Part shown: positions 1 through 64,000 of the stretch, piece by piece
Layout: each line of letters opens with the position of its first letter
Position numbering within the stretch: position 1 is the first letter of the stretch
Sequence record: MZ311865.1
DNA length: 64,000 nt
Origin: Escherichia phage vB_EcoM_LNA2
Strand: one strand, 5' to 3'
Program-made: the position numbers and the translations under genes
Notes under the pieces: generated by a model
The model's database searches: none
Seen by the model: the letters and a program-made list of their open reading frames with translations, nothing else
Told to the model about the DNA's origin: nothing

Positions 1-382
1 GAGAAGCTTTAATTTCGTCAAACTTGTCGAGTACTGCCTGGTCTTCAGCGATTAAATTTTCGTACATCTCGATATCTTTCTTGATAAACTCGATATCTTC
101 CTGGGTTACTTTGGATAAACGAGATGCTTTATCCTTTTTGTACTGCTCGTTAGTTTCACGAGACCAGAATAATGTACGTTTTTTGTTAGTGTTTTTGTAG
201 ACTTCCACAATTCCAACTGAATCGATGATAGCAATCCAATTCCAGCGAGATTTGAAAATCTGACCTCCGTCCACGGTAATCTCGTTACCATAAGCAACGT
301 CATTAAAGAACTTGCTTTGTGCTTCAGATTTAAATTTACCGTCGTTATAATTTACCAGGTTGAAAATATCTTTAGCGTTCAT
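1..382 (-). CDS. hypothetical protein, N-terminal part only (gene runs off the window start)
   Basis: ATG at 382-380 preceded by GGAGG; hand translation MNAKDIFNLVNYNDGKF... stays open to position 1 (about 127 codons, no stop). The track ORF 106..303 is in another frame and is probably spurious. Confidence 0.5.
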   Translation of the reverse strand, partial: MNAKDIFNLVNYNDGKFKSEAQSKFFNDVAYGNEITVDGGQIFKSRWNWIAIIDSVGIVEVYKNTNKKRTLFWSRETNEQYKKDKASRLSKVTQEDIEFIKKDIEMYENLIAEDQAVLDKFDEIKAS

Positions 383-409
383 GTTTTACCTCCAGTAGTT
401 GATAGGTCT

Positions 410-438
410 ATAATAACATAACTATAGACCTTGTAAAC
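410..438 (-). promoter_or_regulatory. T4-type early promoter
   Basis: Minus strand GTTTAC (433-438), 17-bp spacer, TATTAT (410-415), upstream of the gene starting at 382. Confidence 0.6.
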
Positions 439-440
439 AA

Positions 441-728
441 CTAAAAGAAACTTTTTTCGGTATTTTTTCCACTGAACCAAACCGACTTCGGGGTTTTCTG
501 TAATTTTTCGGATTTAAGTTTCTCTTCCTGTTCTTTCTTATATGCATCCTTGTCGTACTGGAACAACTCTAGGGCATTCTTTTGTAGACGGTCTAAGGTA
601 ATTAAGGCTTTAGTTTTTCCTTTCAAGGAAGAGTCCTGGCGAACCTCCTCGCTATATTGCATTGTAGAACTAACCATACGATGAGCATAGAGTTCGACTG
701 CGGCTTTAATTTTTTGCATAAAATCCAT
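441..728 (-). CDS. hypothetical protein (95 aa)
   Basis: ORF track; GAGGA-like RBS before ATG; lies between two other minus-strand early genes. Confidence 0.45.
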   Translation of the reverse strand: MDFMQKIKAAVELYAHRMVSSTMQYSEEVRQDSSLKGKTKALITLDRLQKNALELFQYDKDAYKKEQEEKLKSEKLQKTPKSVWFSGKNTEKSFF

Positions 729-866
729 AACATATCCTCTTTGATTTGTACATCATTATTTTTAAATATTTCTATGCCCTCAGTAGGTTCCTGGTGTCCT
801 TCTTTGAGGTAAGCCATATGATTATTCATCTTTATGGCTTTTGTTACCTCAGAACTTCCTATAAGC

Positions 867-1868
867 TTATTTCAGTAAAGTAACTTCCGAGATTTCTTCC
901 CAACCATCTTTATCAGTTGAAATAAAATCTGCTACATAAAGAGCCGTACGTAATGATACATTGCGAAGACGAGATACGTTAGCCTTCATCCAGGACAATG
1001 CTTTATACGTTTCTGCATCTGTCAGACCACGTTTCTGCATCATGTCAGTAGATAATATTACATCTTCAACTCGAACCATAATCTCTTCATTAGAGTGTAC
1101 TCCAAGGTCGAGATACACTGAACGAGATACTAAAGCTTGAAGGTGTGGAGCAAGTTTCGAACCACGTTCTAACTCTTTATCGATATCAACGTTTGTAATG
1201 AAAACGATAGTACCTTCAAACTCAAATTCTTTATCAATACCCTTATCATCGAGATAAGATGACGCAGTGCTCCAACAAACTTTGCGTTTATCTCCAGTAT
1301 CTAATGCTGCTTTAAGAAGGTTCAAGATGTCCATATCTGAGAATACGTCAACGTCGTCGATTAAGAGAACGCTGTCTGCATCACGGTTGAGCCAAAGTTG
1401 TTCGTAAAGGCCGATACCAGAGATTTTACCATTAATGCTTTTGTATTTGATGAAACCGTTATCATTAGCATTATTAAGTGCTTTATCCAGAGAATACGTC
1501 TTACCAATACCAGCTGCACCTGAAATAATGAGTGAACGAATTTTGCCATCGATAATGCCATTCGTCATCATGTTCATTACTTTAAAGCGTTTGTTGATAC
1601 GAGTTTTCATATCTTCAGTGCTTTCAACAACTGCAACTGGTGATGTCTCAACTCCTTCCATTACGATGTCTGATTTGAAGACCCATACTCCACGTTCAGA
1701 ACCATCAATCATAACGAAAATTTTACCATCACCTAAGTGGGAACATTCAGGATTAAGCTTTGCCGGGAACCAGGTCTTTGTGGCAACATAAGAACCAGAG
1801 ATTTCGTTATTACGATAGATACCTTTTTTGATTTGAACGTTGAACATTTTATTCTCCAATTTACTCAT
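867..1868 (-). CDS. P-loop NTPase (AAA-like ATPase), function unknown
   Basis: Translation has Walker A GAAGIGKTYS and Walker B-like VLLIDDVD; early promoter immediately upstream (1886-1914). Confidence 0.7.
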   Translation of the reverse strand: MSKLENKMFNVQIKKGIYRNNEISGSYVATKTWFPAKLNPECSHLGDGKIFVMIDGSERGVWVFKSDIVMEGVETSPVAVVESTEDMKTRINKRFKVMNMMTNGIIDGKIRSLIISGAAGIGKTYSLDKALNNANDNGFIKYKSINGKISGIGLYEQLWLNRDADSVLLIDDVDVFSDMDILNLLKAALDTGDKRKVCWSTASSYLDDKGIDKEFEFEGTIVFITNVDIDKELERGSKLAPHLQALVSRSVYLDLGVHSNEEIMVRVEDVILSTDMMQKRGLTDAETYKALSWMKANVSRLRNVSLRTALYVADFISTDKDGWEEISEVTLLK

Positions 1869-1885
1869 TTCGTTTCGATAGGTCT

Positions 1886-1914
1886 ATAATAACATGTTTA
1901 AAGCAAAAGTAAAC
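1886..1914 (-). promoter_or_regulatory. T4-type early promoter
   Basis: Minus strand GTTTAC, 17 bp, TATTAT; upstream of the ATPase gene. Confidence 0.6.
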
Positions 1915-1916
1915 AA

Positions 1917-2135
1917 TTATTTGCGACGAGATTTTTTGGTAAGAGGTTGAAAGAACACTGCTTTACCGGCTGGGGTTAAGGTGACTCGTAATGCATTACC
2001 GATTCCTAAGGATGCTTTAACTAGACCTTTAGCTTTCAGTTCACCGAATGCTTGACGTTGGTCTGCATCACGAGTGTTAACCATAAGACCTTTATCACCT
2101 GCTTCACGAATCATTTCTAACATTTTGGTTTTCAT
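1917..2135 (-). CDS. small basic hypothetical protein (72 aa)
   Basis: Track ORF 1917..2192 starts at a GTG inside the upstream promoter; the internal ATG at 2135 follows GAGGAG (MKTKMLEMIREAGDKG...), so the shorter start is preferred. Confidence 0.45.
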   Translation of the reverse strand: MKTKMLEMIREAGDKGLMVNTRDADQRQAFGELKAKGLVKASLGIGNALRVTLTPAGKAVFFQPLTKKSRRK

Positions 2136-2163
2136 TTTGTTCTCCTCTTGTTTTGATAGGTCT

Positions 2164-2192
2164 ATAATAACATATCCTAAAAGCGTGTACAC
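2164..2192 (-). promoter_or_regulatory. early promoter (variant -35 GTGTAC)
   Basis: Minus strand GTGTAC, 17 bp, TATTAT; upstream of the 72-aa gene. Confidence 0.45.
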
Positions 2193-2212
2193 TACTTTTT
2201 AAAAATATTTTA

Positions 2213-2240
2213 ACCCCCTAAAGGGACCCGAAGGTCCCCA
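2213..2240 (-). terminator. hairpin terminator candidate
   Basis: GGGACC-cgaa-GGTCCC stem-loop preceded by CCCCCTAA, downstream of the exported-protein gene; the same architecture recurs at 20664-20686. Confidence 0.45.
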
Positions 2241-2243
2241 CAT

Positions 2244-2525
2244 TTACTTATCGCACTTAGCAACATAATTAGGCATATCACAGAATACGGAGCGAGTAAC
2301 TACTCGACCCTTTGACCATGCTTCAGTTGCTTGTCCGGCAGTGCTATTAATATAGCTTGATTTGATATTCTCAATACCCTGAGAATGTGATGCATTTACC
2401 GAACCGTTGGAAGGCCCAGAAGACTGGTTACCACCAGCTCCTGCACTACCGCTGGCTGCACCCGTGGTAGCACCAACAGAGAACGCCATCATTACTGCGA
2501 ATAAACCAATTACTAATTTTTTCAT
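2244..2525 (-). CDS. small exported Gly/Ser-rich protein (93 aa)
   Basis: N-terminal signal-peptide-like segment MKKLVIGLFAVMMAFSVGA followed by a low-complexity G/S/A/N-rich region; hairpin terminator just downstream (2213-2240). Confidence 0.55.
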   Translation of the reverse strand: MKKLVIGLFAVMMAFSVGATTGAASGSAGAGGNQSSGPSNGSVNASHSQGIENIKSSYINSTAGQATEAWSKGRVVTRSVFCDMPNYVAKCDK

Positions 2526-2556
2526 ATTTACCTCAAGTGAATGGTTATTTATCTAT

Positions 2557-3546
2557 TTATTTATAGTAAGAATTATGATTTTCGAGATAGACTTGCTCAA
2601 GGAAATCATCCCAGAAACTCATATCTACTTTTTGTTGCATACCGTTCTTAGCGGCTTGTTCTGATGCTTGTTCAACTTGGTCAACGATATCTTCTAGGAA
2701 TTCTTGTACAGTTTTAAACGTATGTTTACCAAGCTTAACATCGAGAATAAATGGAGCATCCTGAAGCGGGTAAACCAGGTCACCGGTTTTGTAAATTTCC
2801 AATAATTGAAGTCCACCACGACATGCATGACTCAATGCTTTCCAGTCAATACCTTCGTTGGCTTCCGCCTTACGAGCACGTTCACCATAGTTCTCTTCCA
2901 GTTTAACCAGGATGGCATTGAACTCTTTATTGGTTAACGTGTCTTGGAATTTACGGTCCAACAGATTATAGAATGTTTGCTTACCTGTTTTCTCGTTTTC
3001 GGTTTCAACCCATGAAGCAAATTCACCTACAGGCAGAACGTTCTTCATATGTGATAAACGAATTACTGCACCATTATCAAAGTATTGTCCCCATTCATTA
3101 GAACGTTTAAGGGCTTGACGAAGAACAGCCAGTCGAGAACCCTTGACACCATATTTAGAAGCTTGCTTACGGACATACCCTAAATAAGATTTCATGTTAG
3201 TGGTATAGAAACGAGACCTGTTATCTTGAATATACTTCCATACATCAGGCAAATCAGATTTAACTACTAGACTTTGTGGGGTGTGAAGCATATCTAATGC
3301 GACGGTTTCACCATCTGCAGCTAGTTTAAAGAAATATTTGAGACTATACAACTCATGGTCCACGTCGTCTTTTGTGTTCTTAGAAGCAGTGTTGTTAGTG
3401 TTCTTGCTCATGTGTTCTTTAACGTTACCGGTCAAGATATCACGAGCATGAGGGACATAAATTTCTTTAAAATCGACGTCAGATTCAGGAGTAGACGTTC
3501 CATAAAGGTGGCTACCAAAGTAGCCTTTCATAATTGTTTTCATCAT
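2557..3546 (-). CDS. putative nucleotidyltransferase-fold protein (Pol-beta superfamily motif), subfamily unknown
   Basis: N-terminal GSHLYGTSTPESDVDF fits the hG[GS]-x9-13-Dh[DE]h NTase signature; a downstream hhhD strand candidate (TVALDML); start overlaps the stop of the upstream membrane-protein gene (ATGA). Confidence 0.6.
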   Translation of the reverse strand: MMKTIMKGYFGSHLYGTSTPESDVDFKEIYVPHARDILTGNVKEHMSKNTNNTASKNTKDDVDHELYSLKYFFKLAADGETVALDMLHTPQSLVVKSDLPDVWKYIQDNRSRFYTTNMKSYLGYVRKQASKYGVKGSRLAVLRQALKRSNEWGQYFDNGAVIRLSHMKNVLPVGEFASWVETENEKTGKQTFYNLLDRKFQDTLTNKEFNAILVKLEENYGERARKAEANEGIDWKALSHACRGGLQLLEIYKTGDLVYPLQDAPFILDVKLGKHTFKTVQEFLEDIVDQVEQASEQAAKNGMQQKVDMSFWDDFLEQVYLENHNSYYK

Positions 3547-4016
3547 TTAGCCTTATATTCAAGAGTAGGACAGACTTTTTCTTTACGAGCTTTAATGTAT
3601 TCACCTATTAATGATTTCTTACGTTCAATAGGCTCAAGTCCATTTTTAATTCGTTCTTGGTTTTGTGCAATGAGCTCAATTTCTTTATAATATTTTCTGT
3701 CGTTATATTTGTCTAATAACCAAGATGGACCAATTACCGCCCCGACAGCAATAAGAACCATTACTGATATTGTTAAAATGCCTATACCAATTGAAGCAGG
3801 AACTAATGTCCATAAACTACTAAAGACAAAGAATTTAGTTAAAATTTCTTGGCCAATGATTGCGGCACCTGCTAAAGTTGCAAATCCAACAATTGAAACA
3901 GCCAATACCGGAATAAACGTTTTCCAAAAATAAGCACATAATGTTTTCGGACGATTCCATGTACTATTGAACGTGGCATAAATTTTAAAGTGCCAAGAGT
4001 TTTCATTGATAATCAT
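3543..4016 (-). CDS. small integral membrane protein (2-3 predicted TM helices, charged C-terminal tail)
   Basis: Hydrophobic stretches FIPVLAVSIVGFATLAGAAIIG, FFVFSSLWTLVPASIGIGILTI, SVMVLIAVGAVIG followed by a K/E/R-rich tail; translationally coupled to the NTase-fold gene. Confidence 0.6.
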   Translation of the reverse strand: MIINENSWHFKIYATFNSTWNRPKTLCAYFWKTFIPVLAVSIVGFATLAGAAIIGQEILTKFFVFSSLWTLVPASIGIGILTISVMVLIAVGAVIGPSWLLDKYNDRKYYKEIELIAQNQERIKNGLEPIERKKSLIGEYIKARKEKVCPTLEYKAK

Positions 4017-4025
4017 AATAATTCC

Positions 4026-4556
4026 TTATTTCAAAGTCGGGATAATAGAATCGAGATAAGCTTTAAGAGCAACTGCTTCATCTTTGTCTAATGTAATGAT
4101 ATGTTGACGAAGGTCGTCAATTTGACGAATAACTACAACATCACCGTCTTCATAAGAAGGATTAACGCTCAGGACTGTTGTATAGTCAGGGTTGTCCTGA
4201 TTTGTAATAAAAGCATTACGACATTTAGCCCATTGAAGTTTGGCCTTTTTGGCTGTTTCAGATTCCATGAATTCTTTCACTTTAGCGACGAATGTTTTCC
4301 AATTATTAATAGAAAAACATTCGTCTTCTGTTTCGATATTAACCCCACTATAAAGTCCGTGATAAAAACGAACTTGAAGGTCTTCATCAATGTTAATTAC
4401 AGATGCATGGCCTGGTGGATTGAGTTTCAAAATCTTGTCCAGTTCCATAGGAAGAATAGTAACAGCATCATCTTCTTGCGTCAGAACGTAAGCATAACCG
4501 CGTTTTTCAATACATAAATCACCAAACAATTCAGTTGTTTCAATTACAGTTTTCAT
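4026..4556 (-). CDS. hypothetical protein (176 aa)
   Basis: Track ORF 4026..4568 uses a TTG; the first ATG (4556) is preferred; first large gene of the operon ending with the NTase-fold gene. Confidence 0.55.
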   Translation of the reverse strand: MKTVIETTELFGDLCIEKRGYAYVLTQEDDAVTILPMELDKILKLNPPGHASVINIDEDLQVRFYHGLYSGVNIETEDECFSINNWKTFVAKVKEFMESETAKKAKLQWAKCRNAFITNQDNPDYTTVLSVNPSYEDGDVVVIRQIDDLRQHIITLDKDEAVALKAYLDSIIPTLK

Positions 4557-4557
4557 A

Positions 4558-4737
4558 TTATTCACCAATTAAAGTTTCAACAAAATTCACCAAAGCATTC
4601 TGGCAAGCGTCAACCTGATTTTCATAAAAGTCTCCGTTATCATTTACCGCATGATAAGCTACATCATTCAAATCTGAATCGGCTTCACGTAAGTCATGGA
4701 TAAGGTCCATCAATTTATTAGCTTGTTCACGGGTCAT
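4558..4737 (-). CDS. small hypothetical protein (59 aa)
   Basis: Hand translation MTREQANKLMDLIHDLREADSDLNDVAYHAVNDNGDFYENQVDACQNALVNFVETLIGE; below the 60-aa track cutoff; stop abuts the start of the next gene. Confidence 0.3.
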   Translation of the reverse strand: MTREQANKLMDLIHDLREADSDLNDVAYHAVNDNGDFYENQVDACQNALVNFVETLIGE

Positions 4738-4872
4738 TTTACCATACTCGTTTCAATAAGATTCACTATGCCGTTTACCATGTTATAAGTAAACATCGGA
4801 TAATTGTATTGTACTACAACATAAGCGATAAGCAAAAGTTTCATTTTGTTCTCCGTTCGTTTTGATAGGACT

Positions 4873-4902
4873 ACTATAACATAGTCCTATCAAGTTGTAA
4901 AC
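4873..4902 (-). promoter_or_regulatory. T4-type early promoter with -10 embedded in a palindrome
   Basis: Minus strand GTTTAC, 18 bp, TATAGT; the -10 sits inside the inverted repeat ataggactaCTATAACATagtcctat. Confidence 0.6.
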
Positions 4903-5111
4903 TACCGATTGTGTTTTAAATGTTGATAAAGTTCTTCAACTTGTTTAGGGTCCAAAACAATTAAGTCATTTTCTTGACGAAGATAAATCCATCCCTTATC
5001 CCCAGGGCCATTTTTACAAAACATCACCGTCGTCATATCGTCATCTTCAGCGCTTTCAGGTAAAAGTTCAAGTACACCATCTTCAGATTTTCCAGTATAA
5101 TCGTAAAGCAT
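4902..5111 (-). CDS. hypothetical protein (69 aa)
   Basis: Track ORF 4902..5138; internal ATG at 5111 preceded by GAGGAT is preferred. Confidence 0.45.
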   Translation of the reverse strand: MLYDYTGKSEDGVLELLPESAEDDDMTTVMFCKNGPGDKGWIYLRQENDLIVLDPKQVEELYQHLKHNR

Positions 5112-5118
5112 AATATCC

Positions 5119-5298
5119 TCACATAATCTCGTTAACATACATTTGCAATTCGGTGTGCGTATCAGCCATCTTTTTCATAGCTCTGTTAATGTCGATGTCC
5201 CCATCTTCGCAACCATGAGCATTTTCCCAATCAGATACCGCATTAGCGTACTCTTCAATCAAAAACATTAACTTAGAAATTTTTTCTTTACGTGACAT
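5119..5298 (-). CDS. hypothetical protein (59 aa)
   Basis: Track ORF 5119..5367; in-frame ATG at 5298 preceded by GAGGAG; early promoter 5326-5354 upstream. Confidence 0.4.
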   Translation of the reverse strand: MSRKEKISKLMFLIEEYANAVSDWENAHGCEDGDIDINRAMKKMADTHTELQMYVNEIM

Positions 5299-5325
5299 AA
5301 CGTTCTCCTCTAGTAAGTAAGGTCT

Positions 5326-5354
5326 ACTATAACACAACCTGAGGAAAAGTAAAC
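5326..5354 (-). promoter_or_regulatory. T4-type early promoter
   Basis: Minus strand GTTTAC, 17 bp, TATAGT. Confidence 0.55.
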
Positions 5355-5365
5355 TGCTAAATGCC

Positions 5366-5395
5366 AAAAAGCCCCAACCTTTCGGAAGGGGCTAT
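5366..5395 (-). terminator. hairpin terminator after rI
   Basis: aaaaagccccaacctttcggaaggggctat; GC stem with a U-run on the minus-strand transcript; identical 30-mer at 21363-21392. Confidence 0.55.
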
Positions 5396-5399
5396 TAAA

Positions 5400-5702
5400 T
5401 TAGATAGATGTAGGCTCTAATTTTATTTTCATGAACTCAGCAAATTGTCTGGCGGTTTTTATGCCTTGTTCATGACATTCAAATGCATCATCACAGGGAC
5501 TATTTTTGTAATGCTTTGCCATATACTTATAGAATTTTTCAGAATTCTCGACATTTTGAATTTCAAACAAAGTATATACGTTTTTAATCCCTGATTCCAT
5601 AAAGTTATCAAAATATGGGTCGATATGTGCAGTACCAACGATAGGAGTTGTTGCTGCAAAAAACCCCAGCATCGCTATGACAGCTATCGCTCTTAAGGCC
5701 AT
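5400..5702 (-). CDS. rI: lysis-inhibition regulator rI-like protein (signal-anchor membrane protein)
   Basis: Translation MALRAIAVIAMLGFFAATT...DPYFDNFMESGI... closely resembles T4 rI as recalled; AGGAGG RBS; positioned next to tk as in T4. Confidence 0.8.
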   Translation of the reverse strand: MALRAIAVIAMLGFFAATTPIVGTAHIDPYFDNFMESGIKNVYTLFEIQNVENSEKFYKYMAKHYKNSPCDDAFECHEQGIKTARQFAEFMKIKLEPTSI

Positions 5703-5714
5703 ATAGGCCTCCTG

Positions 5715-5927
5715 TTAATTTTGGCCAGTATTTATTTTTCGCCTTTGGACGGCCTTAACATCTGTGAGGTATTTTTCCAGCTTGCGCTTGCGTGTATAAT
5801 CAGCTTTAGAACCAGTTTGACGGATATCCTCATTTAAATGAGAAATAGAATGTCCTAATTCTCTTCGGATTTCATCCAATTGGGTTACAGTAAGATTACG
5901 AAGTTGTCTTTCGTTTAATTGCTGCAT
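5715..5927 (-). CDS. hypothetical protein (70 aa)
   Basis: ORF track; compact arrangement between rI and tk. Confidence 0.45.
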
Positions 5928-5954
5928 ATATACCTCTTGGTTAGATATTAGTAT

Positions 5955-6536
5955 TTATAACAACCCTGTCAAATCATTCCAATGCTTCCGGCATAATGAC
6001 ACGTATCTATCAGTATCACCAATTTCAATTTGACTGCCATCTGTAATTGGAAGTCCGTCTTCCGTGACTCTAGCTACCATTGTAGCCTTTTTACCACAAT
6101 GACAGACACCTTTAAGTTCAACAAGCTTATCGGCAATAGCCATTAATGCTTGAGAACCTTCAAATAGATTACCTTTAAAATCTGTTCGTAGTCCATATGC
6201 CATTACTGGCACATTGTATACGTCAACAATACGACTAAGTTGATACACCTTTTCAGTAGTTAAGAACTGAGCTTCGTCAACAAATACACAATGAATATCC
6301 TTTTGTGCTGCAGCCCATTTATAGAATTCAAAGATGTCCATGTCTTTTGTAATTATATTGGCATCCTGACGAATACCAATACGAGAGACTATTTCACCTT
6401 TTGAATCACGAGTATCAATAGCCGGTTTAAGAACTAATACACCCATGCCACGTTCTTTATAGTTATGTGCAGCAGTAAGTAATGAAGCAGACTTACCGGC
6501 ATTCATAGCGGCATATGTAAAAATTAAACTAGCCAT
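5955..6536 (-). CDS. tk: thymidine kinase
   Basis: P-loop AAMNAGKS near N-terminus, FVDEAQF motif and C-terminal Cys cluster (CHCGKKA...C) typical of TK1-type thymidine kinases; matches T4 tk organisation. Confidence 0.9.
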   Translation of the reverse strand: MASLIFTYAAMNAGKSASLLTAAHNYKERGMGVLVLKPAIDTRDSKGEIVSRIGIRQDANIITKDMDIFEFYKWAAAQKDIHCVFVDEAQFLTTEKVYQLSRIVDVYNVPVMAYGLRTDFKGNLFEGSQALMAIADKLVELKGVCHCGKKATMVARVTEDGLPITDGSQIEIGDTDRYVSLCRKHWNDLTGLL

Positions 6537-6545
6537 AAGAGTCCC

Positions 6546-6728
6546 TTATAGTGAATTCACGTAGTCAATGAGTTCTTGTTCTTTCCTGTCAAATGATTCC
6601 ATCAATGCGTGATATTCTTCGTCCGTCAAAGGAGCATATTCATCGTACGCATTGGTGGCTGCTTGTTCATCCAATAGGTCATGGATAAGTTCGAACAGTT
6701 TAGCTTTCTCTTCTTTAGTTAATTTCAT
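6546..6728 (-). CDS. hypothetical acidic protein (60 aa)
   Basis: ORF track; tight spacing after tk. Confidence 0.4.
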   Translation of the reverse strand: MKLTKEEKAKLFELIHDLLDEQAATNAYDEYAPLTDEEYHALMESFDRKEQELIDYVNSL

Positions 6729-6937
6729 TTAGGTTCACCTTCTTTAACGAAATCTGGGTAAGGGTAAAATCCTGAGTAAAATCCTTCACCTTTATGATTG
6801 CTACAACCTTTGTTCGAACAGTAACACCAATAATCAAAATCACAAGCCATTTCGTCATTGCATAAAGCAAAAACTACAGGCCATTCGCATTTTTCGCATT
6901 TAGCACCTGTAAGAATTTTTGTTTGGCTCATAACCAT
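6725..6937 (-). CDS. hypothetical Cys-rich protein (70 aa), possible metal-binding
   Basis: Multiple Cys pairs (CEKCEW, CNDEMAC, CYCSNKGC); overlaps neighbours by 4 nt. Confidence 0.45.
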   Translation of the reverse strand: MVMSQTKILTGAKCEKCEWPVVFALCNDEMACDFDYWCYCSNKGCSNHKGEGFYSGFYPYPDFVKEGEPK

Positions 6938-7155
6938 GTCACCTTTAAGCAGTATTCTTCTACATGCTGTTTACGACCTTTCTTATCAATAAAGGTATAT
7001 TCAACGAATGTTCCAATGTAGTCTTTATCTACATCATGTGGACTATTAATTGGACATTTAGTACGACAAATGCGTTCCCATTGACGAATAATTACTGCCT
7101 TATTCTTTGGGTCGTATGGATGTGGATAATGTATATTCATAATAATGGTTCCCAA
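6928..7155 (-). CDS. hypothetical protein (75 aa)
   Basis: ORF track; overlapping start/stop with neighbours. Confidence 0.45.
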   Translation of the reverse strand: MGTIIMNIHYPHPYDPKNKAVIIRQWERICRTKCPINSPHDVDKDYIGTFVEYTFIDKKGRKQHVEEYCLKVTWL

Positions 7156-7634
7156 TCAACAATCACAATTTCTAGTTTAGTGGAATACGTATCTAAAATC
7201 TCTTCGATGATATCCCAGTTTCCGCCACCGATACCAGCACCAATTCTTGGCATATAAATTAAAGGCTTTGTTATCTTATTCTTTCCGAATTTATTTAATT
7301 CTATTATACAATTCATTAAAGCAGAGTACTCAAAATTAGGTCCAGGCTCAAACTGTGTATAAAGATTAAAGCAATAAGCTTTATGGGTCTTAAAATATTT
7401 TTCATAAACCGAATAAGACCCGAGTTTAGATTCGTCTCCGAATTCGGTTTGAAGTTTATCGGCTTCCAGAATTTTTGGATAAGCCTTTGCTAATTGTCCT
7501 GCCACACCAGCGCCCATTGTATGAAAACAATTACACCCATGAGCAATATTATTACCTTTAGAAAACAGGGCGACAATATCGCCCTTGATATAGTTTTTAA
7601 TCACTTGCTGCAAGTCCTCTAGTATAAGAGTCAA
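7137..7634 (-). CDS. macro-domain-like protein (possible ADP-ribose binding/hydrolase)
   Basis: Motifs NNIAHGCNCFHTMGAGVAGQLAKAYP and PRIGAGIGGGNW resemble the two glycine-rich phosphate-binding loops of macro domains; assignment by pattern only. Confidence 0.5.
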   Translation of the reverse strand: MTLILEDLQQVIKNYIKGDIVALFSKGNNIAHGCNCFHTMGAGVAGQLAKAYPKILEADKLQTEFGDESKLGSYSVYEKYFKTHKAYCFNLYTQFEPGPNFEYSALMNCIIELNKFGKNKITKPLIYMPRIGAGIGGGNWDIIEEILDTYSTKLEIVIVDWEPLL

Positions 7635-7944
7635 CTAGACGGTCCACCATAGAATTGCATGCTGCCTTATCTTTAGGTTCCGCCACCGAGCATTCTAATA
7701 TTTGCCATTTTTTATAGTATCTTTTAATTAAGGTAGACGCCTTGAACCTACTAGACGCCCCATCTTTTTCTCCGTCTTTATACGCATATAACAATTTTTG
7801 TGAAAAATCTACTTTACACTCTTGACTTTTACCACAATAATCAGACGCCGTTCTGTTTGTATACTCCGTTACATCAGTATATGTAGTATTAGCAAGAGCG
7901 TTAAATGAAACCAAGCCAACTATTAAAGCCAACATTTTGGTCAT
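7597..7944 (-). CDS. exported small protein (115 aa)
   Basis: N-terminal signal-peptide-like MTKMLALIVGLVSFNALA; several Cys. Confidence 0.5.
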   Translation of the reverse strand: MTKMLALIVGLVSFNALANTTYTDVTEYTNRTASDYCGKSQECKVDFSQKLLYAYKDGEKDGASSRFKASTLIKRYYKKWQILECSVAEPKDKAACNSMVDRLVDSYTRGLAASD

Positions 7945-8483
7945 TCTTTTATTTCCAGTAGTTTATTTGATTTAAGGTAATTAGCCTTTTCTAGGACTTC
8001 AGAAGCATATTTACTTCCAGCACTTGTCTTCCATCCCGCATTGTATGAGGATATAGCTTTTCTTATATCCCCATTATGTATATTTAACCAATAAGAAAAT
8101 TCGATATAAGCCCATCTGGTTGAATTAGACCGCTTAGATAGCATTTTCTTAATTTGGGCATCAGTCATATTATAACCAAGCTGGTTAATTCTTGCCCTCA
8201 TTGTTGGTAGATAATTTTGGAACATTCCATACGCATGGTGACCTTTCTTATCTTTAAGATTAATACCAGCAGATGATTCCTGCCATAGTATTGCGGCCAT
8301 TATGTATCCAAGTCCTTTCTTATGCATATTTTCATGCGTTTTAAATTTTCCATCCTTAGAAAACTGTTCCCCAAACTGATAAGCATAATTCAAGTTATCG
8401 AGTTGGACATTACTAAAAGTATGCTCGGAGCTATGTGCTGATAATGAAAGAGCAAATAGACCAGCGAGTAGTGCTTTTCTCAT
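7941..8483 (-). CDS. exported lytic-transglycosylase-like (SLT-type) protein
   Basis: Signal peptide MRKALLAGLFALSLSA; ILWQESSAG...GMFQ and SYNAG motifs resemble the catalytic Glu-Ser and GLMQ/AYNAG motifs of soluble lytic transglycosylases. Confidence 0.55.
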   Translation of the reverse strand: MRKALLAGLFALSLSAHSSEHTFSNVQLDNLNYAYQFGEQFSKDGKFKTHENMHKKGLGYIMAAILWQESSAGINLKDKKGHHAYGMFQNYLPTMRARINQLGYNMTDAQIKKMLSKRSNSTRWAYIEFSYWLNIHNGDIRKAISSYNAGWKTSAGSKYASEVLEKANYLKSNKLLEIKE

Positions 8484-8491
8484 GTTTACCT

Positions 8492-8950
8492 CTAGATTTT
8501 AATCACTGCTTTAGAAGCTTTTCCTGGTAGTCGTTTATTGTTAATAATAGCCATTCTGCATTGAAGAGTCTTCATTTTGAATGCCGGATTTTCGCGACAA
8601 ACTGTAAGTCCTAACCAAAGATTTCCATCAGTTATTTCTAAACGGCCTGGGCGATATTCGACACCTTCGACAAAATCTTCATCAACATCTGGACGTGCCG
8701 GCATTGATAAAAATTCTGCAACTTCTTTAACATGATTTTTTACTTTACGAAATAATTCAAAAACGTAATTCTCATCTATTTCTCTCTGGATGGCACGATC
8801 TAAGAGATGTTGAGAATACTTGATATGAAAGCCTGGTAGTCCAAGAGACTTTGCAGCATCTTTTATACTGGCATTTATTTTGCGGAACTCCGTTTCAAAG
8901 ATTCGACGGAGTTTATTGCGGCGGATAAAAACGTCTGAATTGATAGTCAT
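8492..8950 (-). CDS. regB: RegB-like sequence-specific endoribonuclease
   Basis: Translation MTINSDVFIRRNKLRR...YSQHLLDRAIQREIDE...GVEYRPGRLEITDGNLWLG... closely resembles T4 RegB as recalled; strong early promoter at 8979-9007. Confidence 0.85.
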   Translation of the reverse strand: MTINSDVFIRRNKLRRIFETEFRKINASIKDAAKSLGLPGFHIKYSQHLLDRAIQREIDENYVFELFRKVKNHVKEVAEFLSMPARPDVDEDFVEGVEYRPGRLEITDGNLWLGLTVCRENPAFKMKTLQCRMAIINNKRLPGKASKAVIKI

Positions 8951-8978
8951 TTTGATTTCTCCTCTAGTTGACAGGTCT

Positions 8979-9007
8979 ATAGTAACACAACTAGAGGAGA
9001 AGTAAAC
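8979..9007 (-). promoter_or_regulatory. T4-type early promoter (regB)
   Basis: Minus strand GTTTAC, 17 bp, TACTAT, about 30 nt upstream of the regB ATG. Confidence 0.6.
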
Positions 9008-9306
9008 TACTCTTTGAAAGGAATTAACTTTTTAACTGCTTTAGATACTTCGTCACGAACCTGGTGGAAGTTCTTGAGCTGTTCAAGGCGTTGTTCGTAA
9101 TACGCAATCTCATCTTCTTCAAGACAATCGTCAGCGTCTTCTTTCAGATATGCCTTGTACTCATTAAAGAGGGCCCATAGGCGATTCTCAAAGTCATCAA
9201 GGCTTTGAATTTTCTTGTGCTTCGGAACAAGGCCAAAAGGATTGCTTTCAGTTATGCGTCGAGATGCTTCATAATGAGTTCCAAAGCCTGATAGGATTTG
9301 AGCCAT
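9007..9306 (-). CDS. hypothetical protein (99 aa)
   Basis: Track ORF 9007..9348; ATG at 9306 preceded by GAGGAAAAA is preferred (MAQILSGFG...). Confidence 0.5.
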
Positions 9307-9572
9307 TAGTATTTTTCCTCTGGTTGAAATACCGCACGACAAGCCCACATACTAGCTTCTTTTAGATGTTGCTTAGCATACTTAAGAGCCTGCACTGCAT
9401 CCATATCTTCTTTGGTTTGTTGCTCTGTTTCATTTTCTTTTAAGATATATGCTTCTTCAATCAGAGCATCAAACATCAATCCAAGACGGACTTCTGCATC
9501 TTTAATAGCGTTCACTTTACTGATTTTATCGTCGGTATGTGGCTTGTAGCCTTTAATATCTTCAATCGACAT
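9306..9572 (-). CDS. hypothetical protein (88 aa)
   Basis: Track ORF 9306..9740; ATG at 9572 preceded by GAGGAAA ([10 protein letters not shown]...) is preferred because the longer form overlaps the upstream gene. Confidence 0.45.
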
Positions 9573-9786
9573 AAGGAATTTCCTCATCTGTGGCAAAGTC
9601 ATATTCGACCAATTGGATAGGCTCATTAATACCATATCCACGTACAGTGATATCAGTTGTCGGATAGTTTCCAGTAATATCACCCATTCTAAATGCTTCA
9701 ATGAATGATTGCTCGCCTGAGCAACTAAACCAGGCGGCAAAACATTTTAAAACATCTTCAGACCCTTCTATAATCAATTTAGCCAT
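9562..9786 (-). CDS. hypothetical acidic protein (74 aa)
   Basis: ORF track; start codon overlaps the stop of the GrcA-like gene. Confidence 0.45.
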   Translation of the reverse strand: MAKLIIEGSEDVLKCFAAWFSCSGEQSFIEAFRMGDITGNYPTTDITVRGYGINEPIQLVEYDFATDEEIPYVD

Positions 9787-10148
9787 TATAGACTCTCGGT
9801 AAAGGTACGAGCGATAACGTCGCGCTGCTGTTCCGGAGTCAGAGAGTTAAAGCGAACTGCATAACCTGATACACGGATGGTCAGCTGCGGATATTTTTCC
9901 GGATGCTTAACTGCATCTTCCAGAGTTTCACGACGCAGAACGTTAACGTTCAGGTGTTGACCACCTTCAATTTTAACTTTAGGTTGATGTTCAATTTCAA
10001 TTTCACGAGCATTCAAACCGTAGAAAATTTCTGGGTCTACAATAGAGTCTTCTTTAAAAGTCTTAGAGACAATAATCCGGGCTTGAGTACCGTCTTCAAA
10101 ATAAATAGTGCCTTTATGTGCACCTTCAAGAATTTGATATGCTTTCAT
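9786..10148 (-). CDS. autonomous glycyl radical cofactor (GrcA/YfiD-like, PFL C-terminal glycyl radical domain)
   Basis: C-terminal [59 protein letters not shown] carries the RVSGYAV glycyl-radical signature and is essentially identical to enterobacterial GrcA as recalled. Confidence 0.85.
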
Positions 10149-10154
10149 ATAACC

Positions 10155-10463
10155 TCAATTAGAAAATAAATTTATCCAAGATTGTTCTTTAATCAAAAAT
10201 GGGTCAGAATTAAACGCCATTAAACTTTGAGTGATTAATCCCTTAATTGGCCCATCAATAAATTCCATTTTGAAATGCGGAATACTAGTCATCAACCGTG
10301 CATTAGGAGCAGTACAAAGAACCTGCTGACCTGCGAACGGACCTTTAGTCAAACGATATCGTTTAGGTTTAAAATGGTAAATCTCGTAATTTTCTACAAG
10401 GGCCCTTTTATTGCATACTGGGCTGTTATAACAATATTCAAAAACTTCAATAGTGGACATCAT
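10155..10463 (-). CDS. hypothetical protein (102 aa)
   Basis: ORF track; 4-nt overlap with the upstream gene. Confidence 0.45.
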   Translation of the reverse strand: MMSTIEVFEYCYNSPVCNKRALVENYEIYHFKPKRYRLTKGPFAGQQVLCTAPNARLMTSIPHFKMEFIDGPIKGLITQSLMAFNSDPFLIKEQSWINLFSN

Positions 10464-10999
10464 TGCATTCCAATCACAAAAAATTGAGGACGAGCATTAC
10501 CGCCGATGCAATATTTGCTTTTGCAACAGTGTTGGACTGTTTTAATATGGACATTGTAAATCTTATCCATATCAGGAGCTTTAATAGGCTCGTCAATTAT
10601 GTACAGAATACGAGAAAGCGTTAATCCACGGAATTTATGTCCTTCATTACCAATAAAACTACGGACAGAATCAGTAAATAAACGGAATCGAATATCATCG
10701 CTAGAATATCGAGAAAATTCTTTTTCAATGTTGCCAGCAGAAATTTTAGCATAAGCTGAAGTATTAGAAAGAACAATAACTGTTCCACCATCATACAGCC
10801 AATTAGCAGCAAAATTAGTTACTGCGGTCGATTTACCTGATTGTCTGCCACCGTCTAAACGAAGTGTACAGTACTGCTTGAGTACGTCTTCAAATGGCGG
10901 GACATAACCGTTCTTACAAATTTCTTCTACTCTAGCATCAGAATGGTGTGTAAAAGCATTCATCAGGGATAGATAAGGACCAGTTAAAAATGTTCTCAT
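10460..10999 (-). CDS. hypothetical P-loop-containing protein (179 aa)
   Basis: Walker-A-like GGRQSGKST in translation. Confidence 0.5.
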   Translation of the reverse strand: MRTFLTGPYLSLMNAFTHHSDARVEEICKNGYVPPFEDVLKQYCTLRLDGGRQSGKSTAVTNFAANWLYDGGTVIVLSNTSAYAKISAGNIEKEFSRYSSDDIRFRLFTDSVRSFIGNEGHKFRGLTLSRILYIIDEPIKAPDMDKIYNVHIKTVQHCCKSKYCIGGNARPQFFVIGMQ

Positions 11000-11172
11000 T
11001 TAGTTTCTCTTAAGGTTGGGGCCATTCCGTGGCACATGTTAGGTCCTTCGACTCGCTATGTAAACCCATTACCGCACTTGGGCTCGACCTTGTTACAGGT
11101 TGGAAAAGGTACATCACTCAGAGGACTCGACGTTCATGAGGAGAGGTTGCGCTTCCCTTTATTAGGCAAGAA

Positions 11173-11502
11173 TTATACTCTAGGCTTTTGAGCTTGTTTG
11201 GTATTGGATTCCCATGCGGCTTTGGTAATTTTGTTAGCGGCATAACCAAAGGCATTAGATAGAACACCTTTAGAGTTGAATACATCCAATCCAATAAGTA
11301 CACCGGCTGTGTTAAATTTAGGAGCAAAGTACGCATTAGTTTTAGAAAGAACTTTTTTCAATTCAGGGTCTTGAACCAAGTCATCAAAAACGCCTTTACT
11401 ATTTACTTTATATGTTACTTTGGGATTTTTACCTTCTTCGATAGCAGCTTTCTGTTCCGCAGATAATGTAACTTCAGTGATAAACTCCTGATATGTTTTC
11501 AT
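11173..11502 (-). CDS. internal-protein-family protein with capsid-targeting leader (109 aa)
   Basis: N-terminus MKTYQEFITE matches the T4 internal-protein capsid targeting sequence (cleaved by the gp21 prohead protease after the Glu). Confidence 0.7.
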   Translation of the reverse strand: MKTYQEFITEVTLSAEQKAAIEEGKNPKVTYKVNSKGVFDDLVQDPELKKVLSKTNAYFAPKFNTAGVLIGLDVFNSKGVLSNAFGYAANKITKAAWESNTKQAQKPRV

Positions 11503-11527
11503 TTTGTTCCTATTGTTTTAATTTATG

Positions 11528-11842
11528 TTATTCTTTAGGGAAGTTTTTAGAGTATGCATCATAAAGTTTATTACCAATACGGCGGAAGACTTTAGCTGCA
11601 AAACGGTTTTCAGGGTTTTTAATCATGATTTGCATCATGTAAGTTCCTGCATCCGAAAGAGCTTCTTCATAGTACCCATTAATTTCTTTAAGAGTCCTAC
11701 GTTTACCGCCAGGACCGTCAACAGTAATTTTCCATTTACCTGTAGAAGTGCGGCTCGGTGGCTCAACTTGTTCAATCCAAATATAACCGCCTTCAACGCG
11801 TTGGTTGGCGGATTCTGCAATAAATTCTTTATACGTTTTCAT
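11528..11842 (-). CDS. internal-protein-family protein with capsid-targeting leader (104 aa)
   Basis: N-terminus MKTYKEFIAE; early promoter at 11874-11903 with a perfect TATAAT. Confidence 0.7.
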   Translation of the reverse strand: MKTYKEFIAESANQRVEGGYIWIEQVEPPSRTSTGKWKITVDGPGGKRRTLKEINGYYEEALSDAGTYMMQIMIKNPENRFAAKVFRRIGNKLYDAYSKNFPKE

Positions 11843-11873
11843 TTTTTGTTTCCTTGTTTGTTTTGATAGAGTA

Positions 11874-11903
11874 ATTATACCATATTAATACTTAAGCGTA
11901 AAC
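11874..11903 (-). promoter_or_regulatory. T4-type early promoter
   Basis: Minus strand GTTTAC, 18 bp, perfect TATAAT; upstream of an internal-protein gene. Confidence 0.65.
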
Positions 11904-11906
11904 AAT

Positions 11907-12167
11907 TTAAGCTTTACCGCCAGAAATAATTCCGAAGTTGTTAAAATCGTATCCAATATCGTCAACATCTACTTTAGGGCTTGCTACAACATAAGCAATT
12001 TCACTACGTTTTGCATAGGTGTTGATTTCTTTACCATCGCCACCTAAGAAAGAATACCCATTACGTTTTAATGAGCCAAAGTCTTCCGCATCACCAATGA
12101 AAGCTTTAACTTTAAATTTAGGACCTTTGGCATCTGCTTCAATGATAAATTCTTGATACATTTTCAT
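11907..12167 (-). CDS. internal-protein-family protein with capsid-targeting leader (86 aa)
   Basis: N-terminus MKMYQEFIIE. Confidence 0.7.
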   Translation of the reverse strand: MKMYQEFIIEADAKGPKFKVKAFIGDAEDFGSLKRNGYSFLGGDGKEINTYAKRSEIAYVVASPKVDVDDIGYDFNNFGIISGGKA

Positions 12168-12173
12168 TTTTCC

Positions 12174-12587
12174 TTAGTAAATTGATTTACCATAGTATTT
12201 GTACCAAGTCGGACGTTGAGCAATTTTTTCATCTAAGCGTGCTTGACTTATCGCAATGGACGCTTCGGACGGGACGTAATTATTACGAAATTCTACAGGA
12301 ATGTCGGAAATATCCTGGACTGTCGTGTCCTTGATTTTGAAACCACGTTTCAAACATTCAGCGATTAGCTCGATTTGACGTAAACGTAAAAATTCGAGTT
12401 TATCGTAAAAGAATGTTACGTGACCTGTGCCTAAGATAAATGTTGGAGAGATTTTAAAATCCTTTACACGTTTACCGTTTTGAACATGTTTACGGACTGC
12501 ACCAAATACGCGTGGTAATTCACGATACTCAGCCATAAGATGTTGGTCGGACAGTTCAGAAACAAGTGTTAAATTGATACGAGTCAT
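12174..12587 (-). CDS. denV: endonuclease V (pyrimidine dimer DNA glycosylase)
   Basis: Translation from the ATG at 12587: [34 protein letters not shown]... closely resembles T4 DenV as recalled; GGAGG RBS. Confidence 0.9.
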
Positions 12588-12614
12588 AATTTCCTCCAAG
12601 TAGTTGATGAATGT

Positions 12615-12644
12615 ATAGTATCAAAACCCCTGGAGGAAGTAAAC
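12615..12644 (-). promoter_or_regulatory. T4-type early promoter (denV)
   Basis: Minus strand GTTTAC, 18 bp, TACTAT. Confidence 0.6.
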
Positions 12645-12645
12645 A

Positions 12646-12927
12646 CTATTTTTCTGAAGCGCCTGAAATATATTTTTCAAGACGTTGTTTCATCAGCGAG
12701 CCGTTCTTAGCGATTTCTTCTGGTTTATCGCACATACGCAACAAGGCTTCAAGCTTAGCGATATCGCTGGTACGTTCAAATTTGCGAGTATCTATCTTAC
12801 TAGCAAGTTCAGAAATACGTGCTAATAGACTTTCAGCTTCAACCAAAGCTGCACCTAGCTTAGTTGCAAATGTGTCAGTAGCTTCGTTAAGAATAGATTC
12901 TGATAAAAATTCACTATATGTTTTCAT
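12646..12927 (-). CDS. internal-protein-family protein with capsid-targeting leader (93 aa)
   Basis: From the ATG at 12927: [10 protein letters not shown]...; its start overlaps the e stop (ATGA). Confidence 0.65.
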
Positions 12928-13412
12928 ATATACGCTTTCCAAGTTCCTGTTTTAAATGTTGAGATTACGCGTTTCGCGCGATTAGGTGTCTGACGATACC
13001 ATTTAGATTGGGCTAGATTTGCTGCCGCTTCATCCCAACGTTTCTGTTTAAGCATACGAAGAGAATTAGTAAAACCGGCGACTCCTGCTACACCCATTTG
13101 GAAGACCATATTGACCAATGCACACCGACGAACTGCATCTAAAGAATCATATACCGGTTTAAGTTTAGCATTACCCAAGATTCCGCGGACGGCTTTATCA
13201 ACGTCTTCATTAAATAGCTTTTCAGCCTCATCAAGGGTAATTGTACCGTTGCATTTACGACCGATCATTCTGTCAAGTTCAGCTTTAGCTACGGCTAAAG
13301 ACGGGTTCTTTGTTACTAAATGGCCTATGCCAATCGTCCAAAAGCCTTCAGTGTCTTTGTATAAAGTCAGTCTAAGACCTTCGTCATTACGAAGCATTTC
13401 AAATATATTCAT
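12924..13412 (-). CDS. e: lysozyme (endolysin), T4 e-type
   Basis: From the ATG at 13412: [32 protein letters not shown]... closely resembles T4 lysozyme as recalled, with catalytic Glu11/Asp20 context conserved; SD sits in a hairpin. Confidence 0.9.
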
Positions 13413-13413
13413 A

Positions 13414-13439
13414 ATACCTCCCACGTTTATAGGAGGTAT
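13414..13439 (-). promoter_or_regulatory. RBS-sequestering hairpin in the e (lysozyme) leader
   Basis: 8-bp inverted repeat atacctcc / ggaggtat with a 10-nt loop; the GGAGG Shine-Dalgarno forms one arm, and the ATG follows 1 nt after the stem. Confidence 0.55.
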
Positions 13440-13446
13440 TTATTAC

Positions 13447-13905
13447 TTATAGGAGGGTAGTGAGCACCTTATATAATGATTTGCCCATTACATATTCCCA
13501 TTGAGAAGGTTTAATTAAAGCGAATGCATCAAATTCAGGAATCTGTCGTCCGTCCGGGAATGTATGATAGGAATTACAAACACTGTTTCTGAATTGCTCG
13601 TGCTCTACAGGGATGGTATATAGGAACAGATGAATATTCTTATTGTCTGAGTAATTATGTTCACCTAGGTCTTTCAGGAAGGCAGGGTCATATTGTGTAA
13701 ACCCAGTTTCTTCTTCGCATTCACGAATAGCGGCTTCGATAGGAGATTCACCCGGCTCGACACGTCCTTTAGGAATATCCCACCGATGAGCTAATGCACC
13801 TTTAGGACGAGAACCAGTTACACGCCCCATGAATAACTCTTTATCTTTTGTCATGAAGATAATACCAGCTGATATCTCTTTCACTTTATTTTTCTTACTC
13901 ATCAT
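13447..13905 (-). CDS. nudE: Nudix hydrolase
   Basis: Nudix box GRVEPGESPIEAAIRECEEETGF in translation; position after e as in T4. Confidence 0.8.
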   Translation of the reverse strand: MMSKKNKVKEISAGIIFMTKDKELFMGRVTGSRPKGALAHRWDIPKGRVEPGESPIEAAIRECEEETGFTQYDPAFLKDLGEHNYSDNKNIHLFLYTIPVEHEQFRNSVCNSYHTFPDGRQIPEFDAFALIKPSQWEYVMGKSLYKVLTTLL

Positions 13906-14146
13906 CTCGGTCCCATGATTTGGCCATTAATTCGGACATAAATTCTTCAATGCGCGTTTCTTTAGATGGACTTTCACTATTAGAGACCGCAAGTTTGTAA
14001 TCTGCAATAGGACGGAACAAATCAAGGTCCGTATTAAGGTCGTCTTTGATTTTTTCTTCTGACACATCTTTATCATATGTGTACAGATAACTATCACATG
14101 ATTCTGATTTAATGTAAATTGCTATACTCATCTCAAATTCCTGCAT
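13895..14146 (-). CDS. hypothetical acidic protein (83 aa)
   Basis: ORF track; its ATG lies inside the ECR codons of the upstream gene. Confidence 0.45.
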   Translation of the reverse strand: MQEFEMSIAIYIKSESCDSYLYTYDKDVSEEKIKDDLNTDLDLFRPIADYKLAVSNSESPSKETRIEEFMSELMAKSWDRDDE

Positions 14147-14619
14147 TCGGTAATAAAACGTTCAACTTCATTATTCTTGGCTTTTATCTTGTCTTTATGT
14201 TCTTGTAAACTACTTTTAATAAGATTAATAATGATGGCGGCGGTACCGCCGCCAATGATGCCACCAACAACACTTATGATACTAGATGCTAATAAGATAG
14301 CAATAATATCAACAAAACCGAAAGAACTCACCTTAGTACTAAAAAACCACACTGACGGTACAAATATAATCCATCCTGTTATCCATTGGCACTTATTGAA
14401 AAACTTTTCAAGCTCAGCTTGAGTTGTTCGTATTACTTCATCGATAGGTTGATATCCGTTAATGTATCTGTTCACAATAATACCTGCTGGCTGGTCGATT
14501 TTAAATGCTTGACAATGACGTTTCACTAAGTAGGATGGACATCCTGTCCAATCTATAGAATAATATGAAGTACCTTCGTCGTCATCGTCCATGTTTGCCC
14601 AGTGAATTTTATGTATCAT
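14128..14619 (-). CDS. membrane protein with C-terminal TM segments and FITECR tail motif (163 aa)
   Basis: Hydrophobic segments near the C-terminus (WIIFVPSVWFF, IIAILLASSIISVVGGIIGGG) and tail ...ERFITECRNLR shared with paralogues. Confidence 0.5.
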   Translation of the reverse strand: MIHKIHWANMDDDDEGTSYYSIDWTGCPSYLVKRHCQAFKIDQPAGIIVNRYINGYQPIDEVIRTTQAELEKFFNKCQWITGWIIFVPSVWFFSTKVSSFGFVDIIAILLASSIISVVGGIIGGGTAAIIINLIKSSLQEHKDKIKAKNNEVERFITECRNLR

Positions 14620-15305
14620 TACCAGCCTTCCATAGGGAATTCCAGATAAACTTGAGCATTGACACGAATTTCATTGGTAATCTTTTTAACTCGGTCTGTA
14701 TTACGAGATACACGTCCGAACCAACGCCATCCGTTACTAATTGCACGAGAACCAGTGTGCCATGTTTGCCAATCAAACTGAAGAAGAGTACGATCTGGAG
14801 CTTCCCATTTCTCTAGTTCACCTTTTTCATTTTTTTCGAGGACTTCTTTGTGCCACTGGCGATAGATAAGTTCGCCATCAGGAATCTGACTGAACTCCGC
14901 AGTTCCTGTTGCAAAATGAGTAGGACACACATCAGCGTTAACAAGACCAAGAATATGTTCAGAATGGTAACGAGGGTTGTCATAGTCAGGTTGTCCTGCA
15001 GTAATAAAGTGTTGACCTACCGGAATATCCGGGCGTGGTACGTCGTCATGGTGATAGCCTGGGATTGCAGGATACCAACCAGGCATCAGCATGTGGACTC
15101 GTGAATCAAATACAACCTGGTCGGTGTTCCAATCATCCGGCAAGTTCATGATGAAGCTGCGAGTAATAGGACCGCCGTTATTATAAGCAAATTCTAAACT
15201 ACAGTTGAAGAACATAGGCTCGTTCTTGATTTTATCATTAGAAATACCGCCGGCAAAACCACCTACTGCACGAGCTTGACTATTAAACACTTTAGAACTA
15301 TTCAT
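14619..15305 (-). CDS. hypothetical protein (228 aa), His/Asp-rich
   Basis: ORF track; GYHHDD and HxxxH-like clusters in translation; function not assignable. Confidence 0.5.
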   Translation of the reverse strand: MNSSKVFNSQARAVGGFAGGISNDKIKNEPMFFNCSLEFAYNNGGPITRSFIMNLPDDWNTDQVVFDSRVHMLMPGWYPAIPGYHHDDVPRPDIPVGQHFITAGQPDYDNPRYHSEHILGLVNADVCPTHFATGTAEFSQIPDGELIYRQWHKEVLEKNEKGELEKWEAPDRTLLQFDWQTWHTGSRAISNGWRWFGRVSRNTDRVKKITNEIRVNAQVYLEFPMEGW

Positions 15306-15306
15306 A

Positions 15307-15612
15307 TTATTTTCCTCGACATTCTTTAATGAAATTTTCTAGATTGGTAGATTCAATAGCTTTTTTACGAGCTTCTGCGTGTTCTTCTTCGGACAATTTA
15401 CGTTTATAATTGACCCAGACATTATGGTCGAAACCAGTCGTGGCATATAATATCAAAGCTCCGACGAATAATAAAAACGGTGATAAAAATATACAACCAG
15501 GAACACCATCCATATCGTAAGCCTTTTGTAATACTGCAACAGAAAGAGTTACGTAAAAAGGTGATGCAAGTATTGTTAAAAGACCAATTCGGTTGGTTTC
15601 TGTTAATTTCAT
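15307..15612 (-). CDS. small membrane protein with C-terminal ENFIKECR motif (101 aa)
   Basis: Two hydrophobic helices; tail ...LENFIKECRGK; early promoter at 15639-15668. Confidence 0.55.
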   Translation of the reverse strand: MKLTETNRIGLLTILASPFYVTLSVAVLQKAYDMDGVPGCIFLSPFLLFVGALILYATTGFDHNVWVNYKRKLSEEEHAEARKKAIESTNLENFIKECRGK

Positions 15613-15638
15613 AATATTCTCCTCAAGTTGATAGGACT

Positions 15639-15668
15639 ACTATAACATAGTCCTATAATTGTGTAAAC
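15639..15668 (-). promoter_or_regulatory. T4-type early promoter with palindrome
   Basis: GTTTAC, 18 bp, TATAGT inside the same ataggactactataacatagtcctat palindrome. Confidence 0.6.
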
Positions 15669-15680
15669 AGTTTTGTGAAG

Positions 15681-16637
15681 TTATTTGAAAGGTTTTACCA
15701 TATGGAAATTTTGTTTGAAACGTTTTACGTAATCGTCGTGTCCTAAGCTTTGGTACATACTTACTACTTTGCTATAATTTTCCCAAGCGAACTCACGGAA
15801 CCAACCGGAGGTGATGCTTGTGCAGACTTTTTCTAATGCCATCATAAAACTATCACGCGGATGGATTTTAAAGTTGTTAGGAATCTGAGAACGTTCTAAT
15901 GCTAGTACACATGATTCTTCGTATACACCTGCCAATTTGACCATTTCTGGTAACGATTCGAACTTCTCGCGTGAGGTCATGACTTCAGAACCGTCTTTCA
16001 TGTAAAACGTATAAGCCGGACGGTCTGTTAGTGCAATGGCTTCATGAATAGTATCATGGTCATATGTATAGATGTCATCTTTAAAGAACGCACTTTTAGA
16101 AGTGTCAAGAACCGGGTGAGCATAGTTCAAAGTTTCTTTCTGGCGTTTCAACATAATTTCAGTAAGTTCATCGTTCAGTGTAACACCTTTACCACGAAGA
16201 TACTGAATATGGTTCATAGTCTTTAAAAAGAATGGATTATTTTTCTTGAAACGATGAGACATCTTAATTGCAAGACATATCTCAGGAGTTGCCCAGTAAA
16301 ACCCAGTCAAACGGTCTTTAGTCAAATTTTTCTTGGCGTATTTTAAAAGGTCATAAGAAGATGTGAAATCTTCAGGAGTGAGTTCACCGACTAATTCACG
16401 GACATTAGTGATTGCCGGAACAATATATGCTTCAAAATGAGTTTCACGTCCATTATGGAAGCATTTGAAAACTTGGACATCAGGGTTATCTTGGTGAACA
16501 TATACACCCATCATTTGATTTTTGAATGCATTCCAAGAACCTTGGTCCGCAATAAAGTCCCAATCGCTATTTTTGATAGCGCTAGAATCAATAAGACCAT
16601 GATAGTGAAGTGCACGAGAACCAATAACTAACATCAT
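15681..16637 (-). CDS. hypothetical protein (318 aa) with N-terminal NTase-like GS...D.D motif
   Basis: N-terminus MMLVIGSRALHYHGLIDSSAIKNSDWDF resembles the Pol-beta-type nucleotidyltransferase signature; weak, pattern-only. Confidence 0.55.
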   Translation of the reverse strand: MMLVIGSRALHYHGLIDSSAIKNSDWDFIADQGSWNAFKNQMMGVYVHQDNPDVQVFKCFHNGRETHFEAYIVPAITNVRELVGELTPEDFTSSYDLLKYAKKNLTKDRLTGFYWATPEICLAIKMSHRFKKNNPFFLKTMNHIQYLRGKGVTLNDELTEIMLKRQKETLNYAHPVLDTSKSAFFKDDIYTYDHDTIHEAIALTDRPAYTFYMKDGSEVMTSREKFESLPEMVKLAGVYEESCVLALERSQIPNNFKIHPRDSFMMALEKVCTSITSGWFREFAWENYSKVVSMYQSLGHDDYVKRFKQNFHMVKPFK

Positions 16638-16665
16638 AATATTTTCCTCGGATTAATTCATCAAC

Positions 16666-16917
16666 TTAAATTTCACGACATGCGATATTATATTCATCCC
16701 AGAGGTCATCATGTGAAGCCTCTACCAATGGAACGATTGTACCGTTTATGTCTTCATTATAAGGGCAAATTGTACAGTGCGCATCTTCGAATCGGATGCC
16801 TTTGTGTTCAGATTTTTTATAACGCATATCGAATATCTTTGCAAACTTTTCACGAGTAATAGTTTTAGCAACTACTTCGGTTCCAATACTTTCGTAATAA
16901 ATCATTGTGGACTCCAT
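16666..16917 (-). CDS. hypothetical protein (83 aa)
   Basis: ORF track; early promoter at 16934-16963. Confidence 0.45.
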   Translation of the reverse strand: MESTMIYYESIGTEVVAKTITREKFAKIFDMRYKKSEHKGIRFEDAHCTICPYNEDINGTIVPLVEASHDDLWDEYNIACREI

Positions 16918-16933
16918 TTAATTTGATAGGACT

Positions 16934-16963
16934 ACTATAACATAGTCCTATCTTATTGTAAAC
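16934..16963 (-). promoter_or_regulatory. T4-type early promoter with palindrome
   Basis: GTTTAC, 18 bp, TATAGT inside the ataggactactataacatagtcctat palindrome. Confidence 0.6.
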
Positions 16964-16967
16964 TGTT

Positions 16968-17165
16968 TTAGCAAGAATAACTAGACGATACCCAGCCTTG
17001 AACAGTAATGCTATTATTAGATAATGAGATCGCGTCCTGGAGATTCAGACCTGCGTTATCTTCAATCCATAATGTAACTTCTTCGCGTTCTTCTGTTGCA
17101 ATTTGGAACAGGTTTTCTAGAGCAGCTACTGCGGTACGTACAGCACAATCTAATTCACGAGACAT
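16968..17165 (-). CDS. small protein of the GW-x-SSS-xx-C C-terminal family (65 aa)
   Basis: C-terminus QGWVSSSYSC; one of three tandem paralogues. Confidence 0.5.
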   Translation of the reverse strand: MSRELDCAVRTAVAALENLFQIATEEREEVTLWIEDNAGLNLQDAISLSNNSITVQGWVSSSYSC

Positions 17166-17174
17166 ATGGTTTCC

Positions 17175-17447
17175 TTAGCAAGTGTGAGAAGATGCAACCC
17201 AACCACCAGTTTCGAGGCTCAGGTTATAGTCGTATTGGTAAACGTCGGCCCATTCAGCATAGCCGTTTTTTGTACAACGTTCAAGATCGGCTTTAAGATG
17301 TCCTGGCGAATGATAGGTTCCACCCATACCATAAGCTGGATACAAGTCGAATGTTGTGTTTTGTTTATCAGCAATTTCTTTGGCAGCCTCAATAGCTGCA
17401 TAGATTTTTGCTACAGCTTCAGCCAGCTCGGTTTGTTCTTTAGACAT
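17175..17447 (-). CDS. small protein of the GW-x-SSS-xx-C C-terminal family (90 aa)
   Basis: C-terminus GGWVASSHTC; GGAA RBS for the next gene follows the stop. Confidence 0.5.
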   Translation of the reverse strand: MSKEQTELAEAVAKIYAAIEAAKEIADKQNTTFDLYPAYGMGGTYHSPGHLKADLERCTKNGYAEWADVYQYDYNLSLETGGWVASSHTC

Positions 17448-17456
17448 AATGATTCC

Positions 17457-17762
17457 TTAGCACAACGCAGAAGACGAAATCCAAGCACCTTCAGTAATAA
17501 CGTAACCATTACCTTCACGCTTAACATCGCCACCATTATTTTCAATTTCGTTTTTCATCCACTGGGATACGATTTCACCTTTAGGATAATAAGTACGACC
17601 GCTACCATAATCACCTACAGAAAACGATACGGCATATTGGTCTGCGATCTTTGTTGCTTCTTCTTCGATACGTTCAGCTTGATTCAGAAGTTTATAAATT
17701 GCATCTGAAGCGGATTTGGCATCATTAAACTCTGGTACTTTAATTTCAATAATCTTACTCAT
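17457..17762 (-). CDS. small protein of the GW-x-SSS-xx-C C-terminal family (101 aa)
   Basis: C-terminus GAWISSSALC. Confidence 0.5.
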   Translation of the reverse strand: MSKIIEIKVPEFNDAKSASDAIYKLLNQAERIEEEATKIADQYAVSFSVGDYGSGRTYYPKGEIVSQWMKNEIENNGGDVKREGNGYVITEGAWISSSALC

Positions 17763-18118
17763 TTTCTACATTCCTTAATAAAGTTTTCGATTGTTTCATT
17801 TTCACGTCTAGCTAGGAGTTCATTATAACTAATCATTTGAGAAGCGTAAACCTTTTTATTTTTCTTGTTATGGTTTATAAAATCGTAGTAAAAATAGACT
17901 ACAGTACAAAATGATGCGATGGATGCAAAGGCTTGGGTATACCGTAAGTCCTGCCATTGGTCTGTGAATCCACCAGTGTTCCCTATAAATCCTAACACAA
18001 CGCCGTCAATAAGAAATCCAATTAATCCAAAGGCAAATCCCATGCCAATACTCATAATAAAAATTAGAATGTTCTCACCAAGAGAAGGCCATACGGTTAA
18101 GAGTTGAGGCTTTTGCAT
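17759..18118 (-). CDS. small membrane protein with C-terminal ENFIKECR motif (119 aa)
   Basis: Hydrophobic N-terminal half (ILIFIMSIGMGFAFGLIGFLIDGVVLGFIG); tail ...IENFIKECRK. Confidence 0.5.
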   Translation of the reverse strand: MQKPQLLTVWPSLGENILIFIMSIGMGFAFGLIGFLIDGVVLGFIGNTGGFTDQWQDLRYTQAFASIASFCTVVYFYYDFINHNKKNKKVYASQMISYNELLARRENETIENFIKECRK

Positions 18119-18522
18119 CTTATTTCCTTAACGAATTCCATAGCTTCTTCATATTCGTACTTTTTAACAGCTTCATCATACTGAGCTTGGGCTTTTGCGC
18201 ACTGGACTTTCCACTCGCGAACTCGAGCTCTGTGATGACGGCCTTGGTGCCAATATCCTGCCCAATTAATAGGCATTAATAAAAACGGTACAATAAGTGG
18301 TGCGACGAACATTAATGAAAACGCTGCATCAGACGATATAACTTTATTGGAATCTAAAATAGCTCCTATAATCATAAAGATTAAAAATGCTAAAGCTAAA
18401 ATAGGGCCAAATAGTACTTCGTTTGGGATTAATTTACGTTTGTATTCGTATGCCCAGGGCTTAATTGGCATGTATAGGGTTGGCTTTGACATATTCTCTA
18501 CATTCCATAATAAATTGCTCAA
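18097..18522 (-). CDS. membrane protein (141 aa), start uncertain
   Basis: Hydrophobic segments (FGPILALAFLIFMIIGAIL, AAFSLMFVAPLIVPFLL); tail ...EFVKEIRCK is a variant of the family motif; overlaps the upstream ORF so the true start is probably an internal Met. Confidence 0.45.
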   Translation of the reverse strand: MSNLLWNVENMSKPTLYMPIKPWAYEYKRKLIPNEVLFGPILALAFLIFMIIGAILDSNKVISSDAAFSLMFVAPLIVPFLLMPINWAGYWHQGRHHRARVREWKVQCAKAQAQYDEAVKKYEYEEAMEFVKEIRCKSLNS

Positions 18523-19078
18523 GGATTAAATTGTTAGTGAAATTAGGACTAACAACCATGGTTTCATAAAGCGCATCAATAGCACTTAAAGCATCAACTC
18601 TTTTAAGCAAAGGCTTGCCTTCATACATAGTTTCAGAATCGACGATTAAAGTGAAGTAGTATTTTTTATTATTGACCAGAACTTCTGTATCAATATAAAA
18701 CATGTTAGACCTTAAAAGCTTGTCTCTAAAGCCTACGTAATCATCTGAACGTTCACTGATGTATTCCCATTCAGTGTTTAAACAACAAACAGACCACGTA
18801 GGAGCAACGAAATCAGTGAATCTAATATCATGGTCTGCAACTAGTTTAGCAATAGCTCCGATATCATGAATCATAATACCTGGGGCTAATAAAGATTTTC
18901 GGTGATTTGCATATTCAGTTGTCTCATAAGAAGACGACCAGTACCATTTACGTCCAGTTGCAACATATCGTAATGAATCAACTAAAGACGTAGGTGGATT
19001 TACCTTATTTCGGAACTCTTCGAACATTGAGTCAATATCATTATTTTGGTTTCGCATGTTAACTCCTTTATTATCCAA
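18461..19078 (-). CDS. hypothetical protein (205 aa) ending in EQFIMECR-like motif
   Basis: ORF track; C-terminal ...LEQFIMECREYVKANPIHAN. Confidence 0.5.
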   Translation of the reverse strand: MDNKGVNMRNQNNDIDSMFEEFRNKVNPPTSLVDSLRYVATGRKWYWSSSYETTEYANHRKSLLAPGIMIHDIGAIAKLVADHDIRFTDFVAPTWSVCCLNTEWEYISERSDDYVGFRDKLLRSNMFYIDTEVLVNNKKYYFTLIVDSETMYEGKPLLKRVDALSAIDALYETMVVSPNFTNNLILEQFIMECREYVKANPIHAN

Positions 19079-19106
19079 AAGGAGGACCGGAGTCCTCCGT
19101 ATTATT

Positions 19107-19700
19107 TTATTTCAAAGAGTTAATATATTCTTGTACATCAGCAGAAGTGGTTTCGACACCGGCTGGAGTACCATTGAACGTTTCAACACGAGTTAGAGTG
19201 TCTTCGATATCAACCTTAGTCAGTGCAGCGATTTCAATTACATCATCGGCCGTAGAGATACCAAGGGCATTGGCTGCTCGAGTTTCACGAATGTATTCGA
19301 GTTTGATTGCCAGATTCTGACGAGCATCATCAAGTTCAACCACCTTACGAGCAATTTCAATTCGCATAGCGGCATACCCGTCAGCTTTTGTATTAAGTTG
19401 TTCTGCAGTTCGACGATACAGAAGACCAAGCTTAGCATGCATGGTAACATCTTGTCCTTCAGCCAGGAGCTTACGAATTTCACGTTCCTTAGAAGCGGCT
19501 TGCTTATTCTTTTCAATAACAAGTTCGCGAATACGTTTTTCTTCATTAATAGATTTAACAGAAGCCGTTTTTAGTTCTTTGATTTGGGTAATCAACTTAT
19601 CTGCAGCTGCGTTATACTGTTCTTCGACAGTCAGATTTTTAGCCATAGCAGTACCCAGTTTAGTGCGAATGAATTCAACAAGTTTCTTCAGTGTGTTCAT
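19107..19700 (-). CDS. coiled-coil protein (197 aa)
   Basis: Track ORF 19107..19715; ATG at 19700 ([10 protein letters not shown]...) is preferred; K/E/A/R-rich heptad-like composition. Confidence 0.5.
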
Positions 19701-19770
19701 ATTATTACCTTTCAATTGGTGGTTTATTATCCAATGAGAGCATTATACTCTGCTCTCAAGAGTTTGTAAA

Positions 19771-19998
19771 TTATTTTTTAATCAAATTGACATAAAACTT
19801 GGCGTCTTCCGGGTGCATGCCTTCACAGTATTCTTCAACCATGAACTTCTTAACAGCTTCGTAAGGACCACTCAGATTAAGCTCAGTTGTCCAGAACTTA
19901 GAATCTTGGACCGAATCGATACGAACGCCAGGGTGACGGTTGCGAATAACTTCTTCGGTGTATTCATAATCAACGACATCAATACTAACTTTAGCCAT
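19771..19998 (-). CDS. hypothetical protein (75 aa)
   Basis: ORF track. Confidence 0.45.
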   Translation of the reverse strand: MAKVSIDVVDYEYTEEVIRNRHPGVRIDSVQDSKFWTTELNLSGPYEAVKKFMVEEYCEGMHPEDAKFYVNLIKK

Positions 19999-20044
19999 TT
20001 TGTTTTCCTCTTGATTTGATGTGATTACTATAACATAAACTTAC

Positions 20045-20209
20045 TTAGATGTAAATTATTTCAACGTCACCTTTAGCGGCTTTATAACCTTCAGCCCAAG
20101 ATACAACAGAGTTTTTATCTGAGGATTCAAATTCAGGCATTGGGCTTTCGCCAATGTTCACACAGTATGTTTCTTCATTTTCGTCAAACCAAATAATTAA
20201 AGTAGTCAT
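20045..20209 (-). CDS. small hypothetical protein (54 aa)
   Basis: Hand translation MTTLIIWFDENEETYCVNIGESPMPEFESSDKNSVVSWAEGYKAAKGDVEIIYI; GGAG RBS; shares its promoter/leader cassette with the gene at 56210-56479. Confidence 0.4.
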   Translation of the reverse strand: MTTLIIWFDENEETYCVNIGESPMPEFESSDKNSVVSWAEGYKAAKGDVEIIYI

Positions 20210-20276
20210 TTTGTTTACTCCACTGTAGTTGATAAGTCTATAGTATCACCATCCTTGGTGCTTGTACATCATTATT

Positions 20277-20582
20277 TTATTTTTTCCAACTTAACAACTT
20301 GTAGTGTCCTTCATTCATACGTGGTTTATCCCAAGAAATACTAATATATGATTCACTGTCAATAGAAGTCGCCGGGTTTTTCTCTACCGTAAGACCTTCA
20401 CTTTCCAGCCATTCAATAGTATTTGCGCATAAATCTGAAGAACACCTCATCGGAAACCGGCAAGATTTTTCACCTTTAGCTGCAGTGTTATACATCTTTT
20501 CTAAAATACGCTTTTGCACGTTTTTAAAAATAGTTTCAGCAGATTCTTCAGATTTTTTATTCAGTTCGGTATAAAGACTCAT
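20277..20582 (-). CDS. hypothetical protein (101 aa)
   Basis: ORF track; early promoter at 20611-20639. Confidence 0.45.
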   Translation of the reverse strand: MSLYTELNKKSEESAETIFKNVQKRILEKMYNTAAKGEKSCRFPMRCSSDLCANTIEWLESEGLTVEKNPATSIDSESYISISWDKPRMNEGHYKLLSWKK

Positions 20583-20610
20583 AACATTTTCCTCATGTTT
20601 TTATAGGTCT

Positions 20611-20639
20611 ATAGTAACACATCTAGGGAAGAAGTAAAC
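20611..20639 (-). promoter_or_regulatory. T4-type early promoter
   Basis: GTTTAC, 17 bp, TACTAT. Confidence 0.6.
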
Positions 20640-20691
20640 AACTTTTTCAGTAAGTTATAGACCCCCTAATGGGGACCGAAGTCCCCATTCT

Positions 20692-21318
20692 TTACTTACG
20701 AGTTTTTGCATACTGAGCAGCGTCAGCAGCCAAACGACCTGCCTGACGAAGTTTTTCTTTAATCGCATCGTGAAGTGGTTGAGTATACTTCAAACCTTCG
20801 ATAGTCAAATAAAGACGATAAAGGTCTGGGGTATCAAGGTTGTTGATATGTTGGCCATTACGAAGACTGTTGAATTCACGAACGAGTGAAGATGTATCGG
20901 ATTCAATATCACGAACAAGCGAAGATAGTTGTTTATATTTTTTTTCCAGGCTAGAAGTATCAAACTTAAGAGCAGGAGCTTTAGGAGTTGCTTTTACTTC
21001 CGGCTTAGGCTCAGGTTTTGCTATTGCTTTAGGGGTCGCAGGTTTAGGAATGGTAGGAGCAGGTTTTACTTTAGGCGAACCCGATTTAGCAGAAACACCA
21101 CCACTAACAATATCTTTGAATGCTTTAGAAGCTCTGTAATATTCTTTTTGGCTAGAAGTGTCGATACCGTACATGGCTTGAACGTTTTTGAAAAACTCTG
21201 TACTAGTTTTTGTACCAGAAATAGCATCGTAAGCAGCTTGCCATTTCTCTTTTGTCATACGTACGCCGGCTTCGGTGATTACTTCCGTTTCGGCTAAAAA
21301 TTCATTAAAAGTATACAT
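20692..21318 (-). CDS. internal-protein-like protein with capsid-targeting-type leader and Pro/Lys/Ala-rich linker (208 aa)
   Basis: N-terminus MYTFNEFLAETE resembles the MKTYQEFIAE leader; central low-complexity PKVKPAPTIPKPATPKAIAKPEPKPEVKATPKAP. Confidence 0.55.
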   Translation of the reverse strand: MYTFNEFLAETEVITEAGVRMTKEKWQAAYDAISGTKTSTEFFKNVQAMYGIDTSSQKEYYRASKAFKDIVSGGVSAKSGSPKVKPAPTIPKPATPKAIAKPEPKPEVKATPKAPALKFDTSSLEKKYKQLSSLVRDIESDTSSLVREFNSLRNGQHINNLDTPDLYRLYLTIEGLKYTQPLHDAIKEKLRQAGRLAADAAQYAKTRK

Positions 21319-21362
21319 TGATGGTCCTTAGAAAGTAGGTTTATTGTTTACTATATTTATAC

Positions 21363-21392
21363 AAAAAAGCCCCAACCTTTCGGAAGGGGCTA
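21363..21392 (-). terminator. hairpin terminator downstream of the tRNA region
   Basis: Identical 30-mer to 5366-5395. Confidence 0.5.
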
Positions 21393-21440
21393 TGCCTTGC
21401 GGCAACCTTGTCGGGTTTCCACCTACTAGGTAAGTGTTTG

Positions 21441-21465
21441 TACGAAACGCCGGGATTCGAACCCG
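21441..21465 (-). pseudogene. tRNA 3'-half remnant (T-arm plus acceptor strand only)
   Basis: Minus strand reads CCGGG-TTCGAAT-CCCGG-CGTTTCG, a canonical T-arm and 3' acceptor strand, but no anticodon or D arm can be folded upstream. Confidence 0.3.
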
Positions 21466-21701
21466 GTTATTAAGCAGTTGACGCTACTCAATATTTTTAA
21501 AAGGCCATATCTCGACCATATCCGAACGTTCCGTCAAAAACGCTACTCGGCTTACGGCAAAGATATTTCCTCGAATCGATAATTCTGTGCGCCGTTTCTG
21601 CTGTGATGTAAGGGGGTATTAACAAATCGTAAAGATTTATTAAGACCAGTCCTTACTCAGGGAACATCAGTCCGACGTCTTGCCGGTAGCGACCCGGCTT
21701 C

Positions 21702-22046
21702 TTATTTTGGCATATCATCAATTTGCTCTCGACGCCGACGCCATAGATTAATCGCTTCATAAACACATTCAGCATTTGGTATATGGCGACAATAGTATAG
21801 TGATTCGCGTTTCTGGAACCGATGTTGTAATGGAATTTCGTTTAAAAGGTCTTTACGGTCAAAGTATTCAAAACTAGTTAACCCGGAACGGTTTTTAAGA
21901 AACTTCCAATGTCCGAATTCATTTTGAAAATAAACGTAATCAGCGTGTTGATATAACGAATTAATCAACCGGTCGGAAATAACTGTATCCTGTTCGTTAA
22001 AATAAAACGTTAAATCATGAACTACCAAATAAATATTGCCTTTCAT
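21702..22046 (-). CDS. hypothetical protein (114 aa) inside the tRNA region
   Basis: Track ORF 21702..22094 would overlap tRNA-Arg; the internal ATG at 22046 preceded by GAGGAAAA (MKGNIYLVVHDL...) is preferred. Confidence 0.45.
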   Translation of the reverse strand: MKGNIYLVVHDLTFYFNEQDTVISDRLINSLYQHADYVYFQNEFGHWKFLKNRSGLTSFEYFDRKDLLNEIPLQHRFQKRESLYYCRHIPNAECVYEAINLWRRRREQIDDMPK

Positions 22047-22064
22047 ATTTTCCTCACTTGAAGT

Positions 22065-22141
<77 letters not shown>

Positions 22142-22144
22142 GAT

Positions 22145-22219
22145 TGGTGACCCTGGCTGGTTTCGATCCAGCTACCTATCAGTTATGAGCTGACAGCTCT
22201 CCCATTGAGCTACAGGGCC
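22145..22219 (-). tRNA. tRNA with CAT anticodon (Met, or Ile2 if C34 is modified as in T4)
   Basis: Hand-folded cloverleaf: acceptor GGCCCTG/CAGGGTC, D-stem GCTC/GAGC, anticodon stem GTCAG/CTGAT with loop CTCATAA, T-stem GCTGG/CCAGC, encoded CCA; 3 nt from tRNA-Arg. Confidence 0.75.
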
Positions 22220-22281
22220 TTAATAACTTTCTATTATGAAAGGCACTTTAGAGCACCTTTGGTAATAGAGGGTATGAATTA

Positions 22282-22307
22282 ATAATAACACATAATTCTT
22301 AAAGCAA
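22282..22307 (-). promoter_or_regulatory. MotA-dependent middle promoter candidate upstream of the tRNA cluster
   Basis: Minus strand TTTGCTTTA (MotA box), 12-bp spacer, TATTAT -10; about 55 nt upstream of the first tRNA. Confidence 0.5.
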
Positions 22308-22814
22308 ATCAATCATTTTAACAGTCGGCAAAACAATTTCTTCTTCAATATAAGCGAATTCAACACGTTCAACTACACGCAAGAAATCGTAATCATAGTA
22401 TTCAGAAGCATAGCCAAGAATATCAATAAGTCCTTGAGATATCTCATCTCCGCTCTCAAAGAATAGGTCGAATACACGTGTTTCATCTTCTTCGGATTTG
22501 TCACCAAGGTCAACTTCGATACCAAAGACCTTTTTAATGAATTCTGGATAAAGCTGGTCTGAGAACAGTCCTTCAACCAAGTATTCATAGATTAAAAGCG
22601 AACAATCACTGAATGGTGTATTACCGCAATAACGTTCGGCTTTAGTGCTAGAATGACGGCTCTTAAATTTCTTCAAGAGATATTTAAACTGTTGGAGCTC
22701 ATGCTCTTCCACACCAAATAATGTTTTTGTTTTATAGTTGTCGCCGTCATTTTCCCAAGTAGTGACATCAATTACGTAACCTTTAGGAATTGTACTGCCT
22801 AAACAAATATTCAT
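22299..22814 (-). CDS. hypothetical acidic protein (171 aa)
   Basis: ORF track; lies between the tRNAs and ipI. Confidence 0.5.
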   Translation of the reverse strand: MNICLGSTIPKGYVIDVTTWENDGDNYKTKTLFGVEEHELQQFKYLLKKFKSRHSSTKAERYCGNTPFSDCSLLIYEYLVEGLFSDQLYPEFIKKVFGIEVDLGDKSEEDETRVFDLFFESGDEISQGLIDILGYASEYYDYDFLRVVERVEFAYIEEEIVLPTVKMIDLL

Positions 22815-22818
22815 TTAC

Positions 22819-23109
22819 TCACCGTACCATATTAATGTAATTATATTCAATGCAACATAATTTCAAAGGATTCTTGAAAATATCATATTCAAGAGGACCT
22901 TTTTCTGTTTCAATAAAGAAATCAAAGTTCACACTATTAAATTTGCGGTCTTCCCAAAGTAATTTAACCTGTGAAGATGAACGGTCGACGTAAACCTTTT
23001 CAACTTCAAAGTGGGTCAAAATACCATAGTAATCGACTAGTGCTTTAGCTGCAGCTCGGTCGCTTTCATATCCATTCTCAATGGATTTTACCTTAGCATA
23101 AAGAATCAT
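22819..23109 (-). CDS. hypothetical protein (96 aa)
   Basis: ORF track. Confidence 0.45.
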   Translation of the reverse strand: MILYAKVKSIENGYESDRAAAKALVDYYGILTHFEVEKVYVDRSSSQVKLLWEDRKFNSVNFDFFIETEKGPLEYDIFKNPLKLCCIEYNYINMVR

Positions 23110-23468
23110 GAATGTTCCACCATTTCAAAGGTATGAGCATCAACAATATGATACCAGTCAAAATTTTCTTCTGCGTTTTTATAAATTTCGCGAAGAACCT
23201 CAACAGTTTTTCCTGTAGCAACAAGGTCGTCAATACCGCCAAGAGGATAACAGTCGTAACCAGCAAACAGAAGGAAATTAATAGTTTCTGTAGGTTCTGG
23301 ATGCAGAACACCGTTATCGTCTACCACTTCAAAGAAAATGTAAGAAGGAGTACAAGTTTTAATCCAAGCCCAGGCTTGAGCTGCTGAATCAAATGGTCTG
23401 CGTATCAAACGACAATCAGGGTCTTTAGAAGGATTTGCTTCAAAATCCGCATATACGTGATATTTCAT
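23106..23468 (-). CDS. hypothetical protein (120 aa)
   Basis: Track ORF 23106..23486; ATG at 23468 preceded by AAGGTGA is preferred. Confidence 0.45.
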   Translation of the reverse strand: MKYHVYADFEANPSKDPDCRLIRRPFDSAAQAWAWIKTCTPSYIFFEVVDDNGVLHPEPTETINFLLFAGYDCYPLGGIDDLVATGKTVEVLREIYKNAEENFDWYHIVDAHTFEMVEHS

Positions 23469-23469
23469 T

Positions 23470-23676
23470 TTACTCACCTTTTGCAATTTTATCCATAACG
23501 ATAGCGATTAAGCCGATTAGAAATGCTACTACCAATGAGATAGAGTTTTCAGTTGTTGTCAGTAGTCCACAAATGAATCCTACAAACATCGAAAAACTAA
23601 AAGCCATTGAAGCAATTACTACAGCAACATTACGAATCAGTTCAGCGCGTTTCATTTTATTTCTCCATTTACTCAT
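23470..23676 (-). CDS. small membrane protein (68 aa)
   Basis: Hydrophobic helices (VAVVIASMAFSFSMFVGFICGLL, LVVAFLIGLIAIV); early promoter at 23693-23722. Confidence 0.5.
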   Translation of the reverse strand: MSKWRNKMKRAELIRNVAVVIASMAFSFSMFVGFICGLLTTTENSISLVVAFLIGLIAIVMDKIAKGE

Positions 23677-23692
23677 TTGTTTTGATAGGACT

Positions 23693-23722
23693 ACTATAAC
23701 ATAGTCCTATCAGTATGTAAAC
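23693..23722 (-). promoter_or_regulatory. T4-type early promoter with palindrome
   Basis: GTTTAC, 18 bp, TATAGT inside the ataggactactataacatagtcctat palindrome. Confidence 0.6.
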
Positions 23723-23725
23723 TAC

Positions 23726-24013
23726 TTACAGAAGAGTTTTTGCAATAATTTTAAGCTGAGCTACAGAAATATGCTTAGCTTTAAACAGTGCAGTCTCTTC
23801 AGCCGGAGAGATAACAATAGTAGCGCCATCTTTCTTAGCAGACCATCCATCCCCTAAGTAAACAGTACCTTTTACTTCTTCACCATCAACCAGACTAATC
23901 ATTGGTTTACCCTCACGTCCTTTATTTGTTTTAATAACTTCAGAAGTAAGGGATGCTTCAGTCAGAGTAGAAACGTTAGCAACAGGTGATATAAATTCTT
24001 TATAGGTTTTCAT
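23726..24013 (-). CDS. ipI: internal protein I-like (capsid-targeted, ejected protein; anti-restriction candidate)
   Basis: N-terminus MKTYKEFISPV capsid-targeting leader; 95 aa; positioned before 57B as T4 ipI; early promoter at 24048-24077. Confidence 0.65.
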   Translation of the reverse strand: MKTYKEFISPVANVSTLTEASLTSEVIKTNKGREGKPMISLVDGEEVKGTVYLGDGWSAKKDGATIVISPAEETALFKAKHISVAQLKIIAKTLL

Positions 24014-24047
24014 TTTATTTCCTTGAGGTCGTTTATTTGATAGGATG

Positions 24048-24077
24048 ATAGTAACACGCCATCATCCTTATGTAAAC
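24048..24077 (-). promoter_or_regulatory. T4-type early promoter (ipI) with a different palindrome
   Basis: GTTTAC, 18 bp, TACTAT; the -10 is flanked by the inverted repeat aggatgat...atcatcct. Confidence 0.6.
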
Positions 24078-24090
24078 TGTTTTGTGAAAA

Positions 24091-24776
<686 letters not shown>

Positions 24777-24780
24777 TTTA

Positions 24781-25515
24781 TTACCTTAAGATTGTTTCAA
24801 TTTTAGAATAAAGCTCTTCTAAAGAGCCGTCGTTTGTAATAACTAAATCGCCTTCTTCAATAGGCAACCCAGCTTCTGTAATATGTTTATCGGTGGATTC
24901 CGTACCAGAGCGAACCACATGAATAACTGTAGCACCCATCGCTCTAGCGGTTTCCATTTCATGGACTTGGCGTGTATCGGTCACAACATAGTAATCGAAA
25001 TCACTTCCAATATAATCCATATAGTTTAATGCAAAAAGTTTAACCCAATACATACGGTCAAATAAATTAACGACAACATCCGTACCGAGGGCTTGCATAA
25101 GACGGCGGATTGACCATGTGTCGTTGATATTATTTATAGCTTCACGCAGGGCTTCATATGGTTTAATATCTAGATACGAATATCCACCTTCTAACGATGA
25201 TAATACTTTAACATTATTAATCGGTAAATATTGACTTTGTAAATAAATTAGCGCTTCTTCCATTAATTCAATAACATCCAACTTATTGAGATTTAATGGT
25301 GTTTCACGGTCATATCCGACACCTTCAAAGTATTCGTATTTCAACTCTGTGAATACATCAGGGTTTTCAGCATGTTTACGTCCCCAGGCTATTGCTAGAG
25401 CGTCTTTAATCGGATATGCTAATTGGTATTTTACGGATTTAAAGTTTGAATTGATGTAATCAGCAGTAGTGTCTTTACCACTACGTTTGATGCCACTTAA
25501 AAAGATTAGCTCCAT
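24781..25515 (-). CDS. 1: deoxynucleoside monophosphate kinase
   Basis: P-loop FLSGIKRSGKDT at N-terminus; length 244 aa; resembles T4 gp1 as recalled. Confidence 0.85.
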   Translation of the reverse strand: MELIFLSGIKRSGKDTTADYINSNFKSVKYQLAYPIKDALAIAWGRKHAENPDVFTELKYEYFEGVGYDRETPLNLNKLDVIELMEEALIYLQSQYLPINNVKVLSSLEGGYSYLDIKPYEALREAINNINDTWSIRRLMQALGTDVVVNLFDRMYWVKLFALNYMDYIGSDFDYYVVTDTRQVHEMETARAMGATVIHVVRSGTESTDKHITEAGLPIEEGDLVITNDGSLEELYSKIETILR

Positions 25516-25568
25516 AGGTTTTCCTCATATAATTTATGAGTGATTATAACATACGGAGCTAGAAGCGA

Positions 25569-26153
25569 TTAACGCAAGGAAGGGTGCCTAGAAATGGATT
25601 TAGATTCGACTGCTTGACGTGGTTGTTGAGATACAATGACTTCACCATCCTTTTCTATCGTCATATACGCATAGTGAATAGTTGCTACGCACGTAACGGC
25701 AGGGTCAGAGTCTTCGGTGTAACTAAATTCAATTTCACTCAAATCAGAAATCCATGGTTTATAGAAATTCGCCGTCAAAACTACTTCAGTCTTATTGTTG
25801 TTTAAAATGTGCAAAGTAACAAACTCAGGACCATCGGAGTGGGCCGTATTATGTCCGGTTATATAGTTATTAGTGCTGAGCATCCATTTATACATGTTCA
25901 TCCAGGACGTCATGTCTTCATCAACTATAAATCGTACAACAAAAGGGTCATATTCAAATGTGGTGCCTGCACGCATTGCACGCCCTAACCCCATTGTGCC
26001 TGTCACAGTTTCAACAACAGGAATTCTCACACCTGGTAATGGAGCCGTTTGGGCATTGAGCACAAAACCTGAAGTTCGTGTACTATCCGGGATATCCACA
26101 ACAAAGTTTGTTATATTTGTTTGGTTAAAAATCTGTCTCGTTGGACGAGTCAT
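25569..26153 (-). CDS. 3: tail completion / sheath stabiliser protein gp3-like
   Basis: ATG at 26153 with AGGTG RBS (MTRPTRQIFNQ...); position between genes 1 and 2 as in T4. Confidence 0.65.
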   Translation of the reverse strand: MTRPTRQIFNQTNITNFVVDIPDSTRTSGFVLNAQTAPLPGVRIPVVETVTGTMGLGRAMRAGTTFEYDPFVVRFIVDEDMTSWMNMYKWMLSTNNYITGHNTAHSDGPEFVTLHILNNNKTEVVLTANFYKPWISDLSEIEFSYTEDSDPAVTCVATIHYAYMTIEKDGEVIVSQQPRQAVESKSISRHPSLR

Positions 26154-26255
26154 AAGCACCTCAAAAACGCTTTAATAAAAATGCAGTATAATGGTTTTAG
26201 GTCTCTTCCATTAATCCGGTTCAACAGAATATCAGAAGAACGGAAGAGAATAGAA

Positions 26256-27077
26256 TTAAGATTTCCAAACAGTATTCGCAGAGAAACGTTTTCCTTTTGA
26301 CATAAACTGCTGAGTAGGTAACATGATTATGTTAGCCCAGTCTTTAGGAGCTATTTCTGTTATTGTTCCTCTAATGTGGCCTGGCAGGTATGCTTTAATC
26401 ATTTTGTCAGCACCTTGAAATCCTTTCACCTTGCTCCAGTCTATCTTCAACTTTGTGTTATTAGTAATAGTAGTTGTGCTAGCATATTGCTTCAGCAATT
26501 CTTCAAGAAACTGTTGACGTGCTTTAGGTGGGATATAGTGCAAGTTTAACCCATACATCAAATTATGTTTACCTAATCCTAAATAAATAATCAAAGGATA
26601 ACGGTCCCAGTATGGCAGAGTATCTTTATGTTTAGCATCATAAACGTAAGTATAAATTTTGCCTGGCGTAGGCTTGACTACTTTATGACCTTTTACACTT
26701 TTCTTAATTGTTTCAACAAACCACTTAGATGATTTGTTGTTTACTGCTGCGCCTTCATTTCTAATCTTTTCTCGTATTGAACTGCGAAACGAGTTTATCA
26801 TCAGAAGTTGACGTTCTTGCTTATTGAGTTTATTTTTAGGTTTAGATTCAAGCGTTTCAATTTTCTGTGCAGTCTTAATAGATGATGCATATCTAGACAT
26901 TGCAGATGTAAACGACGAGTATTTTATTCCTTTTGATTCTGCAAATGCTTTTGCAGTGATTCCTTTCTCTTTAGCTTTCTTGTATTCTAATCCTATCTCA
27001 ATCCATTTTCTTTCATTCATAGACTGAGCAATCTTAGGGGCTTGTACGCCTTCAGATATAATTTGGAATATGCTCAT
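26256..27077 (-). CDS. 2: DNA end-protector protein gp2-like
   Basis: 273 aa basic protein; position and size match T4 gp2. Confidence 0.7.
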
Positions 27078-27079
27078 AA

Positions 27080-27529
27080 TTACCCCTTGTATCCGAGTTT
27101 TCTAAGTCCGTCTTCGGTTAGAACTCGAAATTTTATATTTCTCTTTTCAGCAACAGCTGAGGCAGCTTTCCATTTGTCACAGTTCACAGACCACGTGTAG
27201 ATTTCATTCATATAACGTTTCTTAGCCGCAGTTGTAAGATTCACCGGTTTAATAGGTGGCTGAGTTTCTTTCTTTGGTTTTATTTCTACAAAGAACTCTT
27301 GACCTGATGCATCTTTCATCCATATGTCCATATAGTATCGACGTTTCTTACCTTCAGCATTACAAAAATATGGAATTACTGCTGTTTCACTACCCCATGC
27401 AATAATTTCTGGATTTTTATCCAACCATTCGAAAAAGAATTTTTCCCAGTTTGAACGATACGTTATTTTGGTATGGTCTCCACGGTATTTTTTTAAATTT
27501 TTTGGGACCCATTTACCAGAGTAGGCCAT
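27080..27529 (-). CDS. 4: head completion protein gp4-like
   Basis: 149 aa; position and size match T4 gp4; minus-strand TATAAATA late promoter upstream (27556-27563). Confidence 0.7.
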
Positions 27530-27540
27530 GTTGTCCTCCT

Positions 27541-27548
27541 TATAAATA
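27541..27548 (+). promoter_or_regulatory. late promoter (TATAAATA) for gene 53
   Basis: Exact TATAAATA about 45 nt upstream of the gp53 ATG. Confidence 0.6.
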
Positions 27549-27555
27549 GTATTAT

Positions 27556-27563
27556 TATTTATA
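27556..27563 (-). promoter_or_regulatory. late promoter (TATAAATA on minus strand) for genes 4-2-3
   Basis: Plus-strand tatttata is TATAAATA on the minus strand, about 27 nt upstream of the gene 4 ATG. Confidence 0.5.
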
Positions 27564-27590
27564 CCAATTTCATATTGGAAGGAGACTATC

Positions 27591-28166
27591 TTGTTATTTA
27601 CATTCTTCGACCCAATAGGATATAGTGCTAAAACAGTTGATAAGAATGCACCTACTATTCCTATGACAGATATATTTCGTAACTATAAAGAGTACTTTAA
27701 GCGTGTTGCTGCCAATTATAGATTACGTTCTTATTACATTAAAGGCTCTCCACGTCCTGAAGAACTAGCAAACATAATTTATGGAAACCCTCAATTATAC
27801 TGGGTCCTTTTGATGTGCAACGATAACTATGACCCGTATTATGGTTGGATTACATCTCAGGAAGCAGCGTATCAAGCTTCTATTCAGAAATATGCAAATG
27901 CCGGCGGAGACCAAATTCTTTATCATATTAACGAGAACCGTGAGAAATTTTACAATTTGGTTTCATATCCGGACGAGCCTTTAGTGTGGTACGATAAAGG
28001 TGATGAAGCTCGTAAGTATCCGCAATATAAAGGACCTTTAGCTGCAGTAGATACTTATGAAGCGGCAGTATTAGATAATGAAAAACTTCGTAAAATAAAA
28101 ATTGTTGCAAAAGAAGATATAAACTCGTTTATCACAGATTTGATTCGAGAGATGGAGATTGCATAA
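27591..28166 (+). CDS. 53: baseplate wedge protein gp53
   Basis: Translation MLFTFFDPIGYSAKTVDKNAPTIPMTDIFRNYKEYF... resembles T4 gp53 as recalled; late promoter at 27541. Confidence 0.8.
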   Translation: MLFTFFDPIGYSAKTVDKNAPTIPMTDIFRNYKEYFKRVAANYRLRSYYIKGSPRPEELANIIYGNPQLYWVLLMCNDNYDPYYGWITSQEAAYQASIQKYANAGGDQILYHINENREKFYNLVSYPDEPLVWYDKGDEARKYPQYKGPLAAVDTYEAAVLDNEKLRKIKIVAKEDINSFITDLIREMEIA

Positions 28167-29899
28167 TGGAAATGATTAGCAGTAGCCTTAATTGGTTCGT
28201 GGGTGTTGTCGAGGACAGAATGGACCCATTAAAACAAGGGCGAGTTCGAGTTCGAGTCGTTGGTCTTCATCCGGCACAGAGGGCACAAGGTGATGTACAA
28301 GGTATTCCTACAGAAAAACTTCCATGGATGACTGTTATTCAACCTATTACGTCTGCGTCAATGTCAGGTATTGGTGGTTCTGTTACAGGTCCTGTTGAAG
28401 GAACTCGAGTATATGGTCATTTCTTAGACAAATGGAAAACAAACGGGATTGTACTTGGTACATACGGTGGAATCGTACGTGAAAAGCCTAATAGACTCGA
28501 AGGTTTTTCCGACCCTACAGGTCAATATCCACGACGTTTAGGTAATGATACGAACGTATTAAACCAAGGTGGTGAAGCTGGTTATTATTCGAACTCTAAC
28601 GTAATTCAAGATAACAACTTGGATTATGGTATAAACCCAGATGATACAGATTTAGCAAATATTCCAGAAGATGATGACCCTAATTTTACAATAACAGAAA
28701 TGTTACGTCGTGACGAAGGTCTTCGTGATAAAGTGTATTGGGACCATCTCGGATATCCTACGGTAGGTATTGGACACCTTATCGTAATGGAAAAGACCCG
28801 AGATATGTCTCGAATTAATAAATTGTTATCTGATCAAGTAGGGCGTGAAGTAACAGGAAATCCTGGAACTATTACATTAGAAGAAGCAACAGCGTTATTT
28901 GAGAAAGACCTTGCTAAGATGCAAAAAGACATTCGTTCTAATTCTAAAGTAGGTCCTGTTTATGCTAAAATGAACAGATCTCGCCAAATGGCATTAGAAA
29001 ACATGTGCTTCCAAATGGGCGTTGGTGGTGTAGCAAAATTCAATACTATGCTTAAAGCAATGGCCGCAGGCGATTGGAAAACTGCATACAAATCTGGGCG
29101 CGATTCATTATGGTTCCAACAGACTAAAGGACGCGCTTCACGTGTAACAACAATTATTTTAACCGGTAACATGGAATCATATGGTGTTCCTGTTAAAACA
29201 CCGCCTTCACCAGGAGTTGGTGCCGATTTAGTTACTAGAAATACCGATCCAGAAGACCCGGCCGGTCCTCCTGTTCCGTTAGATTCACGTATCCTTTTTA
29301 AAGAACCAGAATCAAGTTATCGTGGTGAGTATCCATACGTTCATGCTATGGAAACGGAAAGCGGTCATATCCAAGAATTTGACGATACTCCAGGTAATGA
29401 ACGTTATCGCTTAGTTCATCCAACAGGGTCATATGAGGAAGTTTCTCCATCTGGGCGTCGTACTCGTAAAACTGTAGAAGACCTTTTTGACATCACTAAT
29501 GGCGATGGGAACTTCTTGATTTCTGGTGATAAACTTGTTAACGTTGGTGCTAATGAAATATATTATAACATGGCAGACCGCCTCCATCAAATAGACGGCA
29601 ATGATACAATCTTTATTCGTGGTAACCAATCTAAAACTGTTGAAGGCGATGGAACTCTTTACGTTAAGGGCAATATCAAAATAGTCGTTGACGGAAATGC
29701 AGATATTCTTGTTAAAGGCGATGCTAAAACTCAGGTCGAAGGGAATCATGATTACACCGTCAACGGAAACGTTAAATGGACTGTTAATGGTAATGTTGAT
29801 ATGACTGTTGCAGGGGATTGGGCAGAAACAATGTCTACAATGAGCTCAGTAGCTTCAGGACAATACACTGTTGACGGATCTCGTATTGATATTGGGTAA
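28166..29899 (+). CDS. 5: baseplate central spike / tail lysozyme gp5
   Basis: Internal lysozyme domain (RRDEGLRDKVYWDHLGYPTVGIGHL) paralogous to e, plus a C-terminal beta-helix VxG repeat run (VKGNIKIVVDGNADILVKGDAKTQVEGN...). Confidence 0.9.
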   Translation: MEMISSSLNWFVGVVEDRMDPLKQGRVRVRVVGLHPAQRAQGDVQGIPTEKLPWMTVIQPITSASMSGIGGSVTGPVEGTRVYGHFLDKWKTNGIVLGTYGGIVREKPNRLEGFSDPTGQYPRRLGNDTNVLNQGGEAGYYSNSNVIQDNNLDYGINPDDTDLANIPEDDDPNFTITEMLRRDEGLRDKVYWDHLGYPTVGIGHLIVMEKTRDMSRINKLLSDQVGREVTGNPGTITLEEATALFEKDLAKMQKDIRSNSKVGPVYAKMNRSRQMALENMCFQMGVGGVAKFNTMLKAMAAGDWKTAYKSGRDSLWFQQTKGRASRVTTIILTGNMESYGVPVKTPPSPGVGADLVTRNTDPEDPAGPPVPLDSRILFKEPESSYRGEYPYVHAMETESGHIQEFDDTPGNERYRLVHPTGSYEEVSPSGRRTRKTVEDLFDITNGDGNFLISGDKLVNVGANEIYYNMADRLHQIDGNDTIFIRGNQSKTVEGDGTLYVKGNIKIVVDGNADILVKGDAKTQVEGNHDYTVNGNVKWTVNGNVDMTVAGDWAETMSTMSSVASGQYTVDGSRIDIG

Positions 29900-29902
29900 C
29901 AT

Positions 29903-30418
29903 ATGGCACAAATACTTCCTTTAAATACCGACTTAGGAGAAGACATGGAAGGGGCGTCTATTGACGTCCTTTTTACTCCACAGTTAGAAACAACCGAAAC
30001 TTTAGTGTCAATAAATATAACAGATTATGAACCGACACAAGGCATTACGGTAGATGGTAATCGTTTATATGGAACATATGAAAGTGTGTTTAGCTTTTCT
30101 TCGGACGCATTGAAATACCGATTAAATGATGATTTTGAAACCGCATCTTCATGGGATGATTTACCAAAAGATGAGTCCACACAGTTATATTTGTGGAGAG
30201 CTCCTCAGAATCTTCGTAAAGTGTTTAGTTATACGGTTGAAATGATTTATAACTACCAAGAAGAAAGTTCATCAGGCGGTTCTAGAAGTGACTCTGGTAC
30301 AGAACCTCCACCGGCTCCAGTACAAAAAACTCTTACTAAGGTTTATACAAAAACTATAGTAGGAAATTGGAGCAAATGGGCTCATCAATTACGAAACTAT
30401 GTTTATGTGAGGCCGTGA
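29903..30418 (+). CDS. 5.1: gp5.1-like protein
   Basis: ORF track; position between 5 and 5.4. Confidence 0.6.
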
Positions 30419-30420
30419 AA

Positions 30421-30714
30421 ATGTCTGGCTTAAGTTACGACAAGTGCGTTACAACAGGTCATGAAGCATGGCCTCCTACTGTAATAAATGCTTCCCAATC
30501 TAAAGTATTCACCGGCGGTATTCCTGTTCTTGTGGCAGGAGACCAAATAACACCTCATACAGAAATTAAAAAACCATACGAGACTCATGGAGGTGTTACT
30601 GAACCTCGTACATCTAAAGTATACGTCACCGGTAAAAAGGCTGTTCAAATGGCTGACCCAATTTCATGCGGGGATACTGTTTCTCAGGCCTCGTCAAAAG
30701 TCTTTATAAAATAG
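30421..30714 (+). CDS. 5.4: PAAR-repeat spike tip protein gp5.4
   Basis: From the ATG at 30421: [41 protein letters not shown]... (97 aa) resembles T4 gp5.4 as recalled. Confidence 0.75.
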
Positions 30715-30722
30715 GAATTAAA

Positions 30723-32696
30723 ATGGCAAACACTCCTGTAAATTATCAATTAACCCGAACAGCGAATGCTATTCCCGAGATTTTTATCGGGGGCACATTT
30801 GCCGAAATCAAACAGAACATTATCGAATGGCTCAATGGACAGAATGAATTTCTTGATTATGATTTTGAAGGTTCGCGTTTAAACGTATTATGTGACCTTT
30901 TAGCATATAACACTCTTTACATCCAACAGTTCAGTAATAGTGCAGTGTATGAAAGTTTTATGCGTACTGCAAACTTGCGTAGTTCTGTTGTACAAGCGGC
31001 TCAAGATAACGGATATCTGCCTTCATCTAAATCAGCAGCACAAACAGAAATTATGCTCACATGTACGGATGCATTAAATAGAAACTATATCACCATTCCA
31101 CGTGGCACTCGTTTTTTAGCATACGCTAAAGATACTTCTGTTAACCCGTATAACTTTGTTTCTACTGAAGATGTCATTGTAGTTAAAGACAAAAATAACC
31201 AATATTTTCCACGTCTTCGATTAGCTCAAGGACGTATTGTTCGCACTGAATTAACATTTGATAGATTAAAACCTATCATTATACGTGATAAGAACATTGA
31301 CCGTAATTTGGTTAAGTTGTATGTTGACGGAGCAGAATGGATTAACTGGACTCGTAAGTCGATGGTTCACGCTGGTTCTACGTCAACAATCTATTATATG
31401 CGTGAAACAGTTGATGGGAACACCGAATTTTATTTTGGTGAAGGCGAAATCTCTATTAACACGTCAGAAGGTGCGTTAACGTCTAACTATATTGGTGGCC
31501 TTAAACCTGTTCAGGGTTCTAAAATCGTAATTGAGTATATTTCTACTAATGGCGCAGATGCTAACGGTGCTGTAGGATTTTCTTATGCAGATACATTAGC
31601 TAATATCACGGTAATCGATATTAACGAGAACCCTAGCAATAACCCAGACTTTGTCGGGGCCGATGGCGGTGGTGACCCTGAAGATATTGAACGTATCCGC
31701 GAATTAGGCACAATTAAACGCGAAACTCAACAACGTTGTGTAACCGCTTCCGACTATGACACATTCGTTTCTGAGCGGTTTGGTTCTATTATTCAAGCGG
31801 TTCAAACATTCACAGATTCATCTAAACCAGGGTACGCATATATTGCTGCTAAGCCTAAATCTGGATTGTATTTGACTTCTGTTCAACGTGATGATATCAA
31901 AAACTATTTAAATGATTATAACTTAGGGACTATTACACCTGTTGTTATTTCGCCTGATTATTTGTTTATCAAAATGAATATCAAAGTTACATACGCGTTG
32001 AATAAACTCCAAGAATCAGAACAATATCTTGAAGGGCAAATTATTAATAAAATTGACCGATATTATATTGAAGATGTAGAAATTTTTAACTCATCGTTTG
32101 CAAAATCTAAAATGCTAACTTATGTCGATGATGCAGATATTTCTATTATTGGTTCTTCAGCTACTATTCAAATGGTTCGCGAAGTACAAAACTTCTATAA
32201 AACGCCTGAGGCCGGTATTAAATACAATAATCAGATTAAAGATAGATCGATGGAATCTAATATATTCTCGTTTGATTCGCACAGACCTAATCCAGAAAAT
32301 GCAAACGAAACTATTAAATATGGTGTTCGCATAGTATCTTCTGACCGTAATGACCGTGGCATAGGTCAAGTTATTATTGGTCCATTTGCAGATGGCGATG
32401 TTGTTGAAAACGAAAATATACAACCTTATACAGGTAATGATTTTAATAAACTTACTGTTACTGACGGACGAAACAAATACTATTCAATTGGTGAAGTGAA
32501 TTATCCTGCCGATTCGATTTATTGGAACATTGCTAAAATTGACCTCACTTCAGACCGTTTTGAAGTTCAAACAATTGAACTTTATTCCGACCCTGCAGAT
32601 GATATTATTTTTACAAAGGATGGTTCTTTAATCGTATTCGAAAACGACTTACGTCCTCAGTACTTAACTATAGATTTGGAGCCTATTTCACAATGA
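30723..32696 (+). CDS. 6: baseplate wedge protein gp6
   Basis: Start at the ATG at 30723 (MANTPVNYQLTRTANAIPEIFIGG...), after the gp5.4 stop. Confidence 0.85.
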   Translation: MANTPVNYQLTRTANAIPEIFIGGTFAEIKQNIIEWLNGQNEFLDYDFEGSRLNVLCDLLAYNTLYIQQFSNSAVYESFMRTANLRSSVVQAAQDNGYLPSSKSAAQTEIMLTCTDALNRNYITIPRGTRFLAYAKDTSVNPYNFVSTEDVIVVKDKNNQYFPRLRLAQGRIVRTELTFDRLKPIIIRDKNIDRNLVKLYVDGAEWINWTRKSMVHAGSTSTIYYMRETVDGNTEFYFGEGEISINTSEGALTSNYIGGLKPVQGSKIVIEYISTNGADANGAVGFSYADTLANITVIDINENPSNNPDFVGADGGGDPEDIERIRELGTIKRETQQRCVTASDYDTFVSERFGSIIQAVQTFTDSSKPGYAYIAAKPKSGLYLTSVQRDDIKNYLNDYNLGTITPVVISPDYLFIKMNIKVTYALNKLQESEQYLEGQIINKIDRYYIEDVEIFNSSFAKSKMLTYVDDADISIIGSSATIQMVREVQNFYKTPEAGIKYNNQIKDRSMESNIFSFDSHRPNPENANETIKYGVRIVSSDRNDRGIGQVIIGPFADGDVVENENIQPYTGNDFNKLTVTDGRNKYYSIGEVNYPADSIYWNIAKIDLTSDRFEVQTIELYSDPADDIIFTKDGSLIVFENDLRPQYLTIDLEPISQ

Positions 32697-35600
32697 CAGT
32701 AAAAGCGCCAGCAGTCACAAGTCTCAGAATATCCAAGTTGTCCGCTAACCAAGTTCAAATACGCTGGGATGACGTTGGTGCTAATTTCTACTATTTCGTA
32801 GAAATCGCTGAGACTAAAACGGCAGACGGGGAAATAATTCCCCCTGCCAGCTACAGATGGATAAATTTAGGATATACTCCTAATAGCAACTGGTTCGAAA
32901 GTAGCTTAGACCCATTAACTTCTTATATTATTCGTGTATCAACTGCCGCCGAAGGCTTCGAGAGATCTGATTGGGTATATACCGAAATATTTGAATCATT
33001 TCAGACTAACGCGTATACATTTCAACATATGATTGAAATGCAATTGGCTAACACTTTTATTAGAGAAAAATTTACAAATAACAACATGGCTTATGTCGAT
33101 TTTAATAACGACACTATAATGGCAGCTCTAATGAATGAATCGTTCCAATTTAGCCCTGCTTATGCAGATATTTCATCTATTAAAAATTTCATTATTGGCG
33201 AAAATGAGTATCATGAAATTCAAGGTTCGATTCAACAGGTGTGTCATGATATAAACCGTGTTTATTTGATGGAATCCGAAGGAATTCTTTATTTGTTTGA
33301 ACGGTATCAGCCTGTGGTTAAAGTCTCTAATGATAAGGGACAAACCTGGAAATCAGTTAAATTGTTTAATGACCGTGTAGGGTACCCTGTATCAAGAACA
33401 GTGTATTACCAGACAGGTTATACCACGTATGTTCTTGGGTATGATAAATTATTTTACGGCCGTAAATCAACTGACGTTCGTTGGTCTGCTGATGATGTGA
33501 GATTTAGTTCTCAAGATATAACATTTGCTAAAATTGGTGACCAGTTAAATTTAGGATTTGATGTAGAAATATTTGGTAACTACGCATCATTACCTGCTAA
33601 CGTATCACGTATTGCAGAAGCTATCGTTTGCAACGACGATTATGTATACGTTGCTGCTCGAGATAAAGTTCGTTTTATTAAAACTAGTAATGCCCCTATT
33701 GATTCAGACCCGTTATCTCCGACATATTCCGAACGTTTGTTTGAACAAGAAACATTTAACATCACAGGTAACCCTAAGGCAGTTTGCTATAAAATGGATT
33801 CTGTTGGCGGTAAAATATTTGCACTGATTATCGGCGAAGTTGTTAATCTTAATGACGACCCGAGGACCACTCCTATTGTTGATTCTGCTGATAAGGGCGT
33901 TTACGTTCTAGACCATGATGCTGGCACATTTAAACGTGTGTTTGGTAATACTGAAGAAGAACGCCGTCGTATTGAACCTGGGTACACCAGTATGTCTACT
34001 GATGGTGTTGAGTTATCTATTTCATCTAGTAATTTTAAATTTCTAGAATCGGATATTGTTGATGACCCAAAAACACAAATCAAGTACGGTTTAATCGGTG
34101 CTGTTAAATATGAGTATCCTCGCGAATGGTTGGCTGATAAACATTATCATATGATGGCATTTATTTCAACTGAAGACTCTCAATGGGAATCGTTCACTCC
34201 TCAACCGATGGAATACTACGCTGAGCCATTCTTTAGTTATTCTAGAAAGTCCGGTACTCGATGTTGGATTAATAACTCAGACAAGGCTGTTGTAATTTAT
34301 TCTGATTTACTTTACACTAAGGTTATTGAGAATCATCCACTTAGTTCTTCAGACCGTGAAGTTCATGAATATTGGAAGGACGGTGACTGTACAATAGTGA
34401 TGCCTAACGTAGATTTCACCGGATTTAAAAAATATGCATCCGGCATGATTTTCTATAAATCATCAGGTGAGATTATTTCTTATTATGATTTTAGTTATCG
34501 TGTTAGAGATAATGTTTCTATAATTTGGAAGCCTACTAATATATTCTTAACAGCATCGTTACAAAACCAAGAAAAAGATACCACATGGACTCCTGTAGAA
34601 GAGAACGGTATTGCAGACCCAGATTTACGACCATTGCTCACTACAATGATGCCGGAGTCTTATCTTTTAGATAATACAAACTTCGAAGCATTCTGCGAGG
34701 CTTATATTCAGTATCTTTCTGACGGTTATGGGACTCATTATAACAACCTTTTAAATCTTATTAAAAATCAATATCCGCGAGAAGAACATGCGTGGGAATA
34801 TTTATGGTCTGAGATTTATAAACGAAACATTTACTTAAACGCCGAAAAACGCGATTTAGTGTCTCGTTTCTTTGAATCAAGAAGTTATGACTTCTATTCA
34901 ACTAAAGGAACCGAAGCGTCATATAAATTCTTGTTTAAAGTGCTTTATAACGAAGATGTTGAAATTGAAATTGAATCTAGTTCCGGGACCGAATATGATA
35001 TCATCATTGAATCTGATTCGTTGACAGAAGATTTGGTCGGACAAACCATATACACCGCTACAGGACGTTGTAATGTGACGTATATCGAGAGAAGTTACTC
35101 TAAAGGTAAATTACAATGGACTGTAACAATTCACAACCTCTTAGGTCGTTTAATCCAAGGACAGGAAGTTAAAGCTGAAAGACTCCCTGGTTTTGAAGGT
35201 GAAATTGTTCGTGGTATTAAAGGTAAAGAGCTTTCTCAGAACAACATCGATTACATAAATCGTGGTAGAGCATACTACGTAATGAAGATTAAATCTAAAC
35301 TTCCATCATCTCGTTGGAAATCAGACGTATTACGTTTTGTTCATCCGGTTGGATTTGGATTTATCGCAATTACCCTTCTCACAATGTTTATTAACACCGG
35401 ATTAACACTTAAACATGTTGAAACCATTATTAATAAATACAAAAACTATAAGTGGGATTCTGGATTACCAACTAAATATGCAGACCGAGTGGCTAAATTA
35501 GACCCACAAGGAAATGTTGAGTTTGACCCTATTACAGGTAAAGCGATATATGAAATAGGCCCTATGGCTGGTCAAGATTATCCATTGCCTGAAGATTATA

Positions 35601-35791
35601 ACGCTGAAAACAATAACTCCATATTTCAAGGTCAACTTCCATCGGAACGACGTAAACTGATGAGCCCATTATTTGATGCGTCCGGAACAACATTCTCTAG
35701 ATTTAGAGATTTGGTTGAACAACGGTTAATCGATAATGTAGGAAATCCAAGAGACCCCGTGAATCCACCACAGGTTAAATTAGATGAATGA
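32693..35791 (+). CDS. 7: baseplate wedge protein gp7
   Basis: 1032-aa ORF in the conserved 6-7-8 order; overlapping stop/start. Confidence 0.85.
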   Translation: MTVKAPAVTSLRISKLSANQVQIRWDDVGANFYYFVEIAETKTADGEIIPPASYRWINLGYTPNSNWFESSLDPLTSYIIRVSTAAEGFERSDWVYTEIFESFQTNAYTFQHMIEMQLANTFIREKFTNNNMAYVDFNNDTIMAALMNESFQFSPAYADISSIKNFIIGENEYHEIQGSIQQVCHDINRVYLMESEGILYLFERYQPVVKVSNDKGQTWKSVKLFNDRVGYPVSRTVYYQTGYTTYVLGYDKLFYGRKSTDVRWSADDVRFSSQDITFAKIGDQLNLGFDVEIFGNYASLPANVSRIAEAIVCNDDYVYVAARDKVRFIKTSNAPIDSDPLSPTYSERLFEQETFNITGNPKAVCYKMDSVGGKIFALIIGEVVNLNDDPRTTPIVDSADKGVYVLDHDAGTFKRVFGNTEEERRRIEPGYTSMSTDGVELSISSSNFKFLESDIVDDPKTQIKYGLIGAVKYEYPREWLADKHYHMMAFISTEDSQWESFTPQPMEYYAEPFFSYSRKSGTRCWINNSDKAVVIYSDLLYTKVIENHPLSSSDREVHEYWKDGDCTIVMPNVDFTGFKKYASGMIFYKSSGEIISYYDFSYRVRDNVSIIWKPTNIFLTASLQNQEKDTTWTPVEENGIADPDLRPLLTTMMPESYLLDNTNFEAFCEAYIQYLSDGYGTHYNNLLNLIKNQYPREEHAWEYLWSEIYKRNIYLNAEKRDLVSRFFESRSYDFYSTKGTEASYKFLFKVLYNEDVEIEIESSSGTEYDIIIESDSLTEDLVGQTIYTATGRCNVTYIERSYSKGKLQWTVTIHNLLGRLIQGQEVKAERLPGFEGEIVRGIKGKELSQNNIDYINRGRAYYVMKIKSKLPSSRWKSDVLRFVHPVGFGFIAITLLTMFINTGLTLKHVETIINKYKNYKWDSGLPTKYADRVAKLDPQGNVEFDPITGKAIYEIGPMAGQDYPLPEDYNAENNNSIFQGQLPSERRKLMSPLFDASGTTFSRFRDLVEQRLIDNVGNPRDPVNPPQVKLDE

Positions 35792-36788
35792 TTCAAGTGT
35801 TATCTATCGTGCAATAGTTACATCAAAATTTAGAACAGAGAAAATGCTGAATTTTTATAATTCAGTTGGGGATGGAGATGATAAGAACTCCATTTATATT
35901 ACGTTTGGACGTTCAGAGCCTTGGGCGTCAAATGAAAATGAGGTGGGCTTCGCCCCACCTTATCCTACAGATTCTGTTCTTGGTGTTACTGATATGTGGA
36001 CCCATATGATGGGCACCGTTAAAGTTTTACCTTCAATGTTAGATTCTGTTATTCCTAGACGTGATTGGGGAGATGTGCGATATCCAGACCCTTACACGTT
36101 TAGAATTAACGATATAGTCGCATGTAATACTGCTCCGTACAACGCGACAGAAGTTGGAGCTGGTTGGTTAATTTACCGTTGTTTAGATGTCCCTGACGTA
36201 GGGCTCTGTTCAATAGAATCTTTAGATAATAAAGATGAATGTCTTAAATTGGGTGGTAAATGGACTCCGTCTGTTCGTTCTATGTCTCCTCCTGAAGGCA
36301 GAGGCGATGCTAATGGGGTTATCGAAACCGGTGATGGATATATTTGGGAATATCTTTATGAGATTCCTGCCGATGTGTCAATTAACCGTTGCACTAACGA
36401 ATATCTTGTAGTTCCATGGCCGGAAGAAATTAAAGAAGACCCCACCCGTTGGGGATATGAAAATAACTTAACTTGGCAACAAGATGACTACGGTTTGATT
36501 TACCGTGTTAAAGCTAATACGATGCGGTTTAAAGCATATTTTGATTCTGTTTATTTCCCTGAGGCAGCTTTGCCTGGTAACAAGGGTTTTAGACAGATAT
36601 CAATTATCGCAAACCCGTTAGAAGCTAAGAAAAATCCAAATGACCCTAATGTTAAAGCAGAAAAGGATTATTACGACCCTAGAGACCTGCAACGTCATTC
36701 TGGTGAAATGATTTATATGGAAAACCGACCACCTGTTATTATGGCAATGGACCAAACAGAAGAAATTAACATTTTGTTTATGTTTTAA
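35784..36788 (+). CDS. 8: baseplate wedge protein gp8
   Basis: 334 aa; followed by hairpin terminator and late promoter. Confidence 0.85.
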   Translation: MNDSSVIYRAIVTSKFRTEKMLNFYNSVGDGDDKNSIYITFGRSEPWASNENEVGFAPPYPTDSVLGVTDMWTHMMGTVKVLPSMLDSVIPRRDWGDVRYPDPYTFRINDIVACNTAPYNATEVGAGWLIYRCLDVPDVGLCSIESLDNKDECLKLGGKWTPSVRSMSPPEGRGDANGVIETGDGYIWEYLYEIPADVSINRCTNEYLVVPWPEEIKEDPTRWGYENNLTWQQDDYGLIYRVKANTMRFKAYFDSVYFPEAALPGNKGFRQISIIANPLEAKKNPNDPNVKAEKDYYDPRDLQRHSGEMIYMENRPPVIMAMDQTEEINILFMF

Positions 36789-36791
36789 TTA

Positions 36792-36815
36792 GGGAGCCTT
36801 CGGGCTCCCATTTTT
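36792..36815 (+). terminator. rho-independent terminator after gene 8
   Basis: gggagccttcgggctccc hairpin followed by TTTTT. Confidence 0.65.
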
Positions 36816-36820
36816 GTATC

Positions 36821-36828
36821 TATAAATA
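36821..36828 (+). promoter_or_regulatory. late promoter for gene 9
   Basis: Exact TATAAATA after the gp8 terminator. Confidence 0.6.
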
Positions 36829-36860
36829 GAATATAATATCGGACAACAAAAGGCAGAATT

Positions 36861-37733
36861 ATGGCATTTTTTAAGCAAACTCCTAAACAATTAATCGATA
36901 CCGGCGAAATTGGTAATGCCTCAACAGGTGATATCTTATTCGACGGTGGTAATAAAATAAATGATGATATCAACGCTATTTACAATGCATTTGGCGATCA
37001 ACGTAAAATGGCCGTAGCAGATGGAACCGGACCTACAGGTCAAACTATTCATGCCACAGGCTATTATCAAAAAGGAAAGGCGGTCGATTATCAAACTCCT
37101 ATTAAACCAGGCACTATGCATGATATTGATGCTTCTGATGGTGGTGTGATTGTTATTATTGACCGTCCTGAATTAGGTGACTCTGTAGAATTCATAAACT
37201 CTAATGGGTCTATTTCTGTTAACAATCCTTTAAGTATCCAAGTAACCGATGGTTCGATTAAAGGTGTTCTTAATAATCTTGTTATTTCAACCCCTTATAC
37301 CCATGTTGTTCTTCGTTGTGTTGAAATTAATGGGCCAACTTCAGTATGGAATTATTCTACTGATAGCATGTTTGGGCAGAAAGAATCTCCTGTCGATGGG
37401 ACTTGGAGTCTTACAGGAAACACAGTTTCTATTCCTCTGTTTTATCGCACAGATTATAACATGGCTAAATTGCTTGTTACATGCCAATCCGCTGACGGTA
37501 GAAAAATAAAAACATGCGAAATAAATATTCTAATAGATACAATTAACTCAGAAGTTCTTTCTACCGAATTTGCAGTAATGCGAGTTGGTAATGTAGATGA
37601 AACCGACGAGATTGCTAATATTAGCTTTAGTATTATTAACAACTTTGCTACTATGACGATTACATCCGATATTATTGGATTACGTTCGGCAGTTAAAATT
37701 ATCTCAACTCAGAAAATTGGGGTCGCTCAATAA
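36861..37733 (+). CDS. 9: baseplate wedge / long tail fibre attachment protein gp9
   Basis: Translation ...LIDTGEIGNASTGDILFDGGNKIN...QKIGVAQ resembles T4 gp9 as recalled; late promoter at 36821. Confidence 0.85.
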   Translation: MAFFKQTPKQLIDTGEIGNASTGDILFDGGNKINDDINAIYNAFGDQRKMAVADGTGPTGQTIHATGYYQKGKAVDYQTPIKPGTMHDIDASDGGVIVIIDRPELGDSVEFINSNGSISVNNPLSIQVTDGSIKGVLNNLVISTPYTHVVLRCVEINGPTSVWNYSTDSMFGQKESPVDGTWSLTGNTVSIPLFYRTDYNMAKLLVTCQSADGRKIKTCEINILIDTINSEVLSTEFAVMRVGNVDETDEIANISFSIINNFATMTITSDIIGLRSAVKIISTQKIGVAQ

Positions 37734-39538
37734 TGAAACAAAATATTAAAATTGGTAACGTCGTTGATGACGGACAAGGCGATTACCTTCGTCGAGGTGG
37801 TGAAAAAATAAATGAGAACTTTGACGAAATCTATTATGAATTAGGTGATGGTGAAGTTCCTTATGCCGCTGGCGCATGGAAGACTTATGATGCGGCTGAT
37901 GGTCTTAATCTTAAGGCTGCTTGGGGTAAATCTTATGCAATTAATACTACTTCTGGGCGAGTTTCGGTAAATCTTCCTAAAGGGACAATTGCAGACTATA
38001 ATAAAGTTATTCGTGCTCGTGACGTATTTGCAACTTGGAACATTAACCCTGTTACTTTAATTCCGGCAAACGGAGACACGATTAAAGGTTCTTCATCTCC
38101 GGTAGAAATTAACGTTCAGTTCTCTGATTTAGAATTAGTTTATTGTGCTCCTGGACGTTGGGAATACATCAAGAACAAACAAATTGATAAAATAGTTAGC
38201 TCTGACATTAGTAATGTTGCTCGTAGAGAATATCTGGTTGAAACCCAAGGTCAGACCGATTTCATGGATGTTTTTAACGGTACCTCTTATAACGTTAACA
38301 ACATTCGCGTAAAACATCGTGGCAACGAATTGTATTATGGTGATGTATTCAGTGATAACAGTGATTTTGGTTCTCCAGGCGCTAATCCTGGTGAACTGGT
38401 TGCACTCGATGGATTTAATATTAGATTACGCCAACCATGTAATGTTGGGGACACTGTACAAATTGAGACATTCCTAGACGGTGTTTCTCAGTGGCGTAGT
38501 TCATATACTCGTCGCCAAGTTCGCATTTTAGATAGTAAATTGACTGCTAAAAAGTCTATTGACGGAAGTATTTACGTCACTGATTTGAGTACATTCAGGT
38601 CTATTCCATTTACAGCATTTGGTATTAATCCTACAGAACCACCTAACCCGAATTCATTAGAAGTTCGCTTCAATGGTATTCTCCAAGAATTAGCGGGTAC
38701 TGTTGGAACTCCTATTTTCCGTTGTGAAGGTGTGGATGCTGATTCTGAAGAGTCATGCGCTAATCTCGGTGGGACATGGACTCAATCGTATACAGATTAT
38801 GCGATTGAATATACTGATAATATCCCTAGCGCAATTCTGTTTGACCGTCAATTTGAAGACCAAGACATTATTACCATCACATGGTTTAATAACGATTTAG
38901 GAACTCTTCTTGAAATGGAAGAAATCCTTGATGTCGCTGATGAGAAATATGTTTCTCAAGGGTCTAACGTTGAAATTACTGGTGACGTTGCATTAACCGA
39001 TTTCGATAAAATTGGATGGCCTAATGTAGAACCTGTTCCTAAATATGAACGTGAATTCTCGACTATCTCAGCAATATTTGATACAATTTATCCTGTCGGG
39101 ACTATTTACGAAAATGCGGTTAACCCTAATAATCCGGCCACTTATTTAGGTTTTGGTTCGTGGAAAATTTGGGGACAAGGCAAAGTATTAGCAGGTTGGA
39201 ATGATGACGCGTCGGATCCTAATTTTGCATTAAATAATAATGACCTTGACGTCAATGGTAACCCTACTCATACCGCAGGTGGTACCGTTGGTGTAACAAC
39301 CATCACATTAGAAAATGCTGATTTACCAGCTACACAAACCGATGAAAAGGTTCTTATTTCTGATGATAATGGTACAGTAATTATAGGCGGTTGCCAATAC
39401 GACCCGGATGAAGAAGGTCCTATTTACACTAAATATCGTGAAGACCATGCAAAGACTAATGAATCTCATGTTCCAGCGCGTTCTATAACTAATATTCAGC
39501 CATCTATAACTGTATACCGTTGGGTAAGGATTGCATAA
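37733..39538 (+). CDS. 10: baseplate wedge / short tail fibre attachment protein gp10
   Basis: 601 aa, [40 protein letters not shown]... as T4 gp10. Confidence 0.85.
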
Positions 39539-40197
39539 TGACTGTACTTAATACAAAGGCGGGAGTTATTTCCCGCCATGCTGATTTTTTGAATTACAGA
39601 AAAAATCCAGCTCAAATTGATGTTTTAAACAACCAAGCTGTAGGTTCCGTGACTATTTCTCAGTTAGCTCGCGGTTTTTATGATGCTAACGTAGAATCTG
39701 CAATAAATGATGTCCATAATATGGCACGAGCTGATATTGGTACTGTTGTCACAAACACTTCAGGCATATCGCCTGAAGGTACAGCACAAGTTGATTATTG
39801 GACCTTTTCCGGTGATGTTCTCGACGATACTTTGGACACTGGAACGCCAGTCGTTATTAACGTATTTGGACTTGCTGTTAAAGCAACAATCGGTATGACT
39901 GATAACGAATTAACGGCACAAGTTCGTATAGCTTTACAAGAAGCCATTGCTAATCAAATCGCTATTTCTTCTTATAAAGACCATCCGTCTGAAGGTAATA
40001 AACTTCAGGTGACATATTTAGATAACCAACGTCATGTGTTGCCAACATATGCTTCGTTTGGTGTAACAATTTCGCAAGAAATTTTGTCTGAAGCAAAATC
40101 CGGATACGGAACATGGAATTTATTGGGTGCCCAAACGGTTACTCTTGATAACCATGATACTCCTACCGTTTTCTACCACTTTGTGAGAGCCTCATGA
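39538..40197 (+). CDS. 11: baseplate wedge protein gp11
   Basis: Start at the ATG at 39538 overlapping the gp10 stop (TAATG); 219 aa as T4 gp11. Confidence 0.8.
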
Positions 40198-41777
40198 GTA
40201 ATAACAATACATACCAACACGTTTCAAACGAATCCATTTACGTTGAATTCGACCCTACGGGGTCGAATTTTCCAGATACAGTCACTAATGTCCAAGCCGC
40301 ATTAGCTGCCATTTCTCCTTCAGGTGTTAATGGGGTACCGGAAGCAACAACTACTACACCAGGAATTATTCAAATAGCTACTCCACAAGAAGTTATTGAT
40401 GGATTAGATAATAGTAAAGCTGTTACTCCGGCATCACTGAATGCTCGTCTACAATATCCTAATGCAACCGAAACTCAATATGGCTTAACTCGTTATGCTA
40501 CTGAAGATGAAGCAGTAACAGGAACTATTGACGATGCATCGATTACTCCGCTTAAATTGAATCAAAAAATAGACGATGTATTTCAGACAAAAGTGTCAAC
40601 AGAAGCAACAAATGGTGTAATTAAAATTTCAACTTCTGCTGCGGCATTAGCCGGTTCTGATGATACGACGGCAATGACTCCGTTAAAAACGCAACAATTA
40701 GCAATTAAACTTATTTCGCAAATTGCTCCAAATAATAGTGACGCCACCGAATCTATTACCGGTGTTGTTCGTTTGGCTACAGTTGCTCAAGCGCAACAAG
40801 GCACCCTACGTGAAGGCTATGCAATTTCACCTTATACCTTTATGAATTCAGTAGCATCAGAAACTAATAAAGGTGTCGTTAAACTAGGGACACAGACTGA
40901 AGTAAATAGTAACAACTCTTCAGTTGTAGTGACCGGCGCAACATTAAACGGACGTGGTGCTACAACTTCTTTACGTGGAGTTGTTCGTTTAACTACACAA
41001 GCGGGTAGCCAATCAGGAGGTGATGGTTCTTCTGCTCTTGCTTGGAATGCTGATGTTATCCACCAGCGAGGCGGACAAACTATTAATGGCACGCTTCGCA
41101 TTAATAATACGTTGACGGTTGGTTCTGGCGGCGCTAATATATCGGGCAATGTCAATATGTCCGGTGGTTATATTCAAGGCAATCGTATTGTGACTCAAAA
41201 TGAATTAGACCGAATTCTTCCAGTTGGCGCTATTACAATGTGGGCTGCAGATAGTTTACCGAGTTCTGATTGGCGCTTCTGCCATGGTGGGACCGTTTCT
41301 GCTTCAGAATGTCCGGTATATGCTTCCAGAATTGGGACACGATATGGTGGTAGTTCTTCTAACCCAGGCTTGCCTGATATGCGTGGATTATTTGTTCGTG
41401 GCTCAGGTCGTGGCTCTCACTTAACAAATCCAAATGTTAATGGTAATGACCAGTTTGGTAAGCCTAGATTAGGTGTAGGTTGTACTGGTGGATATGTTGG
41501 TGAAGTACAGAAACAACAGATGTCTTATCATAAACACGCTGGCGGATTTGGTGAGCATGATGATTCTGGAGCATTCGGTAATACCCGTAGATCAAATTTT
41601 GTTGGTACACGTAAAGGACTTGACTGGGATAACCGTTCATACTTCACCAATGACGGATATGAAATTGACCCGGCATCACAACGAAATTCCAAATATACAT
41701 TAAATCGTCCTGAATTAATTGGAAATGAAACACGTCCATGGAACATTTCTTTAAACTATATCATTAAGGTAAAATAA
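40194..41777 (+). CDS. 12: short tail fibre protein gp12
   Basis: 527 aa; position after gp11; repetitive Gly/Thr/Ser-rich fibrous sequence. Confidence 0.85.
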
Positions 41778-43225
41778 TGGCTGATATAACTCTGGTAGAT
41801 TTACCATATGTTGACGGCCCGCCAGACGCGGGTCAGAGTCGTATTGAATGGATTAAAAACGATGAAGAAATAACAGGTGCTGACACAAAATACGGTTCTG
41901 AAGGTGTAATGAACCGTCCTATTGTTGAAGTTCAACGTAACGTAGAAGCGTTAGATGTTAATATTAAAACTATAGCATCTTCTTTGAATACGGCCAATGA
42001 AGATATCAAAGTTATTCAAGGTATTTTAGATGTTTCCGGGGATGTTGATGCTCTTGCACAGATAGGCCAGAACACCCAAGATATTGATGTCATTAAAGTC
42101 ACAGTTCAAACCCATGCTAGTGAATTGAATGATTTGAATGAACATATTGATGCGAATACTGATGATATTGGTGTTTATAATCAGGAAACAGATTCAGTTT
42201 ATAGAACTGTTCGTAATGACCTGCTTTGGATTAAAAACGAATTAGGACAATATACGGGTCAAGATATTAATGGGGTTCCTACTCCAGGAAATGATAGCAC
42301 TGGTATGAAACGCCGTATTATGACTAATAGCTCCGTAATTGTTGACCACGGTGTTCGATTAACTGATTTAGAAACTAAATTTGCTGATTCTGACGTCGGC
42401 TCTTTAACTATTGAAGTTGAACACTTGCGCGAAGAAATGGGGCCTCGCACTTCTTTCACTACTCCAGTGTTTAGTCGTCTTTCCAGTATTGATTTAACTT
42501 TGTCACGTCAAAATGCTGACTTGGATGGCATTAAACAGTCTATTGGGTATCCTAATACGACTTCTATTATTACTACAACTAATGCGAATAGTTCAGCAAT
42601 AAATGACATTAATCTTGAGCTCAATCAATCCGGTGGTATTAAACCTCGTTTGACTACAGTAGAAACTGCCATTGGCGGCGATGATTTGCCTACTACAATC
42701 CAAGGACGTATTAAACTCAATACTGATGCTATCGGAGCATTGAACACTGTTGTCGGCTCTGATTCTTCGTCAGGATTGCGTTTTAATGTGTCATGGTTAA
42801 ATAACGTAGTTGGTGTTGACGCTTCAGGTGGGAAACCGGAACCAGACGGCTCTTTGCTTTATCGTACTCGAGAGCTTGAAGGAACTATCAGTGGGATGAG
42901 TAATGACATTCAGAACATTCAAACTGATGTTGGGACTAATTCCACAGGAATTAAAGGTTCTGTAAACACATTAAATACTCTTATAAATGGCACCAACCCA
43001 AATGGTTCGACTGTTGAAGAACGAGGTATATTGCCTACAGTTAAAAGTCATGATACGACAATTAATGGTTTAACTTCTAGAATTGCTACTCTTGAAACTG
43101 ATTTGGCCGCTGCAGAAGCTGAAATCCAAACTCTTAAGGACGCTGGATATATTGAAGATGCTCCTTCAGACGGTAAATTCTATGTTCGCAAAGATGGTGC
43201 ATGGGTTGAACTTCCTACAGCTTAA
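41777..43225 (+). CDS. wac: fibritin (whisker) Wac
   Basis: 482 aa with repetitive coiled-coil segments and C-terminal foldon-like GYIEDAPSDGKFYVRKDGAWVELP. Confidence 0.8.
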   Translation: MADITLVDLPYVDGPPDAGQSRIEWIKNDEEITGADTKYGSEGVMNRPIVEVQRNVEALDVNIKTIASSLNTANEDIKVIQGILDVSGDVDALAQIGQNTQDIDVIKVTVQTHASELNDLNEHIDANTDDIGVYNQETDSVYRTVRNDLLWIKNELGQYTGQDINGVPTPGNDSTGMKRRIMTNSSVIVDHGVRLTDLETKFADSDVGSLTIEVEHLREEMGPRTSFTTPVFSRLSSIDLTLSRQNADLDGIKQSIGYPNTTSIITTTNANSSAINDINLELNQSGGIKPRLTTVETAIGGDDLPTTIQGRIKLNTDAIGALNTVVGSDSSSGLRFNVSWLNNVVGVDASGGKPEPDGSLLYRTRELEGTISGMSNDIQNIQTDVGTNSTGIKGSVNTLNTLINGTNPNGSTVEERGILPTVKSHDTTINGLTSRIATLETDLAAAEAEIQTLKDAGYIEDAPSDGKFYVRKDGAWVELPTA

Positions 43226-43257
43226 TGAAAAGGGCCTTCGGGCCCTAAAGGATTTAT

Positions 43258-44184
43258 ATGTCAGGTTATAATGCACAAAACCCTAAAGAATTAAAGGATG
43301 TAATATTACGTCGTTTAGGCGCTCCTATTGTAAATGTTGAATTAACTACAGACCAAATTTATGATTGTATTTCACGGGCGTTAGAACTTTATGGCGAATA
43401 CCATTTTGACGGGTTGAATAAAGGTTTCCATGTATTTTTTGTTGATGACGAAGAAAAATACCGTCACGGCGTATTTGATATGCGTGGTTCTAACGTATTT
43501 GCTGTAACAAGAATTATAAGAACAAATGTTGGCTCTATTACTTCAATGGATGGTAATGCAACTTATCCGTGGTTCACTGATTTCCTTTTAGGAATGGCCG
43601 GTGTTTCAGGTGGTATGGGTAGTAATTGCGGTAAATTCTACGGCCCGAACGCTTTTGGCGCTGATCTCGGGTATTATTCTCAATTAGTATCTTATATGGG
43701 TATGCTTCAAGATATGATTGCTCCTCTTCCAGATTTTTGGTTTAACTCTGCAAACGAGCAATTAAAAGTAATGGGTAACTTTAGACAGAAAGATGTCATT
43801 ATCGTTGAATCATATGTTCGCTCTTATATCGAGACCCATAAGATGGTAGGAAATACAGTAGGGTACGGTCAAGTAGGTCCTCGTGATTCATGGTCTATTT
43901 CTGAACGTTATGATAATCCAGACCATAATTTGGTCGGACGCCGAGTTGGTGAAGATCCTGCAACTAAACAAGGCGCATATAACAACCGCTGGGTTAAAGA
44001 TTATGCAACTGCATTAGCTAAAGAGCTTAATGGACAAATTCTTGCTAAACATCAAGGTATGATGTTACCGGGTGGCGTCACTGTTGATGGTGTTCGATTA
44101 ATTGAAGAAGCTCGTTTAGAGAAAGAAGCTTTACGAGAAGAGTTATATTTACTGGACCCTCCTGCAGGTATTTTGGTAGGTTAA
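43258..44184 (+). CDS. 13: neck protein gp13
   Basis: 308 aa; conserved position. Confidence 0.8.
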
Positions 44185-44185
44185 T

Positions 44186-44950
44186 ATGGCAACTTATGAT
44201 AAAAATCTTTTCGCCAAACTAGAAAATCGCGGTGGGTATTCTCAGACAAATGAGACCGAAATCCTCAATCCATTTGTCAATTTTAATAACTATGAGAATA
44301 GTCAGACATTAGCCGATGTTCTAGTGGCAGAAAGCATACAGATGCGCGGTATTGAATGTTTTTATGTTCCACGTGAATATGTTGCCGTGGACCTTATCTT
44401 TGGTGAGGATCTTAAAAATAAATTTACTAAAGCATGGAAATTTGCTGCATATCTGAACTCTTTTGAAGGTTATGAAGGAGCGAAATCGTTCTTCAGCAAC
44501 TTCGGAATGCAAGTTCAAGACGAAGTTACATTATCTATTAACCCGGGTCTTTTCAAACACCAGGTCAACAATCAGGAGCCTAAGGAAGGTGATTTAATAT
44601 ACTTCCCAATGGATAACAGTTTGTTTGAGATTAACTGGGTTGAACCATATGACCCATTCTATCAAGTAGGTAAAAATGCGATTCGTAAAATTACTGCAGG
44701 CAAGTTTATTTACTCTGGCGAAGAAATCAATCCGGTGCTTCAGAAAAATGAAGGTATCAATATACCTGAATTTAGTGACTTGGAACTTAACCCTGTTAGA
44801 AATCTTGACGGTATCCATGACATTAATATCGATGAATATTCTGAAGTTGAGCAAATCAATTCAGAGGCAAGTGAATACGTTGAGCCGTATGTAGTAGTTA
44901 ACAACCGTGGTAGACAAAATTCACCATTTGACGATGGGTTTATGAATTAA
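44186..44950 (+). CDS. 14: neck protein gp14
   Basis: 254 aa; conserved position. Confidence 0.8.
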
Positions 44951-45002
44951 TAAATAGATAAGATAAAGCAAACACCGGTCGAAAGGCCGGTTAGGAGAAA
45001 TG

Positions 45003-45824
45003 ATGTTTGGTTATTTTTACAACTCGTCGTTCAGGCGATATATCACAATGATGGGCGATTTGTTTTCAAATATCCAAGTTAACCGTCAATTGTCTACAGG
45101 CAATAAATTAATTAGAGTTCCTATTACGTACGCATCTAAAGAGCACTTTATGATGAAACTTAATAAATGGACCTCTATAAACTCACAAGAAGATGTGGCT
45201 AAAGTCGAAACTATTCTACCGCGTATAAATCTTCAAATGGTAGATTTCGTTTATAACCCAACGTTTAAAACGAATATATTGAATAACTCTCTTTTGAGTA
45301 AATCGACTAAGGATATTGTAGACCAATACAACCCATCACCAATTAAAATGATTTTTGAACTGAGCATCTTTACTCGTTATGAAGATGATATGTTCCAAAT
45401 CGTTGAGCAAATTATTCCATATTTTCAGCCGCATTTTAATACGACTATGATTGAGCAATATGGGCAGGATATTCCATTTGAAAGGGATATTAAAGTCGTA
45501 TGGATGGCAGCAGCAATGGATGAACAAATAGACGGTGATAATTTATCCCGTCGACGTTTAGAGTGGTCATTAACATTTGAAGTAAATGGATGGATGTATC
45601 CTCCGGTAGGCGCAGCTGAAGGCCTTATTAAAACGACTTATCTTGATTTTCATGCTAATGAACGAGACCTTCAAACAGCCGCCAGCGTTTTTGAATCAGT
45701 TGATACAGAAATTAAACCGAGAGACGTTGAAGCCCAAGATTGGAATGGTGAAGTTGAACAAACTTATACTCATGATATTCCAATCCCGACTCCACCAACC
45801 CCTCCTGGTCCTAGAAAACAATAA
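45003..45824 (+). CDS. 15: tail sheath stabiliser / tail terminator gp15
   Basis: Second ATG (45003) has better RBS spacing; MFGYFYNSSFRRY... as T4 gp15. Confidence 0.8.
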   Translation: MFGYFYNSSFRRYITMMGDLFSNIQVNRQLSTGNKLIRVPITYASKEHFMMKLNKWTSINSQEDVAKVETILPRINLQMVDFVYNPTFKTNILNNSLLSKSTKDIVDQYNPSPIKMIFELSIFTRYEDDMFQIVEQIIPYFQPHFNTTMIEQYGQDIPFERDIKVVWMAAAMDEQIDGDNLSRRRLEWSLTFEVNGWMYPPVGAAEGLIKTTYLDFHANERDLQTAASVFESVDTEIKPRDVEAQDWNGEVEQTYTHDIPIPTPPTPPGPRKQ

Positions 45825-45833
45825 GAGGTAAAT

Positions 45834-48150
<2,317 letters not shown>

Positions 48151-48177
48151 AAATAAAGCAAATTAAGAGGAATTAAA

Positions 48178-50160
48178 ATGGCACTTCTCTCTCCGGGCGT
48201 TGAGCTCAAAGAAACTACCGTACAGAGTACTGTAGTTAATAACTCCACTGGTACTGCTGCCCTGGCTGGAAAATTCCAATGGGGACCTGCATTCCAGATT
48301 AAACAAATCACTGATGAAGTTGCATTAGTTGATATGTTTGGTACTCCTAATACAGATACAGCAGATTATTTCATGTCTGCTATGAACTTCCTTCAATATG
48401 GTAATGACCTTCGTGTTGTACGCGCAGTTGACCGTGATACTGCTAAGAACTCATCTCCTGTAGCAGGCAATATTGAATTCACAATCTCTGCTGCTGGTAG
48501 TAACTATGCAGTTGGTGATAAAATTATCGTTAAGTATTTGACCGAAACTGTTGAAGCAGATGGTTATGTCACTTCAGTTGATGTCGATGGTAAAATTCTT
48601 AACATTTATATCCCAACCGGTAAAATTATTGCTCGTGCAAAAGAAATTAATGAATATCCGGCATTGGGTTCTAACTGGACCGCCGAAGTTGCCAGTTCTT
48701 CTTCTGGACTTTCTGGCGTTATTACAATTGGTTCTATCGTAACCGATTCGGGTATTCTGTTAACTGAAGTTGAAACTTCTGAAGAAGCTATTACTTCTCT
48801 AACTTTCCAAGAATCTATTAAAAAATATGGTGTCCCAGGCGTAGTTGCTCTTTATCCTGGTGAACTTGGCGACCAGCTCGAAATTGAAATCGTATCTAAA
48901 GCAGACTACGACAAAGGTGCTTCAGCCCAGTTAAAAATTTATCCTGATGGTGGTACTCGCGCATCTACTGCTAAAGCAATATTTGGGTATGGCCCACAAA
49001 CTGATGACCAATATGCAATTATCGTTCGTCGTAACGATGCTGTAGTCCAGAGTGTAGTTCTTTCTACTAAACGCGGTGAACGCGATATTTATGGTAGTAA
49101 TATCTTTATTGATGATTTCTTTGCTAAAGGCGCAAGCAATTATATTTTCGCTACTGCACAAGGTTGGCCAAAAGGTTTCTCTGGCGTAATCAAACTGGGT
49201 GGTGGCTTATCATCTAATGAAACGGTTGACGCTGGTGATTTAATGGAAGCTTGGGATTTGTTTGCTGACCGCGAATCTGTTAATGCGCAGTTGTTTATTG
49301 CAGGTTCTTGTGCAGGTGAATCTTTAGAAGTTGCTTCTACAGTTCAGAAACATGTTGTAGCAATTGGTGATTCTCGCCAAGATTGCTTGGTTCTTTGCTC
49401 ACCGCCACGTGCAACTATAGTCGGTATTCCTGTTAATCGTGCAGTTGATAATCTGGTTGATTGGCGTACTGCGTCAGGAACTTACACTGATAATAACTTT
49501 AATGTAAGTTCTACTTATGCCGCTATTGACGGTAACTATAAATATCAATATGATAAATATAACGATGTGAATCGTTGGGTTCCGTTAGCTGCTGATATCG
49601 CCGGTCTTTGTGCTCGCACAGACAATATTTCTCAGCCTTGGATGTCTCCTGCTGGCTATAATCGTGGACAAATTCTTAACGTTATTAAGCTTGCAATTGA
49701 AACTCGTCAACCACAACGTGATCGTTTGTATCAGGAAGCTATTAACCCTGTTACTGGTACCGGTGGTGATGGGTATGTTCTGTACGGTGATAAAACTGCC
49801 ACTTCTGTTCCTTCACCATTTGACCGTATTAACGTTCGTCGTTTGTTCAATATGGTTAAAACGAACATTGGTTCAGCATCCAAATATCGCCTGTTTGAAT
49901 TGAACAACGCATTTACCCGTTCTTCTTTCCGTACAGAGACTTCTCAATATCTACAGGGTATTAAAGCTCTCGGTGGTGTATATAACTTTAAAGTTGTTTG
50001 TGATACTACCAATAACACCCCAGCAGTTATCGACCGTAATGAATTTGTAGCTACTTTCTACTTACAACCTGCCCGCTCGATAAATTATATTACGTTGAAC
50101 TTTGTAGCAACAGCAACAGGTGCCGATTTCGACGAACTGATTGGTGCTGTAGGTGGTTAA
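48178..50160 (+). CDS. 18: tail sheath protein gp18
   Basis: 660 aa MALLSPGVELKETTVQSTVVNNSTGTAALAGKFQWGPAFQ... as T4 gp18; late promoter at 48143. Confidence 0.9.
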   Translation: MALLSPGVELKETTVQSTVVNNSTGTAALAGKFQWGPAFQIKQITDEVALVDMFGTPNTDTADYFMSAMNFLQYGNDLRVVRAVDRDTAKNSSPVAGNIEFTISAAGSNYAVGDKIIVKYLTETVEADGYVTSVDVDGKILNIYIPTGKIIARAKEINEYPALGSNWTAEVASSSSGLSGVITIGSIVTDSGILLTEVETSEEAITSLTFQESIKKYGVPGVVALYPGELGDQLEIEIVSKADYDKGASAQLKIYPDGGTRASTAKAIFGYGPQTDDQYAIIVRRNDAVVQSVVLSTKRGERDIYGSNIFIDDFFAKGASNYIFATAQGWPKGFSGVIKLGGGLSSNETVDAGDLMEAWDLFADRESVNAQLFIAGSCAGESLEVASTVQKHVVAIGDSRQDCLVLCSPPRATIVGIPVNRAVDNLVDWRTASGTYTDNNFNVSSTYAAIDGNYKYQYDKYNDVNRWVPLAADIAGLCARTDNISQPWMSPAGYNRGQILNVIKLAIETRQPQRDRLYQEAINPVTGTGGDGYVLYGDKTATSVPSPFDRINVRRLFNMVKTNIGSASKYRLFELNNAFTRSSFRTETSQYLQGIKALGGVYNFKVVCDTTNNTPAVIDRNEFVATFYLQPARSINYITLNFVATATGADFDELIGAVGG

Positions 50161-50192
50161 TAAGACGCCTGATGGGCTATTTCGGTAGCCCA

Positions 50193-50200
50193 TATAAATA
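50193..50200 (+). promoter_or_regulatory. late promoter for gene 19
   Basis: Exact TATAAATA following a hairpin after gp18. Confidence 0.6.
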
Positions 50201-50272
50201 TACTATATCGTTTAAAAATTAATTCTATGGGCATCAGGTTAATCCTAAGCCCATATTACTACAGAGGCTAAT

Positions 50273-50764
50273 ATGTTTGTAGATGACGTAACTCGTGCCT
50301 TCGAATCAGGTGATTTCGCACGCCCTAACCTGTTCGAAGTAGAAATCTCTTATCTTGGGCAAAACTTTAGCTTCCAGTGTCGTGCTACGGCTCTTCCTGC
50401 TGCGATCGTTGAAAAGGTTCCTGTTTCTTATATGAACCGTAAAATTAACGTGGCTGGTGATCGTACATTCGATGATTGGACTATTACAGTAATGAACGAT
50501 GATGCTCATAGCATTCGTCAGAAATTTGTTGATTGGCAAGGTATTGCAGCAGGACAAGGTAATGAAATTACCGGTGGTAAACCTGCTGAATATAAAAAGA
50601 CTGCTATCGTTCGTCAATTTGCTCGTGATGCTAAAACGGTCACTAAAGAAGTTGAAATTGTCGGCTTGTGGCCTACTAACGTTGGCGAAGTATCTCTTGA
50701 CTGGGACAGCAATAACGAGATTGAAACGTTCGAAGTAACTCTTGCTCTTGATTGGTGGGAATAA
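50273..50764 (+). CDS. 19: tail tube protein gp19
   Basis: 163 aa MFVDDVTRAFESGDFARPNLFEVEISYLGQNF... as T4 gp19; late promoter at 50193. Confidence 0.9.
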   Translation: MFVDDVTRAFESGDFARPNLFEVEISYLGQNFSFQCRATALPAAIVEKVPVSYMNRKINVAGDRTFDDWTITVMNDDAHSIRQKFVDWQGIAAGQGNEITGGKPAEYKKTAIVRQFARDAKTVTKEVEIVGLWPTNVGEVSLDWDSNNEIETFEVTLALDWWE

Positions 50765-50811
50765 TCTGGTTGGGGAGAAATCCCCAGCTTCCCGTGATGA
50801 CGGAGAAGTCC

Positions 50812-50819
50812 ATATAAAT
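50812..50819 (+). promoter_or_regulatory. late promoter for gene 20
   Basis: Exact TATAAATA about 30 nt upstream of the gp20 ATG. Confidence 0.6.
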
Positions 50820-50848
50820 ATAACTATAATTCCCATTCGGAGAATACA

Positions 50849-52420
50849 ATGAAATTTAATATCTTAAGTTTGTTTGCTCCATGGGCAAAAATGGACGAAC
50901 GTGATTACAAAGACCAAGAAAAAGAAAATTTAGAATCTATCACCACACCAAAATTAGACGATGGTGCTAAAGAATACGAAGTATCTGAAAATGAAGCACA
51001 GCAAACATATAATGCTATGTTTCAGAGAATGTTTGGTAGTCAAGAACCAGGGCTCAAATCAACCCGTGAATTAATCGATACGTATCGAAATTTGATGACG
51101 AACTATGAAGTGGATAATGCAGTCTCTGAAATAGTTTCCGATGCTATCGTATATGAAGATGATACAGAAGTCGTTTCTATAAATTTAGACAACACAAAAT
51201 TTAGTCCAAATATAAAATCAATGATGTTGGATGAATTTAACGAAGTGTTGAATCATTTATCTTTCCAACGTAAAGGTTCAGACCATTTTAGACGTTGGTA
51301 CGTAGATTCTCGAATTTTCTTCCATAAAATTATTGACCCTAAACGCCCTAAAGAAGGTATTAAAGAGCTTCGTCGTTTAGACCCACGTCAAGTTCAATAT
51401 GTCCGTGAAGTTATTACAACCACTGAAGCCGGTGTTAAAATAGTCAAGGGTTATAAAGAATATTTCATTTATGACACATCACACGAATCTTATGCTTGTG
51501 ATGGTCGCATATATGAAGCTGGCACAAAAATAAAAATCCCTAAAGCCGCGATTGTTTATGCCCATTCTGGTTTAGTTGATTGTTGTGGTAAAAATATCAT
51601 CGGTTATTTGCATCGGGCTATTAAGCCGGCGAACCAATTAAAACTTCTTGAAGATGCCGTCGTAATTTATCGTATTACTCGTGCTCCTGATCGTCGTGTA
51701 TGGTACGTTGATACAGGTAATATGCCTTCAAGAAAAGCAGCAGAACATATGCAGCATGTTATGAATACGATGAAAAACCGTATTGCATATGATGCTACTA
51801 CAGGCAAGATTAAAAACCAGCAGCATATTATGTCGATGACCGAAGATTATTGGTTACAACGACGTGATGGTAAAGCAGTAACAGAAGTTGACACATTACC
51901 AGGTGCAGATAATACTGGAAATATGGAAGATGTACGTTGGTTCCGTAATGCGCTTTATATGGCTTTACGTATTCCTATTACCCGTATTCCAAGCGACCAA
52001 GGTGGTATACAGTTTGATGCTGGTACTTCTATTACACGAGATGAATTATCATTTGGTAAATTTATTCGTGAGCTGCAACATAAATTTGAAGAGATATTCC
52101 TAGACCCGCTTAAAACTAATTTAATTCTTAAAGGAATTATTACAGAAGATGAGTGGAATGATGAAATAAATAATATTAAGATAAAATTTCATCGGGATAG
52201 TTATTTCTCGGAATTAAAGGATGCTGAGATTCTGGAGCGTCGCATTAATATGCTTCAGATGGCCGAACCATTTATTGGTAAATATATTTCTCACAGAACA
52301 GCTATGAAAGATATTCTTCAGATGTCTGACGAGGAAATTGAACAAGAGGCTAAGCAAATTGAAGAAGAGTCGAAAGAGGCTCGTTTCCAAGACCCCGACC
52401 AAGAACAAGAGGATTTTTAA
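50849..52420 (+). CDS. 20: portal vertex protein gp20
   Basis: 523 aa; late promoter at 50812; followed by the prohead core genes. Confidence 0.9.
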
Positions 52421-52659
52421 TGGACGATTTAATTCAAGCTATTAAATCAAACGACCTCGTTGCTACTCGAAAGTTTTTTGAAAGTGCAATGGCAGAAAAA
52501 ACGGTTCGTTTGATTGAAGCACGCAAAGCAGAAATCGCTTCTCAATTTTTGATTGAAGGCGAAGAACCTGAAGAAGAAGAAAAGAAAGCTAAAGCTTCGG
52601 AAGACGACGCTGATGAAGGCGATGACGACGAAGACGAAGATGATGAGGACGATGAATAA
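52420..52659 (+). CDS. 67: prohead core protein gp67
   Basis: 79 aa with extremely acidic C-terminus ([32 protein letters not shown]). Confidence 0.75.
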
Positions 52660-53084
52660 TGTATCTTATCCCTGAATCTTATGAATTGGTACTCGAAAAT
52701 GTCGAAGCACTTATTCCTGAAGCACAGGGCCGAATCGATGCATTGTCTTCTGCTCTCGATATTGACGATATAAATACTATTATCGAGAACATGCTTGAAA
52801 CTGAAACGGATTTAGCTGTTGCAATGGCTTCCATTATTAATGAAGAACAGTTAAATGAGTTTATCGTTAAACATGTTTCTTCTCGTGGTGAAGTCACCCG
52901 CACTAAAGACCGTAAAACTCGTGAACGTAACGCGTTCCAAACAACCGGACTTTCTAAAGCAAAACGTAGACAAATCGCTCGTAAGGTCGTTAAAGCTAAA
53001 AAAGCTAACCCTTCAGGCCAAGTTAAAGGCCTGCGTAAGCGTAAAAAAGCTCTTAAACGTCGTAAAGCATTAGGATTAAGCTAA
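52659..53084 (+). CDS. 68: prohead core protein gp68
   Basis: 141 aa with basic C-terminus; conserved position. Confidence 0.75.
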
Positions 53085-53725
53085 TGAATAAACCCGAGTT
53101 ACTTATTGAAACTTGGGGTCAACCCGGTGAGATTATTGATGGCGTTCCAATGTTGGAATCTCATGATGGAAAAGATTCTGGCTTAAAACCAGGGCTTTAT
53201 ATAGAAGGTATTTTTCTTCAGGCAGAGGTTGTTAACCGAAATAAACGTTTATATCCTAAACGCGTTTTGGAAAAAGCAGTAAGTGACTATATTAAAGAAC
53301 AAGTCGCAACCAAACAAGCCCTTGGAGAATTAAACCATCCACCTCGCGCAAATGTTGACCCTATGCAAGCCGCTATCATTATTGAAGATATGTGGTGGAA
53401 AGGAAACGATGTATATGGACGCGCTAGAATTATTGAAGGCGACCACGGTCCCGGTGATAAATTAGCTGCTAATATACGAGCTGGTTGGATTCCAGGTGTT
53501 TCCTCTCGTGGTCTTGGTTCTTTAACCGACACCAATAAAGGGTACCGTATCGTGAACGAAGGATTTAAATTAACCGTCGGTGTAGATGCCGTATGGGGGC
53601 CTTCTGCTCCAGATGCTTGGGTTACTCCTAAACAAATATCAGAATCAGAAAATTCGGTGGAAATCACCAAAAACAGTGCTGATGAAGCATTTAAAGCTCT
53701 CGCAGAGAGTTTAAAAGCATTATAA
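53084..53725 (+). CDS. 21: prohead core protease gp21
   Basis: 213 aa; conserved position between 68 and 22. Confidence 0.85.
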   Translation: MNKPELLIETWGQPGEIIDGVPMLESHDGKDSGLKPGLYIEGIFLQAEVVNRNKRLYPKRVLEKAVSDYIKEQVATKQALGELNHPPRANVDPMQAAIIIEDMWWKGNDVYGRARIIEGDHGPGDKLAANIRAGWIPGVSSRGLGSLTDTNKGYRIVNEGFKLTVGVDAVWGPSAPDAWVTPKQISESENSVEITKNSADEAFKALAESLKAL

Positions 53726-53728
53726 ATA
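53721..53728 (+). promoter_or_regulatory. late promoter for gene 22
   Basis: Exact TATAAATA at the gp21 stop. Confidence 0.6.
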
Positions 53729-53758
53729 ATAATGTAATCTAAACCACAGGACACTAAA

Positions 53759-54571
53759 ATGATCAAAGAACAACTTTTGAAAGAAGCTCAGAATATCGAG
53801 ACTTCAGTTGCTCTTAATAGTGTTTTCGAATCAGTAGAACTGTCTCCGGACGTTAAAGCTAATTTCAGCACTGTATTCGAAGCCACCGTTAAGCAGGAAG
53901 CAGTCAAACTAGCTGAATCTCATATCAAAGCTATCGCCGAAAAAGCCGAAGAAGAAGTTGAAAAGGCTAAAGAAGATGCTGAAGAGAAAGCTGATAAAAA
54001 ATTGGCTGAACAAGCTTCTAAATTCCTAGACCATCTTGCAAAAGAATGGCTCGCAGAAAACCAAATCGCAGTTGATAAAGGCATTAAAGCTGATTTGTTC
54101 GAATCCATGCTTGGTGGTCTGAAAGAACTGTTTGTTGAACATAACGTTGTTGTTCCAGAAGAATCTGTAGATGTTGTAGCAGAAATGGAAGAAGAGCTGG
54201 CCGAACATAAAGAAGAAACCGCTCGTTTGTTCGAAGAAGTTACCAAACGTGATGCATATATCAATTACGTTCAGCGTGAAACCGCTATTAATGAAAGCGT
54301 AAAAGACCTGACTGAATCTCAGAAAGAAAAAGTTATTGGCCTGGTTGAAGGTATGGATTATTCTGACGCATTTGGTACTAAGTTAACTGCTATTGTAGAA
54401 ATGGTTAAAGGTTCTACTAAAGAAGAAGCCGCTATTACCGAAAGTATAAATACAGTTGACAATGACGCTGCCGGTCTTAATTTTGTTGCCGAAGCAGTTG
54501 ACACTACCACAACTCAGGTAGAACAGAATTCTAATGTAAGTTTATATGCGAAAGTCGCATCTCGTTTCTAA
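53759..54571 (+). CDS. 22: prohead core scaffolding protein gp22
   Basis: 270 aa acidic coiled-coil protein; late promoter at 53721. Confidence 0.85.
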   Translation: MIKEQLLKEAQNIETSVALNSVFESVELSPDVKANFSTVFEATVKQEAVKLAESHIKAIAEKAEEEVEKAKEDAEEKADKKLAEQASKFLDHLAKEWLAENQIAVDKGIKADLFESMLGGLKELFVEHNVVVPEESVDVVAEMEEELAEHKEETARLFEEVTKRDAYINYVQRETAINESVKDLTESQKEKVIGLVEGMDYSDAFGTKLTAIVEMVKGSTKEEAAITESINTVDNDAAGLNFVAEAVDTTTTQVEQNSNVSLYAKVASRF

Positions 54572-54588
54572 TTTAAAGGTTAACACAA

Positions 54589-56157
54589 ATGACTACTATC
54601 AAAACTAAAGCTCAGCTCGTAGACAAATGGAAAGAACTGCTGGAAGGTGAAGGCCTGCCGGAAATCGCTAATAGCAAGCAGGCTATTATCGCTAAAATCT
54701 TCGAAAACCAGGAAAAAGATTTCGAAGTATCCCCTGAATATAAAGACGAGAAAATCGCTCAGGCATTTGGTTCTTTCTTGACCGAAGCTGAAATTGGTGG
54801 TGACCATGGTTATAATGCTCAGAACATCGCAGCAGGTCAAACCTCTGGTGCAGTAACCCAAATTGGGCCGGCAGTTATGGGTATGGTTCGTCGTGCTATT
54901 CCTAATCTGATCGCTTTTGATATTTGTGGTGTTCAGCCTATGAACAGCCCGACCGGTCAGGTATTTGCTCTCCGTGCAGTATATGGTAAAGACCCTATCG
55001 CTGCTGGCGCTAAAGAAGCTTTCCATCCGATGTATGCTCCAGATGCGATGTTCTCTGGTCAGGGTGCTGCTAAGAAATTCCCAGCTCTGGCTGCTGACAC
55101 TACTACTGTTGTAGGTGATATCTATACTCACTTCTTCCAAGAAACTGGTACTGTATATCTGCAAGCTTCTGCTGTCGTAACACTTGATTCTGGTGCAACT
55201 GATGCAGCTAAATTAGATGCAGAAGTTAAGAAACAAATGGAAGCTGGTGCACTGGTAGAAATCGCTGAAGGTATGGCTACTTCTATCGCTGAACTCCAGG
55301 AAGGTTTCAACGGTTCTACCGATAACCCATGGAATGAAATGGGCTTCCGTATCGATAAACAAGTTATCGAAGCTAAATCTCGCCAGCTGAAAGCTGCTTA
55401 CTCTATCGAATTAGCACAAGACCTCCGTGCAGTACACGGTATGGATGCTGATGCTGAACTGAGCGGTATTCTGGCTACAGAAATTATGCTAGAAATCAAC
55501 CGTGAAGTTGTTGATTGGATTAACTACTCAGCACAGGTCGGTAAATCTGGTATGACCCTGACTCCTGGTTCTAAAGCTGGTGTATTTGACTTCCAGGACC
55601 CGATTGATATCCGTGGTGCTCGTTGGGCCGGTGAAAGCTTTAAATCTCTGTTGTTCCAGATTGATAAAGAAGCAGTTGAAATTGCTCGTCAAACCGGCCG
55701 TGGTGAAGGTAACTTCATTATCGCTTCCCGTAACGTAGTTAACGTACTGGCTTCAGTTGATACTGGTATTTCTTACGCTGCACAGGGTCTGGCTTCTGGT
55801 TTTAATACCGACACTACTAAGTCTGTATTTGCCGGTGTACTTGGTGGTAAATACCGCGTATACATCGACCAGTATGCTAAACAGGATTACTTCACCGTTG
55901 GTTACAAAGGCGCTAACGAAATGGATGCAGGTATTTACTATGCTCCTTACGTTGCACTTACCCCACTGCGTGGTTCCGATCCTAAGAACTTCCAGCCGGT
56001 AATGGGCTTTAAAACTCGTTACGGTATCGGTGTTAACCCGTTTGCTGAAAGTTCCCTGCAGGCTCCAGGTGCTCGCATCCAGTCCGGTATGCCGTCTATC
56101 CTGAACAGCCTTGGTAAGAACGCTTACTTCCGCCGTGTATATGTAAAAGGCATCTAA
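54589..56157 (+). CDS. 23: major capsid protein gp23
   Basis: 522 aa MTTIKTKAQLVDKWKELLEGEGLPEIANSKQAIIAKIFENQEKDF... near-identical to T4 gp23 as recalled; strong terminator downstream. Confidence 0.95.
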   Translation: MTTIKTKAQLVDKWKELLEGEGLPEIANSKQAIIAKIFENQEKDFEVSPEYKDEKIAQAFGSFLTEAEIGGDHGYNAQNIAAGQTSGAVTQIGPAVMGMVRRAIPNLIAFDICGVQPMNSPTGQVFALRAVYGKDPIAAGAKEAFHPMYAPDAMFSGQGAAKKFPALAADTTTVVGDIYTHFFQETGTVYLQASAVVTLDSGATDAAKLDAEVKKQMEAGALVEIAEGMATSIAELQEGFNGSTDNPWNEMGFRIDKQVIEAKSRQLKAAYSIELAQDLRAVHGMDADAELSGILATEIMLEINREVVDWINYSAQVGKSGMTLTPGSKAGVFDFQDPIDIRGARWAGESFKSLLFQIDKEAVEIARQTGRGEGNFIIASRNVVNVLASVDTGISYAAQGLASGFNTDTTKSVFAGVLGGKYRVYIDQYAKQDYFTVGYKGANEMDAGIYYAPYVALTPLRGSDPKNFQPVMGFKTRYGIGVNPFAESSLQAPGARIQSGMPSILNSLGKNAYFRRVYVKGI

Positions 56158-56181
56158 TCTTAATTGATTAAATCTTATTTT

Positions 56182-56210
56182 GGGAGACTTCGGTCTCCCA
56201 TTTTTGGTTT
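56182..56210 (+). terminator. rho-independent terminator after gene 23
   Basis: gggagacttcggtctccc hairpin followed by a T-run. Confidence 0.7.
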
Positions 56211-56479
56211 TATTTCTGTGCAATTTTGATGTAAGTTTTCAAAATATTTTGCCAATTAGGCATACCTTCTTGGACATATGCCGGAGAACCGTCTTTGTTT
56301 TTGAATGATGCAAGTTTATCAGTGGCCCAATAACCTTTAGCTCGAGCTTCAGAATCAACTTTCATCCATACTTTGTTGAAGGCATTACCATTAACTTTTG
56401 CACTATATTTTTCTACTAACTTAACTGCTTCAGCTTCCAGAACTTTTAAAGTATCTCGTAAGAAACGTGCTTTAGTCAT
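56210..56479 (-). CDS. hypothetical early protein (89 aa) encoded antisense between genes 23 and 24
   Basis: ATG at 56479 with GGAG RBS and its own early promoter (56510-56539); occupies the slot where T4 carries segD. Confidence 0.55.
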   Translation of the reverse strand: MTKARFLRDTLKVLEAEAVKLVEKYSAKVNGNAFNKVWMKVDSEARAKGYWATDKLASFKNKDGSPAYVQEGMPNWQNILKTYIKIAQK

Positions 56480-56509
56480 TTTGTTTACTCCTCTGTAGTT
56501 GATAAGTTT

Positions 56510-56539
56510 ATAGTATCACATACTAAATACGTTGTAAAC
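56510..56539 (-). promoter_or_regulatory. T4-type early promoter driving the antisense gene between 23 and 24
   Basis: GTTTAC, 18 bp, TACTAT; divergent from the gp24 late promoter 7 bp away. Confidence 0.55.
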
Positions 56540-56545
56540 AATCTT

Positions 56546-56553
56546 TATAAATA
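56546..56553 (+). promoter_or_regulatory. late promoter for gene 24
   Basis: Exact TATAAATA about 27 nt upstream of the gp24 ATG. Confidence 0.6.
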
Positions 56554-56579
56554 ATCTATATCACATAAGGAAAAATGCA

Positions 56580-57863
56580 ATGAGTAAAATCCAAAAATTA
56601 TTGCGTGAATCTACAACGTCTACTAGCAACTCAATTGGTCGCCCAAATCTCGTTGCTTTGACTCGCGCTACGACTAAATTAATATATTCTGACATTGTAG
56701 CAACACAAAGAACTAATCAACCTGTTGCTGCTTTTTATGGTATCAAATATCTTAACCCAGATAACGAATTCACATTTAAAACTGGTGCTACTTATGCAGG
56801 CGAAGTTGGATATGTAGACCGAGAAAAAATTACCGAACTCACAGAAGAATCAAAAGTCACACTAAATAAAGGTGATTTTTTCAAATATAATAATATCGTC
56901 TATAAGGTGTTAGAAGATACACCATTTGCAGATATTCAAGAAAGTGATCTAGAATTAGCTCTTCAGATTGCAGTCGTTCATTTAAAGGTACGGTTATTTT
57001 CAGATGCAGCGGTAACAAGCAAATTTGAAAGCTCTGATAGCGAAATTTCTGATGCAAGATTCCAGATTAATAAATGGCAAACTTCAGTCAAATCTCGTAA
57101 ACTTAAAACTGGCCTCACGGTCGAATTAGCGCAAGATTTGGAAGCGAATGGATTTGATGCCCCTAACTTCTTAGAAGATTTGCTTGCTACTGAAATGGCC
57201 GATGAAATTAATAAAGATATTCTTCAGTCTTTAATTACTGTATCGAAACGTTATAAAGTTACTGGAATTACTGACACCGGATTTATTGACTTGAGTTATG
57301 CATCAGCTCCAGAAGCAGGTCGTTCATTATATCGAATGGTGTGTGAAATGGTATCACACATTCAAAAAGAGACAACTTATACTGCAACGTTTTGTGTAGC
57401 CTCAGCTCGTGCAGCTGCTATTCTTGCTGCTTCCGGTTGGTTAAAACATAAGCCAGAAGATGACAAGTATCTTTCACAAAATGCTTATGGATTCTTGGCA
57501 AATGGATTACCTCTTTACTGCGATACCAACAGCCCGTTAGATTATGTTATTGTGGGTGTTGTAGAAAATCTCGGCGAAAAAGAAATTGTAGGGTCCATCT
57601 TTTATGCTCCATACACTGAAGGAGTAGATTTAGATGACCCAGAACATGTTGGTGCATTTAAAGTTGTAGTTGATCCAGAAAGCTTGCAACCGTCTATCGG
57701 ATTATTGGTTAGATATGCTTTATCAGCAAATCCTTACACAGTAGCAAAAGATGAAAAAGAAGCGAGAATAATTGATGGCGGGGACATGGATAAAATGGCA
57801 GGACGTTCAGACTTGTCTGTTTTATTAGGTGTTAAACTACCAAAAATTATCATTGATGAATAA
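56580..57863 (+). CDS. 24: capsid vertex protein gp24
   Basis: 427 aa; late promoter at 56546; bidirectional terminator downstream. Confidence 0.9.
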   Translation: MSKIQKLLRESTTSTSNSIGRPNLVALTRATTKLIYSDIVATQRTNQPVAAFYGIKYLNPDNEFTFKTGATYAGEVGYVDREKITELTEESKVTLNKGDFFKYNNIVYKVLEDTPFADIQESDLELALQIAVVHLKVRLFSDAAVTSKFESSDSEISDARFQINKWQTSVKSRKLKTGLTVELAQDLEANGFDAPNFLEDLLATEMADEINKDILQSLITVSKRYKVTGITDTGFIDLSYASAPEAGRSLYRMVCEMVSHIQKETTYTATFCVASARAAAILAASGWLKHKPEDDKYLSQNAYGFLANGLPLYCDTNSPLDYVIVGVVENLGEKEIVGSIFYAPYTEGVDLDDPEHVGAFKVVVDPESLQPSIGLLVRYALSANPYTVAKDEKEARIIDGGDMDKMAGRSDLSVLLGVKLPKIIIDE

Positions 57864-57893
57864 AAAAAAAGGGACCGTAAGGTCCCTTTTTTT
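57862..57893. terminator. bidirectional terminator between gene 24 and rnlB
   Basis: A9 - gggaccgtaaggtccc - T7: a hairpin flanked by an A-run and a T-run serves the convergent genes. Confidence 0.7.
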
Positions 57894-57895
57894 CG

Positions 57896-58894
57896 TTATG
57901 ATACTAATTCAATCCATGCAGGACGCAGAACATCTTGCACCATTCGGACCAATTCTTTCTTAACAAGATTCGGATTATCAGATGATGTTAATACAATACC
58001 TTCACGAGAAGTTTCTTCCAGAATATCTTGAACAGTCAATCCCATCACTTTGCCAAAATCTTTTGGCGTTACAGCACCAATCTTAGAAATCACATTATTA
58101 ACACGATTTAATGTAACATAACAAGCTAGAACATCAAGCAAGTTTTTGTCAGTTTCGGTTAATGGAACCTGAGTTTTAATAGGCTTATCAGACTTTTTCT
58201 TTTCGCTGAATTTAGAGTTCTTGCACTTAATAGCTACACGAGTACCGTTTGGCAGCCATTTAGGGAAACAAGGTTTCAGAACATAACCTTCCGCAGTATT
58301 ATCACCAATAACATTAGCATCAAATACGCAATTATTTGCTTCGACAAGGTCTTCTGACGCAGTAGCATTATAAGCGGCTAAGACGGAATCAAGGTCGTTT
58401 GGAATCATGATAAGAGCGTCAAATGTTCCACGACCAAGCATTGGTGCCATTTTAAAACCAAATTCATTACAGAAATCTTGCATTTCGTAATCGGTCAAAT
58501 ACGTATTATCACCACTTTCTGTATTGATAAGGATATCGAACACATAAAAATCTTTTTCACCGTAGTCAACACCTTTCTGGATTCCACCACCGGCGAATTC
58601 ACCGAATACTTGATATGATACGGCTCGAGCTGTATACATGAATTCCTGAACGGCTTTAATAGCTTTATCATACTTCTTGAGTACGATTTCATAACCATAA
58701 AAATCTTCTGCTGGAAGAATAGGGCCTGTGCGCTTGGCGCATGTGACGTTGTCACGTTCAATTATTAACGAGAAGTTGGTCCCATGGATTTTCTCACGTG
58801 CTACCCAAACACCAGTAGTCAAACCATTAGTGTAGAGTTTTTCAATAAACTTAGAGTTGTAGTGGTTTTCAAGACTGCTGTATTTCTTAAACAT
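57896..58894 (-). CDS. rnlB: RNA ligase 2
   Basis: [21 protein letters not shown]...[14 protein letters not shown]... with the KxHG nucleotidyltransferase lysine motif; resembles T4 Rnl2 as recalled. Confidence 0.9.
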
Positions 58895-59013
58895 AAATCA
58901 CCATTATAAATAATAATATCAAAATAATTAGCAGAGACTCTGTCTCCGACCAGATGTTTAATTTGAATGGATAGAACCTAGATTCATTATACCATCAAAA
59001 AATGTAAAGCATA

Positions 59014-59265
59014 TTAGAACTTGATTTCTATCCAATGACCATCACGTTGGTCGTGATTAATTTTATACTGAAAGCCATTATCACGTAACCACTGCCCAAC
59101 TTGCTCAGTGATAGTTAAATCATTCTTTGATGGATAGTACGTGAATTGTGTCTGACCTTTGTCAGCAGCTTTCTCTGCCATCACAGAGAAGTTAGCAATA
59201 AAATCACTCAACAAATTAGCTTTAGTGGCCAGAGCCCTTTCTCTTAATTCCTGTGCAAAACTCAT
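59014..59265 (-). CDS. hypothetical protein (83 aa)
   Basis: ORF track; between rnlB and hoc. Confidence 0.5.
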   Translation of the reverse strand: MSFAQELRERALATKANLLSDFIANFSVMAEKAADKGQTQFTYYPSKNDLTITEQVGQWLRDNGFQYKINHDQRDGHWIEIKF

Positions 59266-59468
59266 TTCTTCACCTTTTTGTTAATCAAACGTTTACGGTA
59301 TACAACTTTTTCTTTTGCTTTAAACTTTGACCGAGCTGTCTCGGCTTTAGTCCATAGTAATCCAACTTCTTTAGGTTGTAAACCGATTTTTTGAGCAATT
59401 TCTACGAATGAAAATCCCGCCTCATGTAATGTATAAACTTCAACCTCAGTTCTCATAATCAATCTCAT
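59262..59468 (-). CDS. small basic protein with helix-turn-helix-like segment (68 aa)
   Basis: AGFSFVEIAQKIGLQPKEVGLLW resembles an HTH; basic C-terminal tail. Confidence 0.5.
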   Translation of the reverse strand: MRLIMRTEVEVYTLHEAGFSFVEIAQKIGLQPKEVGLLWTKAETARSKFKAKEKVVYRKRLINKKVKK

Positions 59469-59536
59469 GTTATCGAGTTGGTGCCATTATATACATCAAT
59501 CTCAAGTTGTGTTTTTATGCTTTAAAAACGAAGAAA

Positions 59537-59550
59537 GGGGCCGAAGCCCC
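59537..59550 (-). terminator. hairpin terminator after hoc
   Basis: ggggccgaagcccc hairpin followed by a U-rich tract on the minus-strand transcript. Confidence 0.5.
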
Positions 59551-59556
59551 TTACGA

Positions 59557-60972
59557 TTATGGATATGTATAGATGATACCAGTTTCTAAAGCAGTTTTAT
59601 GGATGATGTATCCATTACGTGATTCTTGAACATCAACTTCTGGGTAGTCTTTCATCATCTTCTGAAGAGTATAACGATGCAAGTAGTATTTACTATCTGG
59701 ATCGTCAATTTTCCAATCTTTACCTTCTTCAGTCATTTTTTGGATTTCATCCATAACCCACCATCCGCACCAGATGTAAGCTGAAGTACGATGTGGAAGA
59801 GGATGAACATAAGGTAGTTCACCTTCTGGTTCAACTGGAGTCCGTTCAGCAATGACAACTTCAGCGGTTGAACTAATTGTCTTTGAAGTATAATTATCTT
59901 TAGTTAATACTGCTTCAACTTTAATTGTATGAGTACCCGCTGTGGAGGTATCAATACTATAAGTATTAGTAGAATTACTTTCTGCTACATTGTCTTTCTT
60001 CCAAGAGTACACAATATTAGTATCACCAGGAGCACCAGTAACAGATGCTGTTAAAGTTGCAGTTTCACCAACAGTAGTATTAACTGATGACGGAGATAAA
60101 GAAATGGTGGCACTATTAAATGTCGCATTATTAGTTACTACTGTTGCTTCTGCTGAAATTTCTTTTGTAACATAATTTGTTGCAGAAACAGATGCGGTGC
60201 ATTTAAGAGTTTTACTTCCGACTTTGGTTGGAGTGAATTTATACGTAGCAGAAGTTGCATCCGGAATATTACTGTCATCCATTGACCATTGGAATGTTAT
60301 AGTAGCACCTGAAGGTGCACTAGAGACATTTGCAGTTAAAGTAATAGGAACACCAAAGACTGTAGTCGGAGACTCTGGTGTAATTTTTAGCGTTGAAGAA
60401 TTAGCCTTTTTATTTACAGTCAAAGAAACCGCTGATGATTCTACCGTTTTATCAACGTAATCAGTTGCAGTCACTGTGGCAGAGCAAGTTATAGACTTAG
60501 TTCCTTCAGATGTTGGTGTATATTCAAAGGTTGATTGTTTTTGACCGTCGACAGCGACCCCGTCAACTTTCCATGTATAAGCAATAGCAGCACCACTAGG
60601 TTGATTGCTTACATTAGCAGTGAATGTTGTTGCTGTTCCAATTTCTACTGCCGCCGGAGAAGCCGGAGTAACAGCGACGGTAGAATTATTTTCTTTCTTA
60701 TTAACAGTGATAGTTGTTGACGCTTCAGCTATTTCCGGATCTCCTGCGGAAAGTGTATTAGTTGCAACCACTTTAATTTTTTTTGTTCCTGCTGGAGAAG
60801 CAAGAGTATAATCCATTGTAGCAGCCGTAGAATCCTGTGCTATATCATCTACAGTCCAGACGTATGTAATAGTACCGTCCGGAGTTTCACCTGCAGGTGT
60901 AGCAGTGAATGTTTGTGAACCTCCAATAACCCCTGTAGGAGTTAAAGGAGATAACGTGACAGTGAATGCCAT
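59557..60972 (-). CDS. hoc: highly immunogenic outer capsid protein Hoc with tandem Ig-like domains
   Basis: About 95-aa internal repeats (TVNKKENNSTVAVTPASP... / TVNKKANSSTLKITPESP...) and C-terminal capsid-binding-like domain; position before inh. Confidence 0.8.
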   Translation of the reverse strand: MAFTVTLSPLTPTGVIGGSQTFTATPAGETPDGTITYVWTVDDIAQDSTAATMDYTLASPAGTKKIKVVATNTLSAGDPEIAEASTTITVNKKENNSTVAVTPASPAAVEIGTATTFTANVSNQPSGAAIAYTWKVDGVAVDGQKQSTFEYTPTSEGTKSITCSATVTATDYVDKTVESSAVSLTVNKKANSSTLKITPESPTTVFGVPITLTANVSSAPSGATITFQWSMDDSNIPDATSATYKFTPTKVGSKTLKCTASVSATNYVTKEISAEATVVTNNATFNSATISLSPSSVNTTVGETATLTASVTGAPGDTNIVYSWKKDNVAESNSTNTYSIDTSTAGTHTIKVEAVLTKDNYTSKTISSTAEVVIAERTPVEPEGELPYVHPLPHRTSAYIWCGWWVMDEIQKMTEEGKDWKIDDPDSKYYLHRYTLQKMMKDYPEVDVQESRNGYIIHKTALETGIIYTYP

Positions 60973-60981
60973 AAGTTATCC

Positions 60982-61650
60982 TTATTTTAATGTTACGAAA
61001 GAAGAATTACGAGTTTCGCGAATTAGAACTGATCCATCGCGATTAATATAATAAATTAAGCTAAATAATGTTTGGTGTGCCGACGCATGTTCAAAACTGG
61101 TTGGGCGAGATTTCCAATCAGGTGTTTCGGCTATCCATTGATAAATCCACCAAGGAACAGTAACATACCCTGGGCCTTTGCCTAATTTAATAAGCGTAGG
61201 ACTAAAATTTTCAGGCAGAACAAATTTTACTTCTTTATTTACTTCTGGCTCAGGCTCTTTTTCAGATTCAACAACCTGAGTAATTGCTTCTTCAAATTTA
61301 TCATGGTCGAATTCTATTTCTTGTTCGACAACTTCTAATACTTCAACTTGTTCTGTTGGAGAATCAAACAACAGAATAGCTTCTTCTTTAACTTCTTCGT
61401 TGGTGAAATTAACACCGTCTACATCATCTGCGGCAGTAATTAAATCAGTGATAGATAATCCATCAGTTTCAGGTAATGGTTCATCAGCCAGTGCGTTAAG
61501 AGCTTCTTCGATATCAATAACAATATTATCGAATGATTTTGTTTTCTTAACACTAATACCAAATTGTTCCGCATATTCAGACAGTTTAGCTTTGGCTTCC
61601 TTTTTATCAGAAAGAGCACGTAACTCTTCAATATAGTCTTTATCGATCAT
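60982..61650 (-). CDS. inh: Inh-like prohead protease inhibitor
   Basis: 222 aa acidic protein positioned between hoc and uvsW as in T4. Confidence 0.65.
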   Translation of the reverse strand: MIDKDYIEELRALSDKKEAKAKLSEYAEQFGISVKKTKSFDNIVIDIEEALNALADEPLPETDGLSITDLITAADDVDGVNFTNEEVKEEAILLFDSPTEQVEVLEVVEQEIEFDHDKFEEAITQVVESEKEPEPEVNKEVKFVLPENFSPTLIKLGKGPGYVTVPWWIYQWIAETPDWKSRPTSFEHASAHQTLFSLIYYINRDGSVLIRETRNSSFVTLK

Positions 61651-61663
61651 GGTATTTCCTCAT

Positions 61664-61671
61664 TATAAATA
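61664..61671 (+). promoter_or_regulatory. late promoter for uvsW
   Basis: Exact TATAAATA about 30 nt upstream of the uvsW ATG. Confidence 0.55.
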
Positions 61672-61700
61672 TAACTATATTTATTACATGGTAATTTGAC

Positions 61701-63215
61701 ATGACTGACATTAAAGTACATTTTTATGATTTTAGTCACGTGCGCATTGAATGCGACGAAAGTACGTTTTACGAACTTCGTGACTTTTTTAGCTTTGAAG
61801 CTGACGGGTATAAATTTAACCCAAAATATCGCTATGGGCAATGGGATGGTAGAATTCGACTTTTAGATTACAACCGTTTGTTACCATATGGACTTGTAGG
61901 ACAAATAAAAAAGTTCTGTAGCAATATGAGTTATTCTGTATGGATTGACCCTAAAATCTTTGAGACCGAAGACCTTACCAGAGAAGATTTTGACGCATGG
62001 CTTTCTAAACAAGAAATTTATTCGGGCAACACCAAAATCGAACCACATTGGTATCAAAAAGATGCAGTATATGAAGGACTAGTTAATCGTCGTCGAATTT
62101 TAAACCTTCCGACATCAGCAGGTAAATCACTAATCCAAGCACTTTTAGCTCGGTATTATTTAGAGAACTATGAAGGTAAAATTCTCATTATCGTCCCTAC
62201 AACAGCATTGACAACCCAGATGGCTAATGATTTTGTTGATTATCGCTTGTTTAGTCATTCGATGATTAAGAAAATTGGCGGTGGTGCTGATAAAGCGGAC
62301 AAATCTAAAAGTGATGCTCCAATTATTGTTGGCACATGGCAAACGGTAGTTAAGCAGCCTAAAGAATGGTTCTCTCAGTTCGGTATGATGATGAACGATG
62401 AATGCCACTTAGCAACAGGCAAAAGTATTTCTTCAATCATCTCAGGATTAAATAATTGCATGTTTAAATTCGGATTATCCGGCTCATTAAGAGACGGAAA
62501 AGCCAATGTAATGCAGTATGTAGGCATGTTCGGCGAAATCTTCCGTCCTGTTAGCACGTCTAAATTAATGGAAGACGGACAGGTAACCGAGCTTAAGATT
62601 AATAGTATTTTCCTTCGTTATCCGGACGAATTCGCCACCAAATTAAAAGGTAAAACATACCAAGAAGAAGTTAAAATTATTACCGGACTAAAACGACGTA
62701 CAAAGTGGATTGCTCAACTTTCAGTCAAATTGGCTAAGAAAGACGAGAACGCCTTTGTAATGTTTAAACACGTTACACACGGTAAAGAAATATTTGAAGC
62801 TATTAAAGAGCTTGGATACGAAAAAGTTTATTACGTATCAGGTGAAGTTGATACTGAAACACGTAACGCGCTTAAAGTCATGGCAGAAAATGGTAAAGGC
62901 ATTATTATTGTCGCATCATATGGAGTATTCTCTACTGGTATTTCAGTCAAGAATCTTCATCATGTTATTTTTGCCCATGGTGTTAAATCAAAAATTATCG
63001 TACTTCAAACCGTAGGTCGCGTGCTTCGTAAGCATGGTTCTAAAGCTGTTGCTACAGTTTGGGATCTCATCGATGACGCAGGTGTAAAACCTAAATCATT
63101 AAATACTAAAAAGAAGTATACTCATCTTAATTACTTGTTAAAACACGGTATTGATCGTATCCAACGTTACGCTGATGAGAAATTTAACTATGTAATGAAA
63201 ACAATTAATTTATAA
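61701..63215 (+). CDS. uvsW: UvsW SF2 DNA helicase
   Basis: Walker A LPTSAGKS and DEAH-type box MMNDECH; 504 aa; late promoter at 61664. Confidence 0.85.
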   Translation: MTDIKVHFYDFSHVRIECDESTFYELRDFFSFEADGYKFNPKYRYGQWDGRIRLLDYNRLLPYGLVGQIKKFCSNMSYSVWIDPKIFETEDLTREDFDAWLSKQEIYSGNTKIEPHWYQKDAVYEGLVNRRRILNLPTSAGKSLIQALLARYYLENYEGKILIIVPTTALTTQMANDFVDYRLFSHSMIKKIGGGADKADKSKSDAPIIVGTWQTVVKQPKEWFSQFGMMMNDECHLATGKSISSIISGLNNCMFKFGLSGSLRDGKANVMQYVGMFGEIFRPVSTSKLMEDGQVTELKINSIFLRYPDEFATKLKGKTYQEEVKIITGLKRRTKWIAQLSVKLAKKDENAFVMFKHVTHGKEIFEAIKELGYEKVYYVSGEVDTETRNALKVMAENGKGIIIVASYGVFSTGISVKNLHHVIFAHGVKSKIIVLQTVGRVLRKHGSKAVATVWDLIDDAGVKPKSLNTKKKYTHLNYLLKHGIDRIQRYADEKFNYVMKTINL

Positions 63216-63240
63216 GGGCTTCGGCCCTTAGGAGATAAAA

Positions 63241-63474
63241 ATGGTACTTGAATTTAAACAATTTTTATACGAAGCATCTATTGACGAATTCATGGGTAAA
63301 ATTGCTAGTTGTCATACCTTAGAAGGGCTTGAAGAATTGGAAGCTTATTATAAGAAACGTATAAAAGAAACGGAATTAAAAGATACAGATGATATTTCTG
63401 TCAGGGATGCCTTAGCAGGTAAGCGTGCCGAACTTGAAGGCGACGATGATGAGGATGAGGAAGAAGACTTCTAA
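63241..63474 (+). CDS. uvsW.1: UvsW.1-like small acidic protein
   Basis: 77 aa with acidic C-terminus; directly after uvsW. Confidence 0.6.
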   Translation: MVLEFKQFLYEASIDEFMGKIASCHTLEGLEELEAYYKKRIKETELKDTDDISVRDALAGKRAELEGDDDEDEEEDF

Positions 63475-63532
63475 TTAAAAAAAGGCCCGACCTTTTTGGA
63501 AGGGCCAAAAACCATAGGCAAAAAAAGGTAAC

Positions 63533-63700
63533 ACTATAGTAAAAGTTGGGTTTCGTTCAATTGCTCTTCTGAACTTTCTGAAACCGGCAATTGTTGGACA
63601 TAATTATAACAAGGACCAGGATGTGCCGGACCTTTGTCTGTTTCAACAACCAATGCAGAATCGATTGGAGTTTTACAGACAACACAAATCTTATCTGACA
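63533..63700 (-). CDS. small Cys-containing protein (55 aa)
   Basis: Hand translation MSDKICVVCKTPIDSALVVETDKGPAHPGPCYNYVQQLPVSESSEEQLNETQLLL; AGGAGG RBS; below the track size cutoff. Confidence 0.4.
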
Positions 63701-63733
63701 TGATTGCCTCCTAAGTTGAAATTACATATCTAT

Positions 63734-63958
63734 TTATACCATTCGCATGCACATATCGATACCCATATCTTTTGTATAAAAATACTCGTCGATGTACCCG
63801 GCAAACTTCCCTTTAATATAAAGGACGTCTTCGCCACAAGGGTGGTCCGCCAGAATACGAATATCCTGGCGACGCAGACGATACTTTTCCATTAAGAATT
63901 TAATTTCAGTTTCAAATTCTTCATCATTATTAAAGGCATCTTCAATTGAATAACGCAT
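63734..63958 (-). CDS. hypothetical protein (74 aa)
   Basis: ORF track; upstream of the small Cys protein on the same strand. Confidence 0.5.
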   Translation of the reverse strand: MRYSIEDAFNNDEEFETEIKFLMEKYRLRRQDIRILADHPCGEDVLYIKGKFAGYIDEYFYTKDMGIDMCMRMV

Positions 63959-64000
63959 TATTGCCCCGCTTCAAATTCTCGCATATCCTGGATATGTTTA

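Follow-up and report, generated by a model that had tools for sequence, protein, structure and literature searches.

The DNA analysed here, called the window in the following, is a stretch of 64,000 nucleotides from Escherichia phage vB_EcoM_LNA2 (MZ311865.1). Its region 2244-4844 is the conserved early transcription unit of a Mosigvirus-type T-even phage that runs from mobD.2 to nrdC.11 (Table 1). Six open reading frames of 36, 59, 176, 157, 329 and 93 aa lie on the minus strand, and the coordinates and strand given for them by the initial annotation were confirmed in all six cases. All six match PHROG families strongly (E 1e-20 to 6e-126) and are therefore real genes rather than chance reading frames. 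The length of 176 aa is counted from an ATG at 4556; the mechanically called frame begins at a TTG at 4568 and has 180 aa. ATGA overlaps join the 36-aa to the 59-aa gene and the 157-aa to the 329-aa gene, and the remaining gaps measure 1 nt, 9 nt and 31 nt. The operon is early and tightly coupled, as had been proposed.

Table 1. Features of the mobD.2-nrdC.11 unit, listed in the direction of transcription.
Feature	Coordinates	Strand	Evidence
T4 early-type sigma-70 promoter-like site	4873..4901	-	TTTACA-17 nt-TATAGT, TG-extended, 10/12 matches; upstream of the 36-aa ORF
Small hydrophobic 36-aa protein, T4 MobD.2 homologue	4734..4844	-	phrog_3515 E 1e-20; 65% identity over 34 aa
Acidic 59-aa protein, DUF7438	4558..4737	-	PF24219 E 3.5e-16; phrog_4859
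176-aa MobD.1/y05I-family protein	4026..4556	-	PF24449 E 7.5e-41; PF24448 E 3.2e-20; 46% identity to T4 MobD.1
157-aa membrane protein, two-helix transmembrane hairpin	3543..4016	-	phrog_944 E 2.2e-52; AF2; hydropathy
329-aa nucleotidyltransferase, T4 NrdC.11 orthologue, RlaP family	2557..3546	-	PF10127; phrog_388 E 6e-126; 77% identity
93-aa protein, signal-peptide-like N-terminus, Gly/Ser-rich, two C-terminal Cys	2244..2525	-	phrog_2243 E 4e-38
Hairpin GGGGACC-UUCG-GGUCCC, 7-bp	2222..2239	-	-12.9 kcal/mol; 3' of the last ORF, then only three U

Gene order, signals and smaller genes

The gene order tk - rI - MobD.1 - (membrane protein) - NrdC.11 - NrdC.10 is found in the window, in T4, in T6, in a Mosigvirus and in an Acinetobacter T4-like phage, and the order of the orthologues relative to tk, rI, MobD.1 and NrdC.10 is kept also in T6 and 30 IMG/VR loci. 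Identity to the T4 proteins is 77% for NrdC.11 and for NrdC.10, 65% for MobD.2 and 46% for MobD.1. The initial annotation had allowed for the possibility that these are simply ORFs of the T4 mobD-rI region, and by sequence identity and gene order they are indeed syntenic T4 orthologues. There are distinct differences to T4. The HNH homing endonuclease MobD lies directly upstream of nrdC.11 in T4, while the window phage and T6 have the 157-aa membrane protein in this place. Of the gene pair, T4 has the nucleotidyltransferase but not the membrane-protein gene. Two ORFs of 93 and 91 aa that the window phage carries between nrdC.11 and nrdC.10 are likewise absent from T4; the 93-aa ORF is missing from the T4 nrdC.10-nrdC.11 interval and has no match in the nrdH-vs.1 stretch at 42-62 kb of T4. 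Under laboratory conditions T4 can lose nrdC.11-mobD.3 (PMC9825161).

The promoter-like site falls just beyond the region delimited by the initial annotation. Since the region shows no excess of such sites over shuffle expectation, the call rests on its position and its T4-early-like form. At the other end, the terminator that had been proposed is plausible but weak: a hairpin does follow the last ORF, but only three U come after it and its energy lies in the ordinary range of shuffled sequences (z -0.86). For this ordinary energy it is called only a possible terminator, and it could be a weak terminator or an RNA-stabilising hairpin. A further promoter-like site is located past the hairpin at 2191-2164.

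The 36-aa ORF had been taken for a possible leader. It bears no mark of a leader peptide, and this reading was rejected because the ORF encodes a conserved protein family (phrog_3515) in common with T4 MobD.2. The 59-aa protein carries the PHROGs label 'helicase loader', probably an annotation artefact, and has a paralogue-like match (31% identity) beside tk in a related Mosigvirus locus, L002. Pfam labels the MobD.1/y05I family a putative transcription factor, and the 93-aa protein has a YbgS-like Pfam match that is sub-threshold only. The genes for the MobD.2-like, DUF7438, MobD.1/y05I and predicted secreted 93-aa proteins are of the small accessory kind that is typical of T-even early regions. 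Searches with PADLOC and NCBIfam gave no usable match for any operon protein.

The nucleotidyltransferase and the RlaP family

The 329-aa protein is a nucleotidyltransferase (NTase) of the Pol-beta superfamily, orthologous to T4 NrdC.11 (NP_049709, 'nucleotidyltransferase') and a member of the RlaP family with an intact active site. The similarity to NrdC.11 extends over the full length, strand and early context are the same, and the position between NrdC.10 and the mobD.1 block matches. The PF10127 (RlaP) model scores 48.6 bits against a gathering cut-off of 23 (E 1.2e-12), in a match that spans residues 7-138 only, i.e. the N-terminal 132 residues and profile positions 23-145 of 249; it is precomputed on all 120 close homologues listed. 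Both the gene and its family are known, and in this respect little is new: proteins of 100% identity are already public, the family comprises 3246 representative clusters, and its nature as a nucleotidyltransferase in T4-like phages has been recognised since 2006 (PMC1524935). Many GenBank records mislabel the NrdC.11-type gene 'thioredoxin'.

The Pol-beta-type signature reported by the initial annotation, GS-x9-SDVD, is present as G11-S12-x9-S22-D23-V24-D25. In an alignment of 71 diverse homologues (34-52% identity) G11, S12, S22, D23, D25, D63, Y132, K236, R243 and G273 are invariant. A third acid had been expected in a downstream hhhD strand. The residue proposed, D85 of the 'VALD' motif, is at least 90% conserved and lies within the predicted helix 81-87, while the invariant D63 stands at the start of strand 62-68 and is more likely the third conserved acid. 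The AF2 model (pLDDT 93.7, pTM 0.81) consists of an alpha/beta domain (residues 1-115), helices (119-300) and a terminal helix (309-328), with a lineage-specific beta insert at residues 177-201 in the C-terminal half outside the Pfam match. Its best structural matches are NTases, and the fold check that had been suggested thereby returned an NTase fold, with PF10127 supplying the family. Kanamycin nucleotidyltransferase ANT(4') and the NTase-like 3c18 match at 8-11% identity and TM-scores of 0.24-0.38, with no sequence-family relation. PDB sequence and profile searches retrieved no relevant solved RlaP structure.

A preprint from 2025 describes that bacterial RlaP puts one or two NMPs on RNA 3'-OH ends with a preference for Mn2+, is inactive on DNA and protein, and counts T4 NrdC.11 among the RlaP members (PMC12776372). 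The biochemistry in this single preprint was done on Pseudomonas enzymes only, and the in vivo role is its authors' proposal. RlaP enzymes have been assigned to RNA 3'-end repair, as a predicted counter to nucleotide-excising anticodon nucleases (PMC12776372, PMC7824862); phage RlaP was predicted to restore bases lost to RloC-type enzymes ahead of ligation, and in jumbo phages its distribution mirrors that of RNA ligases (PMC7824862). The window enzyme resembles PfRlaP and PaRlaP in its above-threshold PF10127 match and strictly conserved carboxylates, and the secondary structure of its AF2 model fits the layout described for PfRlaP, with an N-terminal NTase domain, a C-terminal helical domain and a terminal helix. 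In contrast to the bacterial enzymes, the phage NTase has the additional beta insert and is encoded neither between rtcB and rtcA nor beside any ligase, and the bacterial RlaP are placed in cluster 1a, T4 NrdC.11 in cluster 5 of PF10127 (PMC12776372).

By analogy we infer that the phage enzyme shares the activity of bacterial RlaP and has a counter-defence role. Most likely, two divalent ions (in the bacterial enzymes preferably Mn2+) would be bound by D23 and D25 together with a third carboxylate, for which D63 is the probable candidate, and the NTase would extend a broken RNA at its 3'-OH by one or two NMPs without a template. This addition would restore a nucleotide excised by an anticodon nuclease such as RloC, and phage 5'-phosphate RNA ligases could then reseal the tRNA at its normal length. 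The operon itself contains no RNA ligase; the nearest is an RnlB orthologue encoded in the same window about 55 kb off (57899-58894). RNA repair as a broad anti-defence function of the phage enzyme is plausible.

The membrane protein of PHROG 944

Over its full length the 157-aa protein belongs to PHROG 944 (E 2e-52), a family present in 1265 phage records that includes T6 EcT6_00095 and ICP1 gp169. Two to three transmembrane helices had been predicted. The AF2 model (pLDDT 77.5) has two long helices (26-62 and 68-124) and strands at 2-4 and 153-155, and does not contain a third helix; in the hydropathy analysis both termini are net positive. The only invariant residues of the family, C27, K147 and C149, are located in the N- and C-termini, with W8, Y29, K142, A143 and P150 near-invariant, and the YFWK and KARKxKxCP motifs are shared with the other PHROG 944 members. 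No Pfam, NCBIfam or PADLOC family was found, a BFVD fold search with the model returned uncharacterised phage homologues only, and a PDB profile search with the family gave generic membrane-helix noise only. All homologues are phage-named or located on phage-sized contigs, including those that bear the name of a bacterium.

Linkage to the NTase gene depends on the phage group. The ATGA-overlapped arrangement is kept across E. coli T-even phages, while 0.3-1.3 kb of other genes separate the two in Klebsiella, Serratia, Enterobacter and Acinetobacter phage types. Among 37 lineages of the membrane-protein gene, RlaP is found within 6 kb in 10, all with T4-like synteny, and an Rnl1-type ligase in 3; 24 have neither within this distance. 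The neighbour in ICP1 is a dNMP-kinase-like protein, and in jumbo-phage contigs and contig L031 the neighbours have no Pfam family. On contig L041 the ORF that follows is called a Pol-beta-like 'DNA polymerase' by PHROGs; as a candidate for a divergent RlaP it was rejected, since hhalign could not relate it to the RlaP alignment. Widespread among phages in its own right, the 157-aa protein is a synteny neighbour of the NTase rather than its obligate partner.

Signalling, RNA repair and other roles

The pairing of an NTase with a small membrane protein had led the initial annotation to consider a signalling or toxin module of the CBASS or toxin-antitoxin type. The likeness to CBASS is superficial and consists only in a Pol-beta-superfamily NTase paired with a small membrane protein. 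In the PADLOC search no operon protein matched CD-NTase or CBASS effector models, the structural matches of the NTase include neither a cGAS nor a DncV fold, and unlike CBASS effectors the 157-aa protein has no recognisable nucleotide-sensing domain. Nor are the two genes co-inherited as CBASS genes are: T4 has the NTase alone, and 24 of the 37 membrane-protein lineages lack RlaP within 6 kb. A type VII MNT-HEPN pair was rejected, the MntA model scoring 13 bits against a cut-off of 60 and no operon protein matching a HEPN domain. The Hailong system combines HalA, a transmembrane DNA-gated channel, with HalB, an NTase that synthesises poly-dA; HalA is a tetrameric channel with a cytoplasmic crown that binds oligo-dA. 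By comparison, an oligonucleotide or cyclic nucleotide made by the window NTase might gate or activate the adjacent membrane protein in a Hailong- or CBASS-like manner, as an abortive or exclusion device or as a decoy by which a HalA-type channel of the host stays closed. This is highly improbable. The likeness to HalB is at the level of the fold only (14% identity), with a Z close to those of 3c18 (8.9) and kanamycin NTase (7.4), and searches with profiles of both proteins, even at E<=10, yielded neither HalA nor HalB. The window NTase exceeds HalB by about 110 residues, its sequence assigns it positively to another family, RlaP, and the two-helix protein seems too small for a HalA-type channel. 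Furthermore, Hailong genes belong to bacterial defence islands, whereas here the homologues of the membrane protein are all phage-associated and the two genes separate freely, with other genes between them in several phage types.

The membrane protein might instead work together with the enzymes of RNA-end repair across phages, perhaps by anchoring RlaP or RNA ligase at the membrane or by regulating them; the adjacency would then have a meaning even though the pair does not signal. In Pakpunavirus (5 IMG/VR loci and 1 GenBank genome) its homologue lies inside an apparent healing-and-sealing cassette with an HD hydrolase, a metallophosphoesterase, an HTH protein, an Rnl1-type ligase (PF09511) and an AAA_33 kinase. 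On two further contigs a ligase of the Rnl1 type is encoded within 1.0 and 3.3 kb of the gene, another has the Pol-beta-like protein (phrog_24943) immediately downstream, and on one contig RlaP is flanked by two paralogues of the membrane protein. Against this, 24 of the 37 lineages lack such an enzyme within 6 kb, the neighbours in ICP1 and the jumbo phages are of another or no recognisable kind, and T4 performs RNA repair without a PHROG 944 protein. With 3-4 repair genes per genome of about 170 kb and a 7-kb window around the gene, a rough estimate for about a dozen independent lineages gives 1-2 co-locations by chance, and early genes tend to cluster in any case. We therefore regard a general repair partnership as quite unlikely. 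That the PHROG 944 protein, which has an invariant cytoplasmic Cys pair and often lies ahead of a nucleic-acid-end enzyme (RlaP in T-even phages, an Rnl1-type ligase in Pakpunavirus), serves either as an RNA-repair tether or regulator or as a Hailong-like channel partner of the NTase is very unlikely.

Another explanation concerns the NTase itself, which may use the RlaP fold for a different job in the phage, such as tagging or blocking host RNA 3' ends while the host is shut off, or nucleotidylylating a toxin or defence protein of the host in an MntA-like manner. The acceptors of the fold are diverse, the structural matches including aminoglycoside, lincosamide and protein AMPylating enzymes, and the C-terminal half with its beta insert lies outside the Pfam model. 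Bacterial RlaP, however, leaves proteins and DNA unlabelled (PMC12776372), RlaP and RNA ligases have a parallel distribution in jumbo phages (PMC7824862), and the low MntA score without a HEPN partner also speaks against this explanation, which we consider unlikely. With moderate confidence, the locus is best described as the mobD.2-nrdC.11 unit, with NrdC.11/RlaP probably adding NMPs for RNA repair and the membrane protein as a synteny neighbour. The anti-defence idea of the initial annotation survives in the form of predicted RNA 3'-end repair and not as a signalling or toxin module.

The CBASS or toxin reading of this locus can be dropped. A modest question of interest is posed by the PHROG 944 family, which occurs in more than 1200 phage genomes and has an invariant Cys pair. 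The phage RlaP offers a clean test case for whether phages re-add a base after cleavage by RloC-type nucleases and then ligate. T4 Pnk and Rnl1 acting against PrrC is the classic arms race in this field. If true, the re-addition of a base before ligation would be one step beyond it.

Organization of the operon and its relation to T4

The initial annotation described six closely packed ORFs on the minus strand between 2244 and 4844, and an ORF scan recovered all of them. Each has a strong PHROG family match (E 1e-20 to 6e-126), and hence they are genes rather than chance ORFs. Two of the junctions, 36/59-aa and 157/329-aa, are ATGA overlaps; elsewhere the genes are 1, 9 or 31 nt apart. A terminator had also been proposed; the hairpin is present, but only three U follow its stem and its energy is ordinary compared with shuffles.

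Features of the operon and related genes in the window
Feature	Coordinates	Strand	Description
60-aa ORF	6546-6728		expected counterpart of L002 8548-8721
Promoter-like site	4901-4873	minus	T4 early type, TG-extended TTTACA-17-TATAGT
MobD.2 orthologue		minus	36 aa; 65% identity to T4
DUF7438 protein	4558-4737	minus	59 aa
MobD.1/y05I orthologue		minus	176 aa; 46% identity to T4; PF24449 + PF24448
Membrane protein	3543-4016	minus	157 aa; PHROG 944
NrdC.11 orthologue	2557-3546	minus	329 aa; 77% identity to T4
Accessory ORF	2244-2525	minus	93 aa; Gly/Ser-rich secreted protein, phrog_2243
Hairpin	2222-2239	minus	GGGGACC-UUCG-GGUCCC, 3' of last ORF
Next promoter-like site	2191-2164	minus	past the hairpin; early type
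Accessory ORF	1917-2192	minus	basic protein, phrog_6001
NrdC.10 orthologue	867-1868	minus	333 aa; 77% identity to T4
RnlB (RNA ligase 2) orthologue	57899-58894	minus	76% identity over 334 aa to T4

Phages of Mosigvirus type and related T-even phages share 95-99% identity with the 3-kb stretch, and upstream of the operon lie rI and then tk, as in the T4 comparison. A search of T4 from 42 to 62 kb (nrdH to vs.1) gave nothing corresponding to the ORFs of 157, 93 and 91 aa. The slot of the 157-aa gene is occupied in T4 by the HNH homing endonuclease gene mobD, while T6 carries a copy of the 157-aa gene (49% identical) immediately upstream of its NrdC.11. A review of T4 mobile elements gives nrdC.11/mobD.1 as the mobD insertion site (PMC2988022). 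The position immediately 5' of nrdC.11 is a hot spot for homing endonucleases: T4 mobD (14430-15209 in the T4 stretch L001) replaces the membrane-protein gene, and VR26-type phages (L021) retain that gene and have about 760 bp extra before nrdC.11, annotated as mobD. Under laboratory conditions T4 can lose the nrdC.11-mobD.3 block (PMC9825161).

The two small accessory ORFs between nrdC.11 and nrdC.10 are both absent from T4. The phrog_6001 ORF, which has its own promoter-like site, probably starts at the ATG at 2135 and would then encode about 72 aa. NrdC.10 accompanies NrdC.11 in most T4-like loci examined; in its orthologue here, matches to P-loop/AAA and STAND-type NTPases are weak and below threshold throughout, and the C-terminus weakly matches an HTH. 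The DUF7438 protein has a 31%-identical match adjoining tk in Mosigvirus phi25-307 (L002 8548-8721), whose window counterpart, the 60-aa ORF, is expected on synteny alone. The PHROG label 'helicase loader' for the DUF7438 family looks like an annotation artefact.

The nucleotidyltransferase of the RlaP family

The early operon does contain a nucleotidyltransferase (NTase), as had been proposed: the 329-aa protein has the Pol-beta fold and scores 48.6 bits on PF10127 (RlaP), whose gathering cut-off is 23; the match spans residues 7-138 only. PF10127 is carried by all close homologues listed in a large protein collection, and a 100% identical protein is already public. Searched exhaustively at E<=1e-3, the representative proteins yielded 3246 clusters, most of them full length at ~320 aa. 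Seventy-one of these, sharing 34-52% identity with the query, were aligned, and G11, S12, S22, D23, D25, D63, Y132, K236, R243 and G273 are invariant among them. The predicted GS-x9-SDVD signature is present as G11-S12-x9-S22-D23-V24-D25. The AlphaFold2 model built on this alignment is confident (pLDDT 93.7, pTM 0.81) and begins with an alpha/beta domain; a long helical domain follows, which carries a small beta insert (177-201), and the chain ends in a helix (309-328). The downstream 'hhhD' strand of the initial annotation does not hold in the model, where D85 falls in a helix. Since D63 begins strand 62-68, it is the likelier third catalytic carboxylate.

A signalling or toxin-type enzyme had been suggested, with a conserved ORF of the T4 mobD-rI region as fallback. 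The fallback proved right: by orthology and synteny the protein is the counterpart of T4 NrdC.11, and its family is RlaP; it does not belong to the CD-NTases, MNTs or other NTases of signalling or toxin type. PADLOC gave no match at E<=1, and on the MntA antitoxin model the protein scored 13 bits, below the cut-off of 60. Orthology, family membership, intact active site and fold are shown here. The observation stands with minor corrections, and its interpretation is supported in part. Many deposited phage genomes label the NrdC.11 orthologue 'thioredoxin', most likely inherited from the gene name nrdC.x; it is a PF10127 nucleotidyltransferase without a thioredoxin domain. NrdC.11 was identified as a COG3541 nucleotidyltransferase back in 2006 (PMC1524935), and the finding is already known, both in kind and in detail.

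The membrane protein and its gene neighborhood

The 157-aa protein is a full-length PHROG 944 member with no family in Pfam, NCBIfam or PADLOC. Homologues were found by tblastn in 1265 phage records, including the non-T4-like Pakpunavirus and ICP1; in the large protein collection every match lies on a phage-sized contig or is phage-named, the few bacterium-named ones also being on such contigs. A comparison of 58 diverse members leaves M1, C27, K147 and C149 as the only invariant residues; W8, Y29, K142, A143 and P150 come close, and the membrane segment varies freely. Two to three TM helices had been predicted; the AlphaFold2 model (pLDDT 77.5; strands 2-4 and 153-155, helices 26-62, 68-124 and 136-148) agrees with two, not three, and describes a two-helix hairpin. 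Both termini are net positive, which probably places the conserved motifs at the two ends on the side of the cytoplasm. A BFVD structural search with the model returned uncharacterised phage relatives only.

The flanks of 73 IMG/VR loci encoding a membrane-protein homologue were searched with the NTase-family profile. RlaP lies within 6 kb downstream in 30 and is not nearby in 43. All but one of the 30 have NrdC.10 and/or tk/rI neighbors, as in T4-like phages; in the exception, L056, only two TM paralogues surround the RlaP gene. The order there is TM - RlaP - TM (3590-6396 of a 159.8-kb contig), which suggests local duplication around the NTase. The two genes adjoin in most E. coli-type loci, and 0.3-1.3 kb of small genes separate them in Yersinia (L030), Klebsiella, Serratia, Enterobacter, Erwinia and Acinetobacter types. 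When membrane proteins were clustered at >=40% identity, 10 of 37 lineages had RlaP, 3 an Rnl1-type RNA ligase nearby and 24 neither. In ICP1 a dNMP-kinase-like gene follows, and on jumbo-phage contigs no recognisable family was seen among the neighbors. T4 carries only the NTase of the two, and the phage collection holds 1572 records with the NTase against 1265 with the membrane protein. The pairing therefore reflects synteny in T-even-like phages and not co-inheritance as a two-gene system, contrary to the proposed module; the membrane protein is not an obligate partner of the NTase.

These data also bear on whether the two proteins form a Hailong- or CBASS-like pair, with the 157-aa protein in the place of the channel HalA and the NTase in that of HalB. 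The NTase does resemble HalB, but at the level of fold only (14% identity, with a Z-score near that of other NTases), and profiles of both proteins, run to E<=10, recover neither HalA nor HalB sequences. Given that the NTase is positively assigned to a different family, that the genes separate freely and that both are phage genes, we consider such a pair very improbable.

RNA repair and the proposed role of NrdC.11

A weak residual hint of a link between the membrane protein and RNA repair comes from Pakpunavirus (L004 1443-5264; also L050, L057, L064, L069 and L070), where its homologue lies in an apparent cassette for RNA healing and sealing: an HD hydrolase, a metallophosphoesterase, an HTH protein, the homologue itself, an Rnl1-type ligase (PF09511) and an AAA_33 kinase. 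Genes for NAD salvage come next (PRPP synthetase, NAMPT). On two more contigs the homologue lies 1.0 and 3.3 kb from a ligase of Rnl1 type. Immediately downstream of the homologue on contig L041, a 343-aa protein (6454-7506) matching phrog_24943 ('DNA polymerase') has an FGDIDVLV motif, from which we take it to be Pol-beta-like; hhalign profile comparison finds no relation to RlaP. With a few repair genes per genome, a 7-kb window and a dozen independent lineages, roughly 1-2 co-locations are expected by chance, and early genes tend to cluster as well. We take the co-location as a weak lead and not a finding.

For RlaP itself, a preprint of December 2025 on two Pseudomonas enzymes reported attachment of 1 or 2 NMPs (or dNMPs) to RNA 3'-OH ends, with a preference for Mn2+ and the 5' half of a cleaved-tRNA mimic; DNA and protein were not substrates (PMC12776372). 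Treating a tRNA half one nucleotide short with RlaP before ligation partly restored aminoacylation, and the crystal structure has an N-terminal NTase domain and a helical C-terminal domain (PMC12776372). T4 NrdC.11 was placed in PF10127 cluster 5, and RlaP was proposed as the antidote to RloC and other 'smart' ribotoxins that, having cleaved a tRNA, also remove a nucleotide (PMC12776372). A jumbo-phage comparative study predicted the same role, the distribution of RlaP tracking that of RNA ligases (PMC7824862). The RnlB orthologue lies about 55 kb from the RlaP gene, unlinked to the operon; the same genome thus has a 5'-phosphate ligase for which a 3'-OH product is a usable substrate, and RnlB could seal RNA lengthened by the RlaP enzyme.

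The RNA 3'-end enzymology comes from the bacterial homologues in that preprint and is carried to the phage enzyme by analogy, from which we infer the role of the NrdC.11 orthologue in the phage. Most likely, it would add one or two untemplated nucleotides to damaged RNA 3' ends before ligation, and addition and ligation together would counter nucleotide-excising anticodon nucleases.

Follow-up and report, generated by a model that had tools for sequence, protein, structure and literature searches.

The DNA analysed here, referred to below as the window, is a stretch of 64,000 nucleotides from Escherichia phage vB_EcoM_LNA2 (MZ311865.1), a Mosigvirus and RB69-like relative of T4. It shares 97-99% identity with Mosigvirus phages, including APCEc01, and 70-80% with T4. 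Its gene content runs from nrdC through tk, regB, the internal-protein (IP) genes, the tRNA genes, ipI and 57B into the structural genes, with the early genes carried on the minus strand. A 26-nt repeat that encodes the N-terminal leader of the internal proteins (MKTYKEF..) occurs five times (11480-11505, 11820-11845, 12145-12170, 12905-12930 and 23991-24016), which implies five genes of IP type, split between two loci and each served by an early promoter of its own. An Rfam search of the window returned two tRNAs only (22068-22141 and 22148-22219), compared with eight in T4, and no Rfam family matched the two small stable RNAs of the rnaC/rnaD block; at 21359-21707, this block takes in rnaC and rnaD and reaches the start of tRNA-Arg, and its identity to T4 is 91%, against 70-80% around it.

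An inverted repeat around the −10 box of putative early promoters

A search of the whole window located the 26-mer ATAGGACTACTATAACATAGTCCTAT as exact matches at 4865-4890, 15631-15656, 16926-16951 and 23685-23710, confirming the four identical copies reported in the initial annotation; allowing up to 3 mismatches added no further copy in the window, and the number expected from 100 shuffles was 0. Read on the minus strand, all four copies have the form GTTTACA-N5-ATAGGACTA-TGTTATAG-TAGTCCTAT-CAA, in which the putative promoter boxes are TTTACA-17-TATAGT (18 nt if counted from GTTTAC) and the TG of an extended −10 is present. The combination of GTTTACA, TGn and TATAGT supports the earlier assignment of these copies as probable T4-type early promoters. 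The location of the −10 within an inverted repeat likewise held at all four copies and at the ipI-type promoter, where different arms had been noted and were found again, enclosing an 11-nt loop that ends in the −10 TACTAT. Two parts of the earlier description required revision. The "perfect palindrome" is an inverted repeat but not a perfect one, as an asymmetric 8-nt spacer, the prospective loop, splits its 9-bp arms, which flanking bases lengthen to 12, 9, 10 and 11 bp in copies 1-4, respectively. The list of promoters was incomplete, as the minus-strand elements 437 and 19770 share the same layout (Table 1).

The loop of the 26-mer holds TGn and most of the −10; the −10 fills the second half of the loop in the 3′ direction and ends on the first base of the adjoining arm. 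Box spacing elsewhere was TTTACA-17-TACTAT at the ipI-type promoter, TTTACA-17-TATAAT at element 19770 and TTTACA-16-TATTAT at element 437. Folding of the sense-strand RNA of the window hairpins gave predicted energies of −12.7 to −18.6 kcal/mol, with z scores of −2.0 to −5.8. Matches to the promoter pattern on the plus strand at 385 and 23668 proved to be mirror images of the inverted repeats and were discarded as separate promoters.

Table 1. Stem-loop promoter elements of the window, all on the minus strand; arms and loops are listed in minus-strand order.
Element	Span	Strand	−35	−10	5′ arm	Loop	3′ arm	RNA fold	Surroundings
Copy 1	4862..4902	−	GTTTACA 4902-4896	TATAGT 4878-4873	TTGATAGGACTA 4893-4882	TGTTATAG 4881-4874	TAGTCCTATCAA 4873-4862	dG −18.6, z −5.3	−35 overlaps TAG stop of upstream ORF 4902-5138 at the G of GTTTACA; GGAG Shine-Dalgarno, then ATG at 4844; predicted start ~4866
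Copy 2	15631..15668	−	GTTTACA 15668-15662	15644-15639	9 bp, 15656-15648		9 bp, 15639-15631		
Copy 3	16925..16963	−	GTTTACA 16963-16957	16939-16934	GATAGGACTA (10 bp)		TAGTCCTATC (10 bp)		
Copy 4	23684..23722	−	GTTTACA 23722-23716	23698-23693	TGATAGGACTA (11 bp)		TAGTCCTATCA (11 bp)		Directly after stop of internal-protein gene 23726-24013
ipI-type promoter	24042..24077	−	GTTTACA 24077-24071	TACTAT 24053-24048	AGGATGAT 24068-24061	GGCGTGTTACT 24060-24050	ATCATCCT 24049-24042	dG −14.3, z −4.5	Serves an internal-protein gene
Element 19770	19735..19770	−	TTTACA 19770-19765	TATAAT 19747-19742	TGAGAGCA 19758-19751		TGCTCTCA 19742-19735		
Element 437	404..438	−	GTTTACA 438-432	TATTAT 415-410	AGGTCTATA 431-423		TATAGACCT 412-404		

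All seven elements fill gaps between co-directional minus-strand ORFs, with the upstream stop codon 0-20 nt before the −35 and a Shine-Dalgarno sequence and ATG 20-45 nt after the −10. Of the ~22 plausible early promoters of the window, 7 had a perfect stem of 8 bp or longer, with arms from 4 independent sets that have AGGA..TCCT or AGGT..ACCT cores; such stems occur in 0.8% of 38-nt windows drawn at random from the sequence. Many of the other early promoters share the stretch following the −10 (..AGACCTATCAA) and lack a complementary spacer, indicating that the 3′ arm is largely promoter consensus and that it is the 5′ arm that makes the stem. Beside element 19770, the segment 19769-20012 has its T4 match in the frd.3 region (T4 146573-146816) and not at the syntenic position, so that a small module sits here in a different genomic neighbourhood.

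The elements belong to the known promoter-early stem-loops

The elements are members of a class already described in T4-like phages, the promoter-early stem-loops (PeSLs). The name was introduced for RB49 and phi1, in which the stem-loop lies mostly between the −35 and −10 or overlaps the −10, mini-circles arise from recombination between copies, and one GC-rich RB49 stem terminated transcription in a lacZ assay, the only published termination assay cited (Arbiol 2010, PMC2839356). A comparison of PST with T4 and of nt-1 with KVP40 extended the class and derived a PST/T4 consensus of TTTACW-N17-TAYWAT with AGNA-loop-TCNT (Comeau 2014, PMC4122927), and both studies describe PeSLs as markers of cassette exchange points. 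As cited in these two papers, early promoters with stem-loops flank the IP genes of T-even phages (Repoila 1994). Older still is a T4 record of the 1980s (GenBank X03016), which annotates a "pot. stem-loop structure" over the −35 and −10 of PE2 and a "pot. stem-loop structure pot. IpI terminator" over PE1; the later T4 records NC_000866 and AF158101 contain no promoter annotation, and one deposited phage genome annotates the element as "terminator".

Like PeSLs, the window elements are composites of promoter, stem-loop, Shine-Dalgarno sequence and start codon placed between genes, each of the seven lying in a co-directional gap that ends in a Shine-Dalgarno sequence and start codon. Their putative boxes are 16-17 bp apart in all seven, close to the ~17 bp of the class, and their predicted stem-loops have arms of 8-12 bp, with AGGA...TCCT matching the stem part of the PST/T4 consensus; the elements fit the promoter part of that consensus as well. 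They are also repeated in the genome (family D1 with seven copies and D2 with five), concentrated in variable regions and found at indel junctions of close relatives, APCEc01 and LF82-3 among them. By contrast, stems in RB49 are GC-rich, of the type G(n)/C(n), and the sigma-70 boxes there are close to consensus, while the stems described here are AU-rich and lack a U-tract; terminator and mini-circle activity have been shown only for RB49/phi1, and Mosigvirus lies outside the phage pairs analysed in the PeSL studies.

Further close counterparts are the elements of the T-even IP loci, at which IP cassettes are likewise swapped. As far as they are described in the citing papers, they appear to share the layout of an early promoter of T4 type overlapped by an AT-rich inverted repeat, placed on either side of the IP genes. 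Copy 4 and the element at 24042..24077 flank the ipI-type gene exactly as PE1 and PE2 flank ipI in T4, PE2 being the T4 orthologue of the latter element. Arbiol 2010 suggested that the T-even elements may limit the shuffling of IP genes to IP loci. Unlike those elements, the ones in the window also occur far from IP loci, at 4865, 15631 and 16926.

Pairing is kept while the arm sequences change

Stems of 7-14 bp surround the −10 of the ipI, ipII, ipIII, mobD.2, dmd, motB and cd.3 promoters in T4. At T4 57989, the orthologue of copy 1, and T4 73938, the orthologue of the ipI-type promoter, the stem is kept and the arms differ, so that the structure proposed in the initial annotation is present in homologous promoters of relatives. 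Element 19770 differs from the T4 motB promoter (GGGACCA/TGGTCCC) by two compensatory pair changes, and the APCEc01 orthologue of element 437 carries a G·T at the loop-closing pair. A separate minus-strand promoter of APCEc01 (surveyed locus L006, position 5754), just outside the region covered by the window, has 14-bp arms, ACGATAGGAAGATA / TATCTTCCTATCGT, round a TATTAT −10 and is the longest stem seen in this Mosigvirus relative.

We then surveyed the neighbourhoods of 57B, tk, dexA and cd in T4-like contigs, together with the window, T4 and APCEc01 (3.63 Mb in all). These protein-anchored loci were used instead of an earlier pattern scan of viral contigs (GTTTACA-N17-TATAGTA), in which the matches listed were mostly chance ones in unrelated contigs. 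Promoters were picked by regular expression with a Shine-Dalgarno/ATG filter rather than mapped, yielding 1034 distinct regions. Helices of at least 8 Watson-Crick pairs were found in 21% of these regions compared with 4.0% of random 40-nt windows, and helices of at least 9 pairs in 15% compared with 1.4%; the 187 distinct helices fell into 91 arm families. Given that only about a fifth of early promoters have a strong helix, promoters can function without the stem, and not all gene boundaries require it.

Nor is the enrichment confined to promoters. Among gaps of 50-75 nt, helices of at least 8 bp occurred in 45% of those containing the promoter pattern and in 39% of those lacking it; for random 62-mers the figure was 9%. 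In gaps between co-directional ORFs of loci L127-L307, the enrichment was thus about four-fold even without a promoter pattern, which indicates that intercistronic stem-loops are general in T4-like early regions and not a property of promoters.

For covariation, 47 distinct sequences in the register of the window element were aligned. They had been selected for at least 7 pairs, which inflates the percentage paired and makes that figure partly circular, but leaves the variety of pair types unaffected. In this fixed-register alignment (n = 47), 10 of 12 pairs change on both sides and the inner seven pairs are never unpaired, while controls slid out of register pair at 33-50%. The covariation score was 0.635 versus 0.262 in shuffles, a value reached by 0 of 500 shuffles. 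One pair displays a full compensatory path, being A-U in the window, G·U in APCEc01 and locus L129, and G-C in loci L208 and L236. Complementarity maintained through change in both arms, across 91 arm families, argues for selection on structure, as the initial annotation had proposed from the two arm sets it compared.

Gene-cassette indels fall at the elements

The indels that distinguish the window from APCEc01 are located at these promoters. One is a gene cassette of 263 bp, additional in APCEc01, whose junction is at 15662-15668, within the −35/spacer of copy 2, and the window promoter at copy 2 is a hybrid whose upstream part matches one of the two APCEc01 promoters and whose downstream part matches the other. 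Conversely, the cassette at 1905-2119, flanked by promoters 1913 and 2191, is absent from APCEc01; the promoter repeats that bound it overlap by ~64 bp in the alignment, a signature of recombination between promoter copies. At copy 4, an additional IP gene is present in LF82-3, bounded there by three elements that each have a different arm set, and other relatives replace the IP gene. Copies 2 and 3 form direct repeats 1295 bp apart that flank a two-gene cassette (ORFs 16666-16917 and 15681-16637); a mini-circle formed between them is predicted to measure 1295 bp.

Wobble pairs are strand-asymmetric

Our helix finder weighs all mismatches alike, and the non-Watson-Crick pairs inside the helices were nevertheless strongly unequal, with 59 sense-strand G·U pairs (G·T/T·G) and 13 A·C/C·A pairs, or 42 and 12, respectively, when counted per family and position; chance helices had a G·U:A·C ratio of 175:153. 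Because each Watson-Crick pair is one transition away from either type, the neutral expectation is 1:1 unless mutation is strand-biased, and against this expectation the G·U excess had P = 2e-8 at the helix level and P = 3e-5 at the family level. At sense-strand four-fold sites, (T×G)/(C×A) was 1.4-1.9; measured against the largest such composition bias (65.5% G·U), the excess had P = 0.0016 (helix) and P = 0.036 (family). With a family-level excess over this bound of only P = 0.036, part of the G·U excess could be mutational. The wobble bias fits an RNA hairpin or a DNA hairpin formed by the sense strand only, whereas a symmetric protein site or a cruciform would not give such a bias. An RNA hairpin formed in transcripts that read through is thus the better-supported reading, ahead of an operator for a protein or a cruciform. 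G-T pairs in the stems are highlighted in figure 2 of Arbiol 2010 (PMC2839356); the strand-asymmetric pattern itself we did not find reported there or in Comeau 2014, and it is our sole addition to the known class.

These data bear first on the possibility that the stem acts as DNA, as a cruciform or single-strand hairpin that is either a target for structure-specific recombination, for example by endonuclease VII or a recombinase that would make PeSL mini-circles, or a modulator of promoter melting. The indel junctions at the elements would suit such a role, the two strands fold about equally in silico, and one mini-circle crossover was mapped to the loop by Arbiol 2010, who speculated on a stem-binding recombination protein. 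A cruciform, however, needs both strands paired, and the imperfect pairs at 59:13 are G·T on the sense strand and A·C on the other; AT-rich arms of 9-12 bp with an 8-nt loop are also short for extrusion. Plain homology of 40-60 bp suffices for T4 recombination at repeats (Arbiol 2010, discussion), and gaps lacking the promoter pattern show an equal enrichment of hairpins. We therefore regard a DNA structure as unlikely, although it fares best among the alternatives.

It is less probable still that the stem has no function and is a by-product of gene conversion among promoter copies combined with a partly self-complementary consensus. The 3′ arm is indeed largely post −10 consensus, present even where the 5′ arm is missing, the four identical copies point to recent homogenisation, and ~80% of promoters lack a strong helix. 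But conversion copies sequence and cannot create complementary changes in two arms, and the observed enrichment over chance (5-fold for helices of at least 8 pairs and 10-fold for those of at least 9) is accompanied by many independent compensatory double changes with G·U intermediates.

We give small odds to a factor that may read the −10 stem as DNA by its structure and not its sequence, for which the factor that shuts off T4 early promoters within minutes of infection or a cassette-excising recombinase would be candidates. The sense-strand G·U bias argues against such a DNA-level reading, although a dual role is possible; were it true, DNA shape would be the means by which some of the early genes are co-regulated or mobilised.

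The initial annotation had also offered a dimeric protein-binding site over the −10, that is, an operator at which a phage or host protein would shut off or tune a subset of early promoters. The identical arms at four promoters of one genome would be in keeping with this, and the T4 factor that shuts off early transcription is still unnamed (Hinton 2010). No conserved half-site was found, however: at least four unrelated arm sets occur in the same genome and 91 families in relatives, orthologous promoters keep the pairing and not the sequence, the wobble pairs are strand-asymmetric (59 G·U versus 13 A·C), and the arms are separated by an asymmetric spacer that contains promoter elements. A sequence-specific dimeric site is accordingly very unlikely.

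Inverted repeats with covarying arms are part of the recognition site in the hairpin promoters of the phage N4 virion RNA polymerase and in Frpo of the F plasmid. In N4 a dedicated polymerase recognises the hairpin itself, and in Frpo-type promoters the hairpin rebuilds a duplex promoter on single-stranded DNA. The elements of the window differ from both in being, by their boxes, duplex sigma-70 promoters with full −35/TGn/−10, 80% of whose sister promoters are stemless.

The hairpin is expected in read-through RNA and lacks the U-tract of a terminator

With the −10 of copy 1 at 4878-4873 and the standard sigma-70 spacing of ~7 nt, transcription is predicted to start at ~4866, the A of ATCAA at position 25 of the 26-mer, which places the 5′ arm at about −25 to −17. 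The promoter's own transcript would then contain just the last bases of the 3′ arm and neither the loop nor the 5′ arm, so that only read-through RNA from the upstream gene could form the hairpin. This geometry conflicts with the other suggestion of the initial annotation, in which the RNA made from this promoter would begin with the hairpin. Protection of bacterial mRNAs by stable 5′ hairpins is known, but a stabiliser or translational element of this kind is hardly credible here, as the −10 sits in the loop and first 3′-arm base, and a start 6-8 nt downstream (26-mer position 24-26) leaves the 5′ arm and loop untranscribed from the promoter, so that the two arms do not both lie downstream of the predicted start.

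Across 219 helix-bearing promoters, the median distance from the upstream stop codon was 3 nt to the −35 and 11 nt to the 5′ arm. A hairpin a few nucleotides past a stop codon resembles an intrinsic terminator; unlike one, it has an AU-rich stem and no U-tract. A terminator scan of the sense strand called no window copy, only 4 of the 219 related helices had at least 5 T within 8 nt after the stem, and the tails were A-rich. The missing U-tract, together with a stem that is not GC-rich, rules out a canonical intrinsic terminator, and efficient termination by E. coli RNA polymerase at AU-rich stems of this kind is doubtful. Canonical terminators do exist in the window, at 5361-5395 and 21359-21393 on the minus strand. 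They are duplicates of a 35-nt unit (AGCCCC..GGGGCT stem followed by T5 on the sense strand) with 94% identity, 16 kb apart; the first abuts the early promoter 5353, which itself lacks a −10 stem, and the second marks the start of the rnaC/rnaD block with its 91% identity to T4.

Stable hairpins without a U-tract past a coding region are also found as 3′ or intercistronic structures that block exonucleases, as in REP-like elements and trimmed Rho-dependent ends. By analogy, the window stems may be comparable in their position, in the missing U-tract and in the apparent selection on the sense strand, and differ in overlapping a promoter. A link with RegB processing was rejected, as a GGAG Shine-Dalgarno sequence followed 49% of hairpin promoters and 45% of the others (P = 0.39). 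Our literature search for maps of T4 transcript ends found none.

Discussion

Taking these observations together, we consider it probable, at roughly 0.7, that the element is, in a single unit, a PeSL-type early promoter, an intercistronic RNA hairpin and a patch of homology. As we envisage it, the element would combine an inverted repeat with a strong early promoter of T4 type (GTTTACA, 17-bp spacer, TGn, −10) that serves the downstream gene, with the 5′ arm located in the promoter spacer, the 3′ arm in the conserved stretch after the −10 (..AG(A/T)CCTATCAA), and the loop carrying TGn and most of the −10. The hairpin would form in read-through RNA of the upstream gene, ~11 nt past the stop codon of that gene, where it would most likely be an intercistronic 3′ structure. 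There it could attenuate or pause read-through; alternatively, it could block 3′-to-5′ exonucleases and thereby give the upstream message a defined, stable end. Wrapping the arms round the −10 may represent a compact way of fitting a hairpin into a gap that is otherwise all promoter. At the DNA level, the near-identical 40-60-bp cassettes would double as homology patches, recombination between which may insert, delete and swap small genes.

The wobble pattern suggests that the stems are selected in RNA and not in DNA, which narrows the question of what role T-even-type stems without a U-tract play. The boundaries of the elements are in turn useful for annotating and engineering such phages, since it is there that small accessory genes and IP genes are gained and lost.

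Follow-up and report, generated by a model that had tools for sequence, protein, structure and literature searches.

The window, i.e., the whole stretch of 64,000 nucleotides of phage DNA analyzed here, carries the gene tk.4 in the block that extends from the thymidine kinase gene to regB (Table 1). The gene order tk, tk.1, tk.2, tk.3, tk.4, vs, vs.1, and regB is the same as in phage T4, with tk.4 flanked by tk.3 (DUF7202) and vs as in T4, and gene order and family assignments agree across Pfam, PHROGs, and the T4 RefSeq annotation, so that the tk-regB location given in the original prediction stands.

The two genes that follow tk.4 had been described at the same time as encoding exported proteins, one of them resembling a lytic transglycosylase. 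The N-termini of both vs and vs.1 products show a basic, then a hydrophobic, then a small-residue segment, which is typical of Sec signals and is conserved in T4. The resemblance of vs.1 to lytic transglycosylases stayed below threshold (19.4 bits with the SLT model, for which the Pfam cutoff is 21.3), and some GenBank records label vs.1 as SLT-domain-containing. The PDB sequence search returned no match for vs.1, and neither vs nor vs.1 matched an NCBIfam model. A scan of positions 5800 to 9800 gave 13 promoter-like sequences for 14 expected and 4 terminator-like sequences for 2.4 expected.

Table 1. Features of tk.4 and of the surrounding tk-regB block (positions in the window; residues numbered on the 155-aa protein)
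Feature	Position	Strand	Remarks
Thymidine kinase	5955..6536		Pfam/PHROGs
Three small ORFs between thymidine kinase and tk.4			Pfam/PHROGs survey
tk.4 (adfM) CDS	7137..7604	-	155 aa, GTG start, TGA stop, single macro domain
Glycine loop 2, PRIGAGIGGGNW, residues 119-130	7215..7250	-	Predicted phosphate-binding loop
Gln84, invariant	7353..7355	-	In the column of TARG1 Lys84 (catalytic) and PhiKZ AdfM Lys78
Glycine loop 1, HTMGAGVAGQLA, residues 28-39	7488..7523	-	Predicted diphosphate/distal-ribose binding loop of macro domains
HGCN motif, H22-G23-C24-N25	7530..7541	-	N25 opposite active-site N23 of PhiKZ AdfM
Upstream extension of 10 codons, TTG at 7634	7605..7634	-	Within the 3' end of vs; probably untranslated
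GAGGA, Shine-Dalgarno-like motif	7615..7619	-	Within the vs CDS, 10 nt upstream of the GTG start
vs, valyl-tRNA-synthetase modifier	7597..7944		Pfam/PHROGs
vs.1	7941..8483		Pfam/PHROGs
Endoribonuclease RegB	8492..8950		Pfam/PHROGs

Start codon and orthology of tk.4

The mechanical ORF (7137..7634, minus strand) is 165 aa long from a TTG codon and encodes both HTMGAGVAGQLA and PRIGAGIGGGNW, as had been claimed for its product, at a distance of about 91 residues; the combination of such an ORF with this two-loop pattern lies far beyond chance. The length of 165 aa has been corrected, as the true start is most likely the GTG at 7604, codon 11 of the longer form, rather than the TTG at 7634. We set the start there because residue 11 of the 165-aa form is the alignment start for most phage homologs, because 155 aa is the length of both T4 Tk.4 and a 98%-identical protein cluster (P0001), and because a GAGGA motif lies upstream of the GTG at a distance of 10 nt. 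A GAGGA motif occurs at the equivalent place ahead of the ATG of T4 tk.4, and inspection of the sequence context before the TTG at 7634 revealed no Shine-Dalgarno motif. These observations led us to reject the TTG as the start. The GTG start and the stop codon of vs share sequence (GTGATTAA), the two genes overlapping by 8 nt, whereas T4 tk.4 has an ATG start and overlaps vs by 4 nt.

The gene is the Mosigvirus ortholog of T4 tk.4 (adfM). Its product and T4 Tk.4 (NP_049723) share 132 of 155 residues (85%) in a gapless alignment (E value, 1e-104), and the two proteins have in common their length of 155 aa, the position of their genes between tk.3 and vs, both glycine loops, and all the invariant residues described below. 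Within loop 2, position 127 differs, being K in T4 Tk.4 and G in the phage studied here. The codon differences between the two genes comprise 50 synonymous and 24 nonsynonymous changes, which fits purifying selection. More closely related sequences place the phage among the mosigviruses: over its first 25 kb, the window is 96 to 97% identical to genomes of the RB69/JS09/mar005P1 type, and the 2.5 kb around tk.4 matches Escherichia phage vB_EcoM-172859UKE1 with 99.7% identity.

Homologs occur in 2,797 phage records, hundreds of which label them macro domain or phosphatase. The T4 RefSeq entry for the 155-aa product of tk.4 reads "phosphatase; Tk.4; contains A1pp phosphatase motif," and the record of vB_EcoM-172859UKE1 already labels the gene "macro domain protein." Hence, the proposal that this locus encodes a macro domain protein is correct but already known, since the gene is annotated and the function of its ortholog has been published in a 2025 preprint.

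Macro fold and predicted active site

The tk.4 product is a genuine macro domain protein, a member of the macro superfamily. Pfam Macro (PF01661) matched it with 27.2 bits, above the gathering cutoff of 22 (E value, 4e-6), over positions 2 to 117 of the 118 positions of the profile, and PHROG 335, which bears the name "phosphatase," matched with an E value of 9e-66. A single-sequence search of the PDB recovered BT1257, Poa1p, SCO6735, TARG1, and DarG. Searching with a family profile built from 45 homologs gave these macro matches E values ranging from 8e-17 to 4e-11, including 8e-17 for BT1257, 2e-16 for TARG1, 1e-13 for Poa1p, 9e-14 for SCO6735, and 8e-13 for Mycobacterium tuberculosis DarG.

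The AlphaFold2 model, for which the input was the homolog alignment with the T4 sequence left out, reached a pLDDT of 94.9 and a pTM of 0.90 and contains seven strands and five helices. Foldseek matched it to macro domains of the PDB at a probability of 1.0 and TM scores of 0.7 to 0.8. There were 144 matches with an E value of at most 0.001, and 49 of the 50 best PDB matches were macro domains or designs on a macro scaffold. Leading the matches were TARG1 (1.7e-10), Poa1p (TM score, 0.80), and the DarG proteins of Thermus aquaticus and M. tuberculosis (TM scores, 0.73 to 0.77); BT1257 and SCO6735 (9.5e-7) were also matched, and viral macro domains came after. The model and the Foldseek matches thus agree on the three-layer alpha/beta/alpha macro fold. 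The original prediction, which had called the product macro domain-like from its two loops and had proposed fold prediction and loop conservation as checks, is therefore borne out on each count: the Pfam match exceeds its cutoff, the predicted fold is that of a macro domain with TARG1, Poa1p, and DarG as nearest neighbors, and the glycine loops are retained across the 45 homologs, which are 37 to 98% identical to the protein.

Conserved residues among these 45 homologs occur both in and outside the loops. In loop 1, which aligns with the MGAGIA loop of TARG1, G33 and A35 are invariant, and M30 and G31 are at least 90% conserved. In loop 2, P119, I121, G122, and G124 are invariant, and I125, G128, and W130 are at least 90% conserved; this loop aligns with PRIGCGLDRLQW of TARG1, placing G126 opposite D125, and with PRIGCGLAGGTW of SCO6735. 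Outside the loops, H22, G23, N25, C26, D49, N80, Y82, T83, and Q84 are invariant. N25 lies opposite N23 of PhiKZ gp104 in both the BLASTP and the MAFFT alignments. The N23A mutant of this PhiKZ protein, also called AdfM, lost its activity, and the active-site residues of DarG are N22 and K80 (PMC13309987). H22 aligns with the presumed H23 of Poa1p, an assignment that presupposes a shift of 3 residues from the chain numbering to that of the protein and takes the H23A substitution from the title of a PDB entry. Poa1p carries HSCNC, which matches the HxCNC motif of the Tk.4 protein.

The predicted active site is distinguished by Gln84. In the HMM alignment, the family motif NlYTQ lies opposite YLITK of TARG1, so that Gln84 falls in the column of Lys84 and Gly126 in that of Asp125, and the MAFFT alignment places Gln84 in the column of the Lys of the FPTK motif of PhiKZ gp104 (Lys78). 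The catalytic Lys of DarG is hence absent, with an invariant Gln in its place, and the Lys84/Asp125 dyad of TARG1 is replaced by Gln84 and Gly126, which excludes a TARG1-type glycohydrolase. K80 of DarG has been equated with K84 of TARG1, and Gln85 of SCO6735 has been described as the residue at the equivalent position and as essential (PMC9411070). Our direct alignment to SCO6735 (5E3B), made with a C-terminal fragment as the query, covered loop 2 and ended short of the Gln region, and Gln84 was equated with Gln85 of SCO6735 by transitivity through TARG1. By this transitive equivalence, the Tk.4 protein would combine, as SCO6735 does, a Gln at the Lys position with the lack of an acid/base residue at the position of the TARG1 Asp. 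Because of this Gln and of the PRIGxGxxGGxW loop shared with SCO6735, we would place the Tk.4 protein among the ALC1-like macro domains of the Gln type, an assignment that depends on the same transitivity. The new detail from the alignments is that an invariant Gln takes the place of the catalytic Lys of DarG and TARG1, as in SCO6735.

Comparison with characterized macro domains helps to situate this protein. Human TARG1/OARD1 (4J5R) and Bacteroides BT1257 (2FG1) are its best matches in the PDB by sequence and fold together. TARG1 likewise removes thymidine-linked ADP-ribose (PMC12879935), and BT1257, a protein without known function, has a Gln at the Lys position like the Tk.4 protein. SCO6735 has the macro fold, a nearly identical PRIGxGxxGGxW loop, a Gln for the Lys, and no TARG1-type Asp, but is a chromosomal protein of Streptomyces coelicolor tied to antibiotic production and is only ~21% identical to the Tk.4 protein. 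The DarG structures (5M31 and 5M3E from T. aquaticus, 5M3I from M. tuberculosis) share with it the fold, the conserved active-site Asn, and a detectable sequence homology, as well as, going by T4 genetics, the adversary DarT2; DarG differs in having the catalytic Lys and a C-terminal DarT-binding domain, whereas the Tk.4 protein has Gln84, consists of a macro domain alone, and has no adjacent darT gene. Membership in the DarG family was rejected, with 30 bits against a cutoff of 250 for NCBIfam NF048014 and with neither the Lys, the C-terminal domain, nor an adjacent darT; this match covers positions 4 to 146 of the 338 of the model, i.e., the macro part only. PhiKZ gp104, the AdfM of Chimallivirus, is also a stand-alone phage macro domain that counters DarTG2, and its active-site Asn aligns with that of the Tk.4 protein. 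Its identity to the Tk.4 protein is ~20%, and it is a close relative of DarG (133 bits) that keeps Lys78. The activity of PhiKZ gp104 on DNA has been demonstrated biochemically (PMC13309987).

Proposed DarTG2 counter-defense and competing activities

The original prediction had raised the possibility that this protein reverses ADP-ribosylation and had recommended assays against DarT-type defenses, an idea that agrees with the DarTG2 sensitivity of T4 deleted for its 85%-identical ortholog. When a T4 transposon library (HIDEN-SEQ) was grown on a host with DarTG2, tk.4 alone emerged as a significant hit; T4 with a clean tk.4 deletion became sensitive to DarTG2, and the gene was renamed adfM, for anti-DarT factor Macrodomain (bioRxiv 10.1101/2025.11.20.689424). 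The authors of this preprint, which is not peer reviewed, go no further than to say that removal of the ADP-ribose from DNA by the enzyme "seems likely" (bioRxiv 10.1101/2025.11.20.689424). Their finding fits the earlier observation that T4 lacking adfA and adfN is still resistant to DarTG2, from which a further factor had been predicted (PMC11825919). The suggestion of a DarT assay was thus apt but not new, since the experiment had already been done with the T4 ortholog.

We consider it probable that the tk.4 protein serves as a counter-defense against DarTG2 through Gln-type DNA de-ADP-ribosylation. The DarTG2 phenotype was established by genetics in T4, whereas the phage studied here is a Mosigvirus, and we infer from orthology that the role is carried over, together with the enzymatic removal of thymidine-linked ADP-ribose by a Gln-type mechanism. 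We propose a model in which the DarT2 toxin of the host ADP-ribosylates thymidines when the phage DNA is single stranded, which blocks replication; the phage macro domain would bind the attached ADP-ribose with both glycine loops and hydrolyze the bond between the ribose C1'' and thymine, thus restoring the DNA. The chemistry would be of the Gln-plus-activated-water type, as in SCO6735, and probably not Lys-based as in DarG and TARG1; we favor it because the invariant Gln84 sits where DarG and TARG1 have their catalytic Lys. The thymidine-linked ADP-ribose made by DarT2 in single-stranded DNA is reversed by DarG, TARG1, and SCO6735 (PMC12879935 and PMC9411070), and for SCO6735 a water-activated mechanism has been proposed that depends on Gln85, the Q85A mutant being inactive (PMC9411070). 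Hence, since the Gln-bearing SCO6735 cleaves this linkage, the missing Lys is no argument against DNA de-ADP-ribosylation by the Tk.4 protein. The PADLOC DarG model lends support to the same reading, in that it spans the whole protein with an E value of 2e-8, although its score is weak at 32 bits compared with 133 bits for PhiKZ AdfM.

That DarT2 is neutralized mainly through binding of the toxin, i.e., by stoichiometric inhibition instead of hydrolysis of the DNA adduct, appears quite improbable. The catalytic Lys of DarG is indeed missing from the Tk.4 protein, and inhibition of DarT in vitro is preserved in the dead mutants SCO6735 Q85A, DarG K80A, and TARG1 K84A, being strongest with SCO6735 (PMC9411070). 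However, the invariance of N25, Q84, H22, and the two ligand loops extends to homologs that are only 37% identical, which argues for retained catalysis. Moreover, the C-terminal domain with which DarG binds DarT is absent from this protein of 155 aa.

A very improbable alternative is that the protein reverses ADP-ribosylation or RNAylation by the phage enzymes Alt, ModA, and ModB, or degrades ADP-ribose-derived signals of the Thoeris type. The argument for it is a general one, namely, that T-even phages encode ADP-ribosyltransferases and that macro domains handle ADP-ribose derivatives (PMC9503650). Against it, no alt, modA, or modB was found adjoining tk.4, no Thoeris-related phenotype has been reported for tk.4, and its detection as the one significant hit of the DarTG2 screen provides a sufficient role. 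Alt, ModA, and ModB modify arginine, and macro domains are not known to act on the arginine linkage.

The principal alternative is a main activity as ADP-ribose-1''-phosphate (ADPR-1''-P) phosphatase, similar to yeast Poa1p or phage Adpp, acting not on DNA but on a soluble metabolite such as the product of an aRES defense, with the DarTG2 phenotype as a side or indirect effect; we regard it as unlikely. It draws on the RefSeq label of T4 Tk.4 with its A1pp phosphatase motif and on the name of PHROG 335, as well as on Poa1p being among the best matches (1e-13 with the profile; TM score, 0.80) and sharing HxCNC. It also draws on gp179 of Vibrio phage ABurr, which is 36% identical to the Tk.4 protein (E value, 8e-25) and is encoded directly between Adps-like and Namat-like genes. 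These neighbors, a ribose-phosphate pyrophosphokinase and a nicotinate phosphoribosyltransferase, correspond to the NARP1-AP layout, and we took ABurr gp179 as an Adpp-type protein from this operon position. Adpp of Vibrio phage Gary (KNV71_gp137) converts ADPR-1''-P to ADPR and defeats the NAD+-depleting aRES defense (bioRxiv 10.64898/2026.01.28.702374). The phage relative that is best characterized, of the Adpp type, is not a DNA enzyme.

ABurr gp179 has the HxCNC, the Gln, and the GxGxxGGxW pattern in common with the Tk.4 protein, and with the PADLOC DarG model it scores 44.5 bits, more than the 32 bits of the Tk.4 protein. Because gp179 shares this pattern and outscores the Tk.4 protein on DarG, sequence is not sufficient to tell DNA glycohydrolases and ADPR-1''-P phosphatases apart in this family; blanket "phosphatase" or "anti-DarT" labels applied by annotation pipelines will consequently be wrong for some members, Tk.4-type proteins and Adpp being inseparable in this way. 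Differences do exist next to the Gln, where the preceding residue is Thr in the Tk.4 protein and Gly in ABurr, and at the Gln position itself, which is Ser in Poa1p.

Genomic context, unlike sequence, does separate the two activities, because dephosphorylation is of use only together with NARP1, of which the window shows no Adps or Namat homolog. A phage profits from converting ADPR-1''-P to ADPR only where NARP1 then rebuilds NAD+ (bioRxiv 10.64898/2026.01.28.702374). In tblastn searches of the 64-kb window with ABurr Adps and Namat, no homolog of either was found (best E values, 1.7 to 2.0). While Adpp genes lie inside NARP1 operons, the gene studied here, which shares with them the Poa1p-type homology, lies outside such an operon, in the tk-regB block, with tk.3 and vs as its neighbors both here and in T4. 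Namat-like genes occur in 189 Escherichia phage records compared with 1,002 that have a macro homolog, and the Escherichia Namat examples among the matches listed belong to genomes of 78 to 89 kb, which is not the T-even size. Finally, the sole genetic phenotype recorded for tk.4 is sensitivity to DarTG2.

Macro domains are often promiscuous at C1'', so that one activity need not rule out the other. A more speculative and less likely reading is that Tk.4/AdfM and Adpp form one Gln-type clade with a common active site, whose enzymes would have a dual activity, removing thymidine-linked ADP-ribose from DNA and dephosphorylating the ADPR-1''-P produced by aRES; the stand-alone T-even protein would then serve counter-defense in both ways, through a Lys-independent, water-activated mechanism.

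Our study allows the Mosigvirus gene to be labeled adfM with confidence. Two different macro subfamilies, one of the Lys type with PhiKZ gp104 and one of the Gln type with T4 Tk.4, received the name AdfM independently of each other.

Overlapping genes and a patch shared with T4

From tk.1 to vs.1 (window 6546-8483, minus strand), the genes are chained through overlaps between stop and start codons, which suggests translational coupling along this block. The start of tk.3 is more likely to be the ATG at 7140 than the listed TTG at 7155, since the DUF7202 alignment begins at residue 6 of the ORF opened by the TTG.

Overlaps between neighboring genes and positions of features in the tk.1-vs.1 block
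Feature	Window position	Strand	Description
tk.1/tk.2			4-nt overlap
tk.2/tk.3			10-nt overlap
tk.3/tk.4			4-nt overlap
vs/tk.4			8-nt overlap
vs.1/vs			4-nt overlap
Hairpin	7567-7585	-	GC-rich, 8-bp stem, AGGGCGAT-ATT-GTCGCCCT, inside the 5' end of tk.4
vs	7597-7944	-	"valyl-tRNA synthetase modifier" Vs
vs.1	7941-8483	-	

We compared window 6928-7190, which covers tk.3 and extends into the 3' end of tk.4, with positions 5714-5976 of the T4 sequence (L001). Nucleotide identity to T4 reached 99% for tk.3, with 2 synonymous differences in 71 codons and a fully identical protein (100%), whereas it was 81% for the adjoining tk.4, and the tk.2 product showed a protein identity of only 16%. This pattern resembles a patch of ~260 bp exchanged by recent recombination between a Tequatrovirus and the Mosigvirus lineage of the window phage.

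The hairpin of tk.4 follows the GTG start at a distance of ~20 nt, precedes a T-rich stretch, and has the same nucleotides in T4. Because the stem-loop sequence encodes the conserved KGDIVAL of the tk.4 product, coding constraint alone may be sufficient to explain its conservation. No enrichment of terminator-like sites was found in the region around the hairpin.

Signal-like N termini of Vs and Vs.1

On inspection of the sequence, Vs carries a Sec-signal-like N terminus (MTKMLALIVGLVSFNALA|NT), which T4 Vs keeps (MTKILVLCIGLISFSASA). Such an N terminus appears odd in a protein reputed to bind a cytoplasmic synthetase. T4 vs has been described as gaining importance in minimal medium (bioRxiv 10.1101/2025.11.20.689424, the HIDEN-SEQ preprint). 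The N terminus of Vs.1 is likewise signal-like (MRKALLAGLFALSLSAHS). This protein scored 19.4 bits against the SLT transglycosylase profile, below the cutoff of 21.3, and had no match in NCBIfam or by PDB sequence search; it belongs to PHROG 600, labeled "unknown function."

Macro proteins named AdfM and matches in FelixO1-like phages

AdfM is the new name both of T4 Tk.4 (bioRxiv 10.1101/2025.11.20.689424) and of PhiKZ gp104 (PMC13309987). PhiKZ gp104 (L003:12518-13006, in the PhiKZ sequence) is Lys-type and DarG-like. On the DarG model, it scores 133 bits, and the window orthologue of the Gln-type T4 Tk.4 scores 32 bits. Two non-orthologous macro proteins bear one name, a nomenclature collision that could misguide annotation.

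FelixO1-like phages, of about 78 to 89 kb, are among the listed matches for both the macro homologue (records H46, H49, and H51, 33 to 35% identity) and the gene resembling Namat of NARP1 (H90, H91, and H93), the records being different for the two genes.

Follow-up and report, generated by a model that had tools for sequence, protein, structure and literature searches.

How did one half of a small gene in a T-even phage come to match a chromosomal gene of its bacterial host base for base, and does the exchange that brought it there continue? The question is raised by a gene of Escherichia phage vB_EcoM_LNA2 (record MZ311865.1), of which a stretch of 64,000 nucleotides, hereafter the window, was analysed. 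The gene lies on the minus strand in the following setting.

9562..9786, minus strand: vs.5, downstream neighbour of vs.6, 74 amino acids (phrog_1986, E=5.4e-39)
9786..10148, minus strand: vs.6 coding sequence, 120 amino acids plus stop, ATG start (from the open reading frame list)
10153..10156, minus strand: GAGG, Shine-Dalgarno of vs.6, overlapping the stop of the upstream vs.7 (read from the sequence)
10155..10463, minus strand: vs.7, upstream neighbour of vs.6, 102 amino acids (phrog_2049, E=6.9e-48)

The vs.6 gene and its product

Sequence and position identify the open reading frame at 9786..10148 as the Mosigvirus orthologue of T4 vs.6, which encodes protein Y06I. It matches phrog_1209, the T4 Vs.6/Y06I family, over its full length (E=5.6e-63; residues 1-120 on profile positions 1-121), and the gene is 93.7% identical at the nucleotide level to its T4 counterpart and 98.9% to that of phage AV117. 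Its place between vs.7 and vs.5 is the one annotated in RB32 and RB69. RegB, vs.1 (SLT), thymidine kinase, endonuclease V, lysozyme and NudE are encoded around it in the window, the region is collinear with RB32 in alignment, and the position within the regB-vs-e region is conserved in T-even phages (annotations of RB32, RB69 and CC31). The initial annotation had said that T4 carries such a protein; T4 vs.6, at the same position, is indeed its orthologue.

The start of vs.5 overlaps the stop of vs.6 (TAATG, with the vs.5 ATG at 9784..9786). We found no convincing dedicated signal when scanning the vicinity of vs.6 for promoters and terminators, with 6 promoter-like hits against 5.8 expected from shuffled sequences and 3 terminator-like hits against 1.1. 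The gene is therefore probably transcribed with the rest of the co-directional vs.8-vs.1 cluster.

Several matches designate the vs.6 product as an autonomous glycyl-radical cofactor encoded by the phage, the counterpart of E. coli GrcA, also called YfiD. It is a stand-alone protein of about 14 kDa, and its C-terminal 60 residues or so duplicate the glycyl-radical domain of pyruvate formate-lyase (PFL). The Pfam Gly_radical family is matched at residues 59-101 (E=2.2e-18), and the GrcA structure 6OWR with E=1.5e-42. TIGR04365, the NCBIfam equivalog model for GrcA, is the top-scoring family, even though the score of 158.5 bits is under the 170-bit cut-off (E. coli GrcA obtains 234 bits), a shortfall due to the diverged N-terminal half.

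Codon-by-codon alignment divides the protein into two very different halves. Residues 61-120 are 100% identical to residues 68-127 of E. coli GrcA, including the motif R92-V-S-G95-Y-A-V, whereas residues 1-60 present scattered identities only. Using hhalign on the N-terminal halves of nine phage and ten bacterial proteins, we obtained a probability of 94.1% (E=1.3e-7, 50 columns, 28% identity), which makes the phage half a true but remote homologue of the GrcA N-terminus. The annotation had already described a GrcA-like C-terminus of roughly 60 residues behind a diverged N-terminal half, and its description proved accurate on both points. At nucleotide and protein levels alike, the resemblance to GrcA and to the T4 homologue extends far beyond the glycyl-radical motif.

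A grcA tract inside a phage gene

The division between the two halves is even sharper in the DNA, where the following segments can be delimited.

9971..10148, minus strand: phage-lineage 5' part (gene nucleotides 1-178, codons 1-59 and part of 60), AT-rich and diverged
9799..9970, minus strand: host-identical tract (gene nucleotides 179-350, codons 61-116 and flanking bases), covering the structured glycyl-radical domain
9864..9866, minus strand: codon of Gly95, the predicted glycyl-radical residue (RVSG95YAV), equivalent to GrcA Gly102 and PflB Gly734 in the codon and PFL alignments
9786..9798, minus strand: 3' tail (last base of codon 117, codons 118-120 and stop)

We read vs.6 as a mosaic, in which an old, AT-rich 5' part of 178 nucleotides from the phage lineage is joined to an exact copy of present-day E. 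coli grcA at nucleotides 179-350. This tract of 172 nucleotides equals grcA positions 200-371 of E. coli strain 503025 without a single synonymous difference, so that the similarity is not limited to a generic glycyl-radical motif. Compared with 5,426 E. coli genomes, it is 100% identical in roughly a tenth and has one to three differences (98.3-99.4% identity) in the rest. Searched against these genomes, the window contains no other E. coli-like DNA, and no nucleotide match to the 5' part turned up in any of the E. coli genomes searched. One segment of the gene is thus nested within host allele diversity, beside another that is not. Over the last 180 nucleotides of vs.6, identity amounts to 97.8% with E. 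coli and 96.7% with Escherichia sp. L008, and does not exceed 91% with any other genus. The donor is grcA and not pflB, since the pflB gene is only about 80% identical to the tract at the DNA level.

The composition of the two parts differs accordingly, with a GC content of 48.8% in the tract against 33.7% in the 5' part (GC3 of 0.20) and 38.1% in the window; the tract ranks in the top 0.7% of 172-nucleotide windows. All five of its leucine codons are CTG and all three proline codons CCG, while the phage uses these at 9% and 18%, respectively. However, on the phage codon table, the tract has a mean log RSCU that is no outlier (0.163, for a background of 0.180 +/- 0.094). This overall score is uninformative here because many codons of highly expressed E. 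coli genes are also preferred by the phage, and only GC content, CTG leucine and CCG proline discriminate. The comparison of codon usage that had been proposed as a check thus sets the tract apart by GC and by leucine codons, but not by its RSCU score.

Could such identity have arisen without any exchange after an ancient acquisition, through extreme purifying selection combined with a codon preference common to phage and host in a highly expressed gene? The protein domain hardly varies within Enterobacterales, and CGT, GGT, GAA and AAA are preferred by both partners, in line with the RSCU result. However, grcA genes of other enterobacterial genera, with nearly unchanged protein and similar codon bias, are still about 8-17% away from E. 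coli in the tract. Phages lacking the tract (Karamvirus, Slopekvirus, Pseudotevenvirus and T5-like) are subject to this constraint too, yet reach only 63-85% identity with each of the sampled host alleles. When vs.6-like genes of other phages are compared with 82 bacterial grcA genes, the longest exact match is 17-56 nucleotides. Neither the CTG and CCG codons nor the absence of any difference over 172 nucleotides, beside a 5' part with 20% third-position divergence, fits this scenario; the latter goes beyond what selection would produce. We regard it as very unlikely.

The tail departs from the host again, with host codons ACT GAA AGC CTG replaced by the synonymous ACC GAG AGT CTA, one change in each. 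Sequence and spacing suggest that the GAGAG at 9793..9797 is likely the Shine-Dalgarno of the overlapping vs.5 start.

The boundary between the parts also has a structural meaning. YfiD residues 61-127 fold like PFL residues 693-759, whereas YfiD residues 1-60 are disordered and required for binding cleaved PFL (PMC8683613). The phage-lineage 5' part corresponds to residues 1-60, so that the limit of the host-identical tract coincides with the split between the half that docks, which is disordered, and the structured half that is inserted. This points to different constraints on the two halves.

Host alleles in E. coli and Klebsiella phages

We read the tract base by base in seven Escherichia alleles and 19 phage alleles, the phages being chosen to span identity classes and not at random. 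The tracts of the window and of phage sb2 equal the 503025 allele of E. coli. Those of T4 and of three further phages (L089, L090, L091) equal the ST131/2013C allele, with 178 nucleotides exact in T4, and the RB69 tract is one base off the K-12 DH1 allele. For another phage allele, L092, we found no identical E. coli allele (best identity 98.8%); it is either a recombinant of two host alleles or a carrier of its own mutations. The tracts of EcNP1, WFL6982 and p000v lie four to eight bases from every sampled E. coli allele, which would mean that conversion is too infrequent to keep all lineages identical. All five sites that vary among the seven Escherichia alleles vary in phages of both genera too, with identical bases; the overlap of sites between host and phage polymorphism alone has a hypergeometric p of 0.01. 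Shared polymorphisms at synonymous sites could be, in part, parallel mutations. Tequatroviruses isolated on Yersinia, Salmonella or Citrobacter still carry an E. coli allele.

The remainder of the gene behaves differently. Its 5' part falls into two deep haplogroups, a Mosigvirus type and a Tequatrovirus type, with 18 differences in 178 nucleotides between the window and T4. Third-codon differences between these two number 12 of 59 in the 5' part against 1 of 56 in the tract (Fisher p=0.002). More generally, the tract is 99% identical between the phage genera, while flanking phage DNA is 62-90% identical, and vs.5 of the window is only 67-80% identical to that of RB32. The 3' end is pieced together differently from phage to phage: T4 retains the host ACT GAA, and L093 and p000v retain the host AGC.

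In the Jiaodavirus genus, Klebsiella phage Mineola presents the same architecture with a different donor. Its tract is identical over 164 nucleotides to the grcA of a K. pneumoniae-complex bacterium, in which the gene is flanked by ung and srmB, and begins at the same left boundary. As in the window, one segment within the gene is host-like in composition, with 56.4% GC against 36.5% in the 5' part. The two Klebsiella alleles are separated by six sites, and at subsets of these, other Jiaodavirus alleles have the K. pneumoniae-type base. The K. pneumoniae grcA sequences were taken from PLSDB chromosomes mislabelled as plasmids. In this small sample, 503025-, ST131- and K-12-type alleles in different phages, together with Klebsiella-complex alleles in Jiaodavirus, indicate more than one exchange event.

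Two further sets of sequences were discarded. A third apparent case of host tracking, L116 from IMG/VR, which is 91% identical to a Yersinia grcA, has an N-terminus of bacterial type and is a host gene on a 'viral' contig. Ten candidates (L157-L166) matching over the C-terminus only (77-79% amino acid identity, residues 57-120) were set aside, as their tails at the DNA level are of PflB rather than GrcA type.

As host and phage both contain the tract, which makes it a true repeat, assembly programs can break or mis-join at this point, and host reads contaminating phage assemblies might yield a chimeric consensus. Two sequences offer examples. The metagenomic fragment L161, identical to the K. 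pneumoniae allele, begins within the tract where its contig ends, and may be a chimera of assembly; in L184, grcA and pflB are fused at the end of a contig. However, the tract is found at 95% identity or more, with the same junctions, in 642 independent phage genome records, among which T4, RB32 and RB69 were sequenced by different methods over decades, and the junction lies inside an intact reading frame that ends in phage-specific tail codons. An artefact as the general explanation is hardly credible.

Did the 3' half enter phages once, by a single recent transfer from the host, and then spread through Tequatrovirus and Mosigvirus by recombination between co-infecting phages? T-even phages recombine freely. 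All 19 E. coli-phage alleles have the same left junction, AAAATT|GAAGGT, the tract has no fixed difference specific to either genus, and the phage tracts, with 28 variable sites in 19 alleles, contain more private mutations than the sampled E. coli alleles. The common left boundary is what a single founding event followed by phage-to-phage spread would give; it is equally expected under repeated conversion, because homology ends there. This scenario, however, accounts neither for the identity of individual phage alleles with distinct E. coli alleles nor for the reappearance in phages of all five host polymorphisms sampled. It also leaves unexplained why variable 3' end-points keep different host codons, and why Jiaodavirus has Klebsiella-complex alleles in the same architecture. 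In any case, E. coli and Klebsiella must each have provided a founding event, which makes at least two. We consider a single transfer unlikely, though it is the most serious of the alternatives.

The opposite direction, in which the grcA 3' halves of E. coli and Klebsiella would derive from phages, deserves a word, as two-way exchange was reported for cyanophage psbA (PMC1484495) and individual single-base polymorphisms give no direction. The composition of the tract, however, is of host and not of phage type, and among bacteria the divergence of the tract goes hand in hand with that of the 5' part of grcA, following the host phylogeny: compared with E. coli, their respective identities are 98.0% and 98.8% in L008, 88.9% and 91.9% in Citrobacter, and 84.4% and 83.1% in Salmonella. 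Infection by the phages concerned is, moreover, lytic. From the composition of the tract and the congruent divergence of both bacterial halves, we infer a transfer from host to phage, and give its reverse almost no credence.

The patterns above are best accounted for by recurrent homologous recombination with host DNA. The tract would have been installed, then repeatedly refreshed, by gene conversion between phage DNA and the host chromosome, the phage's own recombination machinery presumably working on fragments of host DNA. On the left, conversion would stop where similarity between phage and host collapses, at the start of the EGGQHLNV motif; on the right, it would be limited by the stop codon and the start of vs.5, which marks the end of host homology. 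A tract that is already host-like would ease further conversion, leading to concerted evolution with the grcA of the species currently infected. We think it fairly probable that the 3' half of vs.6 evolves in this way in concert with the grcA of its current host, through recurrent gene conversion by a strictly virulent T-even phage that degrades host DNA.

The initial annotation had left the choice between recent acquisition and ongoing exchange with the host. The DNA-level evidence supports such a link and favours ongoing exchange, because the gene is old in T-even phages, only its 3' half is host DNA, and phage alleles equal different host alleles. That the gene is old follows from its N-terminal half, which is diverged, AT-rich and conserved across phage genera.

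A probable spare part for pyruvate formate-lyase, and related systems

What would a virulent phage do with such a protein? Residues 57-120 align to PFL residues 696-759 (structures 1CM5/1H16; E=2.8e-26), which places Gly95 at Gly734, the radical and cleavage site of PFL (PMC8683613). YfiD of E. coli and Y06I of T4 are the two biochemically validated spare-part proteins, and both restore cleaved PFL after activation by the PFL-activating enzyme, PFL-AE (Wagner et al. 2001, as reported in PMC8683613). By analogy with Y06I, the host activating enzyme would place a radical on Gly95 of the vs.6 protein, and residues 61-120 would insert into host PFL cut by oxygen at Gly734, restoring activity, with the N-terminal half assisting docking onto the damaged enzyme. 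The phage protein could thereby sustain fermentative production of acetyl-CoA, ATP and formate in an infected cell that no longer expresses its own grcA. Repair of PFL during infection, as first suggested for this gene, appears to be the best functional reading, given the orthology with Y06I and the GrcA-identical domain. Taken as a whole, the explanation of vs.6 as a PFL spare part of the Y06I type, with a 3' half repeatedly converted from host grcA, is one we hold to be very probable.

The protein might alternatively serve another glycyl-radical enzyme, such as NrdD, the phage's anaerobic ribonucleotide reductase, or host TdcE or PflD. A role in nucleotide metabolism was proposed from a Pfam match (vs.6/NrdD; Nolan et al. 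2006, PMC1524935), and spare parts for further glycyl-radical enzymes were speculated upon in PMC8683613. Against this stand the identity of the inserted domain with host GrcA, the complementation of cleaved PFL by T4 Y06I (Wagner et al. 2001, as reported in PMC8683613), and the sequence comparisons themselves, in which the PflB C-terminus is closest and other glycyl-radical enzymes match far more weakly (E of 4e-12 or weaker). We find a dedicated role with another enzyme improbable. Class III ribonucleotide reductase uses formate, the product of PFL, as its reductant. A link between vs.6 and NrdD is more likely to be indirect, via formate.

As the vs.6 protein and its likely job were already known, its annotation gains little here, and it is the DNA pattern that matters. 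We found no description of host-allele tracking by vs.6, or of its nucleotide-level identity with grcA, in the searchable literature, where an earlier mention is possible. Reviews note that there are few clues on how T4-related phages import foreign DNA (PMC2993671). In the vs.6 tract, donor, boundaries and direction can be read directly, in T4 and about 640 relatives. The pattern suggests that virulent phages that destroy host DNA still recombine with it wherever homology exists, and that a host-derived module can stay matched to the current host as the remainder of the gene diverges. If this is true, the tract bears direct witness, in the best-studied phage family, to natural homologous recombination between phage and host, and is a built-in record of the recent host species, even of the host allele. 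It would then be usable to assign hosts to T-even genomes and metagenomic contigs, and could provide a species-level marker of host of origin for T-even phages in therapy or metagenomes.

Among known systems, T4 Vs.6/Y06I is the closest: it has the same length of 120 amino acids, the same place between vs.7 and vs.5, and the same mosaic structure and left junction. It differs from the window in its 5' part, which in the window is of the Mosigvirus haplogroup, in its Val93 codon (GTA in the window, as in the 503025 allele; GTC in T4, as in the ST131-type allele) and in its tail (ACC GAG AGT CTA in the window, ACT GAA AGT TTG in T4). E. coli GrcA (TIGR04365/6OWR) is likewise a small stand-alone protein, with an identical C-terminal half that includes the radical glycine, and with 172 nucleotides in common at the DNA level. 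However, the vs.6 protein is seven residues shorter, only about 28% identical in its N-terminal half, and encoded in a phage early/middle gene cluster instead of between ung and eamB or srmB. With the C-terminal domain of PflB (residues 696-759), which it is thought to replace, it shares the same fold element and the RVSGYAV motif.

The nearest parallel for the exchange itself is found in cyanophages, where psbA and psbD are host-like metabolic genes with intragenic recombination between host and phage (Zeidner 2005; Sullivan 2006, PMC1484495). Both cases involve a host-derived metabolic gene in a T4-like virulent phage, patchy G+C content and the exchange of segments between host and phage. 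In vs.6, however, the gene is very small, exchange is limited to one of its halves, with sharp bounds, and the remainder is far more diverged than in psbA (28% amino acid identity). The exchanged tract is base-for-base identical to extant host alleles, at the level of the species and even of the allele, and the exchange partner is a heterotrophic enterobacterium.

The vs.6 gene and its surroundings

The window comes from a Mosigvirus, one of the T-even phages, and over its first 25 kb it is 96-97% identical to vB_Eco_mar005P1 and JS09. The open reading frame (ORF) of interest and the other genes discussed here are the following:

9786..10148, minus strand, vs.6 ORF, 120 aa
11173..11502, minus strand, small ORF, first of three in tandem, 109 aa
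11528..11842, minus strand, small ORF, second in tandem, 104 aa
11907..12167, minus strand, small ORF, third in tandem, 86 aa
7137..7634, minus strand, Macro-domain protein, tk.4 orthologue (E=4e-6)
2557..3546, minus strand, RlaP / DNA polymerase beta-family nucleotidyltransferase (E=1.2e-12)

The first ORF is flanked by orthologues of vs.7 and vs.5, in a region that also holds regB, vs.1, tk, denV, e and nudE, and its DNA is 93.7% identical to T4 vs.6 and 98.9% to phage AV117. Identity to T4 and synteny with vs.7 and vs.5 together identify it as the orthologue of T4 vs.6, which encodes Y06I; T4 does carry such a protein, as the initial annotation stated. The product matches the Pfam Gly_radical domain (E=2.2e-18) and, end to end, the phage family phrog_1209 (E=5.6e-63). 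Its top solved-structure match is GrcA (6OWR, E=1.5e-42), followed by residues 696-759 of pyruvate formate-lyase (PFL; E=2.8e-26). Since its 158.5 bits fall just short of the 170-bit NCBIfam cut-off for a GrcA equivalog, we place it in the phage Vs.6/Y06I family, working like GrcA.

In the three tandem ORFs the first ten residues are almost alike (MKTYQEFITE, MKTYKEFIAE and MKMYQEFIIE), a start that we take to resemble the capsid-targeting leader of the T4 internal proteins IPI, IPII and IPIII; they may form a variable set of injected internal proteins. The Macro-domain and RlaP-type ORFs lie in the same early-gene cluster and are conserved in T-even phages.

A host-like tract at the 3' end of vs.6

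The initial annotation described a C-terminal half essentially identical to enterobacterial GrcA and a divergent N-terminal half. Codon-by-codon alignment bears this out: residues 61-120, including R-V-S-G95-Y-A-V, equal GrcA 68-127, and only scattered identities are found over residues 1-60. At the DNA level, gene nucleotides 179-350 (window 9799..9970, hereafter the tract) are a 172-nt exact match to grcA of E. coli 503025, with all 56 complete codons the same and zero synonymous changes. Far more than a generic glycyl-radical motif is thus shared, as here the grcA genes of other genera, though encoding nearly the same domain, are 8-17% different from that of E. coli. Of 5,426 complete E. 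coli genomes, about one in ten is 100% identical to the tract; many, ST131 among them, are 99.4% identical to it, K-12 is 98.8% identical and a few others 98.3%. By this spread the phage tract falls within the polymorphism of the species. In a megablast search against all E. coli genomes, the tract was the only E. coli-like DNA of the whole window, and the longest exact match of other phage vs.6-like genes to 82 bacterial grcA genes is 17-56 nt. The codon-usage comparison suggested earlier agrees as regards GC and leucine codons, both host-like in the tract: GC is 48.8%, against 33.7% in the 5' part (nucleotides 1-178) and 38.1% in the window, ranking in the top 0.7% of 172-nt windows, and all five leucines are CTG, a codon the phage itself uses for 9% of leucines. 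Neither chance nor generic conservation explains such a match.

Is vs.6 then a fusion of phage and host sequences? A profile of the phage N-terminal half matches that of bacterial GrcA (probability 94%, E=1.3e-7, 28% identity), and vs.6 is therefore a long-diverged, full-length grcA homologue rather than a fusion. Among 19 Tequatrovirus and Mosigvirus alleles, the 5' 178 nt form two deep, genus-specific haplogroups, with 18 differences between the window and T4, and the tract lacks any genus-specific difference. Third codon positions differ between the window and T4 at 12 of 59 sites in the 5' part versus 1 of 56 in the tract (Fisher p=0.002). Against the Tequatrovirus RB32, the tract aligns at 99% identity, the 5' part at about 88-90% and the flanking genes at 62-90%. 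These comparisons indicate that vs.6 as a whole is old and its 3' half alone young. In the RB32 alignment, identity falls to 42-64%, with indels, at 9380..9515 and 10365..10443, the vs.3/vs.4 and vs.7 hypervariable patches adjoining vs.6; the cluster is otherwise collinear.

The last four vs.6 codons carry one synonymous change each (ACC GAG AGT CTA, versus ACT GAA AGC CTG in the host). These changes create a GAGAG, a putative ribosome-binding site for vs.5, six bases ahead of its ATG; that start codon and the vs.6 stop overlap (TAATG). The host codons retained at this end differ from phage to phage, making a patchwork.

Probable recurrence of exchange with host grcA

We read base by base 19 alleles from E. 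coli phages, 4-5 from Klebsiella phages and about 10 relevant host alleles. Recent acquisition or ongoing exchange, as first proposed, is upheld by different phage alleles equalling different E. coli alleles, and by a second case in Klebsiella phages. The window and Shigella phage sb2 carry the 503025 allele (GTA at a polymorphic valine). T4 and three further phage loci (L089, L090 and L091) carry the ST131/2013C allele (GTC), which T4 matches exactly over 178 nt, and the RB69 tract is one base off the K-12 DH1 allele. At all five sites variable among seven sampled Escherichia alleles, phages of both genera vary as well, and with the same base (hypergeometric p=0.01 for the overlap of variable sites alone). 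Could one founding event per host genus, followed by spread of the tract between phages, produce this pattern? The left boundary common to phage alleles fits that history as well, yet we hold it to be improbable, and the allele correspondences point to repeated exchange between vs.6 and host grcA. As some phage alleles stand 4-8 bases from every sampled E. coli allele, conversion would be occasional, not continuous.

Tequatroviruses isolated on Yersinia (for example fPS-65, PYps35T and PYPS2T), Salmonella (such as vB_Sen_BCPSen_003) or Citrobacter (such as CrRp10) carry an E. coli grcA allele, 97.7-99.4% identical to the window tract, and not that of their isolation host. This suggests either that these phages usually live on E. 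coli in nature or that conversion trails behind a change of host.

For the Klebsiella case, metagenome contigs were searched with the host-type junction plus 90 nt of the tract of Mineola, a Klebsiella phage (Jiaodavirus). Contig L183, recovered by this search, is bacterial (ung, a 127-aa grcA, srmB), and positions 181-344 of Mineola vs.6 are a 164-nt exact match to its grcA. Mineola shares its left boundary with the E. coli phages; its tract has 56.4% GC and its 5' part 36.5%. With 93.9% identity to K. pneumoniae over 9.7 kb, L183 comes from a sister species within the K. pneumoniae complex. Six tract sites separate its allele from true K. pneumoniae grcA; the Jiaodavirus isolates Roth79 and RCIP0102 have K. 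pneumoniae bases at subsets of them, and the Jiaodavirus-like metagenomic fragment L161 at all six, though this fragment begins within the tract, at a contig end, and could be chimeric. In the phage database, the E. coli-type tract occurs at 95% identity or above in 642 records and 107 Klebsiella phages lie at 80-90%, with two records only in between. Our alignments thus indicate at least two independent acquisitions, one with an E. coli and one with a Klebsiella source.

Versions from Karamvirus, Slopekvirus, Pseudotevenvirus and T5-like phages are AT-rich and 63-85% identical to every sampled host allele. Three Slopekvirus-like Klebsiella phage loci (KMI9, L104 and L105) have AT-rich tracts, 79-85% identical to any sampled grcA, that encode the Klebsiella-type LLDAVEH and not the E. 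coli-type LEDAVKH, which may reflect an old, ameliorated conversion or selection for agreement with the host protein. On IMG/VR contigs of 90-154 kb (L109, L106-L111, L117), vs.6-like genes at about 301..690 encode 130-aa proteins with a more GrcA-like N-terminal half, the best hosts being Haemophilus and other Pasteurellaceae. In the 3' part of the tract, L109 matches Haemophilus grcA exactly over 56 nt (about 74/75 identity) and its relative L106 has 7 differences; L109 may be a third, partial conversion patch. An ORF on the metagenome contig L184 (OIEZ01001054.1; 3710..3805 and the contig end) is Klebsiella-type GrcA in its N-terminal and middle portions and PflB-type over the last 20 or so residues (LTKEQQQDVITRTFTQTM). 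Either the assembly is chimeric at the repeat shared by grcA and pflB, or the two genes underwent a natural conversion in the host. Two PLSDB K. pneumoniae "plasmids", CP125156.1 (5.37 Mb) and NZ_CP093490.1 (339 kb), bear the chromosomal housekeeping genes ung, grcA, srmB, nadB, rpoE and rseABC; the former is evidently a whole chromosome misfiled as a plasmid.

Proposed mechanism and known systems

On the alignments, the tract is host DNA, sharply bounded and younger than its flanks. Homologous recombination of replicating phage DNA with fragments of the host chromosome probably installs and refreshes it. Its left limit lies where the EGGQHLNV motif begins, the place at which even "native" phage versions most resemble grcA, and its right limit is the vs.6 stop codon and vs.5 start, beyond which homology is absent. 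Once present, the tract would offer about 170 bp of perfect homology, so later conversion should be easier, leading to concerted evolution with the current host.

Spare-part proteins are small glycyl-radical proteins replacing the oxygen-cut end of PFL (PflB). PMC8683613 names T4 Y06I and E. coli YfiD (GrcA) as the two validated ones and relates, from Wagner et al. 2001, that PFL-activating enzyme puts a glycyl radical on both and that they give activity back to PFL cut at Gly734. YfiD 1-60 is disordered, and both binding to cleaved PFL and efficient activation require it; YfiD 61-127 has a fold like PFL 693-759 and bears the radical (PMC8683613). The tract boundary coincides with this split; the overwritten half would thus be the one that has to fit both PflB and the activase of the host. 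Because transcription and DNA of the infected cell are shut down, GrcA supply is lost, and a phage copy would sustain PFL under microaerobic conditions. A link to class III ribonucleotide reductase may exist as well, since this enzyme, also encoded by T-even phages, uses the formate from PFL as reductant.

The vs.6 gene and its biochemical function are already known, as T4 Y06I. In the literature searched, Nolan 2006 and the 2010 T4-related review included, we found no report of the DNA-level identity between vs.6 and grcA or of host-allele tracking by vs.6, with a prior mention possible in the 2003 T4 review and the 2001 original, both outside that scope. In Nolan 2006, vs.6 appears only among the conserved ORFs, with its Gly_radical match noted (PMC1524935), and the 2010 review of T4-related genomes sees little to indicate which agents bring about lateral transfer (PMC2993671). 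The known gene vs.6 thus shows a clear signature of repeated gene conversion from host to phage, one that has probably gone undescribed. Among known evolutionary phenomena, the intragenic host-phage recombination of cyanophage psbA and psbD comes nearest (PMC1484495).
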